From: Candidatus Latescibacterota bacterium
GTDB taxonomy: Bacteria; Latescibacterota; UBA2968; UBA8231
DNA: 64,000 bases
Assembly: GCA_965223905.1 (NCBI GenBank)
Contig: CBDCXV010000010.1
Location: 416,001 to 480,000 of the forward strand
Direction of reading: 5' to 3'
Shown here piece after piece: positions 1 through 64,000 of the stretch (its first letter is position 1; every line of letters begins with the position of its first letter). The notes beneath the pieces are model-generated. The model was not told where the DNA came from, ran no database searches, and saw only the letters and a program-made list of their open reading frames with translations. Both the position numbers and the translations under genes were made by a program.

Positions 1-657
1 GATCGCCGCCAGCTTCTGCTCCTCATGGCCGCGGATATCTATGGCGGCCGCGACCGAGTCGCCCGACACCCCGTACAGGTCCGCGTCGACGTCGGCCATC
101 GCGGCACCTGAATGCTTCTCCTGCGTCTCGCGCAGCGACTCCAGCGGATAGACCGGGTAGTACAGGCGCCCCGGGGCCGGCTGAGCGACGCTGCCGGCCG
201 ACCAGAAGGCCGCGGCCGCGGCGCGGTGAATGGCGACGTGGTCGGCGTGGGGATAGAGTCCGTGGGGATCGAAGGTGATCATCACCTGCGGCTGCAGTTC
301 CGCGATGATCGGCAGGAGCTGCCGCTCCAGAGCCACGGTTTCCTGGTTCATCAGCGCCCGCGGGTTGCCGCGCCCGACCTCGACGGGGAACCCGGAGTCG
401 AAGTGGCCGAGCCAGGTCGGGGGGCTGACCCCCATGACCGCGCAGGCGCCTTCCAGCTCCGCGGCCCGAAATCTTCCCCGTTCCTCCCCCTTGGGGTAGC
501 GGTCCGGGTCGATCCCGGGGTGGACGATCTCTCCCTCCTCCCCGCGGGTGGCGCATACCAGGTGGACGTCGCGCCCCTCGGAGGCTGCCTTTGACAGGGT
601 TCCCCCGCAGATGAACGATTCGTCGTCCGGGTGGGCAAACACCGCCAGCAACCTCAT
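1..657 (-). CDS. PIG-L/LmbE family deacetylase (partial, runs off window start; absent from ORF track)
   Basis: Reverse strand from ATG at 657 reads MRLLAVFAHPDDESFICGGTLSKAASEGRDVHLVCATRGEEG, with the AHPDDE and T.GE PIG-L motifs; purine-rich RBS upstream. Confidence 0.88.
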   Translation of the reverse strand, partial: MRLLAVFAHPDDESFICGGTLSKAASEGRDVHLVCATRGEEGEIVHPGIDPDRYPKGEERGRFRAAELEGACAVMGVSPPTWLGHFDSGFPVEVGRGNPRALMNQETVALERQLLPIIAELQPQVMITFDPHGLYPHADHVAIHRAAAAAFWSAGSVAQPAPGRLYYPVYPLESLRETQEKHSGAAMADVDADLYGVSGDSVAAAIDIRGHEEQKLAAI

Positions 658-825
658 TTCCTCTTTCCCTCCCCTGCGGCTCGCATCCTCATCCGGCCGG
701 TAAATGGCCGGTAGGTGAAAGCGAACCTCTTTCGTATTATTGGCTCGGATGCCGGGCTTCGGGCCGGGCACGGAATATACTGCACCTAGTGTCTCGCACC
801 GCTTCACACACGGGAGGAATACTCA

Positions 826-2889
826 ATGAAGCGACTTCTTCACATCCCGCTGTTCCTCTGCCTCGGCGCTGGCCTGGCCTTCGCCGACAGCCATGAGGGA
901 GATATCACCGAAATGGAGGAGGTCATCGTCACCGGCTCCAAGCTGCCGCAGACGCCGGGCAACGTGACCCAGAAGATCTCCATCATCACCTCCGACGAGA
1001 TCGGCTCCCTGGTCCAGGGCAACGGCAACCTCGCGGAAATCCTCTCCTACAGCCCGGGCAACTTCGCCAACGTCCTGTCCCGCAACGACGCCAACTGGGG
1101 CTCCTCCGGCGGCCTTGCCCACACCTACAAGGGGTACATGCTCGACGGCCTGCCCATCGACGCCTTCGTCGATCTCCAGAGCCTCGACCCCTGGGCCTTC
1201 GAGCGGGTCGAGGACCAGCGCGGCTCCGCCTCCGTCCTCTACCCGACCTACCTGGCCATGGACTTCGCCGGCAACCAGTCCCCGCTGGCAGGCACCGCCA
1301 ACTTCATCCTCCGGGAACGGGTGAGGAACACCCGCACCAGCGCCTCGGTGTACGGCGGCTCCTACAAGACGATGGGCGGCCGCTTCTTTCACCAGCGCGC
1401 CGCCGGCAACCTGCACCTGTTCTTCGGCGGCCACCACGAGGCCTCCGACTACACCTACTACGGCACCTTCGACGAGGAGGGCAATAGAAACTCCTGGCTG
1501 AACATGCTCGAGGACGATTCCCCGAACTACGAGAAGACCAAGATGTACATGCGGGGAACCTACTTCCTCAACGACAGCGGTCAGCGGGTCTCCCTCTACG
1601 CCCACCGCACCTGGCACACGGGCGACGGCGGCCGCCCGAACCGGGACTTCGGCCACGCCTACACCACCCTGAACGCCGCCTACATCCACCCCGTCTCCGA
1701 GCGGATCACCGCCCGCGCCAAGGTCGGCTACCGCGACTACGTCCGCCGCTGGGAGGAAGACAACTTCGCTCGCGATTCTCTTGGGGTGGTCATCCCCGAA
1801 AGCCTCGCCCTGCGCTCCGAGGACGGCGTCGACCAGTCGGTGATGCCGGCCGATCTCTCCGTCTCCGTCATCACCCGCGAGTCGGACGTGCTCACCGTGG
1901 GCGCCGACTACCAGCTCGCCTCGTACAAGAACACGTCAGAGTCGGGCGTGCTGAACACCAACAACGAGGGCACCGCCACCGGCCTGGGCCTCTACGCCCA
2001 GGAGGAGTTCCGGCTGAACAGCCTCACCCTGCGGGCCGGGGCGCGCTACAGCAGCATCTCCCACGACATCGAGCTGTTGAGTGGCGCTCCTCCGGGAGAA
2101 GAGAGCAACTCCTGGAACAAGCTCCTCTCCAGCGCCGGGGCGCGCTACAACCACAGCGACGAGCTGGCCGTGTACACCAATTTTGGCACCAGCTTCAAGG
2201 CTCCTTCCCAGAAGTCGGTGGGCGGCACCGTCCCCGTGGGTAGCACGGACAGCGGCCACCTGCCCAACCCGGACATCCTGCCGGAGTCGGGCACCAGCAT
2301 CGACCTGGGGGTGAACTACCGGCCCATGGAGGACCTGCAGGTAGGCCTGCGGGGCTTCAACATCGTCATCGACGACCAGATCGTGCAGATAGAGGTAGAA
2401 GGCGCCCCCCAGTCGCAGGACATCAACGCCGGCAACACCGCCACGAACGGCGCCGAGTTGGAGGTCACCCACCGCCTTAGCGAGATGGTGGAGTGGTTCG
2501 CCAACTACACCTACACCAACGCCGAGGTGAAAGAGCACGAGAACGAGGATCTGATCGGCGCCAAGATCAACTTCGTTCCCGAGAGGGTTATCGGCCTCGG
2601 CGTCCACCTGACCCTGGCCAAGGGCCTGCGGGCGACGATCACGGCCCAGTCCTACAGCGGCATCTACTCGGATATCAAGAAGGATGATCCAAACAAGGAC
2701 GATGACGACCCCCTCCCCGGGTACAACCTGGTGAACGCCCGGATCCAGTACGGCGTCAGCACCCGGGACGGGTACGATCTGACCCTCTTTCTCGAGCCGT
2801 ACAACCTCACCAACCAGACCTTCGAGATGCCGTGGGGATTTCAGGATCCCGGCTTCTCGACCAACGGCGGCCTGATGGTCAGCTTCTAG
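826..2889 (+). CDS. TonB-dependent outer-membrane receptor (corrinoid/iron-chelate type)
   Basis: Signal peptide, TonB-box-like EEVIVTG, plug region, NPDILPE motif, C-terminal Phe; RBS GGAGG. Confidence 0.9.
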   Translation: MKRLLHIPLFLCLGAGLAFADSHEGDITEMEEVIVTGSKLPQTPGNVTQKISIITSDEIGSLVQGNGNLAEILSYSPGNFANVLSRNDANWGSSGGLAHTYKGYMLDGLPIDAFVDLQSLDPWAFERVEDQRGSASVLYPTYLAMDFAGNQSPLAGTANFILRERVRNTRTSASVYGGSYKTMGGRFFHQRAAGNLHLFFGGHHEASDYTYYGTFDEEGNRNSWLNMLEDDSPNYEKTKMYMRGTYFLNDSGQRVSLYAHRTWHTGDGGRPNRDFGHAYTTLNAAYIHPVSERITARAKVGYRDYVRRWEEDNFARDSLGVVIPESLALRSEDGVDQSVMPADLSVSVITRESDVLTVGADYQLASYKNTSESGVLNTNNEGTATGLGLYAQEEFRLNSLTLRAGARYSSISHDIELLSGAPPGEESNSWNKLLSSAGARYNHSDELAVYTNFGTSFKAPSQKSVGGTVPVGSTDSGHLPNPDILPESGTSIDLGVNYRPMEDLQVGLRGFNIVIDDQIVQIEVEGAPQSQDINAGNTATNGAELEVTHRLSEMVEWFANYTYTNAEVKEHENEDLIGAKINFVPERVIGLGVHLTLAKGLRATITAQSYSGIYSDIKKDDPNKDDDDPLPGYNLVNARIQYGVSTRDGYDLTLFLEPYNLTNQTFEMPWGFQDPGFSTNGGLMVSF

Positions 2890-2893
2890 GTTC

Positions 2894-3994
2894 ATGTCCG
2901 CCGAGGTTTGCGGCCCCGCGGCGCCCTCCCGACCGGGAGCGGCCGCCGCGGGGCGTTTGTTTCTCCTCCTCCTCCTGCTTCTTCTACCGCTCTCCCTCCT
3001 CCTCCCGGGCGGCCCTGCGGCCGCCGAAGGGGTGGCGGTCACTGATTTCCGCGGCAAGCGCATCGAGCTCGAGAAGCCGGCCGAGCGCATCATCTGCCTC
3101 CTCGAGAGCGCCCTCAGCGGGCTCTACATGCTCGGGGCCGAGGACCGCCTCGTCGGCATCTCCACCAACGTCTACCAGGGGAGCGTCTTCCCGTACTACG
3201 CGGCGATGGACGAGCGCATGCGCGAGCGCACCCTGGCGACGCCGGGCAACTGGGACTTCGTCAATATCGAGAGCATGGTGGCCCTGCAACCGGACCTGGT
3301 GATCGTCTGGTCGGGCCAGGAGGAGTCGATTGCCGCCCTCGAGGAGAAGGGGATCCCCGTCTTCGGGGTCTTCATCGAGCGCTTCGAGGATATCCACCGG
3401 GAGATCGCCGCCCTCGGCGAGCTGACCGGCACCCGGGAGCGGGCCGACGAGCTCCTCGCCATCGCCCGGGAGGAGCTGGAGGCGGTGCAGCGCAGGGTCG
3501 CCCCCCTCGAAGGAGAAGGGCCATCCGCCCTGCCGCGCGTCTACTTCATGTGGGCCCAGGGACCGCTGGGGACGGCCGGCCGCAACAGCACCGTGCAGGA
3601 GCTGATCGAGCTGGCCGGCGGGACCAACGTGGCGGCCGGCAGCGACCTGGAAGCCCTGGTGGTCAACCTCGAGAACGTCCTCGTCTGGAACCCGGAGCTG
3701 ATCGTCATGTGGTGCAACGACCGGCTCGACACCGGGGACCTGGGAGAGATGTCAGGATGGCGCACGGTCGCCGCGGTGCGCAACGGGCGGGTGCACGAGC
3801 TTCCCGATCCGTTCTCCTGCGACTTCTGGACCCTGAAGTACATCTTCACCGTCGATCTCGTCGCCCGCTGGTGCCATCCCGACCGGTTCCCGGAAGATGA
3901 CGCCGAGGTCCTGCGGGCCGACCTGCTGAACAAGCTGTACGGGGGGCGCCTGGGAGAGTTGCCGCCCCTGCCCTCGGGACCGGACCGCGGCTGA
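2894..3994 (+). CDS. ABC transporter substrate-binding protein, BtuF/FepB class
   Basis: VTDFRGKRIEL..PAERII, NIESMVALQPDLVI and AVRNGRVHELP motifs; follows the TonB receptor. Confidence 0.88.
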   Translation: MSAEVCGPAAPSRPGAAAAGRLFLLLLLLLLPLSLLLPGGPAAAEGVAVTDFRGKRIELEKPAERIICLLESALSGLYMLGAEDRLVGISTNVYQGSVFPYYAAMDERMRERTLATPGNWDFVNIESMVALQPDLVIVWSGQEESIAALEEKGIPVFGVFIERFEDIHREIAALGELTGTRERADELLAIAREELEAVQRRVAPLEGEGPSALPRVYFMWAQGPLGTAGRNSTVQELIELAGGTNVAAGSDLEALVVNLENVLVWNPELIVMWCNDRLDTGDLGEMSGWRTVAAVRNGRVHELPDPFSCDFWTLKYIFTVDLVARWCHPDRFPEDDAEVLRADLLNKLYGGRLGELPPLPSGPDRG

Positions 3995-4106
3995 GCCCGC
4001 GTCCCTGGTCTCCGGCGTTTCCACCATGGTTGGTTTTTTCTGCCTTTCCTCCATTTTCTCCCATGCTATGCTTCCTGGCTGGTCCCAGTGACAGAGGAGG
4101 ACATAC

Positions 4107-4379
4107 ATGAGCCTGAACATCAAGAACAAGGAGGTCGAGCAGCTGATCGTTGAGGTCACACGGCTCACGGGAGAGAGCAAGACCGAGGCAGTGCGCCGAT
4201 CCCTGGAGGAGCGACGGGCCCGGCTCGCATATCAAGGCGCCGGCAGTGATCGTGGAAAACGGTTGCGCCGATTTCTGGAGACGGAAGTCTGGCCCGATGT
4301 GCCACCGCAGGAGCTGGGCAGAAAGCTGAGTCGGGATGAAGAGGAAGACATCCTGGGCTACGGCAAAGAAGGCGCATGA
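4107..4379 (+). CDS. vapB: VapB-type antitoxin (Rv0623-like)
   Basis: MSLNIKNKEVEQL...LTGESKTEAVRRSLEER...EDILGYG; ATGA overlap with the PIN-domain gene. Confidence 0.85.
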   Translation: MSLNIKNKEVEQLIVEVTRLTGESKTEAVRRSLEERRARLAYQGAGSDRGKRLRRFLETEVWPDVPPQELGRKLSRDEEEDILGYGKEGA

Positions 4380-4760
4380 TTCTCGATTCCTCCCGGTCGT
4401 CGCCATCCTGCTTCAAGAGCCCGAGCACGAAACCCTATCATCAAAGCTCGTCTCGGCCCCAGCCTCGGTATCGGAACTCCAACGCTTCTTGAAACCGCAA
4501 TCGTGTTGTCGGCTCGCCTTGAACGCAACACCCAGGGACTCCTCGCCAACTTCATACAAGAGACCGAAACCGTCGTAATCCCGTTCACCCAGGCCCACTA
4601 CTCCGCGGCCCATCAGGCCTGGCTGAACTATGGTAAAGGACGCCATCCCGCCGCACTCAACTTCGGGGATTGCGCCGCCTACGCTACCGCCCTGCTCGCA
4701 CGCGAGCCCCTGCTCTGCACGGGAGGCGACTTCGCGAAGACCGACCTTTGGCTCGCCTGA
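4376..4760 (+). pseudogene. vapC: VapC PIN-domain toxin, frameshifted
   Basis: Starts MILDSS, shifts frame to VVAILLQEPE, shifts again to GTPTLLETAIV...GRHPAALNFGDC..Y...LLCTGGDF.KTD; at least two indels (real or assembly error). Confidence 0.8.
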
Positions 4761-5250
4761 GTTCAGGATCGGCGGTCTCCTTTTTCCAGCTCGCTCCATC
4801 TCCGGCCGAGCGCAGGCAATGCCGGCTTGTCGGGACCGGAAGCGCAGCTTCGGACTTCGGGACCGTACTAAGTCTGCACGGCGACCGACTATTTCACAGA
4901 CATGTAGCAGGACACAACCCCACGGCCGGAAGCTGGCGCGACAGGGAATCGCCGGTCCCTTCCGCGGGAAACGACAGTTTCCCCAGGCAAGTGGGATCCG
5001 CTTCCCGCTGGGCTATAGGGCTGCCTGCTGAACTATGAGTAGTGGGAGTTTGCCCGGAGGCACTGGGCTGATTCCTGCACCGGCGCCCGCGCTTCCGCGC
5101 TAATGCCGAAATGCGCGCGAAAGCACCAGGTTCGATCGAGTCCGCGGCGGAAGGTGGGGATGCCGATCAGGGAGAGGGGTTGGGGGGCCGGAACCGGGCC
5201 TTGGAACCCGCCCGGCCCCACAACGGACAGCTGCTGCTGAAGGAAGGCTC

Positions 5251-5484
5251 CTAGGGAGCGTACGGATCCTCCGCATCGAGGATCTTCTGCAGCGTCTCCT
5301 TGTCGCCGAAGCGCTGTATCTCGTCCTCGTAGCCCTGCGTCTCGGTGCGGATCTGCAGGACGTGCCAGACGATCCACAGGGCCATTCCGACAACGAACAG
5401 CAGGACTTCCGCACCGACGAAGGGGTACAGGGGGCCGATCTCCGAGATGTTGCCCCCCCAGCTTTCGATGTTTCCCGTAGTCAT
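5251..5484 (-). CDS. Small single-TM membrane protein downstream of amt
   Basis: 77 aa, RBS CAGGAGA, GPLYPFVG motif followed by a hydrophobic helix. Confidence 0.7.
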   Translation of the reverse strand: MTTGNIESWGGNISEIGPLYPFVGAEVLLFVVGMALWIVWHVLQIRTETQGYEDEIQRFGDKETLQKILDAEDPYAP

Positions 5485-5558
5485 GACTTTCTCCTGTATT
5501 CCTGCCTAAGGCTGCTATGCTCTGATCTCCACGCCCCGCAAGGAACGTGGGTGAATCA

Positions 5559-6926
5559 TCAGACCTTGCCGAGCTCCTCGCGCTCGGCGTCGATGATGCC
5601 CTGCTCCTCCTGCGCCCGGTCGTGCGCGGTGCTGTAGTCGAGACCGGCCAGCTCGACTTCCCGCGGAATGCGGAGCCCGCCCAGGGCGTTGATGATCTTG
5701 GCGGCGATCCACCCCGGGATGAAGCCCAACACCGCGAACATGATCACGGCGCCGGCGATCTGACCCAACGGATTGATGGACGCGTAATCCCCGTTGGGGG
5801 AAGAGGGATAGCCCCAGAGCACGAATCCGCAGATGACGACACCGAAGAAGCCGGCGTAGCCGTGCACCGCCACCGCGCCAACCGCGTCGTCGACCTTGAA
5901 CCGGCTTTCCACCCAGTAGTGCATCTTGTACATGAACAGGACGCCGAGGGCGGCGATGATCATCGCCTGGATCGGATGGTACAGGTCGTTGCCTGCCGAG
6001 GCGGCGATGATGCCGGCCAGGCCGGAGGAATAGGTCCAGTAGGCGTCCCCTCTGGAAATGACGTACCCGGCGAGGAGTCCTCCGGACAGGGCCATGAGGA
6101 AGTTCACGGTGATCGCCGACAAGGTCGTGGGAGCGAGGTAGATGTTGGTGGCGGAGTAGAAAGTTCCGTCGCCGCTCTGCACGTCCCACATCGGCACGTT
6201 GCAGGCCACGTAGAACCCCCAGAACCCGGTGTAGATCAGGAACAGTCCGATGGTCACCAGCCAGGGGTTGCGGGGATTCAGGCTCCTCGGGGAGCCGTCC
6301 GGGGCGAACTTGCCGATGCGCGGACCGAGAACCACCAGGACCCCGAGAGCGAAACCGCCCGCAATGGCGTGGATCACCCCGGAGGCATAGGCGTCGTGAT
6401 AGCCGAGCAGCTGCACCATCCATCCTTCGGCGTGCCAGCCCCAGGCCGCGTCGATGACCCAGAACACCGATCCGATCAGGATCGCCAGGATCCAGAAGGC
6501 CGAGGAGCGGATGCGTTCGATGACCGAACCCGAGACGATGGAGGCGGCCGTCCACGAGAACAGGAGAAAGGCCGCCCAGAAGACGCCGTTGAGGCGCGCC
6601 CAACCGTCAGGGTCGCCGGCGCCCCCCATGTGGGGACCCATGAGCTGGCTCCAGGCTACTGCGTGAGGCGCCTCGACGAGGCCGCCGGTAAAGCCGGGTC
6701 CGTTGGGGAAGGCGAAATAGATCCACCAGCCGAAGAAGAAGAAGGTGATGGTGACCAGCGGTATCAGCATCGTGTTCTTCATCAGGGTGTGCATGTGGTT
6801 CTTGTGCCGTGAGACCCCGACTTCGTACATGCAGAAGCCCACGTGGATGAAGAACATGAGCACGACCGTAATCCAGTAGTAGAACTCGGTGAAAATGACA
6901 CTGAGGGAACTCAACTCGGTGGTCAT
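5559..6926 (-). CDS. amt: Ammonium transporter (Amt family, divergent)
   Basis: About 11 TM; SIVSGSVIER, HDAYASGVIH, LGPRIGKF and VDDAVGAVAVHG (twin His retained). Confidence 0.9.
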   Translation of the reverse strand: MTTELSSLSVIFTEFYYWITVVLMFFIHVGFCMYEVGVSRHKNHMHTLMKNTMLIPLVTITFFFFGWWIYFAFPNGPGFTGGLVEAPHAVAWSQLMGPHMGGAGDPDGWARLNGVFWAAFLLFSWTAASIVSGSVIERIRSSAFWILAILIGSVFWVIDAAWGWHAEGWMVQLLGYHDAYASGVIHAIAGGFALGVLVVLGPRIGKFAPDGSPRSLNPRNPWLVTIGLFLIYTGFWGFYVACNVPMWDVQSGDGTFYSATNIYLAPTTLSAITVNFLMALSGGLLAGYVISRGDAYWTYSSGLAGIIAASAGNDLYHPIQAMIIAALGVLFMYKMHYWVESRFKVDDAVGAVAVHGYAGFFGVVICGFVLWGYPSSPNGDYASINPLGQIAGAVIMFAVLGFIPGWIAAKIINALGGLRIPREVELAGLDYSTAHDRAQEEQGIIDAEREELGKV

Positions 6927-7213
6927 CTCTCTCCTCCCTTTTGGCTTTGTGCAGCTGCGGATGACGTGCTAAAAAACGGCCCGGCAGGTTGCCGGATCAA
7001 GGAAAATTTCCGGCCGTTCCGCCGCGGTTGCGGAGGCCCCGGACAGGCCACCGCGCCCCCGTCGAATTCCCGCCCTGTTCATCCGGCGCGGATAATTGGT
7101 AGACTTCCGGGGCCTCCCGGGGCAGTTCCGGTTTCGCGGCCTCCCTCCTCGCGCGCTCGAAACCTGCGCCCCCTCGTCGGAGGAGGTCATTCCCGATACG
7201 CAAGGTCTGGTTC

Positions 7214-8296
7214 ATGCGGGTCCTCTTCATCACCCAGTACGGCGCGTCGTCGGCGAGCAGCCGGACGCGGGTCTTCCAGTACCTCCCCTACCTGCACCGC
7301 TGCGGCGTCGAGACGCGGGTGATCACAGTCGTTCCCGACGGCGGGACCGCGGGGTCGGGACTGCTTGCGACGGAGAGGCCCTGGCGCAAGATCCTCTATT
7401 ACATGGGCACCTGGCTGCGCTCCCTGCTGTGCGGGCTTCAAGCCTGGCTATCGAGTCTCGACTGCGACCTGCTGTTCGTGCAGAAAGTCATCTTCCCCTG
7501 GCCTGTGCGGGTTTTGTTCCGGCTGCGGCGGCCCCGGGTGCTGTTCGATTTCGACGACGCCATCTTCACCACCGAGATCCGCGGCCGGCACTGGACCGCG
7601 GCCTGGAAGGAGCGCAGGAACCGCCGCGGCCTGCCGGCGATGCTGAGGCTGGCGGAGGGGGCGGTCGTCGAGAACGACTACACCGGCGCCTACGCCGCCC
7701 GCTACTGCCAGGTCACCAGGATCACTGGACCGGTAGACACCGAGGCCATCCGTCCCCCCTCGCGGGGGCGGCGCACCGGGGAGACCGTCGTCGTGGGGTG
7801 GATGGGAAGCTCCTCCTCCGCACAGTACCTCGACCTTCTGCGCCCCCCCCTTGCGAGGCTCGGAAAGCGCTGCCCGGGGATAAGGCTCCGCCTGGTCGGG
7901 GTGACGTCCTGGTCCTGTGCGGGGGTTACCGTGGAGGCGAGGGAGTGGAGGCTCGACGAGGAGAGCGGCGACCTGGCGGGGTTCGACATCGGAATCATGC
8001 CGCTGACCGAGGACCCCTGGACCCTCGGGAAGGGAGGCTACAAGCTGCTCCAGTACATGGCTAGCGGGCTGCCCGTCGTCGCCAGCCCCGTCGGGATCAA
8101 CAGGGAAATCGTGGTGGACGGGGTCAGCGGTTTTCTCGCCGGCACGGATGCGGAGTGGGAGGAGAAGCTGTTCCAGCTGGTCGTCGATCCGGAGCTGGGG
8201 GCCCGGATGGGCCGGATGGGAAGGGAACGGGTCGAGGCCGAGTACTCCCTCGCCAGCCAGCAGGAGAGGTTCCTCGAGCTGCTCCGGGGTCAGTGA
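7214..8296 (+). CDS. Glycosyltransferase family 4
   Basis: ASSRTRVFQY, FDFDDAIF, DIGIMPL...KGGYKLLQYMASGLPVVASPVG. Confidence 0.9.
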   Translation: MRVLFITQYGASSASSRTRVFQYLPYLHRCGVETRVITVVPDGGTAGSGLLATERPWRKILYYMGTWLRSLLCGLQAWLSSLDCDLLFVQKVIFPWPVRVLFRLRRPRVLFDFDDAIFTTEIRGRHWTAAWKERRNRRGLPAMLRLAEGAVVENDYTGAYAARYCQVTRITGPVDTEAIRPPSRGRRTGETVVVGWMGSSSSAQYLDLLRPPLARLGKRCPGIRLRLVGVTSWSCAGVTVEAREWRLDEESGDLAGFDIGIMPLTEDPWTLGKGGYKLLQYMASGLPVVASPVGINREIVVDGVSGFLAGTDAEWEEKLFQLVVDPELGARMGRMGRERVEAEYSLASQQERFLELLRGQ

Positions 8297-8484
8297 GCTT
8301 ACCCACGCCCCGCCCCAACAAGCGCGGCCGCTTGAAAACAGCCGGCGGATCCTCCGGAAGGTAGACCGCGGCTCCGGTTGGCCGCATCTCCTCCCTCCGT
8401 CCTACCGGGGCCGGGATTCAGCTGCAGACAGGCAGGCTTTTTCGAAGCCAGACGTAAAGCCGGGGGGCCAGGACCACCGGGCAG

Positions 8485-8523
8485 AAAAAAGCCCCCGGCG
8501 GCACGTACCGACCACCGGGGGCT
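8485..8523 (-). terminator. Rho-independent terminator of the spondin lipoprotein gene
   Basis: AGCCCCCGG...CCGGGGGCT hairpin with an A-run on + (U-tail on -). Confidence 0.75.
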
Positions 8524-8597
8524 ATCTGCTGTTAAGTCAGCGGTGACTTGGCGAAACCGACCTCCTGTACCAGGCGGCCGATCCTCAAACGCCAGCC

Positions 8598-9671
8598 TTA
8601 GCTACCCGAGGAAGAATCGTCGGTACCATCGCCGCCATCACCGTCTCCATCGTCATCATCCCCCATATCCCCGTCGTCACCGCCATCACCATCGGTGCCG
8701 GAATCGCCGCCATCGTCGGTGCCGTCGTCATCACCCTCGTCGTCCATACCGTCGTCATCGGCCATACCGTCGCCGTCACCCATACCGTCATCATCCTCGC
8801 CTTCCATCCCGTCATCCTCTTCCATCCCATCGTCCTCTTCCATCCCGTCATCCATCATGTCCTTCAGGGGGGTGATGGTGACGGTGATGACGCTGGCGGT
8901 CTCGGGGTATTCGAACTCGTCGTCCACCAAGCGAACGGTACCTCCCTCGTCCTCACCCGTGTTCGGTCCGGACTGGTTCATCGGCTGATCGGCACCCGTC
9001 CCGGGCTCCTGGTTGACCTCGGTGCCGGCGTCCCAGAGCATGACCTGGTCGGTGATGTCGCCTTTGATCGGGGAGCCGTCCTCGAACAGGGCAATACCCA
9101 TCGCACCGGGAGCGAAGAACAGGTCGTTCGACTGAACGAACATGGTGGCAAACGACATGGAATTACCCGGCTCGGCCTGGAACTCGAACTCATAGGTATT
9201 TCCCGGACCCATTCCATCCCCTGGACCCAGGGGCCCAGGCGAATCGCTGCCATCAGGCGTATTGAATACAGCGGTACCGATTGCTTCGGCCAGAGGGCCG
9301 GGGTTGCCGTCTTCCGCCAGGGCTTCCAGGCCCTCGCCGCGGTCGGCTTCACCCTCGGTGAAAAGGGGCTCTCCGTCGCTGTGGACGACGAATACTCCAG
9401 GCGCGAGATGATAAGGCGCATCTTCGGTGGTGACATTCTCTATCACCACCTTGAACGCCTGCGGGCCCATCTCTTCGTCCATCTTTTTGGGAGGCTTCGG
9501 GCGCGACTCGGACAGACCCGCTACGGGAGCACTCAGGGTAATGCTGCTGCCCGTGCGCTTGGCGGCCACCTCCGTGTCCACGTCCGGCTGTTTGGAAGAA
9601 ACAGGGTCGCGGTCGGTGCAGCTGCTCAGCGTCAGGACACAAGAGAGCAGACAAAACAGAACGAACTTCAT
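8598..9671 (-). CDS. Spondin_N-domain lipoprotein with Asp/Gly-rich C-terminal tail
   Basis: Probable start MKFVLFCLL (lipobox LSSC); F.V.IENVT, LEALAEDGNP, FATMFVQSNDLFFA and LWDAGTEVNQEPG spondin motifs; DDG-rich tail. Confidence 0.85.
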   Translation of the reverse strand: MKFVLFCLLSCVLTLSSCTDRDPVSSKQPDVDTEVAAKRTGSSITLSAPVAGLSESRPKPPKKMDEEMGPQAFKVVIENVTTEDAPYHLAPGVFVVHSDGEPLFTEGEADRGEGLEALAEDGNPGPLAEAIGTAVFNTPDGSDSPGPLGPGDGMGPGNTYEFEFQAEPGNSMSFATMFVQSNDLFFAPGAMGIALFEDGSPIKGDITDQVMLWDAGTEVNQEPGTGADQPMNQSGPNTGEDEGGTVRLVDDEFEYPETASVITVTITPLKDMMDDGMEEDDGMEEDDGMEGEDDDGMGDGDGMADDDGMDDEGDDDGTDDGGDSGTDGDGGDDGDMGDDDDGDGDGGDGTDDSSSGS

Positions 9672-9971
9672 GCGTAACCTCCATTTGATGGAAGGGGGTG
9701 AAAAATGGAAATGACTGCCTTCGGGGCCCGGAGGGGCTGGAATCTGCCCTTGATGTTCCGCCGAATTGCCCCTGCAGGATCGTACCCCAAAAAAAGGAAC
9801 GCCTGAGAAGACCGTGTGAGGACTTGGGGGACCTCGGCTCCCAGGTACCAGTTTCGAGGTGGGCTTACCCCCCCACCCAGGGCAAAGTAGCGACCGCATT
9901 GCGAGTTTGCCGTCGATTGGGATGATCACATGCTCTACCCGGCGAACGCCGGACCAAACTTTGAAGTTCCC

Positions 9972-10014
9972 AAAAAAAAAGCCCCCGGCGGCCTGTACCG
10001 GCCACCGGGGGCTT
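9972..10014 (-). terminator. Rho-independent terminator, paralogous to 8485-8523
   Basis: A9-GCCCCCGG...CCGGGGGCTT hairpin. Confidence 0.75.
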
Positions 10015-10083
10015 CCTGTTCCTGATGCATTTTCTACTAAAACCGGCCTCCTGTACCAGGGGGCCGGTCCTCAAACGCTAACC

Positions 10084-10503
10084 TCAGCTACTCGAGGAAG
10101 AGTCGTCGGTGCCACCATCATCGGTGCCACCATCATCATCGGTGCCACCATCATCATCGGTGCCGCCATCACCGTCTTCCGTCCCGTCCTCTTCGCCGTC
10201 GTCCATCCCGTCCTCTTCACCGTCTTCCGTCCCGTCCTCTTCACCGTCTTCCGTCCCGTCCTCTTCGCCGTCGTCCATCCCGTCCTCTTCGCCGTCGTCC
10301 ATCCCGTCCTCTTCGCCGTCGTCCATCCCTTTCCTCGACTCGGCCAGACCGGCTACAGGAGCACTCAGGGTTATGGAACTGCTAATGCGCTTGGCGGCCA
10401 CCTCCGTGTCCGCGTCCGGCTGCTTGGACGAAACAGGGTCGCGGTCGGTGCAGGCGCTCAGCGTAAAGACGCAAGCGAGCAGTGAAAGCAGAACTAACTT
10501 CAT
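10084..10503 (-). CDS. Short acidic-repeat lipoprotein, paralog of 8598-9671 lacking the spondin domain
   Basis: Near-identical N-terminus (CTDRDPVSSKQPD.DTEVAAKR..SSITLSAPVAGL.ESR) joined directly to the acidic tail ending GTDDSSS. Confidence 0.8.
   Translation of the reverse strand: MKLVLLSLLACVFTLSACTDRDPVSSKQPDADTEVAAKRISSSITLSAPVAGLAESRKGMDDGEEDGMDDGEEDGMDDGEEDGTEDGEEDGTEDGEEDGMDDGEEDGTEDGDGGTDDDGGTDDDGGTDDGGTDDSSSSS
10107..10328. repeat. Coding tandem repeats: 24-bp unit (GMDDGEED/GTEDGEED, about 7 copies) and 18-bp unit (GGTDDD, about 3 copies)
   Basis: Repeated ccgtcctcttc(g/a)ccgtc... and catcatcggtgcc units visible directly. Confidence 0.85.
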
Positions 10504-10556
10504 GATGGCCTCCGATTGATTGATTCAATGAAAACGGCTGCAATGCCTCGATTCCG

Positions 10557-10578
10557 CACAATATCAGGACATATTGTG
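10557..10578. promoter_or_regulatory. Palindromic operator candidate CACAATAT-N6-ATATTGTG
   Basis: Perfect 8-bp AT-rich inverted repeat between the divergent lipoprotein and FecCD genes. Confidence 0.5.
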
Positions 10579-10763
10579 GGAAAAGCAACAACTTCGGACG
10601 CCGGAGGCGGACACATGGACCTCCCGGTACCCCGGAATTCCGTGGTATTCTTCTCCGGTGGGGCGGGTTAGCCGGCAGAGGTGTGCCGCTCTATCTTGTT
10701 TCCGTCCCCCATGAATCCCCGAATGCGCAACCCGTTTCCGATGTATTCACCGGACCGCGGCCG

Positions 10764-11771
10764 ATGAACGCCACCCTGCGCCGCCGCGTCATCTACCTCT
10801 TTCCGCTTCCCGTTCTCTTCGGCTCCCTGCTGCTGGGCCCGTCTGCCAGCGCCGAGGCGGGAAAGATCCTGTCCTGGGGCTACGGCCTGCTCTTCCGCGA
10901 GGGGGCCGGCGGCCCGGAAGAGGCCCTGGTCGGCACCATCGTCTGGGAGGTTCGGCTGCCTCGCATCCTGCTCACCTTTCTCGTGGGAGGCGCCCTGGCC
11001 GCGGCGGGCAACGCCCTGCAGGCGCTGTTTCGCAATCCCCTCGTCGCTCCCTACATCCTCGGGCTCTCCTCCGGGGCCGCCTTCGGCGCCGCCCTGGCCC
11101 TGACGCTGCCGCTTCTGCCGGTGCAGCCGACCGCCTTCGGGTTCGCCCTGCTCGCCGTCGGCCTCGCCTACTTCCTGGCGCGCACCCGCAAGACCGTGTC
11201 GGTGGTCTCCCTCATCCTCTCGGGGGTGATCGTCACCGGCATCTTCACCGCCCTGCTGACCATCGTCCAGTTCCTCACCGACCCGTACAAGCTGCAGACC
11301 ATCGTCCACTGGACCATGGGCAACCTGCACAACTCGAGCTGGGCCAAGCTGCGCTCCGCGGCCCCGGGGGTGGGGATCGGCGTCGTCTGGCTCTTCCTTT
11401 TCCGCTGGCGCATGAACGTGCTCGCCCAGGGAGACGAAGAGACCCGGGCGGTAGGGCTGAACCCGGAGCGGGAACGGGTGCTGATCCTGGTGCCGGCGAC
11501 CCTGGCCGCCTCCGCGGCGATCGCCGTGGCCGGCGTCATCGGCATGATCGGACTTGCGGTGCCGCACATGGTGCGCATGCTGCTGGGGCCGGACAACCGC
11601 CACACCCTGCCGGCCTCCTTCGCTTTCGGCGGGGCCTTCCTGCTGCTGGTCGACACCTGCTCGCGCACGCTGGCCTCTTTCGAAATCCCGGTCGGGGTCT
11701 TCACCACCCTGCTCGGGGGGCCGTTCTTCATCTTCCTGCTCAAGAAGGCGCGGATCGGATGGGAGGACTAG
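10764..11771 (+). CDS. FecCD/BtuC-family ABC permease
   Basis: EVRLPRILL, LQALFRNPLVAPYILGLSSGA, GDEETRAVG, EIPVGVFT; start uncertain (10683 or 10764). Confidence 0.92.
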   Translation: MNATLRRRVIYLFPLPVLFGSLLLGPSASAEAGKILSWGYGLLFREGAGGPEEALVGTIVWEVRLPRILLTFLVGGALAAAGNALQALFRNPLVAPYILGLSSGAAFGAALALTLPLLPVQPTAFGFALLAVGLAYFLARTRKTVSVVSLILSGVIVTGIFTALLTIVQFLTDPYKLQTIVHWTMGNLHNSSWAKLRSAAPGVGIGVVWLFLFRWRMNVLAQGDEETRAVGLNPERERVLILVPATLAASAAIAVAGVIGMIGLAVPHMVRMLLGPDNRHTLPASFAFGGAFLLLVDTCSRTLASFEIPVGVFTTLLGGPFFIFLLKKARIGWED

Positions 11772-12532
11772 CGCCGGCGATAGCGGTCGAGAGCCTTTCC
11801 TTCGCCTACGAGGGGAGACCGATCCTCGACGAGATCTCCCTGGAGATCCCAGCGGAGCAGTTCACCGTCCTGCTCGGCAAGAACGGCAGCGGCAAATCGA
11901 CCCTCATGCGCATTCTGGGAGGCCTGCTCGAGTTCGAGCGCGGCGAGGTGCGCATCATGGGGGAGGAGCTGCGCTCCTTCTCCACCCGGGGGCGGGCCCG
12001 CGTCCTAGGCTACCTGCCGCAGCACCACCGCCCCGTCTTCCCCTTCGCGGTCGAGGACGTGGTCCTGACCGGGCGCGCCAGCTACGTCTCCTACGCGCCG
12101 AAGCGGGAGGACCTGGAAATCGCCGTCGACGCCCTGCGACGGGTCGGCATCCTCCACCTGAGGGAGCGCACCTACACCGAGCTCTCGGGAGGAGAGCAGC
12201 AGATGGTTCGCATCGCCCGCGTCCTCGCCCAGCAGCCGCGCCTGATCCTCCTCGACGAGCCGACCTCCCACCTCGACTTCCTCAACCAGGCCCACATGCT
12301 GCGCCTGATCCGCGAGCTGGTCGACGCCGACCTCACCGTCCTCGCCGTCCTCCACGATCCGAACAGCGCCTTCCTCTACGGGGACCACTTCATCTTCCTC
12401 AAGGAGGGCAAGGTCGAGCGGCTGCCCGCGGCAGAACGGCCGTGGGACCGCGACTTCCTCGAACGCATCTACGACACCGGGATAGACTCGATTCCCTACG
12501 GCGACCGCGCCCTGGTGGTGCCGAAGGGGTGA
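11759..12532 (+). CDS. Iron/corrinoid ABC transporter ATP-binding protein
   Basis: GKNGSGKST, LSGGE, LLDEPTSHLD, VLHD. Confidence 0.92.
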   Translation: MGGLAPAIAVESLSFAYEGRPILDEISLEIPAEQFTVLLGKNGSGKSTLMRILGGLLEFERGEVRIMGEELRSFSTRGRARVLGYLPQHHRPVFPFAVEDVVLTGRASYVSYAPKREDLEIAVDALRRVGILHLRERTYTELSGGEQQMVRIARVLAQQPRLILLDEPTSHLDFLNQAHMLRLIRELVDADLTVLAVLHDPNSAFLYGDHFIFLKEGKVERLPAAERPWDRDFLERIYDTGIDSIPYGDRALVVPKG

Positions 12533-12956
12533 GAGGCGGGCAGGCCGGAGGGTCTTCCTCTGCAAGCCCCAGCGGCAGACGAATCCGCGCAGTCGGTTTT
12601 GGCCCCTTTCCGGACTCCCTGCTGAGCCTGGATGGCCGCGTTGAATCCCCAAAACCGGTCCCGGGGACCGGACACGGAGGAACCGGCCGGGGGCACTGCA
12701 ATCGGGGCTTCCGCCTTTGCGGGCTCCTCGACCGCTTCGAATCCCCGGGGACCTACAGCCGTAACCGGACACCGAGGAACCACCAGCACAGAGCCCTTGA
12801 CAGGCTCCGCCGGGTGACTTGCCGGCATTTCTTCCGGTTCCGCCCGATCAGCCGCACCACACCGGGGAAACCGGGCCTTGGAGCGGCCCTTTCGAAGTGC
12901 CTGTCAGGAGGATTGGTCGGGGGGCGCTGTATTTCCTGAAAGTCCCCGGAACCAGG

Positions 12957-14351
12957 TCAGGCCCTGCCACCCTGCCCGCCAGCGGACTCCAGCGCGGACG
13001 CCGCCCTGAACAGGGTCGCCTCGTCGAAATGCCGCGCCACCACCTGCACGCCGATAGGCAGCCCCTCCCCGCTCTTTGCGAACGGCACCGACATGGCCGG
13101 GCAGCCGACGAGGCCGAACGCCGCGGTGATGTTGGCGGCGTGACCCGGACCGGCTTCCACGCCGTCGATGAGCAGCGTCTCCGCTTCGTGTCCGTGGGCG
13201 GTTACAGGCGCCGTGGGACAGAACAACAGGTCGCAGCGGGCGAAGAACCCCGCCATGTCCTTCGCCAGCAGGTCGCGATTGTCCATTGATTCGAGGAACT
13301 CCTCGAGGGACGGCCGCGGCATGTCGAGCAGGCCTCGGATCGGCTCGCTCAGCTCCCCCTCGCGGCCGCCGATGAAAGGTTCGAGGTAGCGCCCGAGCTC
13401 GGCCCTGACCATGGCCATGCAGACGTCGATCGGCAGCCTGTCCGACCAGTCGAAATCGACCTCCTCGACGACGCACCCCGCGCCTTCCAGGGCCGAAGCC
13501 GCCCGGGACACGGCGTCGCGAATCTCCTTTTCCACCGGCGCGAACGGCCCTTCGGTGAACACGCCGACCCGCAGGCCGGCGATCTCGCCATTGACTTCCC
13601 CGGCCTGCCGGAACGGCTCCGGCGTGGCGTAGGGATCCTCCCCGTCGGGGCCGGACATGACCGACAGCGCCAGGGCGGCGTCGCGAACGCTGCGGCAGAG
13701 CGGCCCAACGTGCATGTGGCGGCAGGTCAGCTCCGGCCACGATCCGGTCAGGGGGATGCGGCCGTGGGTCGGCTTGAATCCCACGATGCCGCAGTAGTGG
13801 GAGGGCAGCCGGTTGGAGCCTCCGAGATCGGTGCCGATCCCGAGAGGGGAGAGGCCCGAGGAAATCGCCGCGGCCTCCCCGCCGCTCGAGCCCCCGCAGG
13901 TTCGCTCCGGGTCGCCGGGATGGAGGGTGCGCTCGAACAGGCGGTTGGCGGTCTCGGCCCTGAGCGCGAACTCCGGCAGGTTGGTCTTGCCGAGAAGGAT
14001 GCCCCCGGCGGCCTTGAGCCGGCCGACCGCGGCGGCATCGGTATCCGGCACCAGGCCGGCGAAGATCAGCGAACCCCGGGTCGTTCTCACCCCCGCGGTG
14101 TCGAAGCAGTCCTTGGCGGTGAACGGCACCCCGTGCAGGGGGCCGCGGAGCTCGCCTCGGACCGCCGCCTGTTCCGCCTCCCGCGCCTGCTCGAGGGCGC
14201 CGTCGGCCAAGGTCACGAGCGCGTGAACCCCGGGATCGACCGCTTGGATCCGGTCGAGGAAGGAGGCCGTGACCTCCACGGGGGAGAGCTCCTTGCTGCG
14301 AATCCTCGCGGCCAACCCGGTGGCGTCGGCAAAACAGATCTCTTCGCTCAT
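12957..14351 (-). CDS. Amidase signature family enzyme (GatA-like)
   Basis: GPLHGVPFTAKD, GKTNLPEFA, GGSSGGEAAA, GTDLGGS; start set at MSEEI. Confidence 0.9.
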   Translation of the reverse strand: MSEEICFADATGLAARIRSKELSPVEVTASFLDRIQAVDPGVHALVTLADGALEQAREAEQAAVRGELRGPLHGVPFTAKDCFDTAGVRTTRGSLIFAGLVPDTDAAAVGRLKAAGGILLGKTNLPEFALRAETANRLFERTLHPGDPERTCGGSSGGEAAAISSGLSPLGIGTDLGGSNRLPSHYCGIVGFKPTHGRIPLTGSWPELTCRHMHVGPLCRSVRDAALALSVMSGPDGEDPYATPEPFRQAGEVNGEIAGLRVGVFTEGPFAPVEKEIRDAVSRAASALEGAGCVVEEVDFDWSDRLPIDVCMAMVRAELGRYLEPFIGGREGELSEPIRGLLDMPRPSLEEFLESMDNRDLLAKDMAGFFARCDLLFCPTAPVTAHGHEAETLLIDGVEAGPGHAANITAAFGLVGCPAMSVPFAKSGEGLPIGVQVVARHFDEATLFRAASALESAGGQGGRA

Positions 14352-14427
14352 GGTTTCAGGCTCCCGTTTTTCGACCGCCCGGCCCGGTTTCCGCGCCTGG
14401 GGTTGCGACCTCAGATGTTTCCTGCCG

Positions 14428-15387
14428 TCAATAGCCGTAGCGGCGGGGGTTCTCGCGCAGCTCGCGCAGGAAGTCATCGACCATCTCCGGCAGGCCGTAG
14501 GCCGGTTTCCACCCCCACTCCTCGCGCGCGCAACGGTCGTCGATCGGCCTTCCCGCGTGCTCGATCAGGGCCTGCCGCTCCTCGTCGACGGCGAACTCGA
14601 TGCGCGCCCCGGGCACCCGGTCGCGCACCATGGCGGCCACCTCGCCGGCGGTCGGCATCGGCCCGCTCAGCAGGTAGTTGATCATCTGCAGGCCGCCTGC
14701 CGGCGCCTGCGCAAGCTCTACCGTGGCGCGCGCGACATCCTTGAAGTAGAGCACCGTGGCCCTGGTATCGGGACGCACCCAGATCGCGAAGGGATTCCCC
14801 ATGGCGCTCTCCTCGATCGCCCAGGAGACGTACTGGGTCACGCCGAGCGACCTGACGCCGGGACCGGCCACGGGGGGATAGCGCAGGCCGCGGTAGTCGA
14901 GGCCGTACTTGCGCCGGTAGAAGAGCCCGAGGTGCTCGCCGAAGAGCTTGCAGGCCCCGTACAGCAGCACCGGACGCTGCAGGGTGAGATCGTCCATGGC
15001 AGCGGTCGTTATGCCGGTTCCGTAGGTGCCGATGCTGCTGGAGAAGATCACCTTCTCGACCCCGAACAGGCGCGCCGCCTCGAGCACGTGATAGGTGCCG
15101 AGGGCGTTGACCCGTATCGAGGAGTGGGGGTCGGCCTCGCAGCCGAGCGACAGCATCCCCGCGAGGTGGTAGATGACCTCGGGAGAGGTGTCGCGAACCG
15201 CGTCGAGGACATGGCTGAAGTTGCCGACGTCGCCGCGAATCCTCTTGACCTTGCCGGCGATTTCACCGAGGCGATGGGTCGAGTCGTCGATGTCGAAAAC
15301 GGTGAGGTCGGTTTCCCCCCGGGATACGAGGAGGCGCGCGATCTCCGCGGCGATGAATCCGGTGCCTCCGGTGATCAGGGTCGCCAT
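14428..15387 (-). CDS. NAD-dependent epimerase/dehydratase (SDR threonine dehydrogenase-like)
   Basis: TGGTGFIA, YHLAGML, YGACK. Confidence 0.85.
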   Translation of the reverse strand: MATLITGGTGFIAAEIARLLVSRGETDLTVFDIDDSTHRLGEIAGKVKRIRGDVGNFSHVLDAVRDTSPEVIYHLAGMLSLGCEADPHSSIRVNALGTYHVLEAARLFGVEKVIFSSSIGTYGTGITTAAMDDLTLQRPVLLYGACKLFGEHLGLFYRRKYGLDYRGLRYPPVAGPGVRSLGVTQYVSWAIEESAMGNPFAIWVRPDTRATVLYFKDVARATVELAQAPAGGLQMINYLLSGPMPTAGEVAAMVRDRVPGARIEFAVDEERQALIEHAGRPIDDRCAREEWGWKPAYGLPEMVDDFLRELRENPRRYGY

Positions 15388-15670
15388 GTTTTCGGACTTT
15401 CAGTGGACTGCGCCGTGGAAGGAGTGTGTTCGCGTGCCGGGCATGGGATCCGTTGCCCGGGGCGACAGGAGCTGTTCCGATGTGAGGCCCTGGCAACAGA
15501 CACCGGGCTCACCCGAATGGAACACGGAATCCTCCCCCCGGCCGTCAGTGCCTGCGCGTGTTGGTCGAGAACGAAAACGAAGCCGCCGGAACGCCCGGAT
15601 CGCAAGGCGCCTGAGGGATCCGTACGAAGGGAGTACTGGAGCGAATTCATGCCGAGTCACGCGTTGGGTA

Positions 15671-16438
15671 CTACAACATGTTGACGGAAAACCCGCCGTC
15701 GACGGGGATCGCCGTTCCGGTGACGTAGTCGGACGCCGGGCTCGACAGGAACACCGCGAGGCCGTGGAAGTCGTCGGGACTTCCCCAGCGCCCCGCGGGA
15801 CAGCGGGCAAGCACCTTTTCGCTCAGGCCCTCGACCTGGAGGCGCGCGCTCCGGGTCAGCGGCGTGTCGATGAACCCGGGAAGAAAGCAGTTGACCTGGA
15901 TGTTGTACTGCGCCCAGGCGGTCGCCAGGGACTTGGTCAGCTGCACCATCCCCCCCTTGGAAGAGGCGTAGGGAGACCCCCACGGGGCCCCGAAGATCGA
16001 CAGCATGGAACCGTTGTTGAGGATCTTTCCGGCCCCTGCCCGCTTCATCGCCGGGAAGCAGGCCTTGCTGCACAGGAAGGCGCTGTCGAGGTTGGTTTCC
16101 AGCACCAGCTTCCACTCCTCGTAGCTCAGGTCCTCCGGCTGCTTGCGGACGTTGGTGCCGGCGTTGTTGACGAGGATGTCGATGCCGCCGGCCTCCTCGA
16201 CGACCTTGCGGGTCATCTCCCCGATCTCCTCCTCGGAGGAGACGTCGCAGCGGACCGCGAGCGCCCGCCCTCCCGCTTGCTCCAGCTCGGCCACCGCGGC
16301 CGCATTCTTCTCCTCGTTGCGCGCCGCGACCGCCACCGTGGCACCCGCCCCGGACAGGCCGCGGGCGAACCCGAGGCCGATGCCGCTGTTGCCGCCGGTG
16401 ACGATGGCTACCTTGCCGCTCAGATCGAACATGCTCAT
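15671..16438 (-). CDS. Classical SDR oxidoreductase (KduD/gluconate 5-dehydrogenase-like)
   Basis: MSMFDLSGKVAIVTGGNSGIG, NNAG, YASSK, PVDGG. Confidence 0.88.
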   Translation of the reverse strand: MSMFDLSGKVAIVTGGNSGIGLGFARGLSGAGATVAVAARNEEKNAAAVAELEQAGGRALAVRCDVSSEEEIGEMTRKVVEEAGGIDILVNNAGTNVRKQPEDLSYEEWKLVLETNLDSAFLCSKACFPAMKRAGAGKILNNGSMLSIFGAPWGSPYASSKGGMVQLTKSLATAWAQYNIQVNCFLPGFIDTPLTRSARLQVEGLSEKVLARCPAGRWGSPDDFHGLAVFLSSPASDYVTGTAIPVDGGFSVNML

Positions 16439-16479
16439 GTGAACTCCCGCCTCTCTGGTGTGGTTGTGAATCGAATCCG

Positions 16480-17484
16480 CTACTTCGAGAGACGCTCGAC
16501 GTCGGCGTCGACCATCAGTCGAATCAGCTCGTCGAACATCGTCCTCGGTTCCCAGCCGAGCTCCGCCTTCGCCTTGGAGTAGTCTCCGCGCGAGGCGCCG
16601 ATCTCGGTGGGCCTGATGAAGCGCTCGTCGCAGACGACGTGCTCCTCCCAGCTCATCCCGGCGTGACTGAAGGCCACCTCGCACAGGTCGCGGATGGTGT
16701 GCGCCGTGTCGGTGGCGATCACGTAGGTGTCCGGCTCGTCCTGTTGCAGCATCAGCCACATCGCCTCGACGTACTCCTTTGCGTACCCCCAGTCGCGCAC
16801 GCAGTCGAGGTCGCCCATCCTCAGCCTGCCGCCGCTCACCAGGGGCAGCCCGGCCTCGTTCAGCGGCACCTCCTCCGTCCCCGTCTTCAGGCAGGCCACG
16901 GCCATCGTCACCTTGCGGGTTACGAAGTGCAGGCTGCGGCGGGGGCTTTCGTGATTGAACAGCACGCCGCCGCACGCGAACATGCCGTACGACTCGCGGT
17001 AGGTCTCCGTCATCTGGTGGGCGTAGAGCTTGGCCACACCGTAGGGGTTGTTCGCCGCCAGCGGCGTCGACTCGTCGATGACCTCGGCGGGAGAGCCACC
17101 GTAGATCTCGCGGCTGCTGGCCTGGTAGAAACGCGCCGAGGGACAGTAGCGCTTGACCGCCTCGAGCGTGCGCGTGGTGCCGACCGCGGTGATCTCGGCG
17201 GTCACAACCGGCTGCGTCCAGCTGTCGGCCGGGACCGATTGTGCGGCGAGGTTGTAGACCTCGTCCGGCTGGTACTCGGCGACGACCCGCTCGACGCTGG
17301 GGCCGTCCATCAGGTCCCCGTACTCGAGAGTGATCCTTCCCGACAGGTGGCCGATGTTTTCGTGATGGTAGCTCGTGGAACGGCGGCTGAGGCCGACGAC
17401 CTCGTAGCCCTTGGAGAGCAGCAGCTCGGCCAGGTACGACCCGTCCTGCCCGGTGATTCCCGTTATCAGCGCCCGCTTCGTCAT
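16480..17484 (-). CDS. gmd: GDP-mannose 4,6-dehydratase
   Basis: ALITGITGQDGSYLAE, YNLAAQS, YGVAK, FNHESPRR, RDWGYA. Confidence 0.88.
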   Translation of the reverse strand: MTKRALITGITGQDGSYLAELLLSKGYEVVGLSRRSTSYHHENIGHLSGRITLEYGDLMDGPSVERVVAEYQPDEVYNLAAQSVPADSWTQPVVTAEITAVGTTRTLEAVKRYCPSARFYQASSREIYGGSPAEVIDESTPLAANNPYGVAKLYAHQMTETYRESYGMFACGGVLFNHESPRRSLHFVTRKVTMAVACLKTGTEEVPLNEAGLPLVSGGRLRMGDLDCVRDWGYAKEYVEAMWLMLQQDEPDTYVIATDTAHTIRDLCEVAFSHAGMSWEEHVVCDERFIRPTEIGASRGDYSKAKAELGWEPRTMFDELIRLMVDADVERLSK

Positions 17485-17769
17485 GGTCTCCTGTTTCGTT
17501 CCGCCAGGGCTCGTGGACCTGCCCTGCATCGGGGACTGCCAAATATCCGGCAGCGGGTACGGAGCTGACAAACCGGCCGCCGGATCGTTTGCCCGCCGGG
17601 ATGCCCGGTTCTAATTTGCGTTCCCCGGCAGCAAGCGGCGGAGCGCGTTAGGCGCCTCCCCGGCAGCTGCCGCCGGCCCCCGGCCGGCGGCCGGCCCTGC
17701 CTGCAAACGAACGAACCGTCTCCAGAGCTGCAACGCCCCATCACCCCGCAACCAGAACGAGCAGCGACC

Positions 17770-18684
17770 ATGCCCCGACTCACCCAGGAGCAACTCGATT
17801 TCTTTCACCGCGAAGGCTATGTGCACGTACCCGGAGTCCTCGGCGACGCCGACCTCGCCCCTGTGCAGGCCGACCTCGAGGAGATCGTCGACCGCAACGC
17901 CAGGCGGCTGCTCGCCGAAGGCAAGGTCGACCGCGACTACGCCGAGCTGCCGTTCGAAAAGCGCCTCGTTCCGCTCGGAAGGGCGGACGCCAGCGCCACC
18001 GACGGCATCAACATTCCCGGCAACCTCGGCCGCGGGATCTTCAACTTCATCCGCAACGAAAACCTGCTCGACGCCGTCGAGTCCGTCGTCGGCCCCGAGA
18101 TCTTCGCCAACCCCTGCCAGCACATCCGCGCCAAGCTGCCGGCCACCGGCGATTACGAGGGCGGACTCTCGAGCATGGAGTGGGCGCGGGAAACCAACTG
18201 GCACCAGGACCTCGGGGTGCTCCTCCCCGAGGCGGACAACACCCTCGTGGTCACCACCTGGATCCCCCTGGTCGACGCCGACGCCGCCAACGGCACCCTG
18301 AGGGTGATACCCCGCTGTCACACCGAACCCCTGCGCAGGCACGTGAAACCGCCGCCTGAAATGGGCGGCAACTGGATGATCGACCCGGAGGAGCTGCCCG
18401 ACACCGAGCCGGTCGAGGTTCCGGTGGCGCGCGGCGGCCTGCTGATGATGCACTGCCGCACCCCCCACAGCAGCCGGCCCAACCGGGCGGACACGATCCG
18501 CTGGAGCCTCGACCTGCGCTGGAACGACGCCCGCATGCCGAACGGCCGGCCGCACCTGCCCGGCCTCTACGTGCGCAGCAGCGAAAATCCGGAGCTGGTG
18601 GTGCGCGACCGCGAGGAGTGGGTCACCGCCTGGAAGTTCGCCCGCGCGGGAAGCCGCGGGGCGCGAACCTATCGCTGGAACTGA
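17770..18684 (+). CDS. Phytanoyl-CoA dioxygenase (PhyH) family protein
   Basis: LTQEQLDFFHREGY, WHQD, HSSRPN...R facial-triad motifs. Confidence 0.88.
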   Translation: MPRLTQEQLDFFHREGYVHVPGVLGDADLAPVQADLEEIVDRNARRLLAEGKVDRDYAELPFEKRLVPLGRADASATDGINIPGNLGRGIFNFIRNENLLDAVESVVGPEIFANPCQHIRAKLPATGDYEGGLSSMEWARETNWHQDLGVLLPEADNTLVVTTWIPLVDADAANGTLRVIPRCHTEPLRRHVKPPPEMGGNWMIDPEELPDTEPVEVPVARGGLLMMHCRTPHSSRPNRADTIRWSLDLRWNDARMPNGRPHLPGLYVRSSENPELVVRDREEWVTAWKFARAGSRGARTYRWN

Positions 18685-19223
18685 TCCGCGGCGTTCGGCT
18701 GCGGTTTCCGGCGATTTTCGAGCTCGGCTATGACGATTTCGGCGAGCCTTTCCGTCCGTAGCGCCGCATCCAATACCAGACCGGCGCACTCGCGGTAGAC
18801 CGGGTCGCGCTCGGCAAGAAGCTCCTCCACCTCCTGAAAGCCGCCACCGGCGAGGTTCGGCCTCGTCGAGGCGCTCCTGGGATCCGCCTGCATCCGTTCC
18901 CACAACCCCTCGGCGCTCAGCTCCAGGTAGACGACGAGGGCGTCGCGGCAGGCGTGCCGGCGATTCTCCGGCTTGCCGAGGGTGCCGGCCCCGAAGGAGA
19001 TCACGCATTCGTCGCCGGCGCACATCTCCTCGACGACCTCGGCCTCGATTTCGCGGAAGCGGCCGTCCCCTACCAGCAGCCACAGCCCGGCCAGGGTTTC
19101 TCCCGGAAAGCGGGCCTCGATGCCGCGGTCGATGTCGAACAGCGGCCACCCGAGCCGCCGCGACAGCTCGCGGCCCAACGTCGACTTCCCCGAGGCGCGG
19201 TAGCCGATCAGGGCGATCTTCAT
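18669..19223 (-). CDS. aroK: Shikimate kinase-like P-loop kinase
   Basis: IGYRASGKST, DID, FREIE, RPNL, ERDPVY. Confidence 0.8.
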   Translation of the reverse strand: MKIALIGYRASGKSTLGRELSRRLGWPLFDIDRGIEARFPGETLAGLWLLVGDGRFREIEAEVVEEMCAGDECVISFGAGTLGKPENRRHACRDALVVYLELSAEGLWERMQADPRSASTRPNLAGGGFQEVEELLAERDPVYRECAGLVLDAALRTERLAEIVIAELENRRKPQPNAADQFQR

Positions 19224-19263
19224 CGCACGAACTTCCTTTTCGCAGCCCGTCCCATACGATTCC

Positions 19264-19560
19264 TCAGTAGTGGTAGCGTGCCTGCAGGAAATCTATTCGC
19301 CCTTCGCTTGCCATGTACACCAGGCGATGCTCTTCCGTAAGACGCCGCGACCAGGTTCCGGACGGGAGGTAATTGAGGGGTTCCGGTTTGCCGATGCCTG
19401 AGAATGGGTCGCGGAGCACGGCCTGTATCAGGTCGAAGGCGCGCAGGCTGACCTTGCGGTTGGTGCTTACCCAGTAACGCAGATCTTCGACGAATTCGGG
19501 ATGGAATACCCCTGTCCACTCGCGAGTGGAAGGTGCGCCCCTACTCGTCCTCTTGGACAA
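19264..19560 (-). CDS. yoeB: Txe/YoeB family toxin
   Basis: EDLRYW, DPFSGIGKPEPL, WSRRLTEEHRLVY, QARYHY. Confidence 0.92.
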   Translation of the reverse strand: MSKRTSRGAPSTREWTGVFHPEFVEDLRYWVSTNRKVSLRAFDLIQAVLRDPFSGIGKPEPLNYLPSGTWSRRLTEEHRLVYMASEGRIDFLQARYHY

Positions 19561-19831
19561 GCCCGAGTTCCCTGCGGAGATCTTCTACGGAAGAAGGAGA
19601 CAACGCCCGGCTCTGTGCGCGGTCGATAGCCGTAAGAAGACGTTGGGCGTTTTTGGGCGATCTGAGGAGATGAGCGGTCTCGAGGAGGCTGGCTAATTCG
19701 GCGGCCGAAACCAGCGCGACATCCTCGGCGTTGCGCCGCCGTATGATCACGGGCTCGCGCGTGGAGGCGACTTCGGCGCAGAGCGATGCGAACTCGGCTC
19801 TGGCCTGGGTATAGGTCGTTATGGTGGTCAT
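19541..19831 (-). CDS. yefM: Phd/YefM antitoxin
   Basis: TYTQARA, PVIIRRR, SLLETAHLLRSPKNAQRL. Confidence 0.92.
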   Translation of the reverse strand: MTTITTYTQARAEFASLCAEVASTREPVIIRRRNAEDVALVSAAELASLLETAHLLRSPKNAQRLLTAIDRAQSRALSPSSVEDLRRELGLVQEDE

Positions 19832-19848
19832 TTTGATTCTCCCGATAA

Positions 19849-19873
19849 ACATGTACAGGTATATTGTACATGT
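19849..19873. promoter_or_regulatory. yefM-yoeB operator palindrome ACATGTACA-N7-TGTACATGT
   Basis: Perfect inverted repeat with TGTACA cores, the known core of YefM operators, just upstream of yefM. Confidence 0.75.
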
Positions 19874-19933
19874 CGAGAAAATCACGTCAAGGTGCCGGCA
19901 GGCATGCCTCCGCCCGCGCAGCGGCCCCGGCCG

Positions 19934-20000
19934 GCCGCGACAGCTCGCGGCCCCAACGTCGACTTCCCCGAGGCGCGGTACCGGTCAGGGCGATCTTCAC
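19934..20000 (-). repeat. Degenerate duplicate of the aroK 5' end (copy of 19157-19223)
   Basis: gccgcgacagctcgcggccc(c)aacgtcgacttccccgaggcgcggta(g)ccg.tcagggcgatcttca is present at both positions. Confidence 0.9.
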
Positions 20001-20001
20001 T

Positions 20002-20475
20002 TCACACGTCCTGCATGTCCAGCTCGGTCGTGATGTCGATGCTGCCGGCCAGCGACCGCGCCACCGGACAGTAGGCCACGTGCGCCTTCATCACCCGCTC
20101 CGCCTTGTCGCGGTTCCCCGCGTCGATCTTCAGGCGGTACTTCACGTGAATCCGCTTGATGACCAGCACGCCCCCTTCCTTCTCGATCTCGCCGCTCGCC
20201 TCGGACGAGAGCATCCCTTCGCCGGCAGGTACGTCGCGCGCCTCCAGCGCGCCCCCGAAGGTTCCGGTCAGTCACCCGGCCGCGGCAGCCACCACGTAGT
20301 CGAGGGTGGTGGCGTGCGGCTCGACGACGTCGAGGTCGACCCCGTAGTGCGTGGCGACCTCGGAGTGAACGCCGAACATAACCGGCACCGGCTCCACGGG
20401 CAGGGTGGCGCGACGCAGCGGCCCCTTCACCCTCTCTATACCGACTCTCGACGTGTACGCGACTTCTGCGGCCAT
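20002..20475 (-). CDS. OsmC-like protein with in-frame UGA (probable selenocysteine) at 20272-20274
   Basis: MAAEVAY...DYVVAAAAG*LTGTFGGALEAR...HVAYCPVARSL reads in one frame; the UGA is at the first catalytic Cys position; GCGCGC-UGGAG-GCGCGC hairpin downstream. Confidence 0.8.
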
Positions 20476-20639
20476 TCCGTTCGCTCCTGGTGAAGTATGG
20501 TTTTCGTTCCCCGGATCATTCGCCGACCTACAGGGACCGGTTGCGGGTTCCGCCGGCATCCCTGCGGATGCAGGTTTGACTGCCCGCACCCGGGCACCCT
20601 GTTTGTCGGTGCCAACTTTTCACTACGAAGGAACAGAAA

Positions 20640-21554
20640 ATGAACCAGTTCAAGGGGGTCGTTCCCGCTCTCGTCACCCCGATGCGGGCCGACGGCAGCC
20701 TGCACGAGGAGAGCCTGCGGCGGATCCTGGAATTCAACATCGCCGCGGGCGTTCACGGCTTCTGGGTCGCCGGCGGCACCGGGGAGAGCGTGCTGCTCGA
20801 CGACGAGGAGAACCGGCGCATCGCCGGCATCGCCGCCGAGGTCTGCCGCGGCAGGGCCGTACACATCCACCACGTCGGGGCTCTCACCACGCGCCGGGCC
20901 GCGGCTCTGGCAGAGCACGCCGCCGGTGCCGGGGCGGATGCGATCTGCTGCGTGCCTCCGTTCTTCTACGCCCGCAGCGAGGAGGAGATCGTCGAGCACT
21001 ACCGCGCCGTGGCCGCGGCCGCGGACCTGCCCTTCTTCTGCTACAACGTGCCGGGCTTCACCAACGTCGAGATCACCGCCGACCTGATGAAAAAGCTGCA
21101 GGATGCGGTTCCCCAGCTGACCGGCCTCAAGCACTCGGCGCCGAACTTTCACAACATCCGCGTCTTCTCCTCCATGGGGCTGGCGACCTTCACCGGCTCC
21201 TGCCACTGGATGCTCCCGGCCATGACCACTGGAGCCGTCGGCTGCGTCGACGGCCCGCCGAACATCGCCCCCGAATTCTGGGTGGCGATCTGGGAGGCCT
21301 TTCAGACAGGAGACATCGAGGCGGCGCGCCGGGCGCAAACCCGGGCCTCGAATGTGGTCGAGGCTCTGATCACCCTGTTCAGAGGCAGCGGGTTCGTCGC
21401 CATATGCAAGCACGTGCTCGGGCGGCGGCTCGGGATCGAGTGCGGCGATCCGCGGCGGCCGGCCCTGCCCCTGAGCGACGAACAGCGGGGCGCGGTCGAC
21501 CGCGCCCTCGAGCAGCTGGCGCTGGAGCCGGCTTTAACCGTTAGCGAAGCCTGA
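20640..21554 (+). CDS. DHDPS/N-acetylneuraminate lyase family aldolase
   Basis: GVVPALVTP, GGTGE, YNVP, GLKHS (Schiff-base Lys). Confidence 0.88.
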   Translation: MNQFKGVVPALVTPMRADGSLHEESLRRILEFNIAAGVHGFWVAGGTGESVLLDDEENRRIAGIAAEVCRGRAVHIHHVGALTTRRAAALAEHAAGAGADAICCVPPFFYARSEEEIVEHYRAVAAAADLPFFCYNVPGFTNVEITADLMKKLQDAVPQLTGLKHSAPNFHNIRVFSSMGLATFTGSCHWMLPAMTTGAVGCVDGPPNIAPEFWVAIWEAFQTGDIEAARRAQTRASNVVEALITLFRGSGFVAICKHVLGRRLGIECGDPRRPALPLSDEQRGAVDRALEQLALEPALTVSEA

Positions 21555-22429
21555 TGATGATCAACTTTCACGCCTCTTCCTTCACCTGGGAGAGCCGCCC
21601 CCACGAACCGGACCCCTTTTACAAGTATGTGGGCGGATTCGTCGGCGAAGACGGGGACGTGTACCACGTCCGCTTCAACCTTCAGTCCGCCTGCCGGATC
21701 CGCGAGCCGGGTGCCTCCGGCGGACTGGAGCTGTTTCTCGGCTCTCCCTGCCGCAGCGAGTACACCATCGCCGACAGCAACCTCTTTCAGATACCCAGCG
21801 GGGAGTGGCGCATGCCGTTCAGCCGCGAGGGGTCCTACACCATCGCCGCGCGTCCCAGCTGGGAACAGGAGCCGTCGCGAATGAGGCCGCACGCGGAAGC
21901 GCGGGCTGGCCACCGCATCGTCATCCGCTGTTTCGACGGCGGCGAAGAGCTCACCACACGCCAGGAGATCGTCGATGCCTCCCTCGGCGACGACCTGCTG
22001 AACGGAGTCTGCACCTGGCGGGACGAGGCGCGCGGCCTCGAGGTGACCGTCGAGTTCCCGGTCAACCTCATCAACGTCAACACCGACCCGCCGCAGTTCC
22101 AGGTCTGCACCGGGCCGATCCTGCTGCCGGATCTCGGCACCTGGGACGGCGCCGACCTCAGGCGGATCTTCGTCGCCGACGTCGCCTTCACCCGCTTCGA
22201 CCGCGTCGAGTTCATCCTGCGGCGGGAAGTGGAGGCAGCCGATTCGGAGAAGGACTGGCTCGACCGGCCGCGCGGGCGGGACCGCCAGGAGCTGATCGAC
22301 CCTGCCAATGCCCCCGAGGGGTACCCTCCCGGGCGGCCGAAGCCGACGGTGTTCAACGAGGTGTGGGACCTCGAATCGACCAACCTGCTGCTGCGGGTGG
22401 AAAACGGCTATTCGACCCGGAGGTCCTGA
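21554..22429 (+). CDS. Hypothetical protein, translationally coupled to the aldolase
   Basis: TGATG overlap, host-like codon usage, no recognised motif. Confidence 0.75.
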   Translation: MMINFHASSFTWESRPHEPDPFYKYVGGFVGEDGDVYHVRFNLQSACRIREPGASGGLELFLGSPCRSEYTIADSNLFQIPSGEWRMPFSREGSYTIAARPSWEQEPSRMRPHAEARAGHRIVIRCFDGGEELTTRQEIVDASLGDDLLNGVCTWRDEARGLEVTVEFPVNLINVNTDPPQFQVCTGPILLPDLGTWDGADLRRIFVADVAFTRFDRVEFILRREVEAADSEKDWLDRPRGRDRQELIDPANAPEGYPPGRPKPTVFNEVWDLESTNLLLRVENGYSTRRS

Positions 22430-22663
22430 GTGGGGGGGGAGGCAGGCCTGACGGGTCAACGGAAAACGGAGGGCCCTGCTTGCGTTGGGGAATGCAGATG
22501 GGGCAGGGACATGCGAACGATGCGGTTACACCACTCCTTGGCCACCCTGGTTGCAGGATCAACCGCAGTATCTACCGGCTGAAGCCACGACGGGGACCTG
22601 CGGTGCGCTGGCGAATGGATCACCCGCAGAGGATGCAAGGACCGGCCCAGGAACGATGGCCGC

Positions 22664-23593
22664 TTAAACGCTGTTCAGGAACTCAGCCTCCGCGGCCAGC
22701 ACCTGCTCCGGCGACAGCTCCCGCGCGCTCGAGGTCACCCCGCACTTCATGCCGATGAAGCAGGAGTCGTCCGCGGCCTGGAGCGCCTCGGCGCAGGCGC
22801 GGCCGTCCGCGGCGGTGAAGCCGCTGCCCGGGTCGAGGTGGGAGTTGTGGGCGTCGGCGAACCCGTCAGGCGTCGGATTCGCCCCCGACAGGATCACCCC
22901 TCCGAGCGGCACCGGGGAAGCGAGCACCTGCTCGACGACCTCGAGGGGCCGGTCGCCGTTGATCAGCAGCCTGCCCCAGTTGAGGACCAGCGAGACCGGC
23001 CGGCCGGAGTGGTTCTTGTTGGTCGCGAACACCACATCGATCAGCTTATCCGTAGTCAGCGAGGCCTTCTTGGCCCCCGGAAACGGAATGGGGTGCTCAG
23101 GCGGCAGGCTGTCGGTCACCTCGACGGCCAGCTCGCAGTCCGGCAGAGCCTCGGCCGCCGCTTCACAGAGCTGGATCAAGCTCAGGGCGAAGTAAACCGC
23201 GTGCCCGGCCTCGCTGCCGGTCGCCTGCCCGGTGTGGAGCTCGAGGGCGCGGATGCCGATCCCCCGGTACTGAAGGGCCCGGCACTCCTCGATGACGGAC
23301 TTGACGTCGAGCAGGGCTTCGCGGCGCAGCCCTTCGTCGAGGGACGAGAGCCCGTACCCGGGGTTCTCCTGCCCCTTGGTCGCCCACTGGGCCACCATGG
23401 TGACCACCAGGGAGGCGGAGCCCGCGGCCAGCGCCTCGACGAGCTCCGGAGCCAGGGGCACTCCTCCCAGCAGCGGAATCTCGAAGGTGTCGATCTTCCA
23501 CTCGCTGCACGCCCTGGCGTACCACTCCGCCTGCTCGGCAGGGGCCAGCGCCCCCACCGCTGCGTACGCTCCCAGCACTTTGTCGGATATCAC
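22664..23593 (-). CDS. DUF4862-like TIM-barrel protein
   Basis: VLGAYAA start, YGLSSLDEGLR..AL, LNWGR; resembles DUF4862 proteins. Confidence 0.6.
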   Translation of the reverse strand: MISDKVLGAYAAVGALAPAEQAEWYARACSEWKIDTFEIPLLGGVPLAPELVEALAAGSASLVVTMVAQWATKGQENPGYGLSSLDEGLRREALLDVKSVIEECRALQYRGIGIRALELHTGQATGSEAGHAVYFALSLIQLCEAAAEALPDCELAVEVTDSLPPEHPIPFPGAKKASLTTDKLIDVVFATNKNHSGRPVSLVLNWGRLLINGDRPLEVVEQVLASPVPLGGVILSGANPTPDGFADAHNSHLDPGSGFTAADGRACAEALQAADDSCFIGMKCGVTSSARELSPEQVLAAEAEFLNSV

Positions 23594-23596
23594 GGC

Positions 23597-24748
23597 TCAG
23601 GCTCCTTTCGGGTCGGGTAGTCTCCACCTGCTCCAGAGAAACGCGCACTTGTCCCCGGCTGACCGGGGTTTCTGGTAATAGGCGGTCAGTATGCTGCCGT
23701 CGTCCAGCTCGACGCTCGACGGGTACCCGAGGTCGCCGTCGGGACCGTCGTCGCGCAGGATGTAGTCGTACTGCCAGCTCTCCCCCTGGTCGCAGCTGAT
23801 CATGGCGCGCTCGCCGTACGGTTCGCGGCGGCGCCCGTAGGTCCCCACCAGGGCCCCGCTCGAGTGCGCGAGCAGGTGCGGCGGGCTGCCGTGGAAGTTC
23901 ATCGGTTCCGCCCGCGTCCAGGTGACCCCGCCGTCGTTCGATTCGGTGTACATCTGCATGAACCGCTCCAGCCCGAGGTCCGCGGGATCGGCCCCTTCCC
24001 TGGCGGACTCGAGGCGTATCAGCCCCACCAGCTTGCCGCCGGGCAGCTCGGCGACGTGGGGTTCGTGGTAGTTCCCCTCCTCGGTCCCGGCGAACGGGGG
24101 CACCGTTCCGAGCGGCTCCCAGGTGCGGCCGAAGTCCCTGCTCCTCATGGCGGCGATGGCGCCGATGCCGGCGGAGAAGCCGGCCATGTCCACTTCGAAC
24201 AGCTTGCCGAAATACAGCAGCTCCCCGTTGGCGAGCAGGATCGGCCCGTGCGGCGCCGTCTGGGCCACCCGGATCGCGGAGGACCAGGTGTCGCCGCCAT
24301 CCTCGCTCGTCCGGCACCAGGCCCCGACCCATTCCCCGGCATCCGGGGCCCCGGCCCGCAGCAACCCCTGCTCCCACAGGCGCCGCTGCTCCTCGTCGAG
24401 ATCCCCGGAGCGGCGCTCGAGCTGCCTGCGGTTTTCGGTGGTGAACCAGGTCAGCATCAGGCGCCGGCCGCCGCAGCTGAGGATGCCGGTGTCGCGGTCG
24501 TCGAGCGGCGAGTCGTTGACGACGCGCGGGCTCGACCAGGTGCGGCCTTCGTCCGCGCTGGTGAAGAAGACGCTGCGCCCGAACGGGCAGACGTGCTCGT
24601 TGCGCAGGCCGGAAGCCGCGGCGACGATCGTACCGTCCGGCATGCGCGCGATCGTCGGCCAGCCGAAGTAGCCGTAAAAGTCGTCGGGGTAGCTGGCTAT
24701 GACGCCGTGCTCGGCTGCGATCCTGCGGTTTGTCCGGGTGAGCTCCAC
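23597..24748 (-). CDS. Sialidase/BNR-repeat family protein
   Basis: GTG start after GGAGG; Asp-boxes SADEGRTW, SEDGGDTW, SRDFGRTW, SNDGGVTW, SCDQGESW; DLGYPS. Confidence 0.88.
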   Translation of the reverse strand: MELTRTNRRIAAEHGVIASYPDDFYGYFGWPTIARMPDGTIVAAASGLRNEHVCPFGRSVFFTSADEGRTWSSPRVVNDSPLDDRDTGILSCGGRRLMLTWFTTENRRQLERRSGDLDEEQRRLWEQGLLRAGAPDAGEWVGAWCRTSEDGGDTWSSAIRVAQTAPHGPILLANGELLYFGKLFEVDMAGFSAGIGAIAAMRSRDFGRTWEPLGTVPPFAGTEEGNYHEPHVAELPGGKLVGLIRLESAREGADPADLGLERFMQMYTESNDGGVTWTRAEPMNFHGSPPHLLAHSSGALVGTYGRRREPYGERAMISCDQGESWQYDYILRDDGPDGDLGYPSSVELDDGSILTAYYQKPRSAGDKCAFLWSRWRLPDPKGA

Positions 24749-24922
24749 GCCTTGTTTCCCCTCCTGGGCGGGGATACCTTCTGCCGCTCCTGATCCATTG
24801 CGCGCGAGGTGCGCGAGCGGGCGGCATAACATCGCCGCTCCCCCGGCGCGACGCAAAGCACAGCGGCGCCTCAGTCCGCGGCGCGAAAAACCCGCCAATT
24901 CCCCGAGGAATCGAGAACCCGA

Positions 24923-25828
24923 ATGAGCCGAGCCAGCGCAGCATACGCCCGCATGAAGGGGCCGGTAGTGCCCCTCAACATCTGCTTCGACGAGGACGGC
25001 ACCATCGACTACGGGGCGGTCTCCGCCTACGTCTCCTGGCTCGCCGGACAGCAGGTCCCGATCCTGCTGCTGACCTACGGCAGCAGCGAGTTCGCCGCCC
25101 TCAGCGACGACGAGGTGTACCGCCTGACCGAGGTCGTCGGGGCCGGCAACGACGGCCGCTCGCTCTTCATCGCCTCGACGAAGTACTGGAAGCCGTCCGA
25201 AACCCGGAAGTTCCTCGCCCACGCCGACGCCGCCGGCGCCGACGCCGTCAAGGTGCAGGTCGACGGCTACAACCAGACCGCTGCGGCCCTGCCCCGCTAC
25301 TTCGACCAGATCGAGGGGGTCAACGACATGCCGCTGCTGCTGTGGACGATCACGCAGCCGATGCTTCCGGTCGAGACCGCGGTCGAGCTCTCGCAGCGTC
25401 CGGACATCATCGGCATGAAGAACGACGCCGACATGTTCGCCGCCTACTACGACTACACGCGCGGCTCCGCGGGCAACCAGTTCGGGGTCATCAGCGGCGG
25501 CCAGATGCGCAACTTCGCCTTCGGCTACAAGTTCGGCTCCCCCGCCTACCTCTGTCCGATCGCCCCCTTCCGGCCGGCGGTGGCCCTGCAGTTCTACCAG
25601 CGCCTGGCCGACGGCGACGACGACGGGGCTTGGGAGATCGTGTTCAGGTACGAGGAGCCGTTCCTCAACTGGGCGGTTAGCAAAAACTGGCTCGGGGTGA
25701 TGAAATCCTCCATTCAGCTGCTCGGCTTCTACCCCAACAACCTCCCGGGACCGCCGCAGCCGCCGCCGGACCCGGGGCTGCTCGACGAGGTCCGCGCCCG
25801 CATCGACGAGCTCTTCCCGCCGGCATAG
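24923..25828 (+). CDS. DHDPS-family protein (divergent)
   Basis: GPVVPL, DGTIDY, YGSSEF, IIGMKND. Confidence 0.8.
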   Translation: MSRASAAYARMKGPVVPLNICFDEDGTIDYGAVSAYVSWLAGQQVPILLLTYGSSEFAALSDDEVYRLTEVVGAGNDGRSLFIASTKYWKPSETRKFLAHADAAGADAVKVQVDGYNQTAAALPRYFDQIEGVNDMPLLLWTITQPMLPVETAVELSQRPDIIGMKNDADMFAAYYDYTRGSAGNQFGVISGGQMRNFAFGYKFGSPAYLCPIAPFRPAVALQFYQRLADGDDDGAWEIVFRYEEPFLNWAVSKNWLGVMKSSIQLLGFYPNNLPGPPQPPPDPGLLDEVRARIDELFPPA

Positions 25829-25836
25829 GCCCACCG

Positions 25837-27441
25837 ATGGAAAAACCCGGGTTCCCGCGCATCATCTTCACCGACGACGGCTGGATCTTCAGCTCGGACC
25901 CGCCGGTCTCCGAGGCCGACCTGCGCGACAAGGTGGTCGCCGGGTACGCCGGCACCGGCGGCGCCCTCTGGTGGTCGACGGGCGATCACGAGGTCTACCA
26001 GTTCGAAACCGGGATCGGCGAGATCTTCGGAGCCGAACAGCCCTCCCTGGAAAACCTCGAGGAGCTGTATTCCTTCGTGCACTCGGCCGGCGGGGACGAC
26101 TCCTACCCGAAGGTAGCCGCCAACGTGCGCTCCCTGATCGAGGAGTGCGGGGGCCCGCTGACGGCGATGCTGAGGCTCTGCCGCGAGAGCGGAATCCCGT
26201 TCTTTCCGCGCGTGCGCATGAACAGCCACTACGTCATCGACCCCCGCCACCCGGGGTACGGCAACTACCGTCGCCGCCACCCCGACCGCCTGATCGCCCG
26301 CCCCGGAGAGCGCTTCGCCGAGGGCACCATCGAGCACGGCATCGGCACCGGCCTCGACTACGCCCACCCCGGCAACCGCGCCTTCGTCACCGGCATCATC
26401 TGCGAGTGCTTCGAGCGCTTCGACGTCGACGGCGTCGAGCTCGACTTCATGCGCCACCCGGCCTTCTTCCGCGTCGAGGAGGGGTACGCCAACCGCCACT
26501 TCATGACCGGCCTGGTGCGGGAGGTGCGCGCCCGCATGCGCGCGGTCTCGGACGATCAAGGCCGCCCCATGCTGCTCGGGGTCCGGGTGCCGCCGGGGAT
26601 CGCCGACTGCAACCGCGTCGGCCTCGACGTCGTCCGCTGGCTCGAGGAGGGCCTCGTCGACATCGTCGTCGTCGGGGGCGGTTTCATCTCCTTCGAGACC
26701 CCGGTGGAGGAGTTCGTCGCCGCGGCGGCCGGAACCGGCGCCCTGGTGTACGGCTGCATCGAGGCGACCCGGGACAGCGACGACCGCAAGCTGCGCGCCC
26801 TGGCCTGCCGCTGGCTCAACGACGGCGCCGACGGGGTCTATCTCTACAACTTCTACACCCGCTCGCCCGGGTGGAACCGCCGCATCGCCTCCGAGCTGAC
26901 CGACCTTGAAAAACTCCGGCGGCTCGACAAGCGCTACGAGCTCGAAACCACCGGCTCCGCGTACGGCTCCTCCGGGAACAGCAGCGCTTTCTCGCTGGCG
27001 CAGTCGCAGACACAGTTGCCGGTGCGGCTGCAGCCGAACTACCCCGGCGAGGGACCGGTCCTGCGGCTGGCCGTCGCCGACGATCTCCAAGCGGCGCGGG
27101 AGGCCGGCGAGCTCGGCCCCTGCCGGCTGACCCTGCGTTTCGACGCCCTGGAGGAGAGCGACTCCCTGTCCGTCCGCCTCAACGGTGCCGAGCTCAACTG
27201 GAGCGGGGCCGAGGTCTCCTTCGACGGCTGGGAAGAGCTGACCGCGGCATCGCTGTTCTGGCTGAGCTACCCCGCCGAGCCGGTGGAGCAGCACGTCGAT
27301 GGGGCGAGCGCCTCGTTCGCGGCAACCACCCCGCCGCTGCGGCAGGGAGAGAACGTGATCGAGGTCCGCCTGCTCTCGGACTCCCGCGCCCCCGACCGCC
27401 ACGTCTCCCTGATCGGCGTCGAGATCGATCTCACCTTCTGA
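25837..27441 (+). CDS. Uncharacterised glycoside hydrolase-like TIM-barrel protein
   Basis: RIIFTDDG, RVRMN.H, LDYAHP, DVDGVELDFMR, GADGVYLYNF, plus a C-terminal beta domain. Confidence 0.65.
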   Translation: MEKPGFPRIIFTDDGWIFSSDPPVSEADLRDKVVAGYAGTGGALWWSTGDHEVYQFETGIGEIFGAEQPSLENLEELYSFVHSAGGDDSYPKVAANVRSLIEECGGPLTAMLRLCRESGIPFFPRVRMNSHYVIDPRHPGYGNYRRRHPDRLIARPGERFAEGTIEHGIGTGLDYAHPGNRAFVTGIICECFERFDVDGVELDFMRHPAFFRVEEGYANRHFMTGLVREVRARMRAVSDDQGRPMLLGVRVPPGIADCNRVGLDVVRWLEEGLVDIVVVGGGFISFETPVEEFVAAAAGTGALVYGCIEATRDSDDRKLRALACRWLNDGADGVYLYNFYTRSPGWNRRIASELTDLEKLRRLDKRYELETTGSAYGSSGNSSAFSLAQSQTQLPVRLQPNYPGEGPVLRLAVADDLQAAREAGELGPCRLTLRFDALEESDSLSVRLNGAELNWSGAEVSFDGWEELTAASLFWLSYPAEPVEQHVDGASASFAATTPPLRQGENVIEVRLLSDSRAPDRHVSLIGVEIDLTF

Positions 27442-27460
27442 AGCGGCGGCAGGAAGGACA

Positions 27461-28429
27461 ATGCCCAACCCGCTTCCCCCCGGAATCCGCCCCGCGTTTC
27501 CGCAGCACACCCCGGCCGGCCGCATCCACGCCAGGTTCCTGGAGCTTCTCGGACTGGACCGCGTGCCCGAGGCGGTCGATTCGACCGTGGAAGCCGTAGC
27601 GGACGACGGGGTTCACCGGGAACTGTGTGTTTCGTATGTGAACTCGCTCGGCGAAACCCTGACAGGTACCGCGCTCGTGCCGCTCGATCCATCCGGGGGC
27701 CGGATACCCGGGGTCGTCTGCATGCACGGAACCGGCGGCACCACGGCGAACGTGCTCGCCGGGAAGCTCGAGATCGACCCGGACAGCGGGCAGCTGCGGG
27801 GATGGGGCCGCGAGCTGGCCAACCGCGGGTACGCGACCATTGCGGTTTCCCTCAAAGGGTCCGTGGTGCGCCGCGGCACCGCCGAAGCCTGGGAAGAGGA
27901 GGCGAAGCTGCTCGAGGCGTACGGCCGCCCCCATGCCGGAATCGTCGCCGAGGAAGCCCTGCTGGCGGCGCGCGCCCTGGCCGGCCTCTCCGAAGTCGAC
28001 GGAGCACGCATCGGCCTGACCGGCATGTCCCTGGGCGGCATGGCCACCTGGACGGCCATGGCCTGCGATCCCATCATCCGCGCCGGCGCCGCGGTCTGCG
28101 GCGTGCTGGGCAGCCTGTCCCGCCTGATCCACGAGGGCAACATCCAGCGCCACAGCTCCCTGGTCTTCGTGCCCCACCTGCTGCGCTATTTCGACCACGG
28201 CGACATCGTCGCCGGCTGCATCGCCCCCCGCCCCTTCATGGCCGTCGCCCCCCTCGAGGACGTCGACATGCCGCGGGCCGCGGTCGACGATTTCGTCCGC
28301 ACGGTCGCGCCGGCATACTCCGAGGCAGGGGACCGGTTCCTCGTGCACCGGCCTCCGGGCGGTCACTTCTTCACGTTGGAGGCGTTCGAACAGGTGGTCG
28401 CCTGGTTCGACCGCTTCCTCCGGCAGTGA
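27461..28429 (+). CDS. Alpha/beta hydrolase (dienelactone hydrolase/acetylesterase-like)
   Basis: VVCMHG, G-M-S-L-G-G nucleophile elbow, IAPRP, GGHFF. Confidence 0.85.
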   Translation: MPNPLPPGIRPAFPQHTPAGRIHARFLELLGLDRVPEAVDSTVEAVADDGVHRELCVSYVNSLGETLTGTALVPLDPSGGRIPGVVCMHGTGGTTANVLAGKLEIDPDSGQLRGWGRELANRGYATIAVSLKGSVVRRGTAEAWEEEAKLLEAYGRPHAGIVAEEALLAARALAGLSEVDGARIGLTGMSLGGMATWTAMACDPIIRAGAAVCGVLGSLSRLIHEGNIQRHSSLVFVPHLLRYFDHGDIVAGCIAPRPFMAVAPLEDVDMPRAAVDDFVRTVAPAYSEAGDRFLVHRPPGGHFFTLEAFEQVVAWFDRFLRQ

Positions 28430-28509
28430 TTTCCAGGGCCCCCCGCAACAGGATGATGCCGGTAGAAACCGAATCACTGATTTCGAAGCGCTGAATCGAG
28501 CGGTGCAAA

Positions 28510-28881
28510 ATGCCCATTGTTGACATCGAGGTCGTGACGAACGCCTCGGAACCTGTGGCCAGTAAGGAGCAGCTCCAGTCTCTCGTCGACGAGCTGGGGG
28601 ACCTGTTCGGCAGCGAGCCGGGGGGCACGTGGATAAGACTGCGCTCGATCGACCGGGGCGACTACGCCGAAAACAAGACCCTGATCGACGGGAGCGTGCG
28701 TCCAACCTTCGTCAGCGTCTTGCGCTCCGAATTGCCCGATGCGGTCGAGCTGCGCCGGGAGATGGCCGGCATCGCGGAAGCCGTCGCTCGGATCCTCGAC
28801 AGGCCTCTAGAAAACGTACACGTGCTGTATTCCCCTGATGCCAAAGGGCGGATCGGGTTTGGCGGCGAATTGAAGGAGTAG
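28510..28881 (+). CDS. Tautomerase-superfamily-like protein
   Basis: N-terminal Pro after Met (MPIVDIEV); LDRPLENVHVLY...RIGFGG. Confidence 0.6.
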   Translation: MPIVDIEVVTNASEPVASKEQLQSLVDELGDLFGSEPGGTWIRLRSIDRGDYAENKTLIDGSVRPTFVSVLRSELPDAVELRREMAGIAEAVARILDRPLENVHVLYSPDAKGRIGFGGELKE

Positions 28882-28943
28882 CCGGGACCCGGGCCGCTTC
28901 CCGGTACAACGCAGATGGTCCCGCTACGGAGGAGATTGATGGA

Positions 28944-29987
28944 ATGAGGATTACGCATCTGGAACGCACCGTAGTGTGTGTGCCCTTTCTACCCGGCATC
29001 CTGCCGCCCCCCAAGTACGAGGAGTTCACCGAGTCCTATCCCGCCCCACTCGGGGAAAGAAGACAGGATCTGCTCCGCATTCACACGGACGAGGGGATCA
29101 CCGGCCTCGGCATGAGCGGGCCCTACTTCGGCGACCACGAGCATCCGGTCCCCGATCTGATCGGCAGGAACCCCCTCGACTTCGAGCTGCGCAGCCTGAG
29201 GGGAGGTGGTTACGACATCGCCCTGCTGGATCTGATCGGCAAGGCGATCGGCTGGCCCCTGTACCGCATCTTCGGAGGGAAGGCCCAGGGCCGCGTGCTC
29301 GTCGATTACTGGATCGCGCGCATGGGCCCGGAAGCGTCCGCCGCCGCGGCCAGACGGGCGGCGGACTCGGGGTTCCACGGCATCAAGGTGAAGTGCACCC
29401 TGGACGACGGGAACGTGGCGGACCGGGTGCACGCCATTCACCAGGCTGCCCCCTCGTTGCGTATTGTCCTCGATCCCGGCCACCGATTTCACACCGTCGA
29501 ACAGGCGTTGGCGCTGGCACGGGAAATAGAAGCGTACGATGTCGTCTTCGAAGACCCGATCCCGAAAGACGACGCGGAAGACTACCGGCGGCTCAAGGAA
29601 GGGACATCGATTCTGATCGCTCCTCATCTTCAGAACCCGCGTCAGGTTATCGAGATGGTATACCGGGACGCCGTGGACGGAATCAACGTCGCACCTTCGG
29701 ACTGGGGCTTCCTGGACATGGCGCGAATCGCCGATGCCGCCGGCATCCCGGTGTGGCAGGCCTCCAATGTCGACCTGGGGATCTTCGACGCGTTCCGTCT
29801 CCACGCTTCCGCCGCCGCTCCGAACTGCACCCTGGCCAGCGACCTGTGCGGCAACTTCGTCCACGAGCACAGCCTGCTCGCGGAGCCCCTGGTCAGGGAT
29901 GGATATGCGGAGGTACCGGACAAGCCGGGACTGGGGGTCGAACTGGACGAGGACGCGGTGCAGCGGTATCCGGTGGGGGCACCTTAG
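28944..29987 (+). CDS. Mandelate racemase/muconate lactonizing enzyme family
   Basis: IHTDEGITG, DIALLDLIGK, KVK, FEDP, PGLGVELDE. Confidence 0.88.
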   Translation: MRITHLERTVVCVPFLPGILPPPKYEEFTESYPAPLGERRQDLLRIHTDEGITGLGMSGPYFGDHEHPVPDLIGRNPLDFELRSLRGGGYDIALLDLIGKAIGWPLYRIFGGKAQGRVLVDYWIARMGPEASAAAARRAADSGFHGIKVKCTLDDGNVADRVHAIHQAAPSLRIVLDPGHRFHTVEQALALAREIEAYDVVFEDPIPKDDAEDYRRLKEGTSILIAPHLQNPRQVIEMVYRDAVDGINVAPSDWGFLDMARIADAAGIPVWQASNVDLGIFDAFRLHASAAAPNCTLASDLCGNFVHEHSLLAEPLVRDGYAEVPDKPGLGVELDEDAVQRYPVGAP

Positions 29988-30202
29988 GGCCCGGTTTCGC
30001 GGACCCGCCGGGGTTGGTCCGATGGCCCTCCCCACACTCCAGTGGGTAGAGCAATGGAGAGAGCGGCCTGAGGGCAAAGGCTTGTGCAGGGAAAAAGCAC
30101 TGCACTACTCTTGGATCACGGTTCGAATAGGCCCTCGAAGGCTCCGAGGACCAGTTGTTGCTCCTTCGCTCCACGCCATGGCGAGTCAAAGGATCAAACA
30201 GA

Positions 30203-32968
30203 ATGCCGAGTGCCAACCAGACGCCCGAACAGGCAGCGCGAGAAAAAATCGACGAACGGCTGTCCTATGCGGGCTGGATAGTTCAGGACAAGACGAGAAT
30301 CGACTTCAACGCTGGGCTCGGGGTCGCCGTTCGCGAGTATCAGACGGATGTTGGCCCGGCTGATTACGCTCTCTTTGTCGACAAGAAACCTGTCGGCATT
30401 GTCGAGGCCAAGCCGGAGGATTGGGGCCAAAAAATCACGACTGTCGAGGGACAATCCGCCGCCTATGCCGCTGCCAAGCTCAAGTGGGTGAACAATAAAG
30501 AACCCCTGCCATTCGTCTACGAAAGCACTGGTGTGCTAACGCGCTTCACCAACGGACGCGATCCGAAGCCCCGCTCCCGGGAAGTGTTCAACTACCCTCG
30601 GCCAAAGACGATGCAGAACTGGCACGCCCAGTCGGACTCCCTTCGTGGGCGGCTCAAAAAGCTTCGGGATTTAGAACCTGTAGGGCTCAGGGCCTGCCAG
30701 ATCAGCGCCATCGAGAGGTTGGAGGCATCTTTCAAAGATGACCGCCCGCGCGCCCTCATTCAGATGGCCACTGGATCGGGCAAGACCTACACCGCCATCA
30801 CCTCGATCTACCGGCTGTTCAAACACGCCGACGCCAAGCGCATCCTCTTTCTCGTAGACACAAGGCATCTGGGAGAACAGGCCGAGCAGGAATTCATGGC
30901 CTACGTACCCAGTGACGACAACCGGAAATTCACCGAGCTCTACAACGTCCAGCGTCTCAGATCCTCCTTCGTCGCGCAGGACAGCCAAGTCTGTATCAGC
31001 ACCATCCAGCGTATGTATTCGCTTCTGAAGGGCGAGGAGTTGGACGAATCCGTCGAAGAGATCAATCCGGAGGAAATGGTCAGGCCCAAAAAGCCGATGC
31101 CGGTTGTCTATAACGAAAGGATTCCACCCGAGTTCTTCGACTTCATCATCATCGACGAGTGCCACCGCTCAATCTACAACCTCTGGCGTCAGGTTTTGGA
31201 GTATTTTGACGCCTACCTCGTCGGCCTGACCGCGACGCCTGACAACCGCACCTATGGATTTTTCAGAAAGAACGTCGTCAGCGAGTACACCCATGAGCAA
31301 GCGGTTGCCGACGGCGTCAATGTCGGCAACGAGGTCTATGTCATCGACACGAAAAGGACAAAGCATGGCGGTCAGCTCAAGGCCCTCCAGGAGGTCGAGA
31401 AGCGTGAGCGTCTGACGCGCCGAAAGCGCTGGGAAATTCAGGACGAGGACGTCACCTATACCGCCAGTGAACTGGACCATTCCGTCGTCAATCCCGACCA
31501 GATCCGCACCGTCATTCGCACCTTCCGCGACAAACTGCCTGAGGTATTCCCGGGCCGCGGCGAAGTCCCGAAGACACTGATTTTTGCAAAGACCGACAGC
31601 CACGCCGACGACATCATCCAGACCGTGCGCGAAGAATTCGCGGAAGGCAACGAGTTCTGCAAAAAGGTCACCTACAAAACCGAAGAAGACCCAGCGTCCG
31701 TCCTCGCCCAGTTCAGAAACGACTACTACCCGCGTATCGCTGTGACCGTGGATATGATTGCCACGGGTACCGACGTCAAGCCGCTCGAATGCCTGCTCTT
31801 CATGCGCGACGTGAGGAGCCTCAACTATTTCGAGCAGATGAAGGGACGTGGCACCCGCACACTTGACCATGACGATCTCAAGAAAGTCTCCCCCTCCGCT
31901 GTCAGTGGAAAGACCCACTATGTAATCGTGGACGCCGTCGGCGTCACAAAATCACTCAAGACCGCCAGCCAGCCGCTCATCACCAAACCCTCCGTGCCAC
32001 TCAAGGATCTCGCCATGAGCGTGATGATGGGTGTGTACGACGAAGACACCGTTTGTTCCCTTGCCGGCCGCCTCGCCCGACTCAATCGACAACTCGACCA
32101 CGCTGAGCAGGAACGTATCCAAGAAAAGGCTGGCGGTATCGAACTCACCAACATCGTCGGCAATCTGCTGAAGGCCATCGACCCAGACCAAATCGAAGCG
32201 AAAGCCCGCGAGACCGAGCGTGTGCCCGACGAGGCCGAGCCGTCACCGGCCGCACGCGAAAAGGCTCGGGAGCAGCTAGTCCGTGACGCCGCCAACGTGT
32301 TCAACGGCGAGCTGATCGAGATGATCGACTCGATTCGTCGCGACAAGGAACAGACCATCGACCATGACAGCCTGGATACCGTGGAGCGCGCCGAATGGGA
32401 AGGCGACGCGAACGAGAATGCCGAAGCCATGGCACAGGAGTTCCGCCAGTATTTGGAAGCGAATCGAGACAAGATCGAAGCCCTGACCATCTTCTATGAC
32501 CAGCCGCACAGGCGCAGAGAACTGACCTACGAGATGATCCGGGAGGTTTGCAACAAGCTCAAAAGCGACCAGCCTCGACTGGCCCCTTTGCGGGTCTGGC
32601 AGGCATACTCCTTGCTGGATGAGTACAAGGGCCGCCAACTGGCCAGTGAGCTAACCGCGCTCGTGGCCTTGATCCGCCGCGTCTGCGGTATCGACGCGAC
32701 GCTGTCTCCCTATTCGGAAACCGTGCGCCGCAATTTTCAGAATTGGATTATGGCACACCACAGCGGCAGCGGAGAGAAGTTCAACGAGGAGCAGATGGAC
32801 TGGCTGCGCATGATCCGTGAGCACATCATCACCTCGTTTCATCTGGAACGCGACGATCTGGACATGGCTCCGTTCGATGGCAAAGGTGGGCTGGGGCAGA
32901 TGTACAAGCTCTTCGGCGACTGGATGGATGAGGTGATTGACCAGTTGAATGAGGCATTGGCTGCATGA
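30203..32968 (+). CDS. hsdR: Type I restriction enzyme R subunit
   Basis: ADY...VEAK nuclease motif, QMATGSGKT, DECHR, GLTATP, QMKGRGTR, EcoEI-like C-terminus. Confidence 0.95.
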   Translation: MPSANQTPEQAAREKIDERLSYAGWIVQDKTRIDFNAGLGVAVREYQTDVGPADYALFVDKKPVGIVEAKPEDWGQKITTVEGQSAAYAAAKLKWVNNKEPLPFVYESTGVLTRFTNGRDPKPRSREVFNYPRPKTMQNWHAQSDSLRGRLKKLRDLEPVGLRACQISAIERLEASFKDDRPRALIQMATGSGKTYTAITSIYRLFKHADAKRILFLVDTRHLGEQAEQEFMAYVPSDDNRKFTELYNVQRLRSSFVAQDSQVCISTIQRMYSLLKGEELDESVEEINPEEMVRPKKPMPVVYNERIPPEFFDFIIIDECHRSIYNLWRQVLEYFDAYLVGLTATPDNRTYGFFRKNVVSEYTHEQAVADGVNVGNEVYVIDTKRTKHGGQLKALQEVEKRERLTRRKRWEIQDEDVTYTASELDHSVVNPDQIRTVIRTFRDKLPEVFPGRGEVPKTLIFAKTDSHADDIIQTVREEFAEGNEFCKKVTYKTEEDPASVLAQFRNDYYPRIAVTVDMIATGTDVKPLECLLFMRDVRSLNYFEQMKGRGTRTLDHDDLKKVSPSAVSGKTHYVIVDAVGVTKSLKTASQPLITKPSVPLKDLAMSVMMGVYDEDTVCSLAGRLARLNRQLDHAEQERIQEKAGGIELTNIVGNLLKAIDPDQIEAKARETERVPDEAEPSPAAREKAREQLVRDAANVFNGELIEMIDSIRRDKEQTIDHDSLDTVERAEWEGDANENAEAMAQEFRQYLEANRDKIEALTIFYDQPHRRRELTYEMIREVCNKLKSDQPRLAPLRVWQAYSLLDEYKGRQLASELTALVALIRRVCGIDATLSPYSETVRRNFQNWIMAHHSGSGEKFNEEQMDWLRMIREHIITSFHLERDDLDMAPFDGKGGLGQMYKLFGDWMDEVIDQLNEALAA

Positions 32969-34548
32969 GCCGTGAGCCAGAATCGCGATGGGCACTACCT
33001 AATAGCTGGGTGTGGACCAAGCTATCAGCACTCGGCGACATCGTCGCAGGTGGAACGCCGTCAACCAAAGAACCGACATATTGGAAAGATGAGGTCAATT
33101 GGATTTCACCAGCCGACTTGACTGGGTACTCGGCAAAGACCATCGAGAGAGGGACAAAGAGCATTTCCAAGATCGGCCTCGCGAATAGCTCGGCGAGGGT
33201 GATACCAGCCGGTAGCGTACACTTTTCCTCACGCGCACCAATTGGCTACGTCGTCATTAGCTCGGAGCCGCTAGCCACAAATCAAGGTTTCAAAAGCCTC
33301 GTTCCCGCGCCTAGTATTTTCAACGAGTACGTCTACTACTACTTGATGGCGTCACGAGACTACGCGCGCAAACGTGCGAGTGGTACGACGTTCTTAGAGC
33401 TATCTGGTAGAGCCTTCGGCGACCTTCCGATACCTCTCGCTCCAACAGCCATGCAACACAAGATTGTCGCCAAGATCGAGGAACTTTTCTCCGAACTGGA
33501 CAAGGGCGTCGAGAGCCTGAAGACGGCACGCGCACAGCTCAACGTCTATCGCCAAGCCGTGCTCAAGCACGCCTTCGAAGGCAAGCTCACAGCCAAATGG
33601 CGCGAAGAGAACAAAGACAAGCTTGAGACGCCCGAACAATTACTCGCTCGCATCAAACAGGAGCGGGAGGCACGTTACGAACAGCAACTTCAGGAGTGGA
33701 AGGCCGCCGTCAAGAAATGGGAGGAAGGCGGTAAGTCAGGCAAGAGGCCGGCGCGGTCAAGAATGCCCAAGCCAGTTTCAATGATGGCAGAAGAGGAGAT
33801 TACCCACCTAGAATCACTGCCGAGTGGTTGGCTATGGTTGACCGCCGAGTCTGTAGGAATCGTCCAACTTGGTCGACAACGTTCTCCAAAGAACAGGTCT
33901 AAGGATTACCCCACGAAGTACATCCGAGCTGCGAACATTACAGAACAGGGTTTGGATTTGGACGACGTTCTCGACATGGACTTCCTTCCTCACGAACTAA
34001 GCGCATATCGTCTGGGAAAGGGTGATTTGGTGCTGTCTGAAGCATCCGGCAGCGCAGCGCAAGTCGGAAAGCCAGCGATTTGGGACGATCAGATTCCGAA
34101 TTGCTGCTTTCAAAACACCGTTATCAGACATCAACCATATTGTCGTGACTATGCGGTTTATCTGCTTTGGTTGTATCGCTTCTTCTATGTGAGCGGGAAA
34201 TTTGCTCAAGTTGCAGGCGGCGTGGGAATCAACCACTTAAGTGCATTCAAGTTTGCTCAGATCGCGCTCCCTCTCTGCTCTCTGGCCGAACAGCATGAAA
34301 TTGTCCGACTGTTGGAGGAGCGATTCGCGGCGATCGAGCAGCAGGAGCGAGAGATCGATTCGGCCTTGAATCAGGCGGAGATGCTGCGCCAATCCATCCT
34401 GAAGAACGCCTTCTCCGGCCAACTCGTCCCGCAAGACCCGGATGACGAGCCTGCATCCATCCTTCTTGAGCGCATCAAAGCCGAAAAAGCTGCACGATTT
34501 CAAAACAACACGCGGGCAAAACGCAGAAGCATAACGGCAACAGCATGA
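32965..34548 (+). CDS. hsdS: Type I R-M specificity subunit
   Basis: Two TRDs with conserved repeats (PLAP..Q..IV.KIEELF; LPL.EQ.EIV...LRQSILK.AFSGQLVPQDP). Confidence 0.93.
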   Translation: MSREPESRWALPNSWVWTKLSALGDIVAGGTPSTKEPTYWKDEVNWISPADLTGYSAKTIERGTKSISKIGLANSSARVIPAGSVHFSSRAPIGYVVISSEPLATNQGFKSLVPAPSIFNEYVYYYLMASRDYARKRASGTTFLELSGRAFGDLPIPLAPTAMQHKIVAKIEELFSELDKGVESLKTARAQLNVYRQAVLKHAFEGKLTAKWREENKDKLETPEQLLARIKQEREARYEQQLQEWKAAVKKWEEGGKSGKRPARSRMPKPVSMMAEEEITHLESLPSGWLWLTAESVGIVQLGRQRSPKNRSKDYPTKYIRAANITEQGLDLDDVLDMDFLPHELSAYRLGKGDLVLSEASGSAAQVGKPAIWDDQIPNCCFQNTVIRHQPYCRDYAVYLLWLYRFFYVSGKFAQVAGGVGINHLSAFKFAQIALPLCSLAEQHEIVRLLEERFAAIEQQEREIDSALNQAEMLRQSILKNAFSGQLVPQDPDDEPASILLERIKAEKAARFQNNTRAKRRSITATA

Positions 34549-35995
34549 CCGGCAAACTTCCCATCAACATCGACCACCTGCTGCGCCAGCGCCCCATCGA
34601 AGGCGAACGCATCGAGTACAAAGCTGGTTGGAATCCGCAGAGCGTGCTGCGCGCCATCTGCGCCTTCGCCAACGACTTCCACAATCTGGGCGGCGGTTAC
34701 GTGGTCTTGGGCGTCGAGGAACAAAATGGCCGCCCAATTTTGCCGCCCAAGGGCATCAGGCCCGATGCCATCGATGCGATACAGAAGGAACTACTCAATC
34801 TGGGGCATGCCGCCATACAGCCGCATTACCATCCCCTCACCGCTACCTATAACGTCGATGGCCAGACCATCCTCGTCCTCTGGGTGCCCGGCGGCGAAAC
34901 CCGTCCCTACAAAGCCAAAGTGAATCTGAGTGCGGAGCGCAACGATTGGGCTTACTTCATTCGCAGACACAGCAGCACGGTTCGCGCCAAGGGTCAGGAC
35001 GAGCGTGAGCTGCTCAGTCTGGCGGCCACAGTACCTTTTGACGACCGCTATCGCCAGACTGCTTCGCTTGATGACCTGTCCCATCGGCTGATCCGTGAGT
35101 TTCTCGGGGAAATCGGCAGCGAACTGGCATCGGAAGCAGAGGGCCTATCTGTTGAGGACTTGGGCAAGCGCCTGAATATCGTCGGCGGCCCGCCCGAGGC
35201 GATGTTTCCGAAGAACGTCGGTCTGCTGTTCTTCAATGAGCGGCCGGACAGGTTTTTTCCGGCCACCCAGATCGATGTCGTGTGGTTTCCCGATGGGCCG
35301 GGCGGCGATCAGTTCGAGGAGAAGGAGTTCCGCGGGCCGTTGTCCATCATTCTCAGCGAGGCGATCAGTTACATTGAGCGGAACTACCTGAAGGAAACCG
35401 TCGTCAAGTATCCCCACAAGCCGGAGGCCGAGCGATTCTGGAATTTTCCGATTGGTGCCATCGAAGAGGCGCTGGTGAACGCCATCTACCATCGCTCATA
35501 CGAGGAGCGGGAGCCGGTTGAAGTTCGGATCACCCGCGAAGAGTTGCTGGTCTTGAGTTATCCCGGTGCGGACCGCTCCATCCGTATGGATGACTTCAAG
35601 AAGGGGCAGGCCGTGAGCAGGCGCTACCGGTGCATGAACGGGCCTCGCTTGCGGCGACCGAACATGAGACCGAACAAGATAAGTCATTGAAAAATAAGAA
35701 GAAAAGTCAGGACACCCCACAAGACACCGTACATGAGACCATACATGTCACAGAACATGTTGAACGCCTGATCTCGATCCTCACGGGGGAAATGAACCGT
35801 CCTCAGCTACAGGACATCCTGGGCATAAGTAACCGGCCTCACTTCGTGCAAGCATACCTTGGCCCCGCCCTCAAGGCCGGTCTGATTGAAATGACCCTCC
35901 CGGACAAACCGCAAAGTCGCCACCAGCGCTATCGCCGAACTGCCGGCGGCGAGGCTTTGGCTGTGCGACTCAAAACAAGCGATGCCCCCACATGA
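34545..35995 (+). pseudogene. AlbA_2/Schlafen + HATPase + HTH (RecG-like) protein broken near 35628
   Basis: IEYKAGW, CAFAN..GGYVVLGV, EALVNAIYHRSY, SRRYR; the C-terminal HTH (PDKPQSRHQRYR) is in another frame. Confidence 0.75.
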
Positions 35996-37485
35996 ACACC
36001 GCTCCCATCGTCTCCAAAGTCTGGAGCTTCTGCACCACCCTGCGCGATGACGGGGTGAGCTATGGCGATTACTTAGAGCAGCTCACCTATCTGATCTTCC
36101 TCAAGATGGCCGACGAGTACGCCAAACCGCCGTACAACCGCGACGTTGGCATCCCAGCCGAATTCAACTGGCAGAGCCTGAAATCGAAGAACGGTGCGGA
36201 ACTCGAAAACCACTACGTAGCCTTGCTTCGCGCGCTTGGTACCAAGACGGACATGCTGGGCCAGATCTTTACCAAGGCCCAGAACAAAATCCAAGACCCG
36301 GCGAAACTGTATCGCCTCATCGACATGGTGGACGACACCGAATGGGTGACCATGGGTGCCGACGTAAAAGGAGATATTTACGAAGGACTTCTTGAGAAGA
36401 ACGCCGAAGACACCAAGTCAGGTGCCGGCCAGTATTTCACGCCGCGCGCCCTCATCCGCGCCATGGTCGAATGCGTCCGGCCCGAACCTGGCACCCTCAT
36501 CGCCGACCCAGCCTGCGGTACAGGCGGTTTCTTCCTCGCCGCCTACGACTTCATCACCAATCCAGACAACTTCAACCTGGACAGGAATCAGAAGGCATTC
36601 CTGAAGTACGAGGCGTTTCACGGCAACGAGATCGTCGCCAATACACGCCGTCTGTGCCTGATGAACATGTTCCTGCACAACATCGGCGAGATCGACGGTG
36701 GCGTGTCCATATCGCCAAACGATTCGCTCGTAGCCGATAGCAGAGAGCGCTTTGATTACGTCCTCGCAAATCCGCCCTTCGGCAAGAAAAGCTCAATGAG
36801 CTTCACGAACGAGGAAGGAGAACAGGAGAAAGACGACCTCACCTACAACCGGCAGGACTTCTGGGCGACGACCTCGAACAAACAACTCAATTTCGTGCAG
36901 CACATCCGCACAATGCTCAAGACCACTGGCCGCGCTGCCGTCGTCGTTCCCGACAACGTGCTGTTTGAAGGCGGTGCCGGTGAGACGATCCGCAAGAAGC
37001 TGCTGGACACCACCGACCTGCACACCATCCTGCGCTTGCCGACCGGCGTGTTCTACGCGCAAGGCGTCAAGGCCAATGTAATCTTCTTCGACAACCACGA
37101 AGCCAGCCCGAACCCCTGGACGAAGCAGGTCTGGTACTACGACTACCGCACCAATATTCACCATACGCTGAAGAAGAGCCCAATGCGCTTCGAGGATCTG
37201 TCGGATTTCGTCAACTGCTATAACCCACAGAACCGGCATCAGCGCAAGGCGACTTGGGACGAAAACGACGCACCGGAAGGACGTTGGCGCAGCTTCAGCT
37301 ACGAGGAAATCAGCGCACGCGACAAGACCAGTCTCGACATCTTCTGGCTCAAGGACAAAAACCTGACGGACCTGGACAACCTGCCCGAACCCGACGACCT
37401 CGCCGAAGAGATCATCGAGAACCTGGAGGCAGGTCTCAATAGTTTCCGCGAGGTGCTCGCAGGTTTGCGGATGTCAGATTCTTGA
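35992..37485 (+). CDS. hsdM: Type I R-M N6-adenine methyltransferase
   Basis: GQYFTPR, DPACGTGGF, NPPF. Confidence 0.95.
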   Translation: MNTAPIVSKVWSFCTTLRDDGVSYGDYLEQLTYLIFLKMADEYAKPPYNRDVGIPAEFNWQSLKSKNGAELENHYVALLRALGTKTDMLGQIFTKAQNKIQDPAKLYRLIDMVDDTEWVTMGADVKGDIYEGLLEKNAEDTKSGAGQYFTPRALIRAMVECVRPEPGTLIADPACGTGGFFLAAYDFITNPDNFNLDRNQKAFLKYEAFHGNEIVANTRRLCLMNMFLHNIGEIDGGVSISPNDSLVADSRERFDYVLANPPFGKKSSMSFTNEEGEQEKDDLTYNRQDFWATTSNKQLNFVQHIRTMLKTTGRAAVVVPDNVLFEGGAGETIRKKLLDTTDLHTILRLPTGVFYAQGVKANVIFFDNHEASPNPWTKQVWYYDYRTNIHHTLKKSPMRFEDLSDFVNCYNPQNRHQRKATWDENDAPEGRWRSFSYEEISARDKTSLDIFWLKDKNLTDLDNLPEPDDLAEEIIENLEAGLNSFREVLAGLRMSDS

Positions 37486-37754
37486 ATGAGCTAGGTAGGG
37501 CTCCCGTGAATCACCGCTTTTCTGTCCAGATAAGGTCTCCCCGGACCGAGTGGTCCCCGAATCTCAACAGTCAGGAGGGCAACCGTAGTGGCGAAGAGCA
37601 ACGGGAAGAAGAAGATCGAACCGTCAGAGGTCTGGAAGGTAGTAGGAGACGAGAAGCTTTCGTCCGGAGCTCTCCGCGTAGAGCCCACGATCAATGTCTT
37701 CTGTTGACTCGGGAACCGCGTCTCTTGTCACTTCCTGTCCAAGGAATCCTCAAT

Positions 37755-38127
37755 TTATCCAAATGGTTTTGAGCTTGCTGGGTGGTAATCATGGAGCCCA
37801 GCGTTATGCCCACCCGTAAGGCACATCAACCGAACAGTGCTGAAGGCTTCAATTTTGGTAAAATCTGCAACCCAGATCTCCATAAACCCAGTTTTATTTT
37901 TTAATTCCTCAAGTATTTCTGCTTCAAGAAATTGCTCAACAAATTCAATTGGGGCATCATACAACGCAAGGACAAGGATTGTTGAATCGGGAAGTTCCCA
38001 CCCAACAGAGGCTCTCTTCTCTTCCTTTTTGTGCACCAATTCCTGCAGTCGAATAGCGGTATCAAATGGGTTAATAAATTCATCCCCAGTGAAAATGCGC
38101 CGCCAAAACCGGGTCTGGGGGTCTGTA
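37755..38127 (-). pseudogene. C-terminal fragment of a low-GC hypothetical gene truncated at the IS
   Basis: TDPQTRFWRR...GFMEIWVADF...SKPFG*; the frame begins at the IS boundary with no native start. Confidence 0.6.
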
Positions 38128-38133
38128 TTATTA

Positions 38134-39511
38134 CTGGACTTTTGCAAAAGGCAGAATTCCTGGGATAATCGGTCAAGGATAGAGGGTAGCGCGAACTCGA
38201 TGGAACTTGGTATGTTTGGTAGGACGAAGGCATCCCCCGCTTTCGTTTCCCCTGGCCATGAGAGAGGTTGTTCATGCCAGGTATTGTTGATTTTCCCACG
38301 GTGGTTGAAGACGCGGTGGCAGAGTTCGGCGGCCTCTTCGCCAACGCCCCGGAGCGCCGGCATTTTGGCGAATACCTGACCGGGCTTCTGGTGACGGCGC
38401 GCAAAAACGTATCGGCGATCAACGCCGAGTTTGTCGACACCACGGACCAGTCCTGCCTGAATCGCTGGATTACGCAGGTGCGATGGGACGGGAAATGGCT
38501 CAACGAACACCGCCTGGAATGGTTGCAGGATCGTCCCTCGACGCGCTATTCGGGGCGCGGGGTGATCGCCATCGACTACCTTGGTCGGCCACAGCGGAGA
38601 CAAGATCGAGGACGTGGGTTGGTTTTGGGATCACTCCGACCAGCGCTATATGATTGCCCACGACTACGTCATCGCCAACTACGTGTGCACCTCGGGGAAA
38701 TACTATCCGTTGGAATTCCGTCGCTTTCGCAAGCGCCAGGAAGGGGAGACGGACACCTCCTTCAAGAGCCATACCGAGCTGTTCAAAGAGCTCGTGGACG
38801 GGGTCGTGTTCCGCCAGATCCCGGGCGATTTCGCCTTCGACTGCTACTTCAGCAGTGTCGAGTGTCTCGATCACATCCATAGTCATGAGCGCGGCTACGT
38901 AGGGGCCCTGAAGAGCAACCGCAAGGTCGAGTTCAAGGGCGGCCTGATGAAGGCCACGGAAGTGGCTGCGAATATCCCGCCCGAGGATCGCAAACAGGTC
39001 AGCATCGGCAAGCGCAAACAATGGTATTTCACCAAAACCCTGAGTCTGCCCAAGCTCAAGCACCGGGTTCGCCTGGTGATCCTGTGGGATCGCAAGAACG
39101 GCAGGGAAGCGGTCAAGTTTCTACTGACCAATCGCGTGCACTGGGAGATCAGTCGTATTCTGAATGTTTATCGCAAACGCTGGACGGGCACCGAGACTTT
39201 TCATCGGGACGGCAAGCACCATCTGGGCATGGGAGACTGTCAGTTACGCAGCGGCGAGGGCCAGACTCGGCATATGTACCTCGTGATGCTGACGCACAGT
39301 CTGCTCATGGCACGGATGCGGCAGGGCCGTGCGCGTGACTGGGCTCATACCGTGCTGACGACCATTGGCGAGGCCTGTCGAGCCGTGTCGCGAGAAACGC
39401 TCAGTAAAACCATCACCTGGGTAGTGGACCAAGCCACAATAGGGTGGACGCAGGAGAGAATCGTCGCACACCTAAAACTTGTGTAAAAAAGCGGAGTTTG
39501 CAAAAGTCCAG
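38134..39511 (+). mobile_element. IS701-like insertion sequence
   Basis: Perfect 15-bp TIRs CTGGACTTTTGCAAA / TTTGCAAAAGTCCAG; TTATTA directly repeated on both flanks (38128-38133, 39512-39517). Confidence 0.9.
38274..39486 (+). pseudogene. DDE transposase (IS701-like), frameshifted near 38578
   Basis: YLTGLL...KNVSAIN...VIAID, then a frame change to LVGHSG...FDCYF...Y.KRW..ETFHRDGK..LG. Confidence 0.85.
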
Positions 39512-39512
39512 T

Positions 39513-39622
39513 TATTACGTAACGGGGAAAAAGCTGTTTTGCCTTGCCTGTGGGGAACGCCCGGATTTCATTGTGGGTGACGAGAAGGGAAGTCGCTATG
39601 GGCTTGAATTGACTCTAGTTAT
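39513..39622 (+). pseudogene. Fragment with PD-(D/E)xK-like motif (GERPDFI...GLELT)
   Basis: YYVTGKKLFCLACGERPDFIVGDEKGSRYGLELTLVI begins immediately at the IS right end. Confidence 0.5.
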
Positions 39623-39755
39623 TAGGCTGCCCGGTCAGTCAACAACCCTTCGAAGGCTTTCCTGCAACAACTCCCCAGCCAGCCGGGCCACCGGATCGAA
39701 CCACCCCAAAGTCACCACCTGTCCCGGAGCGTCCCGTCAAACCACATAGCCAAAT

Positions 39756-39854
39756 GCGAGGGAGTGGGCGGTCGTGCATCGAGACGATCTGCTGGAGAAC
39801 TGGGACCTATGCCGTCAACTGAAGCCGCCGCAACCGATCCCACCGCTGGAGTAG
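39756..39854 (+). pseudogene. C-terminal remnant of a DUF4160 protein
   Basis: REWAVVHRDDLLENWDLCRQLKPPQPIPPLE*, the typical DUF4160 ending, overlapping the DUF2442 gene. Confidence 0.7.
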
Positions 39855-40144
39855 TTCCCCCGCCTCGACCCTCCGCGCCCTGGCGGGTGCAAAGCGTCAA
39901 GGCGCTGCCTGGACTGCGGTTGCAGGTCCGCTTTGCGGACGGCACATCGGGCCAGGTGGACATGAAGAGATTCCTCGGGAGCCCGGACATTCGTGGCACT
40001 GTCTTCGAGCCGCTCGTAGACGAGAGCTTGTTCGGCCAGGTCCGGGTTGACCTGGGAGCCGTCGTCTGGCCAACGGGGGCTGACCTGTCCCCCGATGCCA
40101 TGTACGACGCCATCCGTGCTTCAGGAGAGTGGGTCCTCGAGTAG
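39809..40144 (+). CDS. DUF2442 domain protein
   Basis: V..LPGLRLQVRFADG..G.VD...VFEPL.D..LF.QV...GAVVWP.GADLSPDAMY. Confidence 0.82.
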   Translation: MPSTEAAATDPTAGVVPPPRPSAPWRVQSVKALPGLRLQVRFADGTSGQVDMKRFLGSPDIRGTVFEPLVDESLFGQVRVDLGAVVWPTGADLSPDAMYDAIRASGEWVLE

Positions 40145-40239
40145 TTCGGGATCCCTCGCCAACGCCAGCCCACCAAGCCGGCACCCCCCACCCGGGGCGC
40201 GGGGGTTCCAGGTGAATCCCGCCGCCCTCGTTCGCCTGC

Positions 40240-41274
40240 TTACCCGCGCGGGCACTCCTCCTCCGGCACTTCCACGATCTCCCACAGCCACTGCTTGAAC
40301 ACTCCGGGGTCCCCCCAGGCGCCGTCGTCCAGGCGGTTGCTGAAGGCGAGCTTCGGGGGCCCGGGCTCGAACGGCGTCCACAGCGGGCACATGTCCGCGG
40401 CCCCGTGCTGGGGCCGGTCGCTCGTCGTCGCCAGCACCTCGTCGTTGACCAGCTCCCAGTGCAGGGGGTCCTTCCCGCGGAAGTGCCCGTAGCGCCGCGG
40501 TTTGGCGTCCCCGGGAAGGCTGTACTGGAGCGCGAACATCTGCCACTCGCCGCCGGTGCGAAACACGCGGGGGGACTCCACCCCGCGGTCGGTGCGCAGT
40601 ATCGGCTCGGGGTGAATGCGGTAGGGGCCCTCCGGCCGGTCGACGGATGTGCGGGCGACGCCGAAGACGCGGTTGGCGTGGGTCTGGCCCGGGCCCATCC
40701 CCTTGAAGAACAGCAGCACCTCCTCCCCGGTCACCACGGCGTTGGGGTCGTCGTGCCGTATCGAACGCCATTCGGCGTCGTAGTCGGTCACCGGTCCCCT
40801 CTTCTCGAACGGCCCCGCCGGAGCCCCCGTTTCGTCCGCCGGCGCCACGGCCAGGTGAATGAGGCCGGGCAGGTCCTCCCGGTTGGTGGTGCGCGCGAAC
40901 GGCCCGGCCGGGTTCGCCGGCCCCTTGCCGGCGTAGAACAGCAGCACCTTGTCTCCCGCCACAGCCACCCCTGGACTGGCGACTCCGACGCAGTCGCCGT
41001 CCGAGCGCGCCACGTCCCCCCGCCAGCGGCCCCGGGTGAGGGCGAAGCCGTGATCCTGCCAGCTCTGGAAGTCGGTGGTCGTGAGGTAGCGGGGCTCCGC
41101 TTCCCATGAATCGAGGGGATCGTCGAAAGCCGTCTCCCTGCGCGGGTCGTAGGCGTCGGTGAACAGGTGGACGGTACCGGCGCGGTCCCGGTAGGCCGCC
41201 ACCATGCGGGTGCACAGCGGGGCGAGGCTGAGAACGGGGCGGTCCCGCGCGGGCACGAAGCGATAGCTGTTCAT
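40240..41274 (-). CDS. Five-bladed beta-propeller glycoside hydrolase-like protein
   Basis: TTDFQSWQDHG, HDDP, PEGPY...PIL, VESP, DPLHWE. Confidence 0.65.
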   Translation of the reverse strand: MNSYRFVPARDRPVLSLAPLCTRMVAAYRDRAGTVHLFTDAYDPRRETAFDDPLDSWEAEPRYLTTTDFQSWQDHGFALTRGRWRGDVARSDGDCVGVASPGVAVAGDKVLLFYAGKGPANPAGPFARTTNREDLPGLIHLAVAPADETGAPAGPFEKRGPVTDYDAEWRSIRHDDPNAVVTGEEVLLFFKGMGPGQTHANRVFGVARTSVDRPEGPYRIHPEPILRTDRGVESPRVFRTGGEWQMFALQYSLPGDAKPRRYGHFRGKDPLHWELVNDEVLATTSDRPQHGAADMCPLWTPFEPGPPKLAFSNRLDDGAWGDPGVFKQWLWEIVEVPEEECPRG

Positions 41275-41354
41275 CTCATCCTTCCTTTGAGCTGGATCTC
41301 CCTGCGGCCTCGGCAGGGTGCGGACAGGTTGGACCCGGCTTAGGTTATGCCGCC

Positions 41355-42272
41355 ATGACCGCCGGGACTCCACGCATACTGAGCATCGAAAAGATCTGGG
41401 ACCGGGCACCGCACAACGCCTTCACCGACCTGCTGCGCCACCGCGGCCGCTGGTGGTGCGCGTTTCGCGAGGCCGACGACCACGGCGCCAGCATCGGCAC
41501 CCTGCGGGTGCTGGTGTCGGACGACGGCGCCCGCTGGTCGAGCGCCGGCCACGTAAGCGAGGAGGGGATCGACCTCCGCGACCCCAAGCTCTCGGCGATG
41601 CCGGACGGCCGCATGCTGCTGGTAGCGGGCGGCTCCATCCTCGACGATGAGGGCAGGTACCTCACCCGCTCTCCGCGGGTCGTATTCTCGGACGACGGAA
41701 CCTCCTGGACCTCGCCGGTCCGCTGCCTCGCCGAAGACCACTGGCTGTGGCGGGTGACCTGGCACCGCGGCACCGGGTACTCCCTCTCCAAGCTCGGAGA
41801 GGGGAGCAATCCCCGCCGGGGCCTGCTCTACAAGACCACGGACGCCCTTGATTGGCAGTGGGTCACCGAGTTCCGCCTGCCCGGCAACGTCTGGACCACC
41901 AGCGAAACCACGCTGCGCATCATGCCGGACGAGGAGATGATCGCCCTGGTCCGGCCCGACTGGATCGGCCGCAGCCTGCCCCCGTACAGCGACTGGTCGT
42001 TCACTCGCATCGAGGCCGGGCTGGGCGGCCCCAACTTCATCCGCGTGCCGGACGGCACTCTGTGGGCGGGCTCGCGCGGCACCCACGGCGAGCACGGCAC
42101 CGTCCTCGCCCGCATGACGGCAACCCGGTACGAGACCGTTGCGCGCCTGCCCAGCGGCGGCGACTGCTCCTATCCCGGGATGGTCTGGCACGACGGCCTG
42201 CTCTGGATCAGCTACTACTCCAGCCACGAAAAGAAGACGAGCATCTACCTGGCGAAGGTCGACGTCTCCTGA
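41355..42272 (+). CDS. Sialidase-like/BNR protein
   Basis: HNAFTDL, FRE, SDDGARW, DLRDPKL, SDDGTSW, GGDCSYPG, SYYSSHE. Confidence 0.8.
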   Translation: MTAGTPRILSIEKIWDRAPHNAFTDLLRHRGRWWCAFREADDHGASIGTLRVLVSDDGARWSSAGHVSEEGIDLRDPKLSAMPDGRMLLVAGGSILDDEGRYLTRSPRVVFSDDGTSWTSPVRCLAEDHWLWRVTWHRGTGYSLSKLGEGSNPRRGLLYKTTDALDWQWVTEFRLPGNVWTTSETTLRIMPDEEMIALVRPDWIGRSLPPYSDWSFTRIEAGLGGPNFIRVPDGTLWAGSRGTHGEHGTVLARMTATRYETVARLPSGGDCSYPGMVWHDGLLWISYYSSHEKKTSIYLAKVDVS

Positions 42273-42333
42273 TCCGGGGCGCGGGCCGGATCCGCATCCC
42301 GCAACAGCTGTTCCACCCGTTCACCGGGCCGCC

Positions 42334-43425
42334 TCACTGCGGCAGGTAGGAGGCGTAGAACCGGTGCCAGTTCCCGTACATGACGTTGGCGACGTCCTCG
42401 CTGTCGTAGCCGCGGCGCTCGAGGATGGGGGCGAGCTTCTGGTAGTCGGCGATGCTGTCGATCTCGAACGGGGCCCCGTCGATCCCGCCCTGGCCGTCGG
42501 TGTCGCCCCCGATCCCGGCGTGCAGGGAGTTGCCGGCCAGCTGGCAGACGTGGTCGACGTGGTTGGCGATATGCTCCAGGGTCACCTCTTCGCGCGCGTA
42601 GTACTCCCGCCGCGGGAAATCCTGGGTGCGGGACCAGTCGAGATCCTGCTTCTCGCGCAGCATCCAGGTGTCCATCGAGGCCCCGACGACGCCGTCCCGC
42701 TCGATCACCGCCCCGATCTGCCCGTCGCTGAACTGGCGCTCTCCCGGGGCCAGGGCGCGGCAGTTCTGATGGCTCGCCAGGATCGGGCCGGAGTAGTGGT
42801 CGAGGGCTTCCCAGAAGCTGCGGTCGGCGATGTGAGTGGTGTCGAGCAGCATGCCGCAGGCCTCCATCTCCCGCAGCAGCTCCGGTCCGGGGGGCAGCAG
42901 CCCTCCCTCGGTCCCGGTGCCGGTGCCGTGGGCGTAGCGGCTGCGGCCGTAATGCGTCAGGCTGACCACGCGCACCCCGTCTTCCCACCACTCGCGCACC
43001 TGCCCGGGCGTCAGGATCGGGTCCGCCCCCTCGATCCCGAGCAGGCAGCCGACCGGCAGCCGGGAGTCCCCTTCCCCCTGCTCCCACTGCCCGGCGAGCG
43101 CGCGCAGTTGTCCGGCGGTGGTGACGACGACCGCTTCCCCGGTGCTCTCCAGGCCGCGGTAGAGGGCGAGCTGCCCCTTGGCCACGGCGTACGTCACCTC
43201 CTTGCCGCGATACCCCGGCAGGATGCTGTCCTTGCGCAATCGCCGCGCCGCGATCTTCATCAGCGCGCAGTACACCCCCCCTCTGCGCATCTCCGGGAGG
43301 CAGGCGAAGGGAATGTTGGACGGGTTGGCGTCCTCGGCGCGCACCTCGTCGAGCGGAAGCGTCAGGTCCCTGTTGAGATCGAGGGCACCGTGCGCCATCG
43401 GGTAGTCGCCGTCGAAAATCAGCAC
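42334..43425 (-). CDS. Membrane dipeptidase (peptidase M19)
   Basis: GTG start after GGAG; GIEGAD, LTHYG, LDTTH, ASHQNCRAL, HVDHVCQ, GGDTDG. Confidence 0.85.
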   Translation of the reverse strand: MLIFDGDYPMAHGALDLNRDLTLPLDEVRAEDANPSNIPFACLPEMRRGGVYCALMKIAARRLRKDSILPGYRGKEVTYAVAKGQLALYRGLESTGEAVVVTTAGQLRALAGQWEQGEGDSRLPVGCLLGIEGADPILTPGQVREWWEDGVRVVSLTHYGRSRYAHGTGTGTEGGLLPPGPELLREMEACGMLLDTTHIADRSFWEALDHYSGPILASHQNCRALAPGERQFSDGQIGAVIERDGVVGASMDTWMLREKQDLDWSRTQDFPRREYYAREEVTLEHIANHVDHVCQLAGNSLHAGIGGDTDGQGGIDGAPFEIDSIADYQKLAPILERRGYDSEDVANVMYGNWHRFYASYLPQ

Positions 43426-43974
43426 GGCTTGTCTCCTTTCGTTGTCGGCAGCTGTTTCTGGAAGATTTGGCGGTCCCGGGTTGCCAGGGCCGGTGGAACT
43501 CCGGGCTGACGGAGCGGTTTCGGCAACCGCCGCTGACCGCGGGGAAAGGTCGCTTTGCAGGGATGGCCGGGCAATCGTCGGCCCCTCTTTCCCGAAGCGA
43601 TCGCGCGACCGCTTGCACGGGACCCGCATCAGCATCAATTCAGTCCCGCGGGCGGGCATTTCGTTCAGCATCGCCCAAGGCAACGAGTGGGGACTGTACT
43701 GGTTGCCGGCGCCCATGCCGGCAGGCATCCGTGATCCGCATACGCCCCAGGCCAGACTCCCCGGTTGCCCCCGGCTTCACCGCATTGGATATGTTTGGGC
43801 CGCACGGGACGGAAGGGGCGCCGCAGGCACCCGGGCCCTGAGCTGCCGGAAGAACCCGCCGCTTCCCTGTCCCGCCGCCCCAGGAGCCGCTGAAACCTCC
43901 TGCACCCAGGCGCCCCTGCGAGCTCCCGCGGCAGAAGCAGAATTGCCAGCCACCACCCTTTACCCGATCTGCCC

Positions 43975-45453
43975 ATGAAAGCCGCCCTCGCCCAGTTCAT
44001 CTTCGAAAGCAACACCTTCGCCCCCGGCCTGGCGGAGATCGACCTCTTCAGGAAAGGGGGAGTCTTCCTCGAAGACGAAGCCCGGGTGCGCGCCTGGGCC
44101 GCGGGGACCGACTCGCAGATGCACGGCAGCCTGGAGGTGCTGGCCGCAGCCGGCTGGGAGACCGCCCCCTGTTTCGCCGCTCTCTGCGGCTCTCCCGCCG
44201 GCCGCCTGAGCGCCGCCTGCTTTCGCGAGATCGGCGGCACCCTGCTCGACCGGGTCGGCGCGGCGATGCCGTTCGACGTCCTCGTCCTCCACCTGCACGG
44301 GGCCGCGGCCGCCGAAGGGGAGGACGATCCCGAGGGGTACCTCCTCGAGAAGGTGCGCAGCGACCTCGGCTACCGCGGCCGGGTCGTGCTCTCCCTCGAC
44401 CTGCACGCCAACTTCACCCGCCGCATGCTGCGGCACGCCGACGCGGTCACCGCGTACCGCACCTTCCCGCACATGGACTTCACCGCCACCGGCGAGCGCG
44501 CCGCGCGCCTGGCTCTGCACCCCGGCCCTTTCACCCGCGCCGCGGCGAAGGTGGCGGCCCTGATGTCGCCGGCGGACAGCACCCATTTCGAGGGGCACCT
44601 GTGCGATCTGCTGACCCGCGCCCGGGAGCTGGAACGGCGGCACGGAGACGTCCTCGACGTCTGCATCCTGCCGGTGCAGCCCTGGATGGACATCGACGAA
44701 ATGGGCTCCTCGGTGGTCGTCACCGCTGCCGGAGGCGGCGTCCCGCTCGATGAGCTGCAGAACCTGGCCGGCGAGTGGTACGCCCAGCGGCACCACTGGA
44801 GAAACCGGCTCACCCCTTGGCCCGAGATTCTGGAGAACCTCCGGGGCAAGGGGCCGGAGCCCTGGGTGCTGGTCGACACTTCGGACGCGACCGCGGGAGG
44901 CTCCCCCGGTCACAGCGCCGAGGCGCTGCGGCGGCTGCTGCCCCTCCGGGAGGACCTGCCCGGCAAGGTGCTGCTCTGGGTGGTCGATCCGGGCACCGTC
45001 GCCGCGGCCCGCCGGGGAGAAACCCGCTTCGCCACCGGCGACCCCCCGGTCTCCTGGGAAGGGCGCGTGACCTGGACGGGAGAGGGGAACTACAAAGCGC
45101 GCGGCGGAGCCTACACGGGACAGGCCTTCTCGATGGGGGAAGCCGCGGTCGTCGAGTCGGGGCAGATCCAGCTCGTCGCCTGCTCGTACCCGGCGCTGAC
45201 CCCGGACCCGGCCTTCTACGAGTGCGCCGAGCTGCAGCCGGACGCCGCCCTCGCGGTCATGGCCAAGAGCATGACCGGCTGGATGGCCGCCTTCGGAGCC
45301 GGCTGGGAGCGCGGCCTGCTGTTCGACGGCCCCGGGGTCTGCACCCTGGACTTCGCCTCCATCCCGTTCACGGGGAGCGGCCGCGGACTCTGGCCGGTCG
45401 ATCCGGACCCGGCGAGCCCGGTAGCGATCTGGGAACCGGACGCGGCCGGCTGA
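43975..45453 (+). CDS. M81 family metallopeptidase (MlrC-like)
   Basis: ESNTF, LHLHGA, DPEG, SLDLHAN, YRTFPHMD, D.SD...GG. Confidence 0.9.
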   Translation: MKAALAQFIFESNTFAPGLAEIDLFRKGGVFLEDEARVRAWAAGTDSQMHGSLEVLAAAGWETAPCFAALCGSPAGRLSAACFREIGGTLLDRVGAAMPFDVLVLHLHGAAAAEGEDDPEGYLLEKVRSDLGYRGRVVLSLDLHANFTRRMLRHADAVTAYRTFPHMDFTATGERAARLALHPGPFTRAAAKVAALMSPADSTHFEGHLCDLLTRARELERRHGDVLDVCILPVQPWMDIDEMGSSVVVTAAGGGVPLDELQNLAGEWYAQRHHWRNRLTPWPEILENLRGKGPEPWVLVDTSDATAGGSPGHSAEALRRLLPLREDLPGKVLLWVVDPGTVAAARRGETRFATGDPPVSWEGRVTWTGEGNYKARGGAYTGQAFSMGEAAVVESGQIQLVACSYPALTPDPAFYECAELQPDAALAVMAKSMTGWMAAFGAGWERGLLFDGPGVCTLDFASIPFTGSGRGLWPVDPDPASPVAIWEPDAAG

Positions 45454-45473
45454 GCCGCGCCGCCGCAACGACC

Positions 45474-47078
45474 GTGACCCCGGACGACCCGCATGCGGCC
45501 GCCGCCGCCCGGCAGCGCCGCATCATCTTCCAGGACGACATCCTCGCCAACGCCGCCTTCCGCTGCGGCGAAGTCAGCATCTCCCGCCTCGACAGGCTGA
45601 TCGATTTCTACATGAGCCGCCTCGAGGCTCCCAACCAGATCGACAGCGTCTGGCACGAATGGGGCGAGGGCAACACCGCGGTCTGGCCGAGCGAGGTGCT
45701 GCCGCGCACGGAGAACGTCTTCCCCGGCTGGTGGGAGGCGGGCATCGACCCGGTCAAGGTGCTCCTCGACGAGACCCGGAAACGCCGGCGAGAGGTCGTC
45801 TTCTCCTACCGGATCAACGGCTCCGACAACGACGACCTCTTCGATCCCCCGCACCGCCTCGATGGTCCCACCCCCCTGAAGGCCCGGCACCCGGACCAGC
45901 TCATACACAAGTGGCACGTGTACTGGGACTTCCGCTGCGAAGGGGTGCGCGACTTCAAGCTCGCGGTCCTGCGCGAAGTCGCTTCGATGTACGACTACGA
46001 CGGCATCTCCATCGACTTCGCGAGGGTCCCGGTGCTGTTTCCCGAGGGGGAGCAGTGGAGACACCGGGACCTGTTGACCGGATTCATGCGCGAGGTCCGC
46101 TCCGCCCTGCACGAGATCGGCCGCCGCCGCGGGCGGCCGTACCTGCTGGCCGCCAGGATCCCCGAAGACATCCCGGGATGCCGCTTCGACGGCATCGACG
46201 TCGAGACCTGGATCGCCGAGGGGGTGGTCGACATCCTCGTGATCGGCACGCGCACCGCGGCCGCGGACGTGGCCGGCTTTCGCGCCCTGGCCCGCGGGAC
46301 CCCGGTCAGGCTGTACCCGAGCTGGGACGATCACCACTCCTCGGACGGCTACCGGCACCCGACAATCGAGGTCTGGCGCGGCGTCTGCGCCAACTGGTGG
46401 CGGCAGAACCCGGACGGCATGCACACCTTCAACCTGATGTTCCCCTCGCCGGAATCGGAGCGCGGCCTCGGGATCGAAACCGCGCCCGAACATCGCCGCG
46501 GCAGCCTTGGCGGAGGAGCGCTGCTGTCCGACTGGGAGACGCAGTGCCGGGTCTTCGCCGAGATCGGCAGCCCCGAAACCCTCGAGGGCGGCGACAAGAT
46601 CTTCCTCGTGGAGCGCCGGAGGGGCGGCCACGGCAGGGACTTCGTACCCGCGCCCGACGATTGGTACACACCGCGGCACAGCTATTTCCAGACCAACATG
46701 CGAGCGCAGCTGCCCGCGGAGCTGGGGGCCGGCGGCTCCCCGGATACGCTGCTTCTCCTCGACGTCGCCGACGATCTCGGCGCCGCGGCGGACTGCCTCG
46801 ACAGCCTGACGCTGAAGCTCGCCCTCACCGCCGACCCGGAGGAGGGGGCAAGCGGCCTGCAGGTCGAGGTGAGGATCAACAACCTCCTTCTCGATACTCC
46901 GGTCCGGGAAACGGGAAGCGCGAACCGGCTGAACGCCGGCTTCGACCACTGGCTGGTCTTTGCCGTGCCGCCGCGGTTCCTCGCGGTCGGGACGAACCTC
47001 CTCGGCGTCTGCCGTACCGACCGGACGGCCGCGGCGGTGCGGATCGAGAAGCTCGAGCTGCACGTCCGCTACGCCTGA
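45474..47078 (+). CDS. Uncharacterised glycoside hydrolase-like protein, paralog of 25837-27441
   Basis: RRIIFQDD, SYRIN, WDF, YDYDGISIDFAR, DGMHTFNL; start uncertain. Confidence 0.65.
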   Translation: MTPDDPHAAAAARQRRIIFQDDILANAAFRCGEVSISRLDRLIDFYMSRLEAPNQIDSVWHEWGEGNTAVWPSEVLPRTENVFPGWWEAGIDPVKVLLDETRKRRREVVFSYRINGSDNDDLFDPPHRLDGPTPLKARHPDQLIHKWHVYWDFRCEGVRDFKLAVLREVASMYDYDGISIDFARVPVLFPEGEQWRHRDLLTGFMREVRSALHEIGRRRGRPYLLAARIPEDIPGCRFDGIDVETWIAEGVVDILVIGTRTAAADVAGFRALARGTPVRLYPSWDDHHSSDGYRHPTIEVWRGVCANWWRQNPDGMHTFNLMFPSPESERGLGIETAPEHRRGSLGGGALLSDWETQCRVFAEIGSPETLEGGDKIFLVERRRGGHGRDFVPAPDDWYTPRHSYFQTNMRAQLPAELGAGGSPDTLLLLDVADDLGAAADCLDSLTLKLALTADPEEGASGLQVEVRINNLLLDTPVRETGSANRLNAGFDHWLVFAVPPRFLAVGTNLLGVCRTDRTAAAVRIEKLELHVRYA

Positions 47079-47278
47079 CAGCCCGTTGATAATGTTGCTC
47101 TGCAGGCGAGGCCGAGTCATGGCGGTCGAAGGCAAGGCGCGCGACCGAGTCGAATCGCAGGGGGTTCGGGAAGGGAGCGCAACGACTGTCTGCGGAACGC
47201 TCTTTCGAGCGTTCCGCACCCGAGGGTTCGCGACCGCCAGGGCCGGCCGCAGCCCGGATGGACTTATTCAACGGGCTG
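47079..47278. mobile_element. 200-bp MITE with 4-bp target-site duplication CTGA
   Basis: TIRs CAGCCCGTTGATAA / TTATTCAACGGGCTG; CTGA at 47075-47078 and 47279-47282; internal palindrome TGCGGAACGCTC-TTTC-GAGCGTTCCGCA. Confidence 0.85.
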
Positions 47279-47282
47279 CTGA

Positions 47283-48371
47283 ATGAGAATCACCGAGGTA
47301 ATCACCCACCGCCTCTCCTGCCCGGTCGAGCGGCCCTGCCGCGCCCGCCGCACCGACTGGATCCGCGAACGGACGGCGACAATCGTGGAGGTCAGGACCG
47401 ACGACGGGGTCACCGGCTGGGGAGAAGGGGATGGGGCGCTGGCGCGGGAATCGACTGAATCCCTGCTGATCGGGAAGAGCCCGTTCGACCGCGAGAAGAT
47501 CTGGGACAGCCTGACGGCCCGCGGGAAGGACATCCCCGCTGCCTGCGGAATCGAGATGGCCCTCTGGGACCTCGCCGGGAAGTCGGAAGGCAAACCGGTC
47601 TGCGAACTCCTCGGGGACGCCCGGCGAGACAGGGTGGCCGCGTACGCCAGCGGGTTCTTCCAGCCGCAGGGAGAGGACCACCTTGCCCACGCCGCCGCGG
47701 AAGCCCGCCGCTGCCGGGACCGGTTCGCCGCGGCCAAAGTCCGCATCGGCTTCGGCCCGGAGGAGGACGAGCGCATCGTCGCCGCCGTGAGGAACGAAAT
47801 CGGCAGCGAGGTGAGGCTCGCCGTCGACGCGACCCAGGGGTACGGCCTGCCGGGGACGATCGAAGGGGGTAACCGGCTTGCCCCCTACGACGTCATGTGG
47901 TTCGAGGAGCCGATCCCCGGCGAAGATCTCGACGGGTACCGCGAGCTCCGGCAGGCCCTGCCGATGCCGGTAGCTGGCGCGGAGGGGCGCAGCGGACTCG
48001 GCTCTTTCCGCGAGGTCGTCGAGAGCGGCGCCATGGATATCATCCAGCCCGGCATCAGCCGCGCCGGCGGGTTCACCGAGGGAATGCGGATCTGCGAGCT
48101 CGCCGCGGCGAACCGGGTCCACGTGATCCCGCACATGTTCGGATCGGTGGTCAGGCTGGCGGCGACCCTGCACTGGCTGGCCGCGGTCCCGGAGGACCCG
48201 CGCGGACAGCTTCCCCCCTATCTCGAGCTGGACGTGACCGAGAACGGACTCCGCACCGGCCTGTCGCGGACCCGGTTCGATGTCGAGGACGGAGCCGTCC
48301 GCATACCGGACCGTCCCGGGCTCGGGGTCGAGATCGACGCCGAGGCGCTGCGGAGATACAGCGTTACATGA
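47283..48371 (+). CDS. Mandelate racemase/enolase-superfamily dehydratase
   Basis: TDDGVTGWGE, EMALWDLAGK, AVDA, WFEEP, DIIQP. Confidence 0.88.
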   Translation: MRITEVITHRLSCPVERPCRARRTDWIRERTATIVEVRTDDGVTGWGEGDGALARESTESLLIGKSPFDREKIWDSLTARGKDIPAACGIEMALWDLAGKSEGKPVCELLGDARRDRVAAYASGFFQPQGEDHLAHAAAEARRCRDRFAAAKVRIGFGPEEDERIVAAVRNEIGSEVRLAVDATQGYGLPGTIEGGNRLAPYDVMWFEEPIPGEDLDGYRELRQALPMPVAGAEGRSGLGSFREVVESGAMDIIQPGISRAGGFTEGMRICELAAANRVHVIPHMFGSVVRLAATLHWLAAVPEDPRGQLPPYLELDVTENGLRTGLSRTRFDVEDGAVRIPDRPGLGVEIDAEALRRYSVT

Positions 48372-49669
48372 CTCCCGGCGAAGCCTCCAGGCCGGTCCCC
48401 CTGCGCGTCAACGACCGCTTCTTCTACGGCTGGCTGATGCTCGGGGCCGGAGCCCTCGGCCTCTTCGCCAGCGGCCCCGGCCAATCCCACGCCTTCAGCG
48501 TCTTCATCACCCCGATCGGCGAGGACCTCGGGGTTTCGCGCACCGCGGTCTCCGCCGCCTACGCCGCGGCGACCCTGGCGGCCGCCTGCGGCCTGCCGTG
48601 GGTGGGGCGTCTCGTCGACCGCTTCGGAGTCCGCGCCGTACTGCTTTCGGTGGGGGTCCTGTTCGGGGCCTGCGCCGCGGCCTTCGGGCAGGTCCCCGAC
48701 CTGTGGCTGCTGGCCCTCGGATTCGCCGCCCTGCGCTTCCTCGGGCAGGGGTCGCTGATGCTCTGCTCCTACAACCTGGTGGCGCAGTGGTTCAGCCGGA
48801 AACGCGGTTTCGCCATGGGCCTGGCGAGCCTCGGGTTTTCTCTCAGCCTGGCGGTGCATCCCCCCCTGGCCCAATGGCTGATCGACGAAGCCGGCTGGCG
48901 CCAGGCCTGGCTCTGGCTCGGGATCTCGACCTGGGTGCTGCTGGTGCCGTGCGCCCTCCTGGTGGTCAGGAACAGACCGGAGGATCTCGGTCTGACGCCG
49001 GACGGCGACCCCGGCGGCCGCGATACCGGGAATGCCGGCGAGTCGGAGGATACCGCGGCAGCCGGCTTCACCCTGGGGGAGGCGCTGCGGACCTCGACCT
49101 TCTGGATCTGCGCCGTTGCCGTCGCCACCATGTCGCTGCTGATCACGGCGGTCTTCTTCCACCAGGTCTCCATCCTCGAGTCGCGCGGGTTGAGCCCCGG
49201 CGTGGCCTCCCGCGTGTTCGCCGTATCCGCCCTGACCATGGTCGCCTTCATGCCGGTTTTCGGCCGCCTCCTCGATCGCCTGCGGACGCGGACGGTGTTC
49301 GCCGGCGGCCTGCTGCTGATGTCCTGCTCCCTGGCCGCTCTCACCGCGGTCTCCAGCGTCGCTTCAGCAGCTCTGTTCGGCATCGTGTTCGGCGCCGCCA
49401 ACGCCGGCAGCCACAACCTGCTCGCCTACATCTGGCCCCGCTTCTTCGGGCGCCGGCATCTCGGCAGCATCCAGGGGGCATCGCAGATGATCAGCGTTGT
49501 CGGGGCCTCCGTCGGACCGGTCCCGTTCGGGGTGGCCTGGGATCTTTACGGAAGCTATACCGGCGCCCTGTTCGCCTTCGCCCTGCTGCCGCTGCTGTGC
49601 GCAGTGGCGGTCTGGTTCATCCGGGAGCCCGGGGGGCCGCCCGTGCATGAGGGGGGAATGATTCGGTGA
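48368..49669 (+). CDS. MFS transporter
   Basis: FFYGW, GRLVDRFG, WFSRKRG, FFGRRHLGSIQG; about 12 TM. Confidence 0.9.
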   Translation: MTPGEASRPVPLRVNDRFFYGWLMLGAGALGLFASGPGQSHAFSVFITPIGEDLGVSRTAVSAAYAAATLAAACGLPWVGRLVDRFGVRAVLLSVGVLFGACAAAFGQVPDLWLLALGFAALRFLGQGSLMLCSYNLVAQWFSRKRGFAMGLASLGFSLSLAVHPPLAQWLIDEAGWRQAWLWLGISTWVLLVPCALLVVRNRPEDLGLTPDGDPGGRDTGNAGESEDTAAAGFTLGEALRTSTFWICAVAVATMSLLITAVFFHQVSILESRGLSPGVASRVFAVSALTMVAFMPVFGRLLDRLRTRTVFAGGLLLMSCSLAALTAVSSVASAALFGIVFGAANAGSHNLLAYIWPRFFGRRHLGSIQGASQMISVVGASVGPVPFGVAWDLYGSYTGALFAFALLPLLCAVAVWFIREPGGPPVHEGGMIR

Positions 49670-49825
49670 GACTTCAGGCTTCCAACCTGCCCTGTCGTGG
49701 AACGGTCCCGTATCAAAGGCCCGCTGTCGAGCTCTGAACCAACTGTCGGCGACCGGCCAAGGGGGGCACGCCCAAGGCCCGCCGCAGGTCCGGGCTTATA
49801 TTTTGGCGGATCTGGAGACGCCAAG

Positions 49826-50272
49826 ATGAGTCGCCCCAAGCACACAACTGACACCGAAACGCCGGATAGCGCCTTGCGCGAGTTCTTCCACCGGGTGCGG
49901 CCGGTCGGAGTGGCCTCGGTCTATCTGTACGGAAGCGCAGCACGAGGACAGGCGCATGCCGATAGCGACGTCGACGTCGCGGTGCTGTTGGACCGCGCCT
50001 GCTTCCCCTCCCGCGAACAACGAGCCGAGGAACGGGTCCGCCTCACCGCCGAACTGATCCACGTCCTGGGGAACAACGAAGTCGACCTCGTCCTGCTCAA
50101 CGACGTGCCTCCCGGCCTCGGACGCCATGCAATTACGGAGGGGGTCCGGGTTTACGTTGCCGACCCCGAGGCGGATCACGCCTTCTGCCGGGACGTCCAG
50201 CTGCGCGCCGCGGATCTCGACCCGTTCCTGCGCCGAATGCGGCTGATAAAGCTCAGGGCTCTCTCCTCGTGA
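49826..50272 (+). CDS. mntA: MntA-type nucleotidyltransferase antitoxin
   Basis: YLYGSAARG.....SDVDVAV (GSx10DxD), VDLVLLN. Confidence 0.85.
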   Translation: MSRPKHTTDTETPDSALREFFHRVRPVGVASVYLYGSAARGQAHADSDVDVAVLLDRACFPSREQRAEERVRLTAELIHVLGNNEVDLVLLNDVPPGLGRHAITEGVRVYVADPEADHAFCRDVQLRAADLDPFLRRMRLIKLRALSS

Positions 50273-50685
50273 CCTACCTGGTCGAACGGCTGGCCGAGCT
50301 GCGCAAACACCTCGACCACCTGAGAATGCTGGAACCGAAGGTCGAGGGACCCCAATCCCTTCGGGACGACCTGAGCCTTCACAACGACGTCCTCTTCTCC
50401 TTGTTGACCGCTGCTCAGCTCGTCATCGACATCTCGGGGGAACTTGGCGCGCGTCGCGGGCTGCGCTTCGAGGATTACACCGAGGCCGTGAGGAACCTGT
50501 CGGCCTGCGAGGAGTTCCCGCAGGAGCTCGTCGATCGCCTCGCCCGCCTCCCGGGCTTCCGCAACATCCTCATTCACGAGTACGTCTCTCTCGACTACGA
50601 GCAAGTTGTCGGGGCGATCCGGGATCTCGAGCCCATCGCCGAGTTTGCCCGTCTTGCAGCCTCCCTCGAACAGAAAGAGCAATAG
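50269..50685 (+). CDS. hepT: HEPN (DUF86) RNase toxin
   Basis: GFRNILIHEY (Rx4HxY); GTGA overlap with mntA. Confidence 0.85.
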   Translation: MTYLVERLAELRKHLDHLRMLEPKVEGPQSLRDDLSLHNDVLFSLLTAAQLVIDISGELGARRGLRFEDYTEAVRNLSACEEFPQELVDRLARLPGFRNILIHEYVSLDYEQVVGAIRDLEPIAEFARLAASLEQKEQ

Positions 50686-50811
50686 CCGGATTGACTGGCC
50701 GCTCCCGCCTGACCGGCCCCGGTCAGACCGTTGCGATATCAGGATACCCAGCCGAGGATGGCCGAAAAACAATTGGCATTCGGTTAAACAGCAGATCGCA
50801 GAGGACTCGCA

Positions 50812-51993
50812 ATGAAGATCACCGGCATCAGGACCTACAAGTTCACCCACCTCGGCGAAGGCCAGACCATCACCGGCGACCAGGGCGAGCTGCTACCCGC
50901 CACCCCCGCAAAGGACTGGCTCTTCCTCAAGATCGAGACCGACGCCGGAATCTCCGGCTGGGGGGAAGGCTCCGGCGAATGGCTCACTTCCCCGGTCGAG
51001 GCGATGCTGCGCGACTGGGAACCCCTGCTGGCCGGCCGGGACCCCCTCGGGATCGCGGCGATCACCGAGGACATACAGAGCCGCAGTCCCTGGAAAGGAG
51101 GGGCCGTCCTCGGCACCGCCGTCGCCGCGGTCGACATCGCCCTCCACGACCTCGCCGGCAAGGCCTGGGGTGTCCCCGTCCACACCCTTCTCGGAGGGGC
51201 CCGCCGCGACCGCATCCGCGTGTACAGCGGCGGCGACTTCAGCACCCCGAAAGCCGCCGCGGCATCGGCGCTGAAAGTGCAGGCCGCCGGGTACGCCGGG
51301 GTCAAAGGGAACCCGCTGGAAGATCGCCTCTGGCCGATGGACGAGCAGGCCCTGGGCAACAGCGCTGCGGTGGTCGCCGCCATGCGCGAGGCGGCAGATC
51401 CCGGGTTCGACATCATGCTCGACACCCACGGCAGCCCGCACCCGGAGCTGTCGATCGAGTACGCCCGCCGCGTCGCCCCGTACCGCCCGCTCTTTCTCGA
51501 GGAACCCTGCAAGATCGGCTCGCTCGAGGCCCTACTCGACGTCTCCCGCAACAGTCCGGTGCCGATCGCCACGGGTGAGAAGATCTTCGACCTGCCCGGG
51601 TTCGAGCCGCTCATCCGCGCGCGGGCCGTCTCCTTCCTGCAGCCCGACATCGGGCACAGCTTCGGCCTGACAAGCTACATGGAGATCGCCCGCCGGGCGG
51701 CCCAGCAGCAGATCCTCATGGCCCCCCACCTCGGGGTCGGGGGACTGCTGTACGTCGCCTCCCTGCACGCCGACGCGGCTACGGCAAACTTCCTGATCCA
51801 GGAATCCCACCAGCTGCAGCATTTCGGCAGGTACATGGAGCACGACCTGCGCATCGAAGGGGGGTACGTCAACACTCCGGGGGGACCGGGCCTCGGGGTC
51901 GAGGTGAAAGAAGCGGATATCGCAAAGCTGCCTCACGTGCCCATGGAGTACCGCCAGTACCGGCACGAAGACGGGAGCTGGAAAGGCTGGTAG
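50812..51993 (+). CDS. Galactonate dehydratase-like enolase-superfamily enzyme
   Basis: WLFLKIETDAGISGWGE, DIMLDTHG, FLEEP, IATGE, LQPD, C-terminal DGSW..W. Confidence 0.85.
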   Translation: MKITGIRTYKFTHLGEGQTITGDQGELLPATPAKDWLFLKIETDAGISGWGEGSGEWLTSPVEAMLRDWEPLLAGRDPLGIAAITEDIQSRSPWKGGAVLGTAVAAVDIALHDLAGKAWGVPVHTLLGGARRDRIRVYSGGDFSTPKAAAASALKVQAAGYAGVKGNPLEDRLWPMDEQALGNSAAVVAAMREAADPGFDIMLDTHGSPHPELSIEYARRVAPYRPLFLEEPCKIGSLEALLDVSRNSPVPIATGEKIFDLPGFEPLIRARAVSFLQPDIGHSFGLTSYMEIARRAAQQQILMAPHLGVGGLLYVASLHADAATANFLIQESHQLQHFGRYMEHDLRIEGGYVNTPGGPGLGVEVKEADIAKLPHVPMEYRQYRHEDGSWKGW

Positions 51994-52057
51994 CAGTGAT
52001 TGGGATGCCCAAGAGCTGTTCTGTGTTCTGGTCCGGCTGCGCTAAAGAAAGAATCTT

Positions 52058-52806
52058 ATGAACCGATTTCTGATCCTTCTGATTCTTGCGGGCATGGCTC
52101 AAGCGCACAGCGGGAATCGGCTGTACCCCTTCTACGAGCTTACGGACGAGATGCTGGAGAAGATCGATATACACGATGGATTTATCGACGAGTGGTATGA
52201 GATCGGCGAACCCAACAAGAACACGCATGATGAGTCTGGAGAGGGTATTTTAAGTGTGATACACCTTAACTACAGCATTGTCCTCTACCTCGATGCGGAT
52301 CACAGCGGCGGCAGAGGATTCGTCGATGGATACGGTGTACTTGAGGATAGGGTGCAGATTTATGGACGAACGCAGAAATATGATGCCATTCCTCAAACAG
52401 TAAGCGGCCCAACCTTTTCCAACGGACACAGCTATCTCCAACCCTGGCATACTTTCCCACCCTACGGAGATGCGGGTGGAGGTGTAGCTGGAGGAAACCC
52501 CGTTGTCTGGATTGTCGAGATGTATGTCACGCCACAGGACGGATGGGGCGACAGCATGGACGAGACCCCTTTCAGCGAGCTGTCCGCCCATCAGATCGTG
52601 GGTTTCGCTCCTGTAATCTACGACTGCGATCCCTCTGTTCGGAGTGCAGCCATACCTTGGAATCCGGAAGCCATAGACGATGAGGATGCCTTTTTGAGGC
52701 TTTACCAAACTATGGCGGACATCTTCCTCGATGGGCTACTGGTTCCCGCTCAGGATACCACAGTCGAATCCGATACATGGGGACGGATCAAGCGACTTTG
52801 GAATAG
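52058..52806 (+). pseudogene. Secreted lineage-specific protein with TVESDTWGRIK C-terminal motif; probable terminal frameshift
   Basis: Signal peptide AQAH; lower GC; adding one G after WGRIK gives ATLE-stop at 52806 (ORF track reads on to 52858). Confidence 0.6.
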
Positions 52807-52976
52807 GCCCTCTTTTTCCTCCTGCTCTTGCTCGCTCAAGCGGATGCGCCCGATCTGAACGGGAGCGCATACTGCACACAGAACGGTCAGGCTCGACGGC
52901 TCTCTGATTTTGGAGCCTAACCCGATCTGGTCGCCTGAATCGGCCGCTGTTCTCCCAGCGTCAGTGACTTCCCGAT

Positions 52977-53696
52977 TCAGCCTCGTTCCGCCCGGTGCCG
53001 GGCCACCAGTTCCGCCATGCTGTCGAACCGGAAATCTGGCGTAACCTCCTCTTGCGCCGCCGCCGTCGCCCCGCCGCCGCGGCCGGCGCGCCGGTCGATC
53101 CAGGCGGTCGTCAGTCCCATTTCCTTGGCGGGCACGTGGTCGTGGAAGAGGCTCTGCGCAACGTGCAGAACGCTTCCGGGACCGCAGCCGAAGTCGGCTT
53201 CCACCCGTGCGAGCAGGTATTCGAAGTTTGCCGCCGCGGGTTTGTACGAGCCGATCTCCTCGGCGGTGAACACCGCGTCCCAGGGATTCCCGAGCCGAGC
53301 GGCGCTTCCCCGGTAGCTGGCGCGGTCGCAGTTGGTCAGGGTGACCAGCCGGTGGTGGCCCTTCAGATAGGCCAGCGAATCGGCAGCGTCCTCGAAGGCG
53401 GGCCAGTCACCGACGGACCGGCCGAAGCGGATGCTCTCGGCATCGTCCGGTTCGCTGCCCCAGTTCCGTGCCAGGGTGCGGTGAGCGGCCGCCAGAATAT
53501 CGGCGTAGAGCAGTCCGGGAGTTGCCTCCTGGCAGGCGGACTCCGCTTGCGCGAATGCTTCCAGGGCGGCTTCCCGGGCCGGTGGGTCGGCCAGACGCGA
53601 GCAGAGCGGCTGCAGGGCCTCCCGGATGCCCGTCTCCCAGTCGATCAGGGTTCCGTAGGTGTCGAAGGTCAGTACGGGAAAATCACACAGTCGCAT
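52977..53696 (-). CDS. Haloacid dehalogenase type II (HAD)
   Basis: LTFDTYGTLIDWE, LTN, IGSYKP, HVAQSLFHDHVPA. Confidence 0.9.
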   Translation of the reverse strand: MRLCDFPVLTFDTYGTLIDWETGIREALQPLCSRLADPPAREAALEAFAQAESACQEATPGLLYADILAAAHRTLARNWGSEPDDAESIRFGRSVGDWPAFEDAADSLAYLKGHHRLVTLTNCDRASYRGSAARLGNPWDAVFTAEEIGSYKPAAANFEYLLARVEADFGCGPGSVLHVAQSLFHDHVPAKEMGLTTAWIDRRAGRGGGATAAAQEEVTPDFRFDSMAELVARHRAERG

Positions 53697-54085
53697 GGGG
53701 CTGCTCGAAGTGCCGGGGTTTCGGAGCGCCCACAACCGGTTGGGTGTTCTTCTTGCGATCGCGTGCGTCCTCCCCTACCGGGAGCGCCCCCATTTTATTT
53801 TCTTGATGGGGGCCCGAAAATAACGTACCTCTCCACCATATCCATTTGCGTAGTGCGAAAAATCCCCAAGCGCATAGACCTGACTGTTGCCGGGTGTAGC
53901 AGAGTGACGTTGACGTCGGGATCCGTGTTTTCCCTATGAGCTCGCTGGTCAGGGAAACGATCATAGTGGCCGGGCAATTGGCTCGGTTACCTCAACGAGT
54001 TGCCCATATGCAGCAGGCCTCGAATTTGCGGCCTTCTGCGGTACGGCATGGAATCCGATTTCTGAGACAGTTTTTTCCCCACTGG

Positions 54086-54100
54086 TGGCACCATTCCTGC
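54086..54100 (+). promoter_or_regulatory. Sigma-54 (-24/-12) promoter candidate TGGCACCATTCCTGC
   Basis: GG-N10-GC with TGGCAC, about 75 bp upstream of the 54175 start. Confidence 0.6.
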
Positions 54101-54174
54101 CGCCCAAATCCTTCCGTGACCGCCACGGGAGGTAGGGCGCTGGAAAGTGACACCATCAATCGCAGGAGGAAGAA

Positions 54175-54507
54175 ATGGCAGTCAGAATCATCGTTGGCCT
54201 GATCACCCTGCTGGCCATCATTCAGGGCCTGGCAGGCGACCCCATCGCAGGGGGCATCCTGACCCTCGCGCTGGTCATTCTGGGCCTGGCGTACGGGGCA
54301 GTGGGGGTCGATGCCGAGGACGCGACCGCCTACCTGGTGGTCACCCTTGCCGCCGGAGGTGCAGCGGGCATGAACGTGCTGGACCAGGAGATTCTCGCGA
54401 TGGTTGGCGACCGCCTGGACGCCATCCTCGATCAGGCTGTAGTCGCTCTGTTCGCCGGCGCCGTGACCGTACTCGTCACGAGAACGATCAACCGGCTCAA
54501 AGGCTGA
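54175..54507 (+). CDS. Small hydrophobic membrane protein
   Basis: 110 aa, 3-4 hydrophobic helices, strong RBS AGGAGG. Confidence 0.78.
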   Translation: MAVRIIVGLITLLAIIQGLAGDPIAGGILTLALVILGLAYGAVGVDAEDATAYLVVTLAAGGAAGMNVLDQEILAMVGDRLDAILDQAVVALFAGAVTVLVTRTINRLKG

Positions 54508-55107
54508 AGCCGAGAATAGCCGTATCAAGACACTTTTTGATCGATACCCTGCAGGGTGCAAGTGCCGAGAGCGCTCGCAAGGGCCTCGCGGGTTTCTGAA
54601 TTCCGCTAGCGCTCTCGCAGGGTCGTTCGAAAGTGCCTGCCGTACCGTCCTGCTTCCTGTGTCGGCATCTCCGTGCTGCCGGCGCAGGAGGCGTTCTACT
54701 CCAACTCCCGCTGTCGCCGGTCCTGGCCCCTGGCCAGCCACCTGACGGAGGCGTGGCTTCCATACCCGCGCGGCGGCCGAACTAGGTCGCGCGGAGATGG
54801 AAAGCGCCAAGGTAGCTGCCCCCGCCTCGCTGATTACCGCCCTTAAGCGCTGCTTTCTCCACGAAGCCCGACCTCGGGCCTCGGTCGACCCCCCTACGTC
54901 CGCGCAATAAAAAACATCCCCGCGACATAGTGGGCGATGGTCGGGCTCGCATGTGTCCGGCAAATCGGGGCGACTTCTGCCCGGAGACCTCCCCTGACCC
55001 GGGCGTGCCGATCCCTTGACAGAGAATCGAACATGGTGCCTTTCTCTACCTGTGAACCGCGCAGGGTGCGGAAACCCATGCCTCTCGCCAGAAAGGGGTG
55101 CTTCAGG

Positions 55108-55935
55108 ATGGATGAGGAACAGCGCTTCGCCTTCGACACCTGGGGATTCCTCACCGTAGAGAATGCGATTACCCCCGGGCAGGTTGCGGAGCTGAAGGCA
55201 ACCGTCGACGCAAAAGGCCCGGAGCTCCATTCGCAGCACGCCGACCGGGGCGGTTTCTGGTCCCAGGCGTTCGTCGATCTTCTGGACGTCCCGGTGATCT
55301 CCGAAATCCTGGAAGAGATATACGGGGGCGGACGGCCCGGAGGACTCCCTTCCTTTCGCATCGACCACATCAACGTCCACACCCACGGCACCTTCAACAA
55401 GGACCTCGCCGGGGGGCGCCTTCACGGCGGCAACGGTCGTCTGCTGAATCCCGGCCGCCCGCATGAGCTGACACCCATCTACTTCGCCCGCGATCCCGAG
55501 ACCGGAGCTTATTCCAACGGTCTGGTGACCGTGGCCTACGAGCTGGAGGACACCGTCTGCAACGGCGGCGGCTTCGGATGCCTGGCGGGCTCGCACAAGG
55601 GGCATCTCCCGGTCCCGGAAGCATGGATCGATCTGGCCAGGGGGGTGCATCCGATGGTCACCCGGGTGCCCGCCCCTGCCGGCACCGCCATCATCTTCAC
55701 CGAGGCCCTGTTCCACGTAACCCTGCCCTGGACGGCGCCGAGCACACGGACCACGCTTTTCTGCAAGTACACCGAGCGGGGGGAGGCCTACTCCGGACCC
55801 GACAACTTCTTCAGCCCGGCCGACGCCGACTCATGGGAAGGGGTCGACGAGCGCAAGCGCGCCATCCTGACGCCGCCGCCGCCGGAGTTCGTCGAGCGCA
55901 AGGCGGAGCTGGCCAGAATGACCGCGGTGCGGTAG
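55108..55935 (+). CDS. PhyH-family 2OG-Fe(II) dioxygenase
   Basis: EEQRFAFDTWGFL, FRIDH, LHGG, GGFGCLAGSHK, IFTEALFH.TLPW. Confidence 0.82.
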   Translation: MDEEQRFAFDTWGFLTVENAITPGQVAELKATVDAKGPELHSQHADRGGFWSQAFVDLLDVPVISEILEEIYGGGRPGGLPSFRIDHINVHTHGTFNKDLAGGRLHGGNGRLLNPGRPHELTPIYFARDPETGAYSNGLVTVAYELEDTVCNGGGFGCLAGSHKGHLPVPEAWIDLARGVHPMVTRVPAPAGTAIIFTEALFHVTLPWTAPSTRTTLFCKYTERGEAYSGPDNFFSPADADSWEGVDERKRAILTPPPPEFVERKAELARMTAVR

Positions 55936-56159
55936 TCGGCGCTTCGATTCTTTGGAGGGTACGGATTGGGCAATGGAGGACTGGTATGGCCCAGGTGTTT
56001 TTCCATTGGCCCATCATGTCCGCTATTTGGAGTGTTTCAGGCGGACTGGAACAGGCAATTGCCGCCAGGGTGAGCAAGGCGGATCCATACCCGAAGACAC
56101 AGGAACAAACGGTTCGGCTATGGTTCATACTAGTCGGCATGTGTTGATGTAGTCTGGTA

Positions 56160-56499
56160 GATAGCTTGGCTATATCATATAGTTCAAGACCGAACCCTAT
56201 CGTTTTTCCGGGAAAAAATCGGAGATGATACTTTGCTCCTGGTCATCCCAGATCAGCCGGTCAAATGGAGTGACGTAAAATTCCACTACACCGAAGTGCG
56301 GCTGACTGGAAACCACCGCACCGCCGCCATCGGCATAGGGTAGCTGGTGCATCCAGTCCGCATGTGGACTGCCCGGAAACAGAGGGACGTTGTTGTCGTT
56401 GTTATATGTTCCCGGAAACGCACTATACCATTGTGCCTGCTCCATCGGATATGTGAGCCCGGATGCATTGTCTATGAGCATCCCGGGGATCAGGATCAC
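56160..56499 (-). pseudogene. Fragment paralogous to the 52058 secreted protein
   Basis: PYADGGG....QP...VVEFYVTPFD...SD, then a shifted TIGFGLELYD; compare PYGDAGGG...NP...IVEMYVTPQD...IVGFAPVIYD. Confidence 0.65.
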
Positions 56500-57288
56500 G
56501 CTCCAGTACTTCTCTTCCAGTCCCCGATCGTTGTAGGACGGTAACTTAGGCTGCCGGGCTGCGCGGCTTTTTCCGGCGCGGTTTCCCCTGGGAGACAGGG
56601 GGCCGCTGCTTCTCCTCTTCCTCTTCGCCGGTGGCGATCCGGCACACCTTCACGGCGCATCCGATCACGTCGGCAGGGCGCTTTTGGCCTTGGGGTCCAA
56701 TAGGCATCAGGGATGTCCCTCGAGGTGTCGATCAATAAGGGCAGCCAGAACTACCAGTGTCGGAACAATCACATCCCATTCCATCGCACGGATCTCCCGA
56801 AAAGGATTGTTCTGAGTATTATAGAACAGGTATAGTCCCCGCGACCATTGCATTTCCTGGGAACCCGATCACGTCGGGTCCCCCCCTGAATACAACAGCC
56901 TGAAAACCCGGTGACGGGGTAACTCCCCGGAACCTGGCGAATAGGCGGGGTTGTCCCGTGTTCCTAGGGGTGCAATGGTCAGGCCCCTAGTAATACACGT
57001 GGCCCGATTCCTAGTGTATTGCGACCGAGTAGCATTCTTCGTCACAGCCCAATTACGGCCTTTTGATTCGGCGGAGCTGGCTGCCTATCTGAATTCCCTC
57101 CCTTACAGGCTGATGGTGTCTGAACTGGAGAGGATAGAGCGAGAAGCCAAAGTGTATTCAGTCCCTGTTTTCCTGGAACCCACCGCATTCGCCTTCGGTT
57201 CGGAGCGGGGAAGCGCACCCGGCCTGGGAGGCTGTTCACTTCCCCGGACGATTCCTGGATCGACAGAACGCGCCTGCTGGCGGCGAAG

Positions 57289-57531
57289 GTGGCCGAAGTG
57301 GAGGGGTCGAACTGGTCTGCCCGAGCGATCTACCGGATTCGATTGAACCGGCACGATCGCGAACAAGCGCATAAACTCATCGAGCAACGCGACCCATGGC
57401 GGCAGAGCTACCTGCGCAACTTCCACAACGCCGACTGGAACGACCCCCTGCTCTACGACCTGACGATCAACACCGGCAAAATAGATCGAGAGGACGCCGT
57501 CGATCTTCTCCCCGGCTTCTTAGCCGAGTAG
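57289..57531 (+). pseudogene. C-terminal remnant of a cytidylate-kinase-like family protein
   Basis: LIEQRD..RQSYLRNFHNADWNDPLLYDLTINTGK; no P-loop N-terminus in frame. Confidence 0.65.
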
Positions 57532-57630
57532 GGGCGACCGGCCGGTCGCCCTTACAGATCAAACGAACGAGGCACCGGCCGCCCCCGTGCCCCGTGTAAA
57601 CTCGCGTCGGAGGTCAGGTATCGGTGCATG

Positions 57631-57667
57631 AAAAAGCGCCCGATGCCAAGGAGACACCGGGCGCTTT
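57631..57667 (-). terminator. Rho-independent terminator of the FN3 protein gene
   Basis: AAAAAGCGCCCG...CGGGCGCTTT hairpin 20 bp past the stop. Confidence 0.7.
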
Positions 57668-57687
57668 GCAGAGGTCGAGGACCGCGC

Positions 57688-59532
57688 CTACTTCAGGTAG
57701 AGCAGGCGCTGAGTCTGCACCCCGCCCGGATAGTGCAGGCGCACCAGGTACATCCCCGCCGACACCAACGCGCCGCGCCGGTCACGCGCATCCCAATGCA
57801 CTTGGTAGGCCCCGGCGGCCTGCACCTCGTCCACCAGCGTGCGCATGGACTGCCCGAGGAGGTTGTAGATCTCCAGGCGCACGGGGCCGTCCGCGGCCAG
57901 GCGATATGGGATGAGGGTGTTGGCGTTGAAGGGGTTGGGCGCGTTGGGCGCGAGGCCCGGCGGCCCGTCCGCGACCGCCGGCTTGGACGCCGGGGCCGCC
58001 GGCGTGTCGATGTGGTACCAGCGGGACCGCTCGCTCGCCCCGTGCTCGTTGATCGCCTTGATCCGATAGGTGTACGTGGTGCTGGCCGCCACCGTGGCGT
58101 CGGTGTAGGTGGTGGCGGCGCTGCCCGTGTCGGCGACCAATACACTGAAGTCGCCCCCGGTATTGTTCACGCGCACGCGGCGCAGGATCACGTAGCCGGT
58201 GATGGAGTCGTCGCCGGGATCGTCCCAGGTGAGGGTCACCGAGTTGTGCGACGCCGTGGCTTCGAGGCCCGTGGGCTTGGCGGGTACGGGCGCTGCCGGG
58301 GTGTCGATGTGGTACCAGCGGGAGCGTTCACTCGTTCCGGCCCCGTTGATGGCCTTGATCCGGTAGGTATAGCGAGTCTCCGCCGCCACCGTGTTGTCGG
58401 TGTAGGTGGTGGCGGCTGTGCCCGTGTCTGCCACCAGCTCATTGAAGTGGCCCTCCGGGTCGACTCCGGGAATGCGCCGCAGGATCACGTAGCCGGTGAT
58501 GGAGTCGTCGCCGGGGTCGTCCCAGGTGAGGGTCACCCGGTCGTGGGTCGCCGTGGCTTCAAGGCCCGTGGGCTTGTCCGGTGCGGAGCCCGGCTCCTCA
58601 CTTTGCTTCTTCTGCCCGGATTGCTTCTTCTGCCCGGACGAGTCCTCCCTCTCCTCGGACGAGGACTGGGTGCGGGGGGCTCTCTTCGTCTCCGACCAGT
58701 CGCCGTAGCCGTCGCCGCTCAGCGCCTGCACGCGGACCTCGTACCTGGTCTGCGCTTCAAGGTCCGTGCGCTTCACGCTGGTCGGAGGGCTGTCGCCGCA
58801 TCCCTTTCCGGTGCCGCGAGAGCCGGGATAGGACTGCTTGTTCCGATTCGTCTCACCGCTGGGGTGGAGGAACTCGACCAGGTAGCACTCGATAGGGAAG
58901 GTGCCCTCTTCGGCCTCATCCCAGCTCACCTCCAGGGTCCCGTCCTCGTCCCTCGGCGCCGTCACGCTCACGTTCTCCGGCGCCGACGGGAGCACGCGCT
59001 CGTACACCAGCGCCACCTTGACCTCGTCGTCCTCTTCCCAGTCGAGGTCGGGGTCGATAAAACCCCAAGCACCTACACCGCCACGACCGAAGTTCGCCAA
59101 CCGAAAGCTCGAGTTGCCGATCCAGAGCGTGATCTTCCCGACGTTGGTTCCGGGTGCATCTCCTAAATTATCCCCCTCAACATTGAGGAGCCTCGGACCA
59201 CCCAAATACAAAGCTTCCACTTCGAATTGATAGTCGGGGTCGAAGTGATGTTTGCCGGGCGGGGACCAGGGCGGGTAGTTGAACTTCGCGCTGGTGCTGA
59301 GTTCTCCCCATCCTTCGCTCTTGTGGTATCCAAGAAGGGCGCTGGCCTTCCCCACCGTCATGGTGGTGCGCCAGAGGTAGAAGTGAGTGTGCTCCGGGCC
59401 GTGGGGCCCGTCGTCGGGGGTATGGGCATCCACCTCGGAGAAGAGCAGGCCCAGCACGGTGCCCGCCACGGCCAGCGCGGCGATGGCGGCGAACAGGACG
59501 GGTAATCGTCGTCTATCGGTGCGAGTCAACAT
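57688..59532 (-). CDS. Secreted fibronectin type III repeat protein with C-terminal FlgD-Ig/sorting domain
   Basis: Signal/TM N-terminus, His-rich linker, three FN3 domains, NAPNPFN..T.IPY.L...VRLEIYNLLGQ..RTLV...WD.RD..G..V.AG.Y. Confidence 0.88.
   Translation of the reverse strand: MLTRTDRRRLPVLFAAIAALAVAGTVLGLLFSEVDAHTPDDGPHGPEHTHFYLWRTTMTVGKASALLGYHKSEGWGELSTSAKFNYPPWSPPGKHHFDPDYQFEVEALYLGGPRLLNVEGDNLGDAPGTNVGKITLWIGNSSFRLANFGRGGVGAWGFIDPDLDWEEDDEVKVALVYERVLPSAPENVSVTAPRDEDGTLEVSWDEAEEGTFPIECYLVEFLHPSGETNRNKQSYPGSRGTGKGCGDSPPTSVKRTDLEAQTRYEVRVQALSGDGYGDWSETKRAPRTQSSSEEREDSSGQKKQSGQKKQSEEPGSAPDKPTGLEATATHDRVTLTWDDPGDDSITGYVILRRIPGVDPEGHFNELVADTGTAATTYTDNTVAAETRYTYRIKAINGAGTSERSRWYHIDTPAAPVPAKPTGLEATASHNSVTLTWDDPGDDSITGYVILRRVRVNNTGGDFSVLVADTGSAATTYTDATVAASTTYTYRIKAINEHGASERSRWYHIDTPAAPASKPAVADGPPGLAPNAPNPFNANTLIPYRLAADGPVRLEIYNLLGQSMRTLVDEVQAAGAYQVHWDARDRRGALVSAGMYLVRLHYPGGVQTQRLLYLK
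58001..58580. repeat. Tandem 297-bp FN3 domain duplication
   Basis: gtgtcgatgtggtaccagcggga at 58004 and 58301; near-identical 99-aa units. Confidence 0.88.
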
Positions 59533-59701
59533 GGTTCCTCCTTGTGCTGGTGCGGGGGTATGGGACGCAGCCCGTCCGCTCCGCAGGCGTAAGCCGATAG
59601 CGGCGCGGAGGGCGCGTGACAGCCGGGCAAGGATGTCGGACGACCCGCTGACTCGGCTGCCTGCCTAACTTCCACGTGGACCCTCCTACCGCTCGTGCTC
59701 G

Positions 59702-59735
59702 ATTGCTCCTGATAACAATAGTTATCGGGAGCAAC
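59702..59735 (+). other. lox-like recombination site A (13-8-13): ATTGCTCCTGATA-ACAATAGT-TATCGGGAGCAAC
   Basis: Arms 11/13 complementary around an asymmetric 8-bp spacer, about 60 bp upstream of the Cre-like gene. Confidence 0.75.
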
Positions 59736-59795
59736 CTCCTCCGGACGTATATCCTTGTCCCAAAGTCAGTTATGCCAATTATGCCCGCAGGAGAT

Positions 59796-60758
59796 GTGAC
59801 CGACCTTCCCGACCCGGCCACTTCCCGGTCACAAACCGGCGAGCGCCTGACCGAGTACCTGGGGGACGCCGATGGCGCCCTCAGCGGCAACACCGTGCGG
59901 GCGCTGAAAGCGGACCTGGAACGGTTCGCGGCGTGGTGCGCCGAGCGGGGGGTCGCTCCGCTGCCGGCGCGCCCGGCCACGCTGGTGGCCTACATCGAGG
60001 CGATGGCGAGCGAGCGCGCGCCGGCCACCGTGCGCCGCTACGTGTCGAGCATCGCCGCCGTGCACAAGGCGGCCGGGGAGCCCGGCCCGCTCGATCGCGT
60101 GACCGTGCGGCGGGCCCTACAGCGCATGCACCGGCGCAAGGGGTGCCGGCAGAGGCAGGTCAAGGGGCTGACCTGGACGCTCCGCCGGCGCCTGATGGAG
60201 GCTGCCGGCGACCGGGTGATCGACGTGCGGAACCGCGCCATCCTGGCCGTGGCCTACGACGCCATGCTCCGCCGCTCCGAGCTGGTCGCGCTGCAAGTCG
60301 TTGACGTGACGATGGATAGGAGCGGCTCGGCCTCGCTCCTCGTGCGTCGAGCGAAGACCGATCCGGAGGGCGGCGGCGCGATGCTCTACCTGCACCGCGA
60401 CAGCGTCAAGCTGCTCTCGGCGTGGCTGAGCGCGAGCGGCATCGCCGGCGGGCCGCTCTTCCGTTCCGTGCGCAAGGACGGCACGGTGGGCGGGAGGCTC
60501 GATGCGAGCCAGGTGCCGCGCATCTACAAGGGGATGGCCGAACGCGCCGGGCTGCCGGCGCGGATCGTTGGGCGGCTCTCCGGGCACAGTCCCCGCGTGG
60601 GCGCGGTTCAGGACATGATCGCCTCGGGGATCGGGACCCCGGCCATCATGCAGGCCGGACGCTGGAAGAGCGCCCAGATGGTGCAGCGCTACGGCGAGCG
60701 GCTGCTCGCCAAGCGGAATGGCGCCGCGCAGTTGGCACGGCTTCAGAAACGCGGATGA
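59796..60758 (+). CDS. Cre-like tyrosine recombinase
   Basis: SAM-like N-domain; catalytic R (LRRSEL), K (AKTD), HxxR (GHSPRVGA), W (AGRW) and Y (RY); GTG start after CAGGAGA. Confidence 0.9.
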   Translation: MTDLPDPATSRSQTGERLTEYLGDADGALSGNTVRALKADLERFAAWCAERGVAPLPARPATLVAYIEAMASERAPATVRRYVSSIAAVHKAAGEPGPLDRVTVRRALQRMHRRKGCRQRQVKGLTWTLRRRLMEAAGDRVIDVRNRAILAVAYDAMLRRSELVALQVVDVTMDRSGSASLLVRRAKTDPEGGGAMLYLHRDSVKLLSAWLSASGIAGGPLFRSVRKDGTVGGRLDASQVPRIYKGMAERAGLPARIVGRLSGHSPRVGAVQDMIASGIGTPAIMQAGRWKSAQMVQRYGERLLAKRNGAAQLARLQKRG

Positions 60759-60803
60759 GCCCCGATGACGTCCAAGGCTTTCCGGTCACAAGATTTGCCG
60801 CAG

Positions 60804-60837
60804 GTAGCTCTCGATTACTATTGCTATCAGGAGCCAA
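60804..60837 (-). other. lox-like recombination site B, inverted relative to site A
   Basis: Reverse complement TTGGCTCCTGATA-GCAATAGT-AATCGAGAGCTAC matches site A at 28/34 by manual alignment; central CAATAG identical. Confidence 0.7.
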
Positions 60838-61009
60838 CTTGGAAAGTAAGCCATGTTGTGTGAGCTAAGTGTGACTTACGGGGCGAAAGCTCGTGACCAT
60901 TAGTGACTTCCCGCGCGAAACGCGCTATCCTCCACTCCCGCCCGGTCCGGCGGAAACGCGGCCGGACCGATCATTCGGAGCCCAGTGAGCTCCGCCTTAC
61001 CCTGCGGCA

Positions 61010-63370
61010 GTGAGTGGAGCATTGAACGATCCAGACCCGGCCGGTCCCGGGAGCGGCGCGTCCGGGGAGCGCATCTCGCGGCTGAGCGCGGCGATCCTGC
61101 GCATCAGCGCGAGCCTCGACCTGGCCACCGTGCTCAAGGAGGTGGTCGACAGCACCCGCGCTCTCACCGGCGCCCGGACCGGTGTCATCACGACGATCGA
61201 CGGGCGGGGACGGGTCCAGGACTTCGTCACCTCCGGCCTCGCCCCGGAGGAGCGCCGGAAGATGGTGGAGTGGCCCGACGGGCCGCGGCTCTTCGCGCAC
61301 CTGCGCGACCTCCCGGCGCCGCTCCGGGTGGCGGACGTGCAGGACTACCTTCGGTCGCTCGGCCTCTCCCCGAACCCGTGGGGCTCGAAGACGATGCAGG
61401 GGACCCCGATGCACCACCGGGGCGAGCATCTCGGCAGCTTCTTCCTGGCCGACAAGGAGGACGGCGAGGCGTTCACGAGCGAGGACGAGGAGATCCTCGT
61501 CCTGCTCGCCTCGCAGGCGGCGACGGCGATCGCCAACGCGCGCACGCACCGCGAGGTCGAGCGGGCGCGGGCCGACCTCGAGGCCCTGGTCGAGACCTCG
61601 CCGGTCGGCGTCGCGGTGTTCGACGCCGCAACCGGCCATCCGGTCTCGTTCAACCGCGAGGCGCGGCGCATCGTCGAGCGCCTCCGCACCCCCGGCCACC
61701 CCCCGGAGCAGCTGCTCGAGGTGATCACGTGCCGGCACGCCGACGGGCGGGAGGTCTCGCTCGACGAGCTTCCCCTGTCCCGCCAGCTCGGGAGCGCGAC
61801 GACGATGCGCGCCGAGGAAGTCGAACTCTCCGTGCCCGACGGACGGAGCGTCCGGACGCTCTTGAACGTCACGCCGATCCGTTCGGACGACGGAGGCGCC
61901 GTGTCGGTCGTCGTCACCATGCAGGACCTGGAACCACTCGAGGAACTGGAGCGGCAGCGGGCGGAGTTCCTCGGCATGGTGAGTCATGAACTGCGCGCCC
62001 CGCTCACCTCGATCAAGGGCTCGGCCGCGACCGTGCTGGACGCCGCCACGCTCCCGTCCCAGGCCGAGATGGTGCAGTTCTTCCGCATCATCGGCGGGCA
62101 GGCCGACCACATGCGGGGCCTCATCGCGAACCTGCTGGACGCGGGGAGCATCGAGGCGGGCACGCTCACCGTGCAGCCCGAGCCCTCGGACGTGGCGGTC
62201 CTGGTGGACCGGGCCCGCAACACGTTCCTGAGCGGCGGCGGCCGCCAGGCCGTCCTCATCGACCTGCCGCCGGACCTGCCGCCGGCGATGGCCGACCGCG
62301 AGCGCATCGTGCAGGTGCTGAACAACCTGCTCTCGAACGCGGCCCGGCACGCTCCGCCCTCGTCGCCGATCCGGGTCGAGGCGGGGCGCGAGGGCGGCTC
62401 CGTCGCGATCTCGGTCTCCGACGAGGGCCGGGGGATCCCGCCCGACGAGCTTCCGCATCTCTTCGGGAAGCCCGCCCGGCCGGCCGGAGGCACCGGGCTC
62501 GGGCTCGCGATCTGCAAGGGACTCGTCGAGGCGCACGGCGGCCGCATCCGCGCCGAGAGCGGGGGCACGGGCCAGGGCGCGCGCTTCACGTTCACGATCC
62601 CCGTGGCCGGGGAGGTCGCACCGGAAGCGGCCCCGCCCCGCGGCCCGACGCGTACGCCGGGGGAGGGGCGGGAGAAGACGCGCATCCTGGTCGTGGACGA
62701 CGACCCGCAGACGCTCCGCTACGTGCGGGACGTCCTCTCCGATGTGGGATACGCCCCGCTCGTCACGGGCGATCCGGACGGGCTGGGCGGCGTGATCCGC
62801 GCCGAGAAGCCCCGCCTCGTGCTCCTCGACCTCATGCTGCCGGGCACGGACGGGATCGAGCTGATGCGGCGGGTCCCGGAGTTGTCCGACCTCCCGGTCA
62901 TCTTCATCTCCGGGTACGGCCGCGACGAGACCATCGCCAGGGCGCTCGAGAGCGGCGCGGCCGACTACATCGTCAAGCCCTTCTCGCCGACCGAGCTCGT
63001 CGCCCGGGTGCAGGCGGCGCTGCGGAACAAGGCCCAGGCCGAAACCTTCGTGCTCGGGGAACTGGCCATCGATTACGGCCTGCGGCGCGTGAGCGTGGCC
63101 GGTCGCGCGGTCCCGCTCACGACCACGGAATACGAGCTGCTGCGCGTCCTGTCGGCGGGCGGCGGACGGGTCGTCACCACGGAGGCGCTCCTCCGGCAGG
63201 TGTGGGGGCGCCGCGGCTCGGACGACACCGACCGCGTGCGCACCGCCGTCAAGAAGCTCCGGGCCAAGCTCGGCGACGACGTCGCCAACCCGACCTACAT
63301 CTTCAACGAGCACGGGATCGGCTACCGCTTCGCGAGGCCGGGCAGGGCCCATGAGGCGGTAGCCGGCTGA
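61010..63370 (+). CDS. Cytoplasmic hybrid sensor-regulator: GAF-PAS-HisKA-HATPase-REC-OmpR-type winged helix
   Basis: VSHELRAPLTSIKG, NLLSNA, DEGRGI, GTGLGL, VVDDD..LLDLMLPG..KPF, LT..EYELL...LRAKLGD...YI...G.GYRF; no TM segment. Confidence 0.92.
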   Translation: MSGALNDPDPAGPGSGASGERISRLSAAILRISASLDLATVLKEVVDSTRALTGARTGVITTIDGRGRVQDFVTSGLAPEERRKMVEWPDGPRLFAHLRDLPAPLRVADVQDYLRSLGLSPNPWGSKTMQGTPMHHRGEHLGSFFLADKEDGEAFTSEDEEILVLLASQAATAIANARTHREVERARADLEALVETSPVGVAVFDAATGHPVSFNREARRIVERLRTPGHPPEQLLEVITCRHADGREVSLDELPLSRQLGSATTMRAEEVELSVPDGRSVRTLLNVTPIRSDDGGAVSVVVTMQDLEPLEELERQRAEFLGMVSHELRAPLTSIKGSAATVLDAATLPSQAEMVQFFRIIGGQADHMRGLIANLLDAGSIEAGTLTVQPEPSDVAVLVDRARNTFLSGGGRQAVLIDLPPDLPPAMADRERIVQVLNNLLSNAARHAPPSSPIRVEAGREGGSVAISVSDEGRGIPPDELPHLFGKPARPAGGTGLGLAICKGLVEAHGGRIRAESGGTGQGARFTFTIPVAGEVAPEAAPPRGPTRTPGEGREKTRILVVDDDPQTLRYVRDVLSDVGYAPLVTGDPDGLGGVIRAEKPRLVLLDLMLPGTDGIELMRRVPELSDLPVIFISGYGRDETIARALESGAADYIVKPFSPTELVARVQAALRNKAQAETFVLGELAIDYGLRRVSVAGRAVPLTTTEYELLRVLSAGGGRVVTTEALLRQVWGRRGSDDTDRVRTAVKKLRAKLGDDVANPTYIFNEHGIGYRFARPGRAHEAVAG

Positions 63371-63420
63371 CGTTCAGGGATACCGTGCGAGCGGGAAGCG
63401 AGTGTCGAGGATCCCGGATC

Positions 63421-63706
63421 TCACTCCCGGTCCACCGCGGGAGCGCGCCGGAAGGCCCACAGACAGATCAGGAAGGCGGCGGCGGTCTCCACCAGCAGGA
63501 TGGAGATGGGGCCACCCCGGCGATCTGTCGGGTCGAGGCGGTCAGGAAGACCGCGGTCAGCAGGTCGCGGAAGGGAGCGCCGGGAGCGCGGGGTCGAAGC
63601 GGCGGGCGCGGGCTTCGGAGTAGAGGTGGAGGAGAACGGCGACTCCGCCGGTCAGGCCCAGAATCAGACCGCAGGAGATCAGTACTGCAGGCTTGCGGGA
63701 GGTCAT
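63421..63706 (-). pseudogene. Degraded membrane-protein gene
   Basis: MTSRKPAVLISCGLILGLTGGVAVLLHLY start and PISILLVETAAAFLICLWAFRR...* end lie in different frames. Confidence 0.35.
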
Positions 63707-63906
63707 GCCATCCAGCTCCACCTTACAATACAATAGAAAGGATCACCCCGGCTTCGCTTCGCCGACCTCCCGACCTTGCCCCCCGCGCTTGCCGGTGGTG
63801 ACCAAGGTGAGGAACACCTTGCAGAGGGGGGGGCGAAAGTCAAGGGGTTTATTTCAATTTTACCTTGTTACAATCAGGTGAAATTTCCAGGTGAAATCTC
63901 GTCGGG

Positions 63907-64000
63907 CGACGGATGGGGCTGACGGCCATCTACCCTCCGGCTCCCCCATCCCGGCGATCTAGCGGCCGAATCAGGTGTGGTGCGCGAACCTGCCCTACAT
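63907..64000 (+). mobile_element. IS3-family transposase remnant (runs off window end)
   Basis: RRMGLTAIYP followed shortly by RPNQVWCANLPY, matching IS3 OrfB ...RPNQVWxxDITY with the intervening part missing. Confidence 0.6.

Follow-up and report, generated by a model that had tools for sequence, protein, structure and literature searches.

The Cre-family recombinase gene in this DNA lies between two inverted lox-like sites, and together they form a 1.13-kb cassette that is probably flipped by its own enzyme and acts as a phase switch that governs a surface adhesin and is linked to a two-component sensor. We put the probability of this reading at about 0.6. The features on which it rests are listed in Table 1; the window is the whole stretch of DNA that was analyzed, 64,000 nucleotides long, and positions are counted from its first letter.

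Table 1. Features of the cassette and its surroundings in the window
Feature	Positions	Strand	Description
Adhesin-like surface protein gene	57688-59532	-	614 aa; from the open reading frame and Pfam; transcribed away from the recombinase gene
Block present twice in the genome	59617-63510	+	3894 bp; includes sites A and B and the genes of the recombinase and the kinase/regulator
Site A	59702-59735	.	lox-like, 34 bp, ATTGCTCCTGATA ACAATAGT TATCGGGAGCAAC
Site A, subdivisions	59705-59732		28-bp core; asymmetric centre AATA within CAATAG
Promoter-like element in the cassette	59725-59753	+	TCGGGA (59725-59730), 17 nt, TATATC (59748-59753)
Cre-family tyrosine recombinase gene	59772-60758	+	328 aa; catalytic Tyr is residue 307
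Site B	60804-60837	.	inverted copy of A; 28/34 identical, core 25/28; CAATAG centre
Conserved control region outside B	60860-60931	+	four GTGA(C) direct repeats and a promoter-like element
Hybrid sensor kinase/response regulator gene	61010-63370	+	GAF, PAS, HisKA, HATPase_c, Response_reg and Trans_reg_C domains (Pfam)

According to the model that we favor, the recombinase would bind both 34-bp sites, and strand exchange within their shared asymmetric centre would flip the cassette. The inverted segment would carry the recombinase gene together with an apparent promoter that has its -35-like hexamer within a site's inner arm. With a promoter placed inside the cassette, the orientation seen here would send outgoing transcription toward the hybrid kinase/regulator gene, and a flip would redirect it toward the divergent giant adhesin-like gene. 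For this genome we infer the flipping itself, the position of the promoter and the gene whose expression would change.

The recombinase aligned with Cre over its full length in a phmmer search of solved structures (residues 12-317 against Cre 14-333, E 7.9e-30). Cre residues R173, K201, H289, R292, W315 and Y324 correspond to R167, K195, H272, R275, W298 and Y307 of the window enzyme; the list of catalytic residues of Cre-type enzymes was taken from PMC10250229. All six positions are invariant across 31 homologues. Pfam recognized the Phage_integrase and Phage_int_SAM_1 domains, and the XerC and XerD models scored 40-44 bits against cut-offs of 330-335. Judged by homology and catalytic residues, the protein belongs with the Cre-type tyrosine recombinases, and it may act on its sites without accessory proteins.

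Sites A and B are both 34-bp near-palindromes. Counted by hand, A matches the reverse complement of B at 28 of 34 positions and B in direct orientation at 23 of 34. The central 6 bp, CAATAG, are identical in the two sites, and the single difference in the 8-bp spacer falls outside them. Arm symmetry is 11/12 in A and 8/12 in B, the less symmetric of the two, and the arm differences between A and B include a G/A position that is also variable among the perfectly paired sites of relatives. The palindromy of the arms reaches as far as a 4-bp asymmetric centre (AATA), so that both a 13-8-13 and a 15-4-15 reading of the site are possible. At either end of the 8-bp spacer the outer 2 bp are still palindromic, which leaves only 4-6 bp asymmetric.

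A repeat search returned the two sites as the longest inverted repeat in positions 59300-61300 (33 nt with 88% complementarity, separated by 1064 nt). When up to 3 mismatches were allowed, the 28-bp core of A matched only A and B in the 64-kb window, B on the minus strand, with 0.00 matches expected from 100 shuffles. Across all 7.9 Mb of the genome, a search for full sites that allowed 8 mismatches in 32 at most recovered only A and B of this locus and those of the second copy described below. The end of A is separated by 36 nt from the ATG at 59772, and the stop codon (60756-60758) by 45 nt from the start of B. A 34-bp target with inverted arms of about 13 bp and an asymmetric spacer close to the gene is the arrangement of a Cre-type system, and both sites follow it, as do the site types of relatives described below. 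The original prediction had claimed a Cre-type R-K-HxxR-W-Y set and two inverted 34-bp lox-like sites, 28/34 identical and sharing CAATAG. The aligned residues and the full-length homology to Cre bore out the former; the hand count and the repeat and core searches confirmed the latter. Its 13-8-13 layout is refined by the 4-bp asymmetric centre, with which a 15-4-15 reading is also possible.

Of 8000 candidates scored in the protein search, 1968 matched at E≤1e-20. The 120 best of these 1968 matches were 70-92% identical, and some came from metagenome-assembled genomes (MAGs) named Candidatus Palauibacter, Gemmatimonadales and Gammaproteobacteria. In one Longimicrobiales family, 28 of 314 genomes carried the recombinase, with up to 7 copies per genome. 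We assembled 63 non-redundant loci from 29 genomes and 7 metagenome contigs, at 56-100% protein identity, leaving out near-identical duplicates (L015, L016, L019, L021, L022, L029, L039, L040, L041, L043, L066 and L067). Inverted 26-mer matches were sought between two flanks of 400 nt, one on each side of the gene, and a site pair was called when the best match reached at least 21/26. In 150 trials with unrelated flanks, the best match averaged 17.2 and never exceeded 20.

An inverted pair was present in 55 of the 63 loci and was perfect (26/26) in 29 of them. In all paired loci but one (54 of 55), the upstream site lay 46-74 nt ahead of the start codon; in the remaining one, L141, it was at -15 and the recombinase was shortened at its 5' end. 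The downstream site began 45-82 nt past the stop codon, or 150-309 nt past it in the clade of 59-63% identity. With 23/26 the window pair is among the most diverged, and lower values were found only in L042 and L032 (22/26) and L061 (21/26). The eight exceptions comprised a 2.9-kb insertion between A and the gene (L046), an IS256-family insertion (L123), a contig end (L056), a truncated gene (L052), a locus with A only (L018), a diverged pair of 20/26 (L012), a locus in which no site pair was found (L064), and L068, where the pair lies wholly downstream of the recombinase gene. Metagenome homologues at 28-53% identity had no flanking inverted pair above the null; when 1.5 kb around them was covered, the only pair came from an inverted partial gene duplication in L078. 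Viral contigs contained only relatives of 28-32% identity. Reading contig 1 of genome G416 as a circle was rejected: the joined ends run the recombinase frame into unrelated sequence, and the contig ends inside the cassette.

Among the paired sites, 24 types can be distinguished by their arms and by the asymmetric centre (TGTA, TGGA, GGGA, TGCA, AATA and others). On average, A agreed with the reverse complement of B at 25.0/26 positions within a locus and at 19.9/26 between loci. The inverted score exceeded the direct score in 55/55 paired loci, and the own B was the best partner of A for 22/24 site types, which is the safer figure because loci of one genome are not independent.

The cassette of the window is part of a block with a second copy 1.17 Mb away on the same contig (C10:1641711-1645604), 99.67% identical with 13 differences. 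The internal orientation is the same in both copies, and in each the 328-aa frame is intact and its catalytic set complete. The 3.9-kb duplicated block has sharp edges, at which no direct repeat or target-site duplication was found. An insertion sequence or transposon with terminal inverted repeats was discarded as a candidate, given the lack of a target-site duplication, the conserved context, and an enzyme that is a site-specific recombinase and not a transposase. The GC content of the block is 70.9% against 63.9% for the contig. A Longimicrobiales MAG has a locus that matches the second copy, with some 600 codons of the adjoining adhesin gene, at 87.9% identity over 5.6 kb. The recombinase was not found in 40 relatives (E≤1e-40), nor in 167 other genomes of the host phylum (E≤1e-70, at most 13 candidates scored per genome). 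We read the block as a horizontal acquisition that was followed by local duplication.

A foreign origin would also be seen if the cassette in this genome were a horizontally acquired relic that no longer flips, its sites drifting and its gene persisting only by recent arrival. The GC content, the similarity to the Longimicrobiales locus and the two surveys of relatives fit such a relic, as do the low A/B score, undercut in only three of the 55 paired loci, and the single orientation of both copies. Against it stand the intact recombinase frames with their complete catalytic set and the identical 6-bp centre of A and B, outside which the spacer difference falls; moreover, one of the arm differences is the G/A position that varies among perfectly paired relatives as well. 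On balance we consider a relic unlikely.

Reads assembled elsewhere were also compared. Logan contigs of 16 runs from 6 studies hold the stretch, and four of these runs were compared over 59000-61600 at 90% likeness. The contigs are short fragments from many related strains, sponge-associated according to the labels of the RNA runs. Some bridge A and others bridge B, all in the reference orientation, with no joint that changes strand among those listed; since contigs drop rare variants, a minority orientation is invisible in them and their single orientation is uninformative on flipping. Contigs of one sponge metatranscriptome run covered parts of the 3' half of the recombinase gene and the start of the kinase gene, for which DNA carry-over is possible.

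Flipped forms were found in relatives. The kinase/regulator gene lies downstream on the same strand as the recombinase gene in 39 of the 63 loci, is divergent from it in 3 and is absent from 21; accordingly, among the 42 kinase-linked loci, the cassette has the standard orientation in 39 and is flipped in L056, L123 and L139. The clearest case is L123 (genome G345), compared with the unflipped L058 (G416): both flanks are about 98% identical, the 1.1 kb between the sites is inverted, and the alignments break inside the 28-bp sites. The single site of L056 is the exact recombinant predicted from the inner A arm and the outer B arm of L058. L139 is a separate flipped case with a perfect pair, and is without an unflipped counterpart of matching flanks. 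Since L056 and L123 come from a single lineage, with 99.8% identity on their kinase sides, and such a counterpart is lacking for L139, independent inversion events may number two.

At the level of assembled sequences, these comparisons show natural flipped forms in relatives, with breakpoints inside the sites, and the data show at least two rearrangement events. The flips were seen between assemblies of different species, which proves inversion over evolutionary time and not rapid switching within a population. The original prediction had asked for both orientations and for conserved paired sites at homologous loci. Both turned up, the former in 3/42 loci with common flanks and breakpoints within sites in L123/L058, the latter in 55/63 loci with co-varying A and B. 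Its central statement, that the segment between A and B can flip, is supported for the family through these relatives; for this genome it is only plausible. Some observations weigh against a switch: a single orientation in both copies here and in 39 of the 42 kinase-linked loci, the divergence of the window's site pair with its 8/12 arm symmetry in B, the empty scan for consensus promoters and terminators given below, and 21 of 63 loci without the kinase gene.

The same loci raise the question whether the cassette is instead a movable module, exchanged or dropped in either way by double crossover, with no gene being switched. The homology of L139 to about 20 other loci spans 2933-4076, with sites at 2935 and 4075, so that it ends exactly at the outer site edges and the flanks are unrelated; this suggests, from the alignments, exchange of the whole cassette by double crossover. 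Many pairwise comparisons likewise begin at the outer edge of site A, copies occur in regions resembling integrative and conjugative elements (ICE; with ArdC, a T2SSE-type ATPase and a relaxase), and a genome can hold as many as 7 of them. However, L123 and L058 differ by inversion alone and have both flanks in common, the cassette always sits beside an adhesin-like gene and not at varied targets, and flipping in place, with both inverted sites on one molecule, is a simpler reaction than exchange. Exchange needs the identical enzyme and sites, so that it adds to the inversion model and does not replace it. As a full account, a module that switches nothing seems quite improbable to us.

The switch reading draws its output from the genes on either side. 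The adhesin-like protein of the window has three FN3 domains, a C-terminal FlgD_ig-type domain and an N-terminus resembling a signal anchor, and each copy of the block has an FN3 surface-protein gene upstream on the opposite strand. A large adhesin-like gene is divergently upstream in nearly all homologous loci. A long minus-strand frame starts beside site A in 49 of the 54 loci of a first set; opposite-strand long frames are common in GC-rich DNA, which makes the subset tested with Pfam the firmer evidence, and there all nine of the large upstream frames were adhesin-like (FN3, cadherin, Calx-beta, SRCR, Ig-like/Big_12, SWM_repeat, He_PIG). In L123 and L139, the flipped loci with sequence past the far site, the recombinase gene is co-directional with a gene for an FN3 or Calx-beta surface protein. 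The signal peptides of the adhesins lie 250-330 nt from the site. An inversion that alters the gene, with the cassette supplying the N-terminus of the adhesin, was rejected in view of this distance and of stop-to-B lengths that vary out of frame. The open frames of the adhesin genes do extend up to the site.

On the other side, the hybrid kinase/regulator has 786 aa as annotated, and the column in which the aligned starts fall makes the TTG at 61022, after GGAG, the likely true start. Between the kinase gene and B, the GTGA(C) repeats begin at 60860, 60871, 60893 and 60903, spaced by 11, 22 and 10 nt and thus in helical phase. The promoter-like element outside B consists of GTGACT (60903-60908), 17 nt, and TATCCT (60926-60931); GTGAC and TAT of this region are invariant in 14 of 14 aligned loci. 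The repeats would fit autoregulation by the OmpR-type output domain and are candidate binding sites. In the flipped state they would sit just upstream of the cassette promoter. The RNA fold of the kinase leader had a z-score of -1.78, and RNAalifold on 14 loci returned no consensus structure.

Of the promoter-like element inside the cassette, the TCGGGA hexamer belongs to the inner arm of site A, and TATATC ends 18 nt before the ATG. The layout, TATnTC 16-17 nt after TCGRGA, then GGAG and ATG, is kept in all aligned loci (n=16). A scan of 59400-61150 for sigma-70 consensus promoters and for terminators gave 0 of each, and Rfam on 59400-61200 gave one match, at chance level. The element resembles a weak promoter; it would move along with the cassette, and bound recombinase would block it. 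That the inner arm of A overlaps the -35-like hexamer, where binding would be expected to repress, fits sites that are mere operators for self-repression of the recombinase in an incidentally inverted arrangement, an idea that we find very hard to credit since it leaves unexplained why 55 of 63 loci have a second site at a constant place past the stop codon, why the asymmetric centres co-vary, and why natural recombinants cross over within sites.

The sister locus L068 (56% identity) shows the same promoter-like layout in another arrangement. Its pair, 25/26, encloses about 350 bp between the recombinase gene and an adhesin-like gene; the enclosed segment begins with the arm-plus-hexamer layout and is followed by the gene of an FN3/He_PIG/SWM protein. 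Its sequence organization makes L068 a promoter inverton of the classic kind, placed before an adhesin gene. By analogy, the cassette of the window would be an inverton of the L068 type with the recombinase gene placed inside. Since the kinase gene has its own promoter-like element and the adhesin leaders of 250-330 nt could hold promoters, we only infer the regulatory output of the flip. The original prediction of a minimal autonomous inverton stands in one respect, only the recombinase gene being found between the sites, but the cassette is not free-standing, as adhesin-like and sensor kinase/regulator genes adjoin it, and it appears to bring a promoter with it.

The closest known systems include Cre/loxP of phage P1 and the Cre-type recombinases applied in genome engineering, such as Dre, Vika, Nigri and Panto. 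The likeness consists in full-length homology (E 8e-30) and the six catalytic residues, and in a target of 34 bp, less than 100 nt from the gene, whose inverted arms surround an asymmetric centre. A single loxP is found near the cre gene, and the role of Cre is plasmid circularization and dimer resolution. Here, in contrast, two inverted sites bracket the gene, a layout conserved across the clade, and the site sequence is unrelated to loxP beyond its layout. Lox-like sites of Cre-type recombinases have been sought within 1 kb of the gene, according to PMC10250229.

The switches fimS (FimB/FimE) and cmrRST of C. difficile (RecV) have a short invertible promoter before genes for surface structures or signal transduction, exactly the layout of L068, but their recombinase is encoded outside the segment and comes from other tyrosine-recombinase groups. 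The invertible segment of Hin/hix in Salmonella carries an outward-reading promoter, and Hin, a serine recombinase, depends on an enhancer and on Fis. The cassette resembles it in having the recombinase gene and an apparent outward promoter in the segment and short inverted sites at the ends; it differs in its Cre-type tyrosine recombinase and in its flanking genes. That the hin gene lies inside its own invertible segment is stated in PMC5903667 (see also PMC9881135). The gene also lies within its own inverton for the PsrA/CreX-type tyrosine invertases of the "epigenetic invertons" of Type I restriction-modification (PMC7672463). Those enzymes shuffle coding segments of hsdS through longer repeats inside genes, whereas the sites here are intergenic, minimal 34-bp lox-like sites with only the recombinase coding sequence between them.

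The dif modules of Acinetobacter plasmids are similar in being discrete modules with inverted recombination sites in varied contexts. They depend on XerCD of the host, which acts at 28-bp dif-like sites, and their cargo is resistance or toxin-antitoxin genes, whereas the cassette encodes its own Cre-type enzyme. For the cassette, homology between loci stops at the site edges, but the context is always that of an adhesin-like gene. Dependence on host XerC/XerD and 11-6-11 dif-like sites was rejected on account of the own Cre-type enzyme, its low Xer scores and the 34-bp site.

A search of the full-text literature found no description of a gene for a Cre-type enzyme flanked on both sides by inverted lox-like sites of its own; the pair lists in the supplement of PMC10250229, which were outside its scope, might include members of this clade. 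An invertase encoded inside its own segment is already known from Hin and PsrA/CreX, and it is the Cre-type version with lox-like sites that appears to be new.

The natural roles of Cre-type enzymes are usually given as plasmid or phage circularization and dimer resolution. A clade in which the gene of the enzyme is itself the invertible segment would extend the Cre family to phase variation. Our results suggest that sponge-associated Gemmatimonadota, and a recipient in another phylum, may vary the display of giant FN3/cadherin/Calx-beta/SRCR adhesin-like proteins by inversion.

A wider reading, which we offer as a tentative possibility, is that of a portable, heritable Cre-type toggle in sponge-associated bacteria that faces the GAF-PAS sensor kinase/regulator gene one way and a giant, eukaryote-like adhesin gene the other; the adhesin gene would then be driven by the cassette promoter, adjacent to the repeats that the regulator would bind, so that a two-component signal and a DNA memory would jointly set adhesin display, with sites that permit exchange of cassettes between loci and conjugative elements, and with at least 24 co-evolved pairs. 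If this were true, cassette exchange at the sites would be a natural form of recombinase-mediated cassette exchange, and the clade would be a ready-made library of at least 24 mutually distinct Cre/lox-like pairs. The 24 co-varying enzyme/site types are in any case candidates for mutually orthogonal recombinase/site pairs for genome engineering. Several distinct site types coexist in single genomes (e.g., G169, G348 and G416), so that their specificity has in effect been tested by evolution.

The recombinase cassette and the adjoining hybrid sensor kinase/response regulator gene together make up a 3.9-kb block that occurs twice in the host genome (G000). The two copies (Table) are 99.67% identical and in direct orientation, with 1.17 Mb between them, and the block has a GC content of 70.9% versus 63.9% in the contig. 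A locus from Longimicrobiales is 87.9% identical to the second copy and to about 600 codons of the adhesin gene of that copy. The block looks like the result of a cross-phylum transfer followed by a local duplication. In Longimicrobiales, the cassette loci (L011 and L047) adjoin conjugation-type genes, which encode ArdC-N with a zincin peptidase, a T2SSE/VirB11-like ATPase, and a MobA/VirD2-like relaxase; this neighborhood therefore indicates that the cassette travels on ICE-like elements.

The kinase/regulator family is distributed far more widely than the recombinase. Within the order of genome G168, the GAF-PAS kinase/regulator family was present in 54 of 301 genomes versus 21 of 301 for the recombinase; some genomes had at least seven copies, and the copies mostly had no cassette in front.

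In the leader of the kinase/regulator gene, which is conserved, four helically phased GTGA(C) repeats accompany a GTGACT-17-TATCCT element. A pairing of CCTCCACTCC with GGAGTGGAG was also predicted in this leader and would mask the ribosome-binding site. The leader had a fold z-score of no more than −1.78 in strength, and no consensus structure emerged from RNAalifold across 14 loci.

Table. Coordinates of the block copies, leaders, and other features in the host genome and at homologous loci
Feature	Location	Strand
3.9-kb block, first copy	window 59617-63510	
3.9-kb block, second copy	G000:C10:1641711-1645604	
Kinase/regulator leader	window 60860-61025	
Conjugation-type neighborhood of Longimicrobiales cassette loci	L011:10844-12973; L047:701-2197	
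IS256-family insertion	L123:7923-9355	
Contig start in flipped cassette (L056)	G416:C1:1-903	
Hairpin-bearing adhesin leaders (alignment A2)	L002:1060-1433; also L011, L047, L050, L053	(-), L002
(CTGC)n repeat	L068:2600-2655	
Cre-like paralogues (among others)	G000: C9:419230-420090, 475065-475913, 787886-788731; C10:45321-46169; C11:195889-196725, 382018-382902	
Homologue with inverted partial duplicate	L078:3393-4690	

At two homologous loci, L123 and L046, an insertion separates the site from the recombinase start. The flipped cassette of L123 carries an IS256-family element (Transposase_mut, E 8e-38), which has 9 bp of overlap at the edges and may lock the flipped orientation; the insertion in L046 is about 2.9 kb long and lies between site A and the gene. 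At L056, the start of a 4.8-Mb contig falls within the flipped cassette, about 25 nt ahead of the stop codon of the recombinase gene; a break of this kind is what an assembler may yield where a segment is invertible or repeated.

A conserved GC-rich hairpin (GCCGCCCCGC CGGGGCGGC) with a C/T-rich run after it recurs in the 5′ leaders of adhesin genes that otherwise differ, about 100 nt ahead of the part coding for the signal peptide. Possible identities for the hairpin are an attenuator and a repeat element. At the sister locus L068, the small invertible segment is separated from the adhesin-like gene by a (CTGC)n tandem repeat with about 13 units. With this repeat, the same leader may hold a second phase-variation device, of the slipped-strand type.

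The host genome encodes at least eight further Cre-like paralogues, with 34%–40% identity to the cassette recombinase. At L078, the gene of a 48%-identical homologue is followed, about 1 kb downstream, by an inverted second copy of its own 3′ part. This arrangement is a different one and might permit C-terminal swapping.
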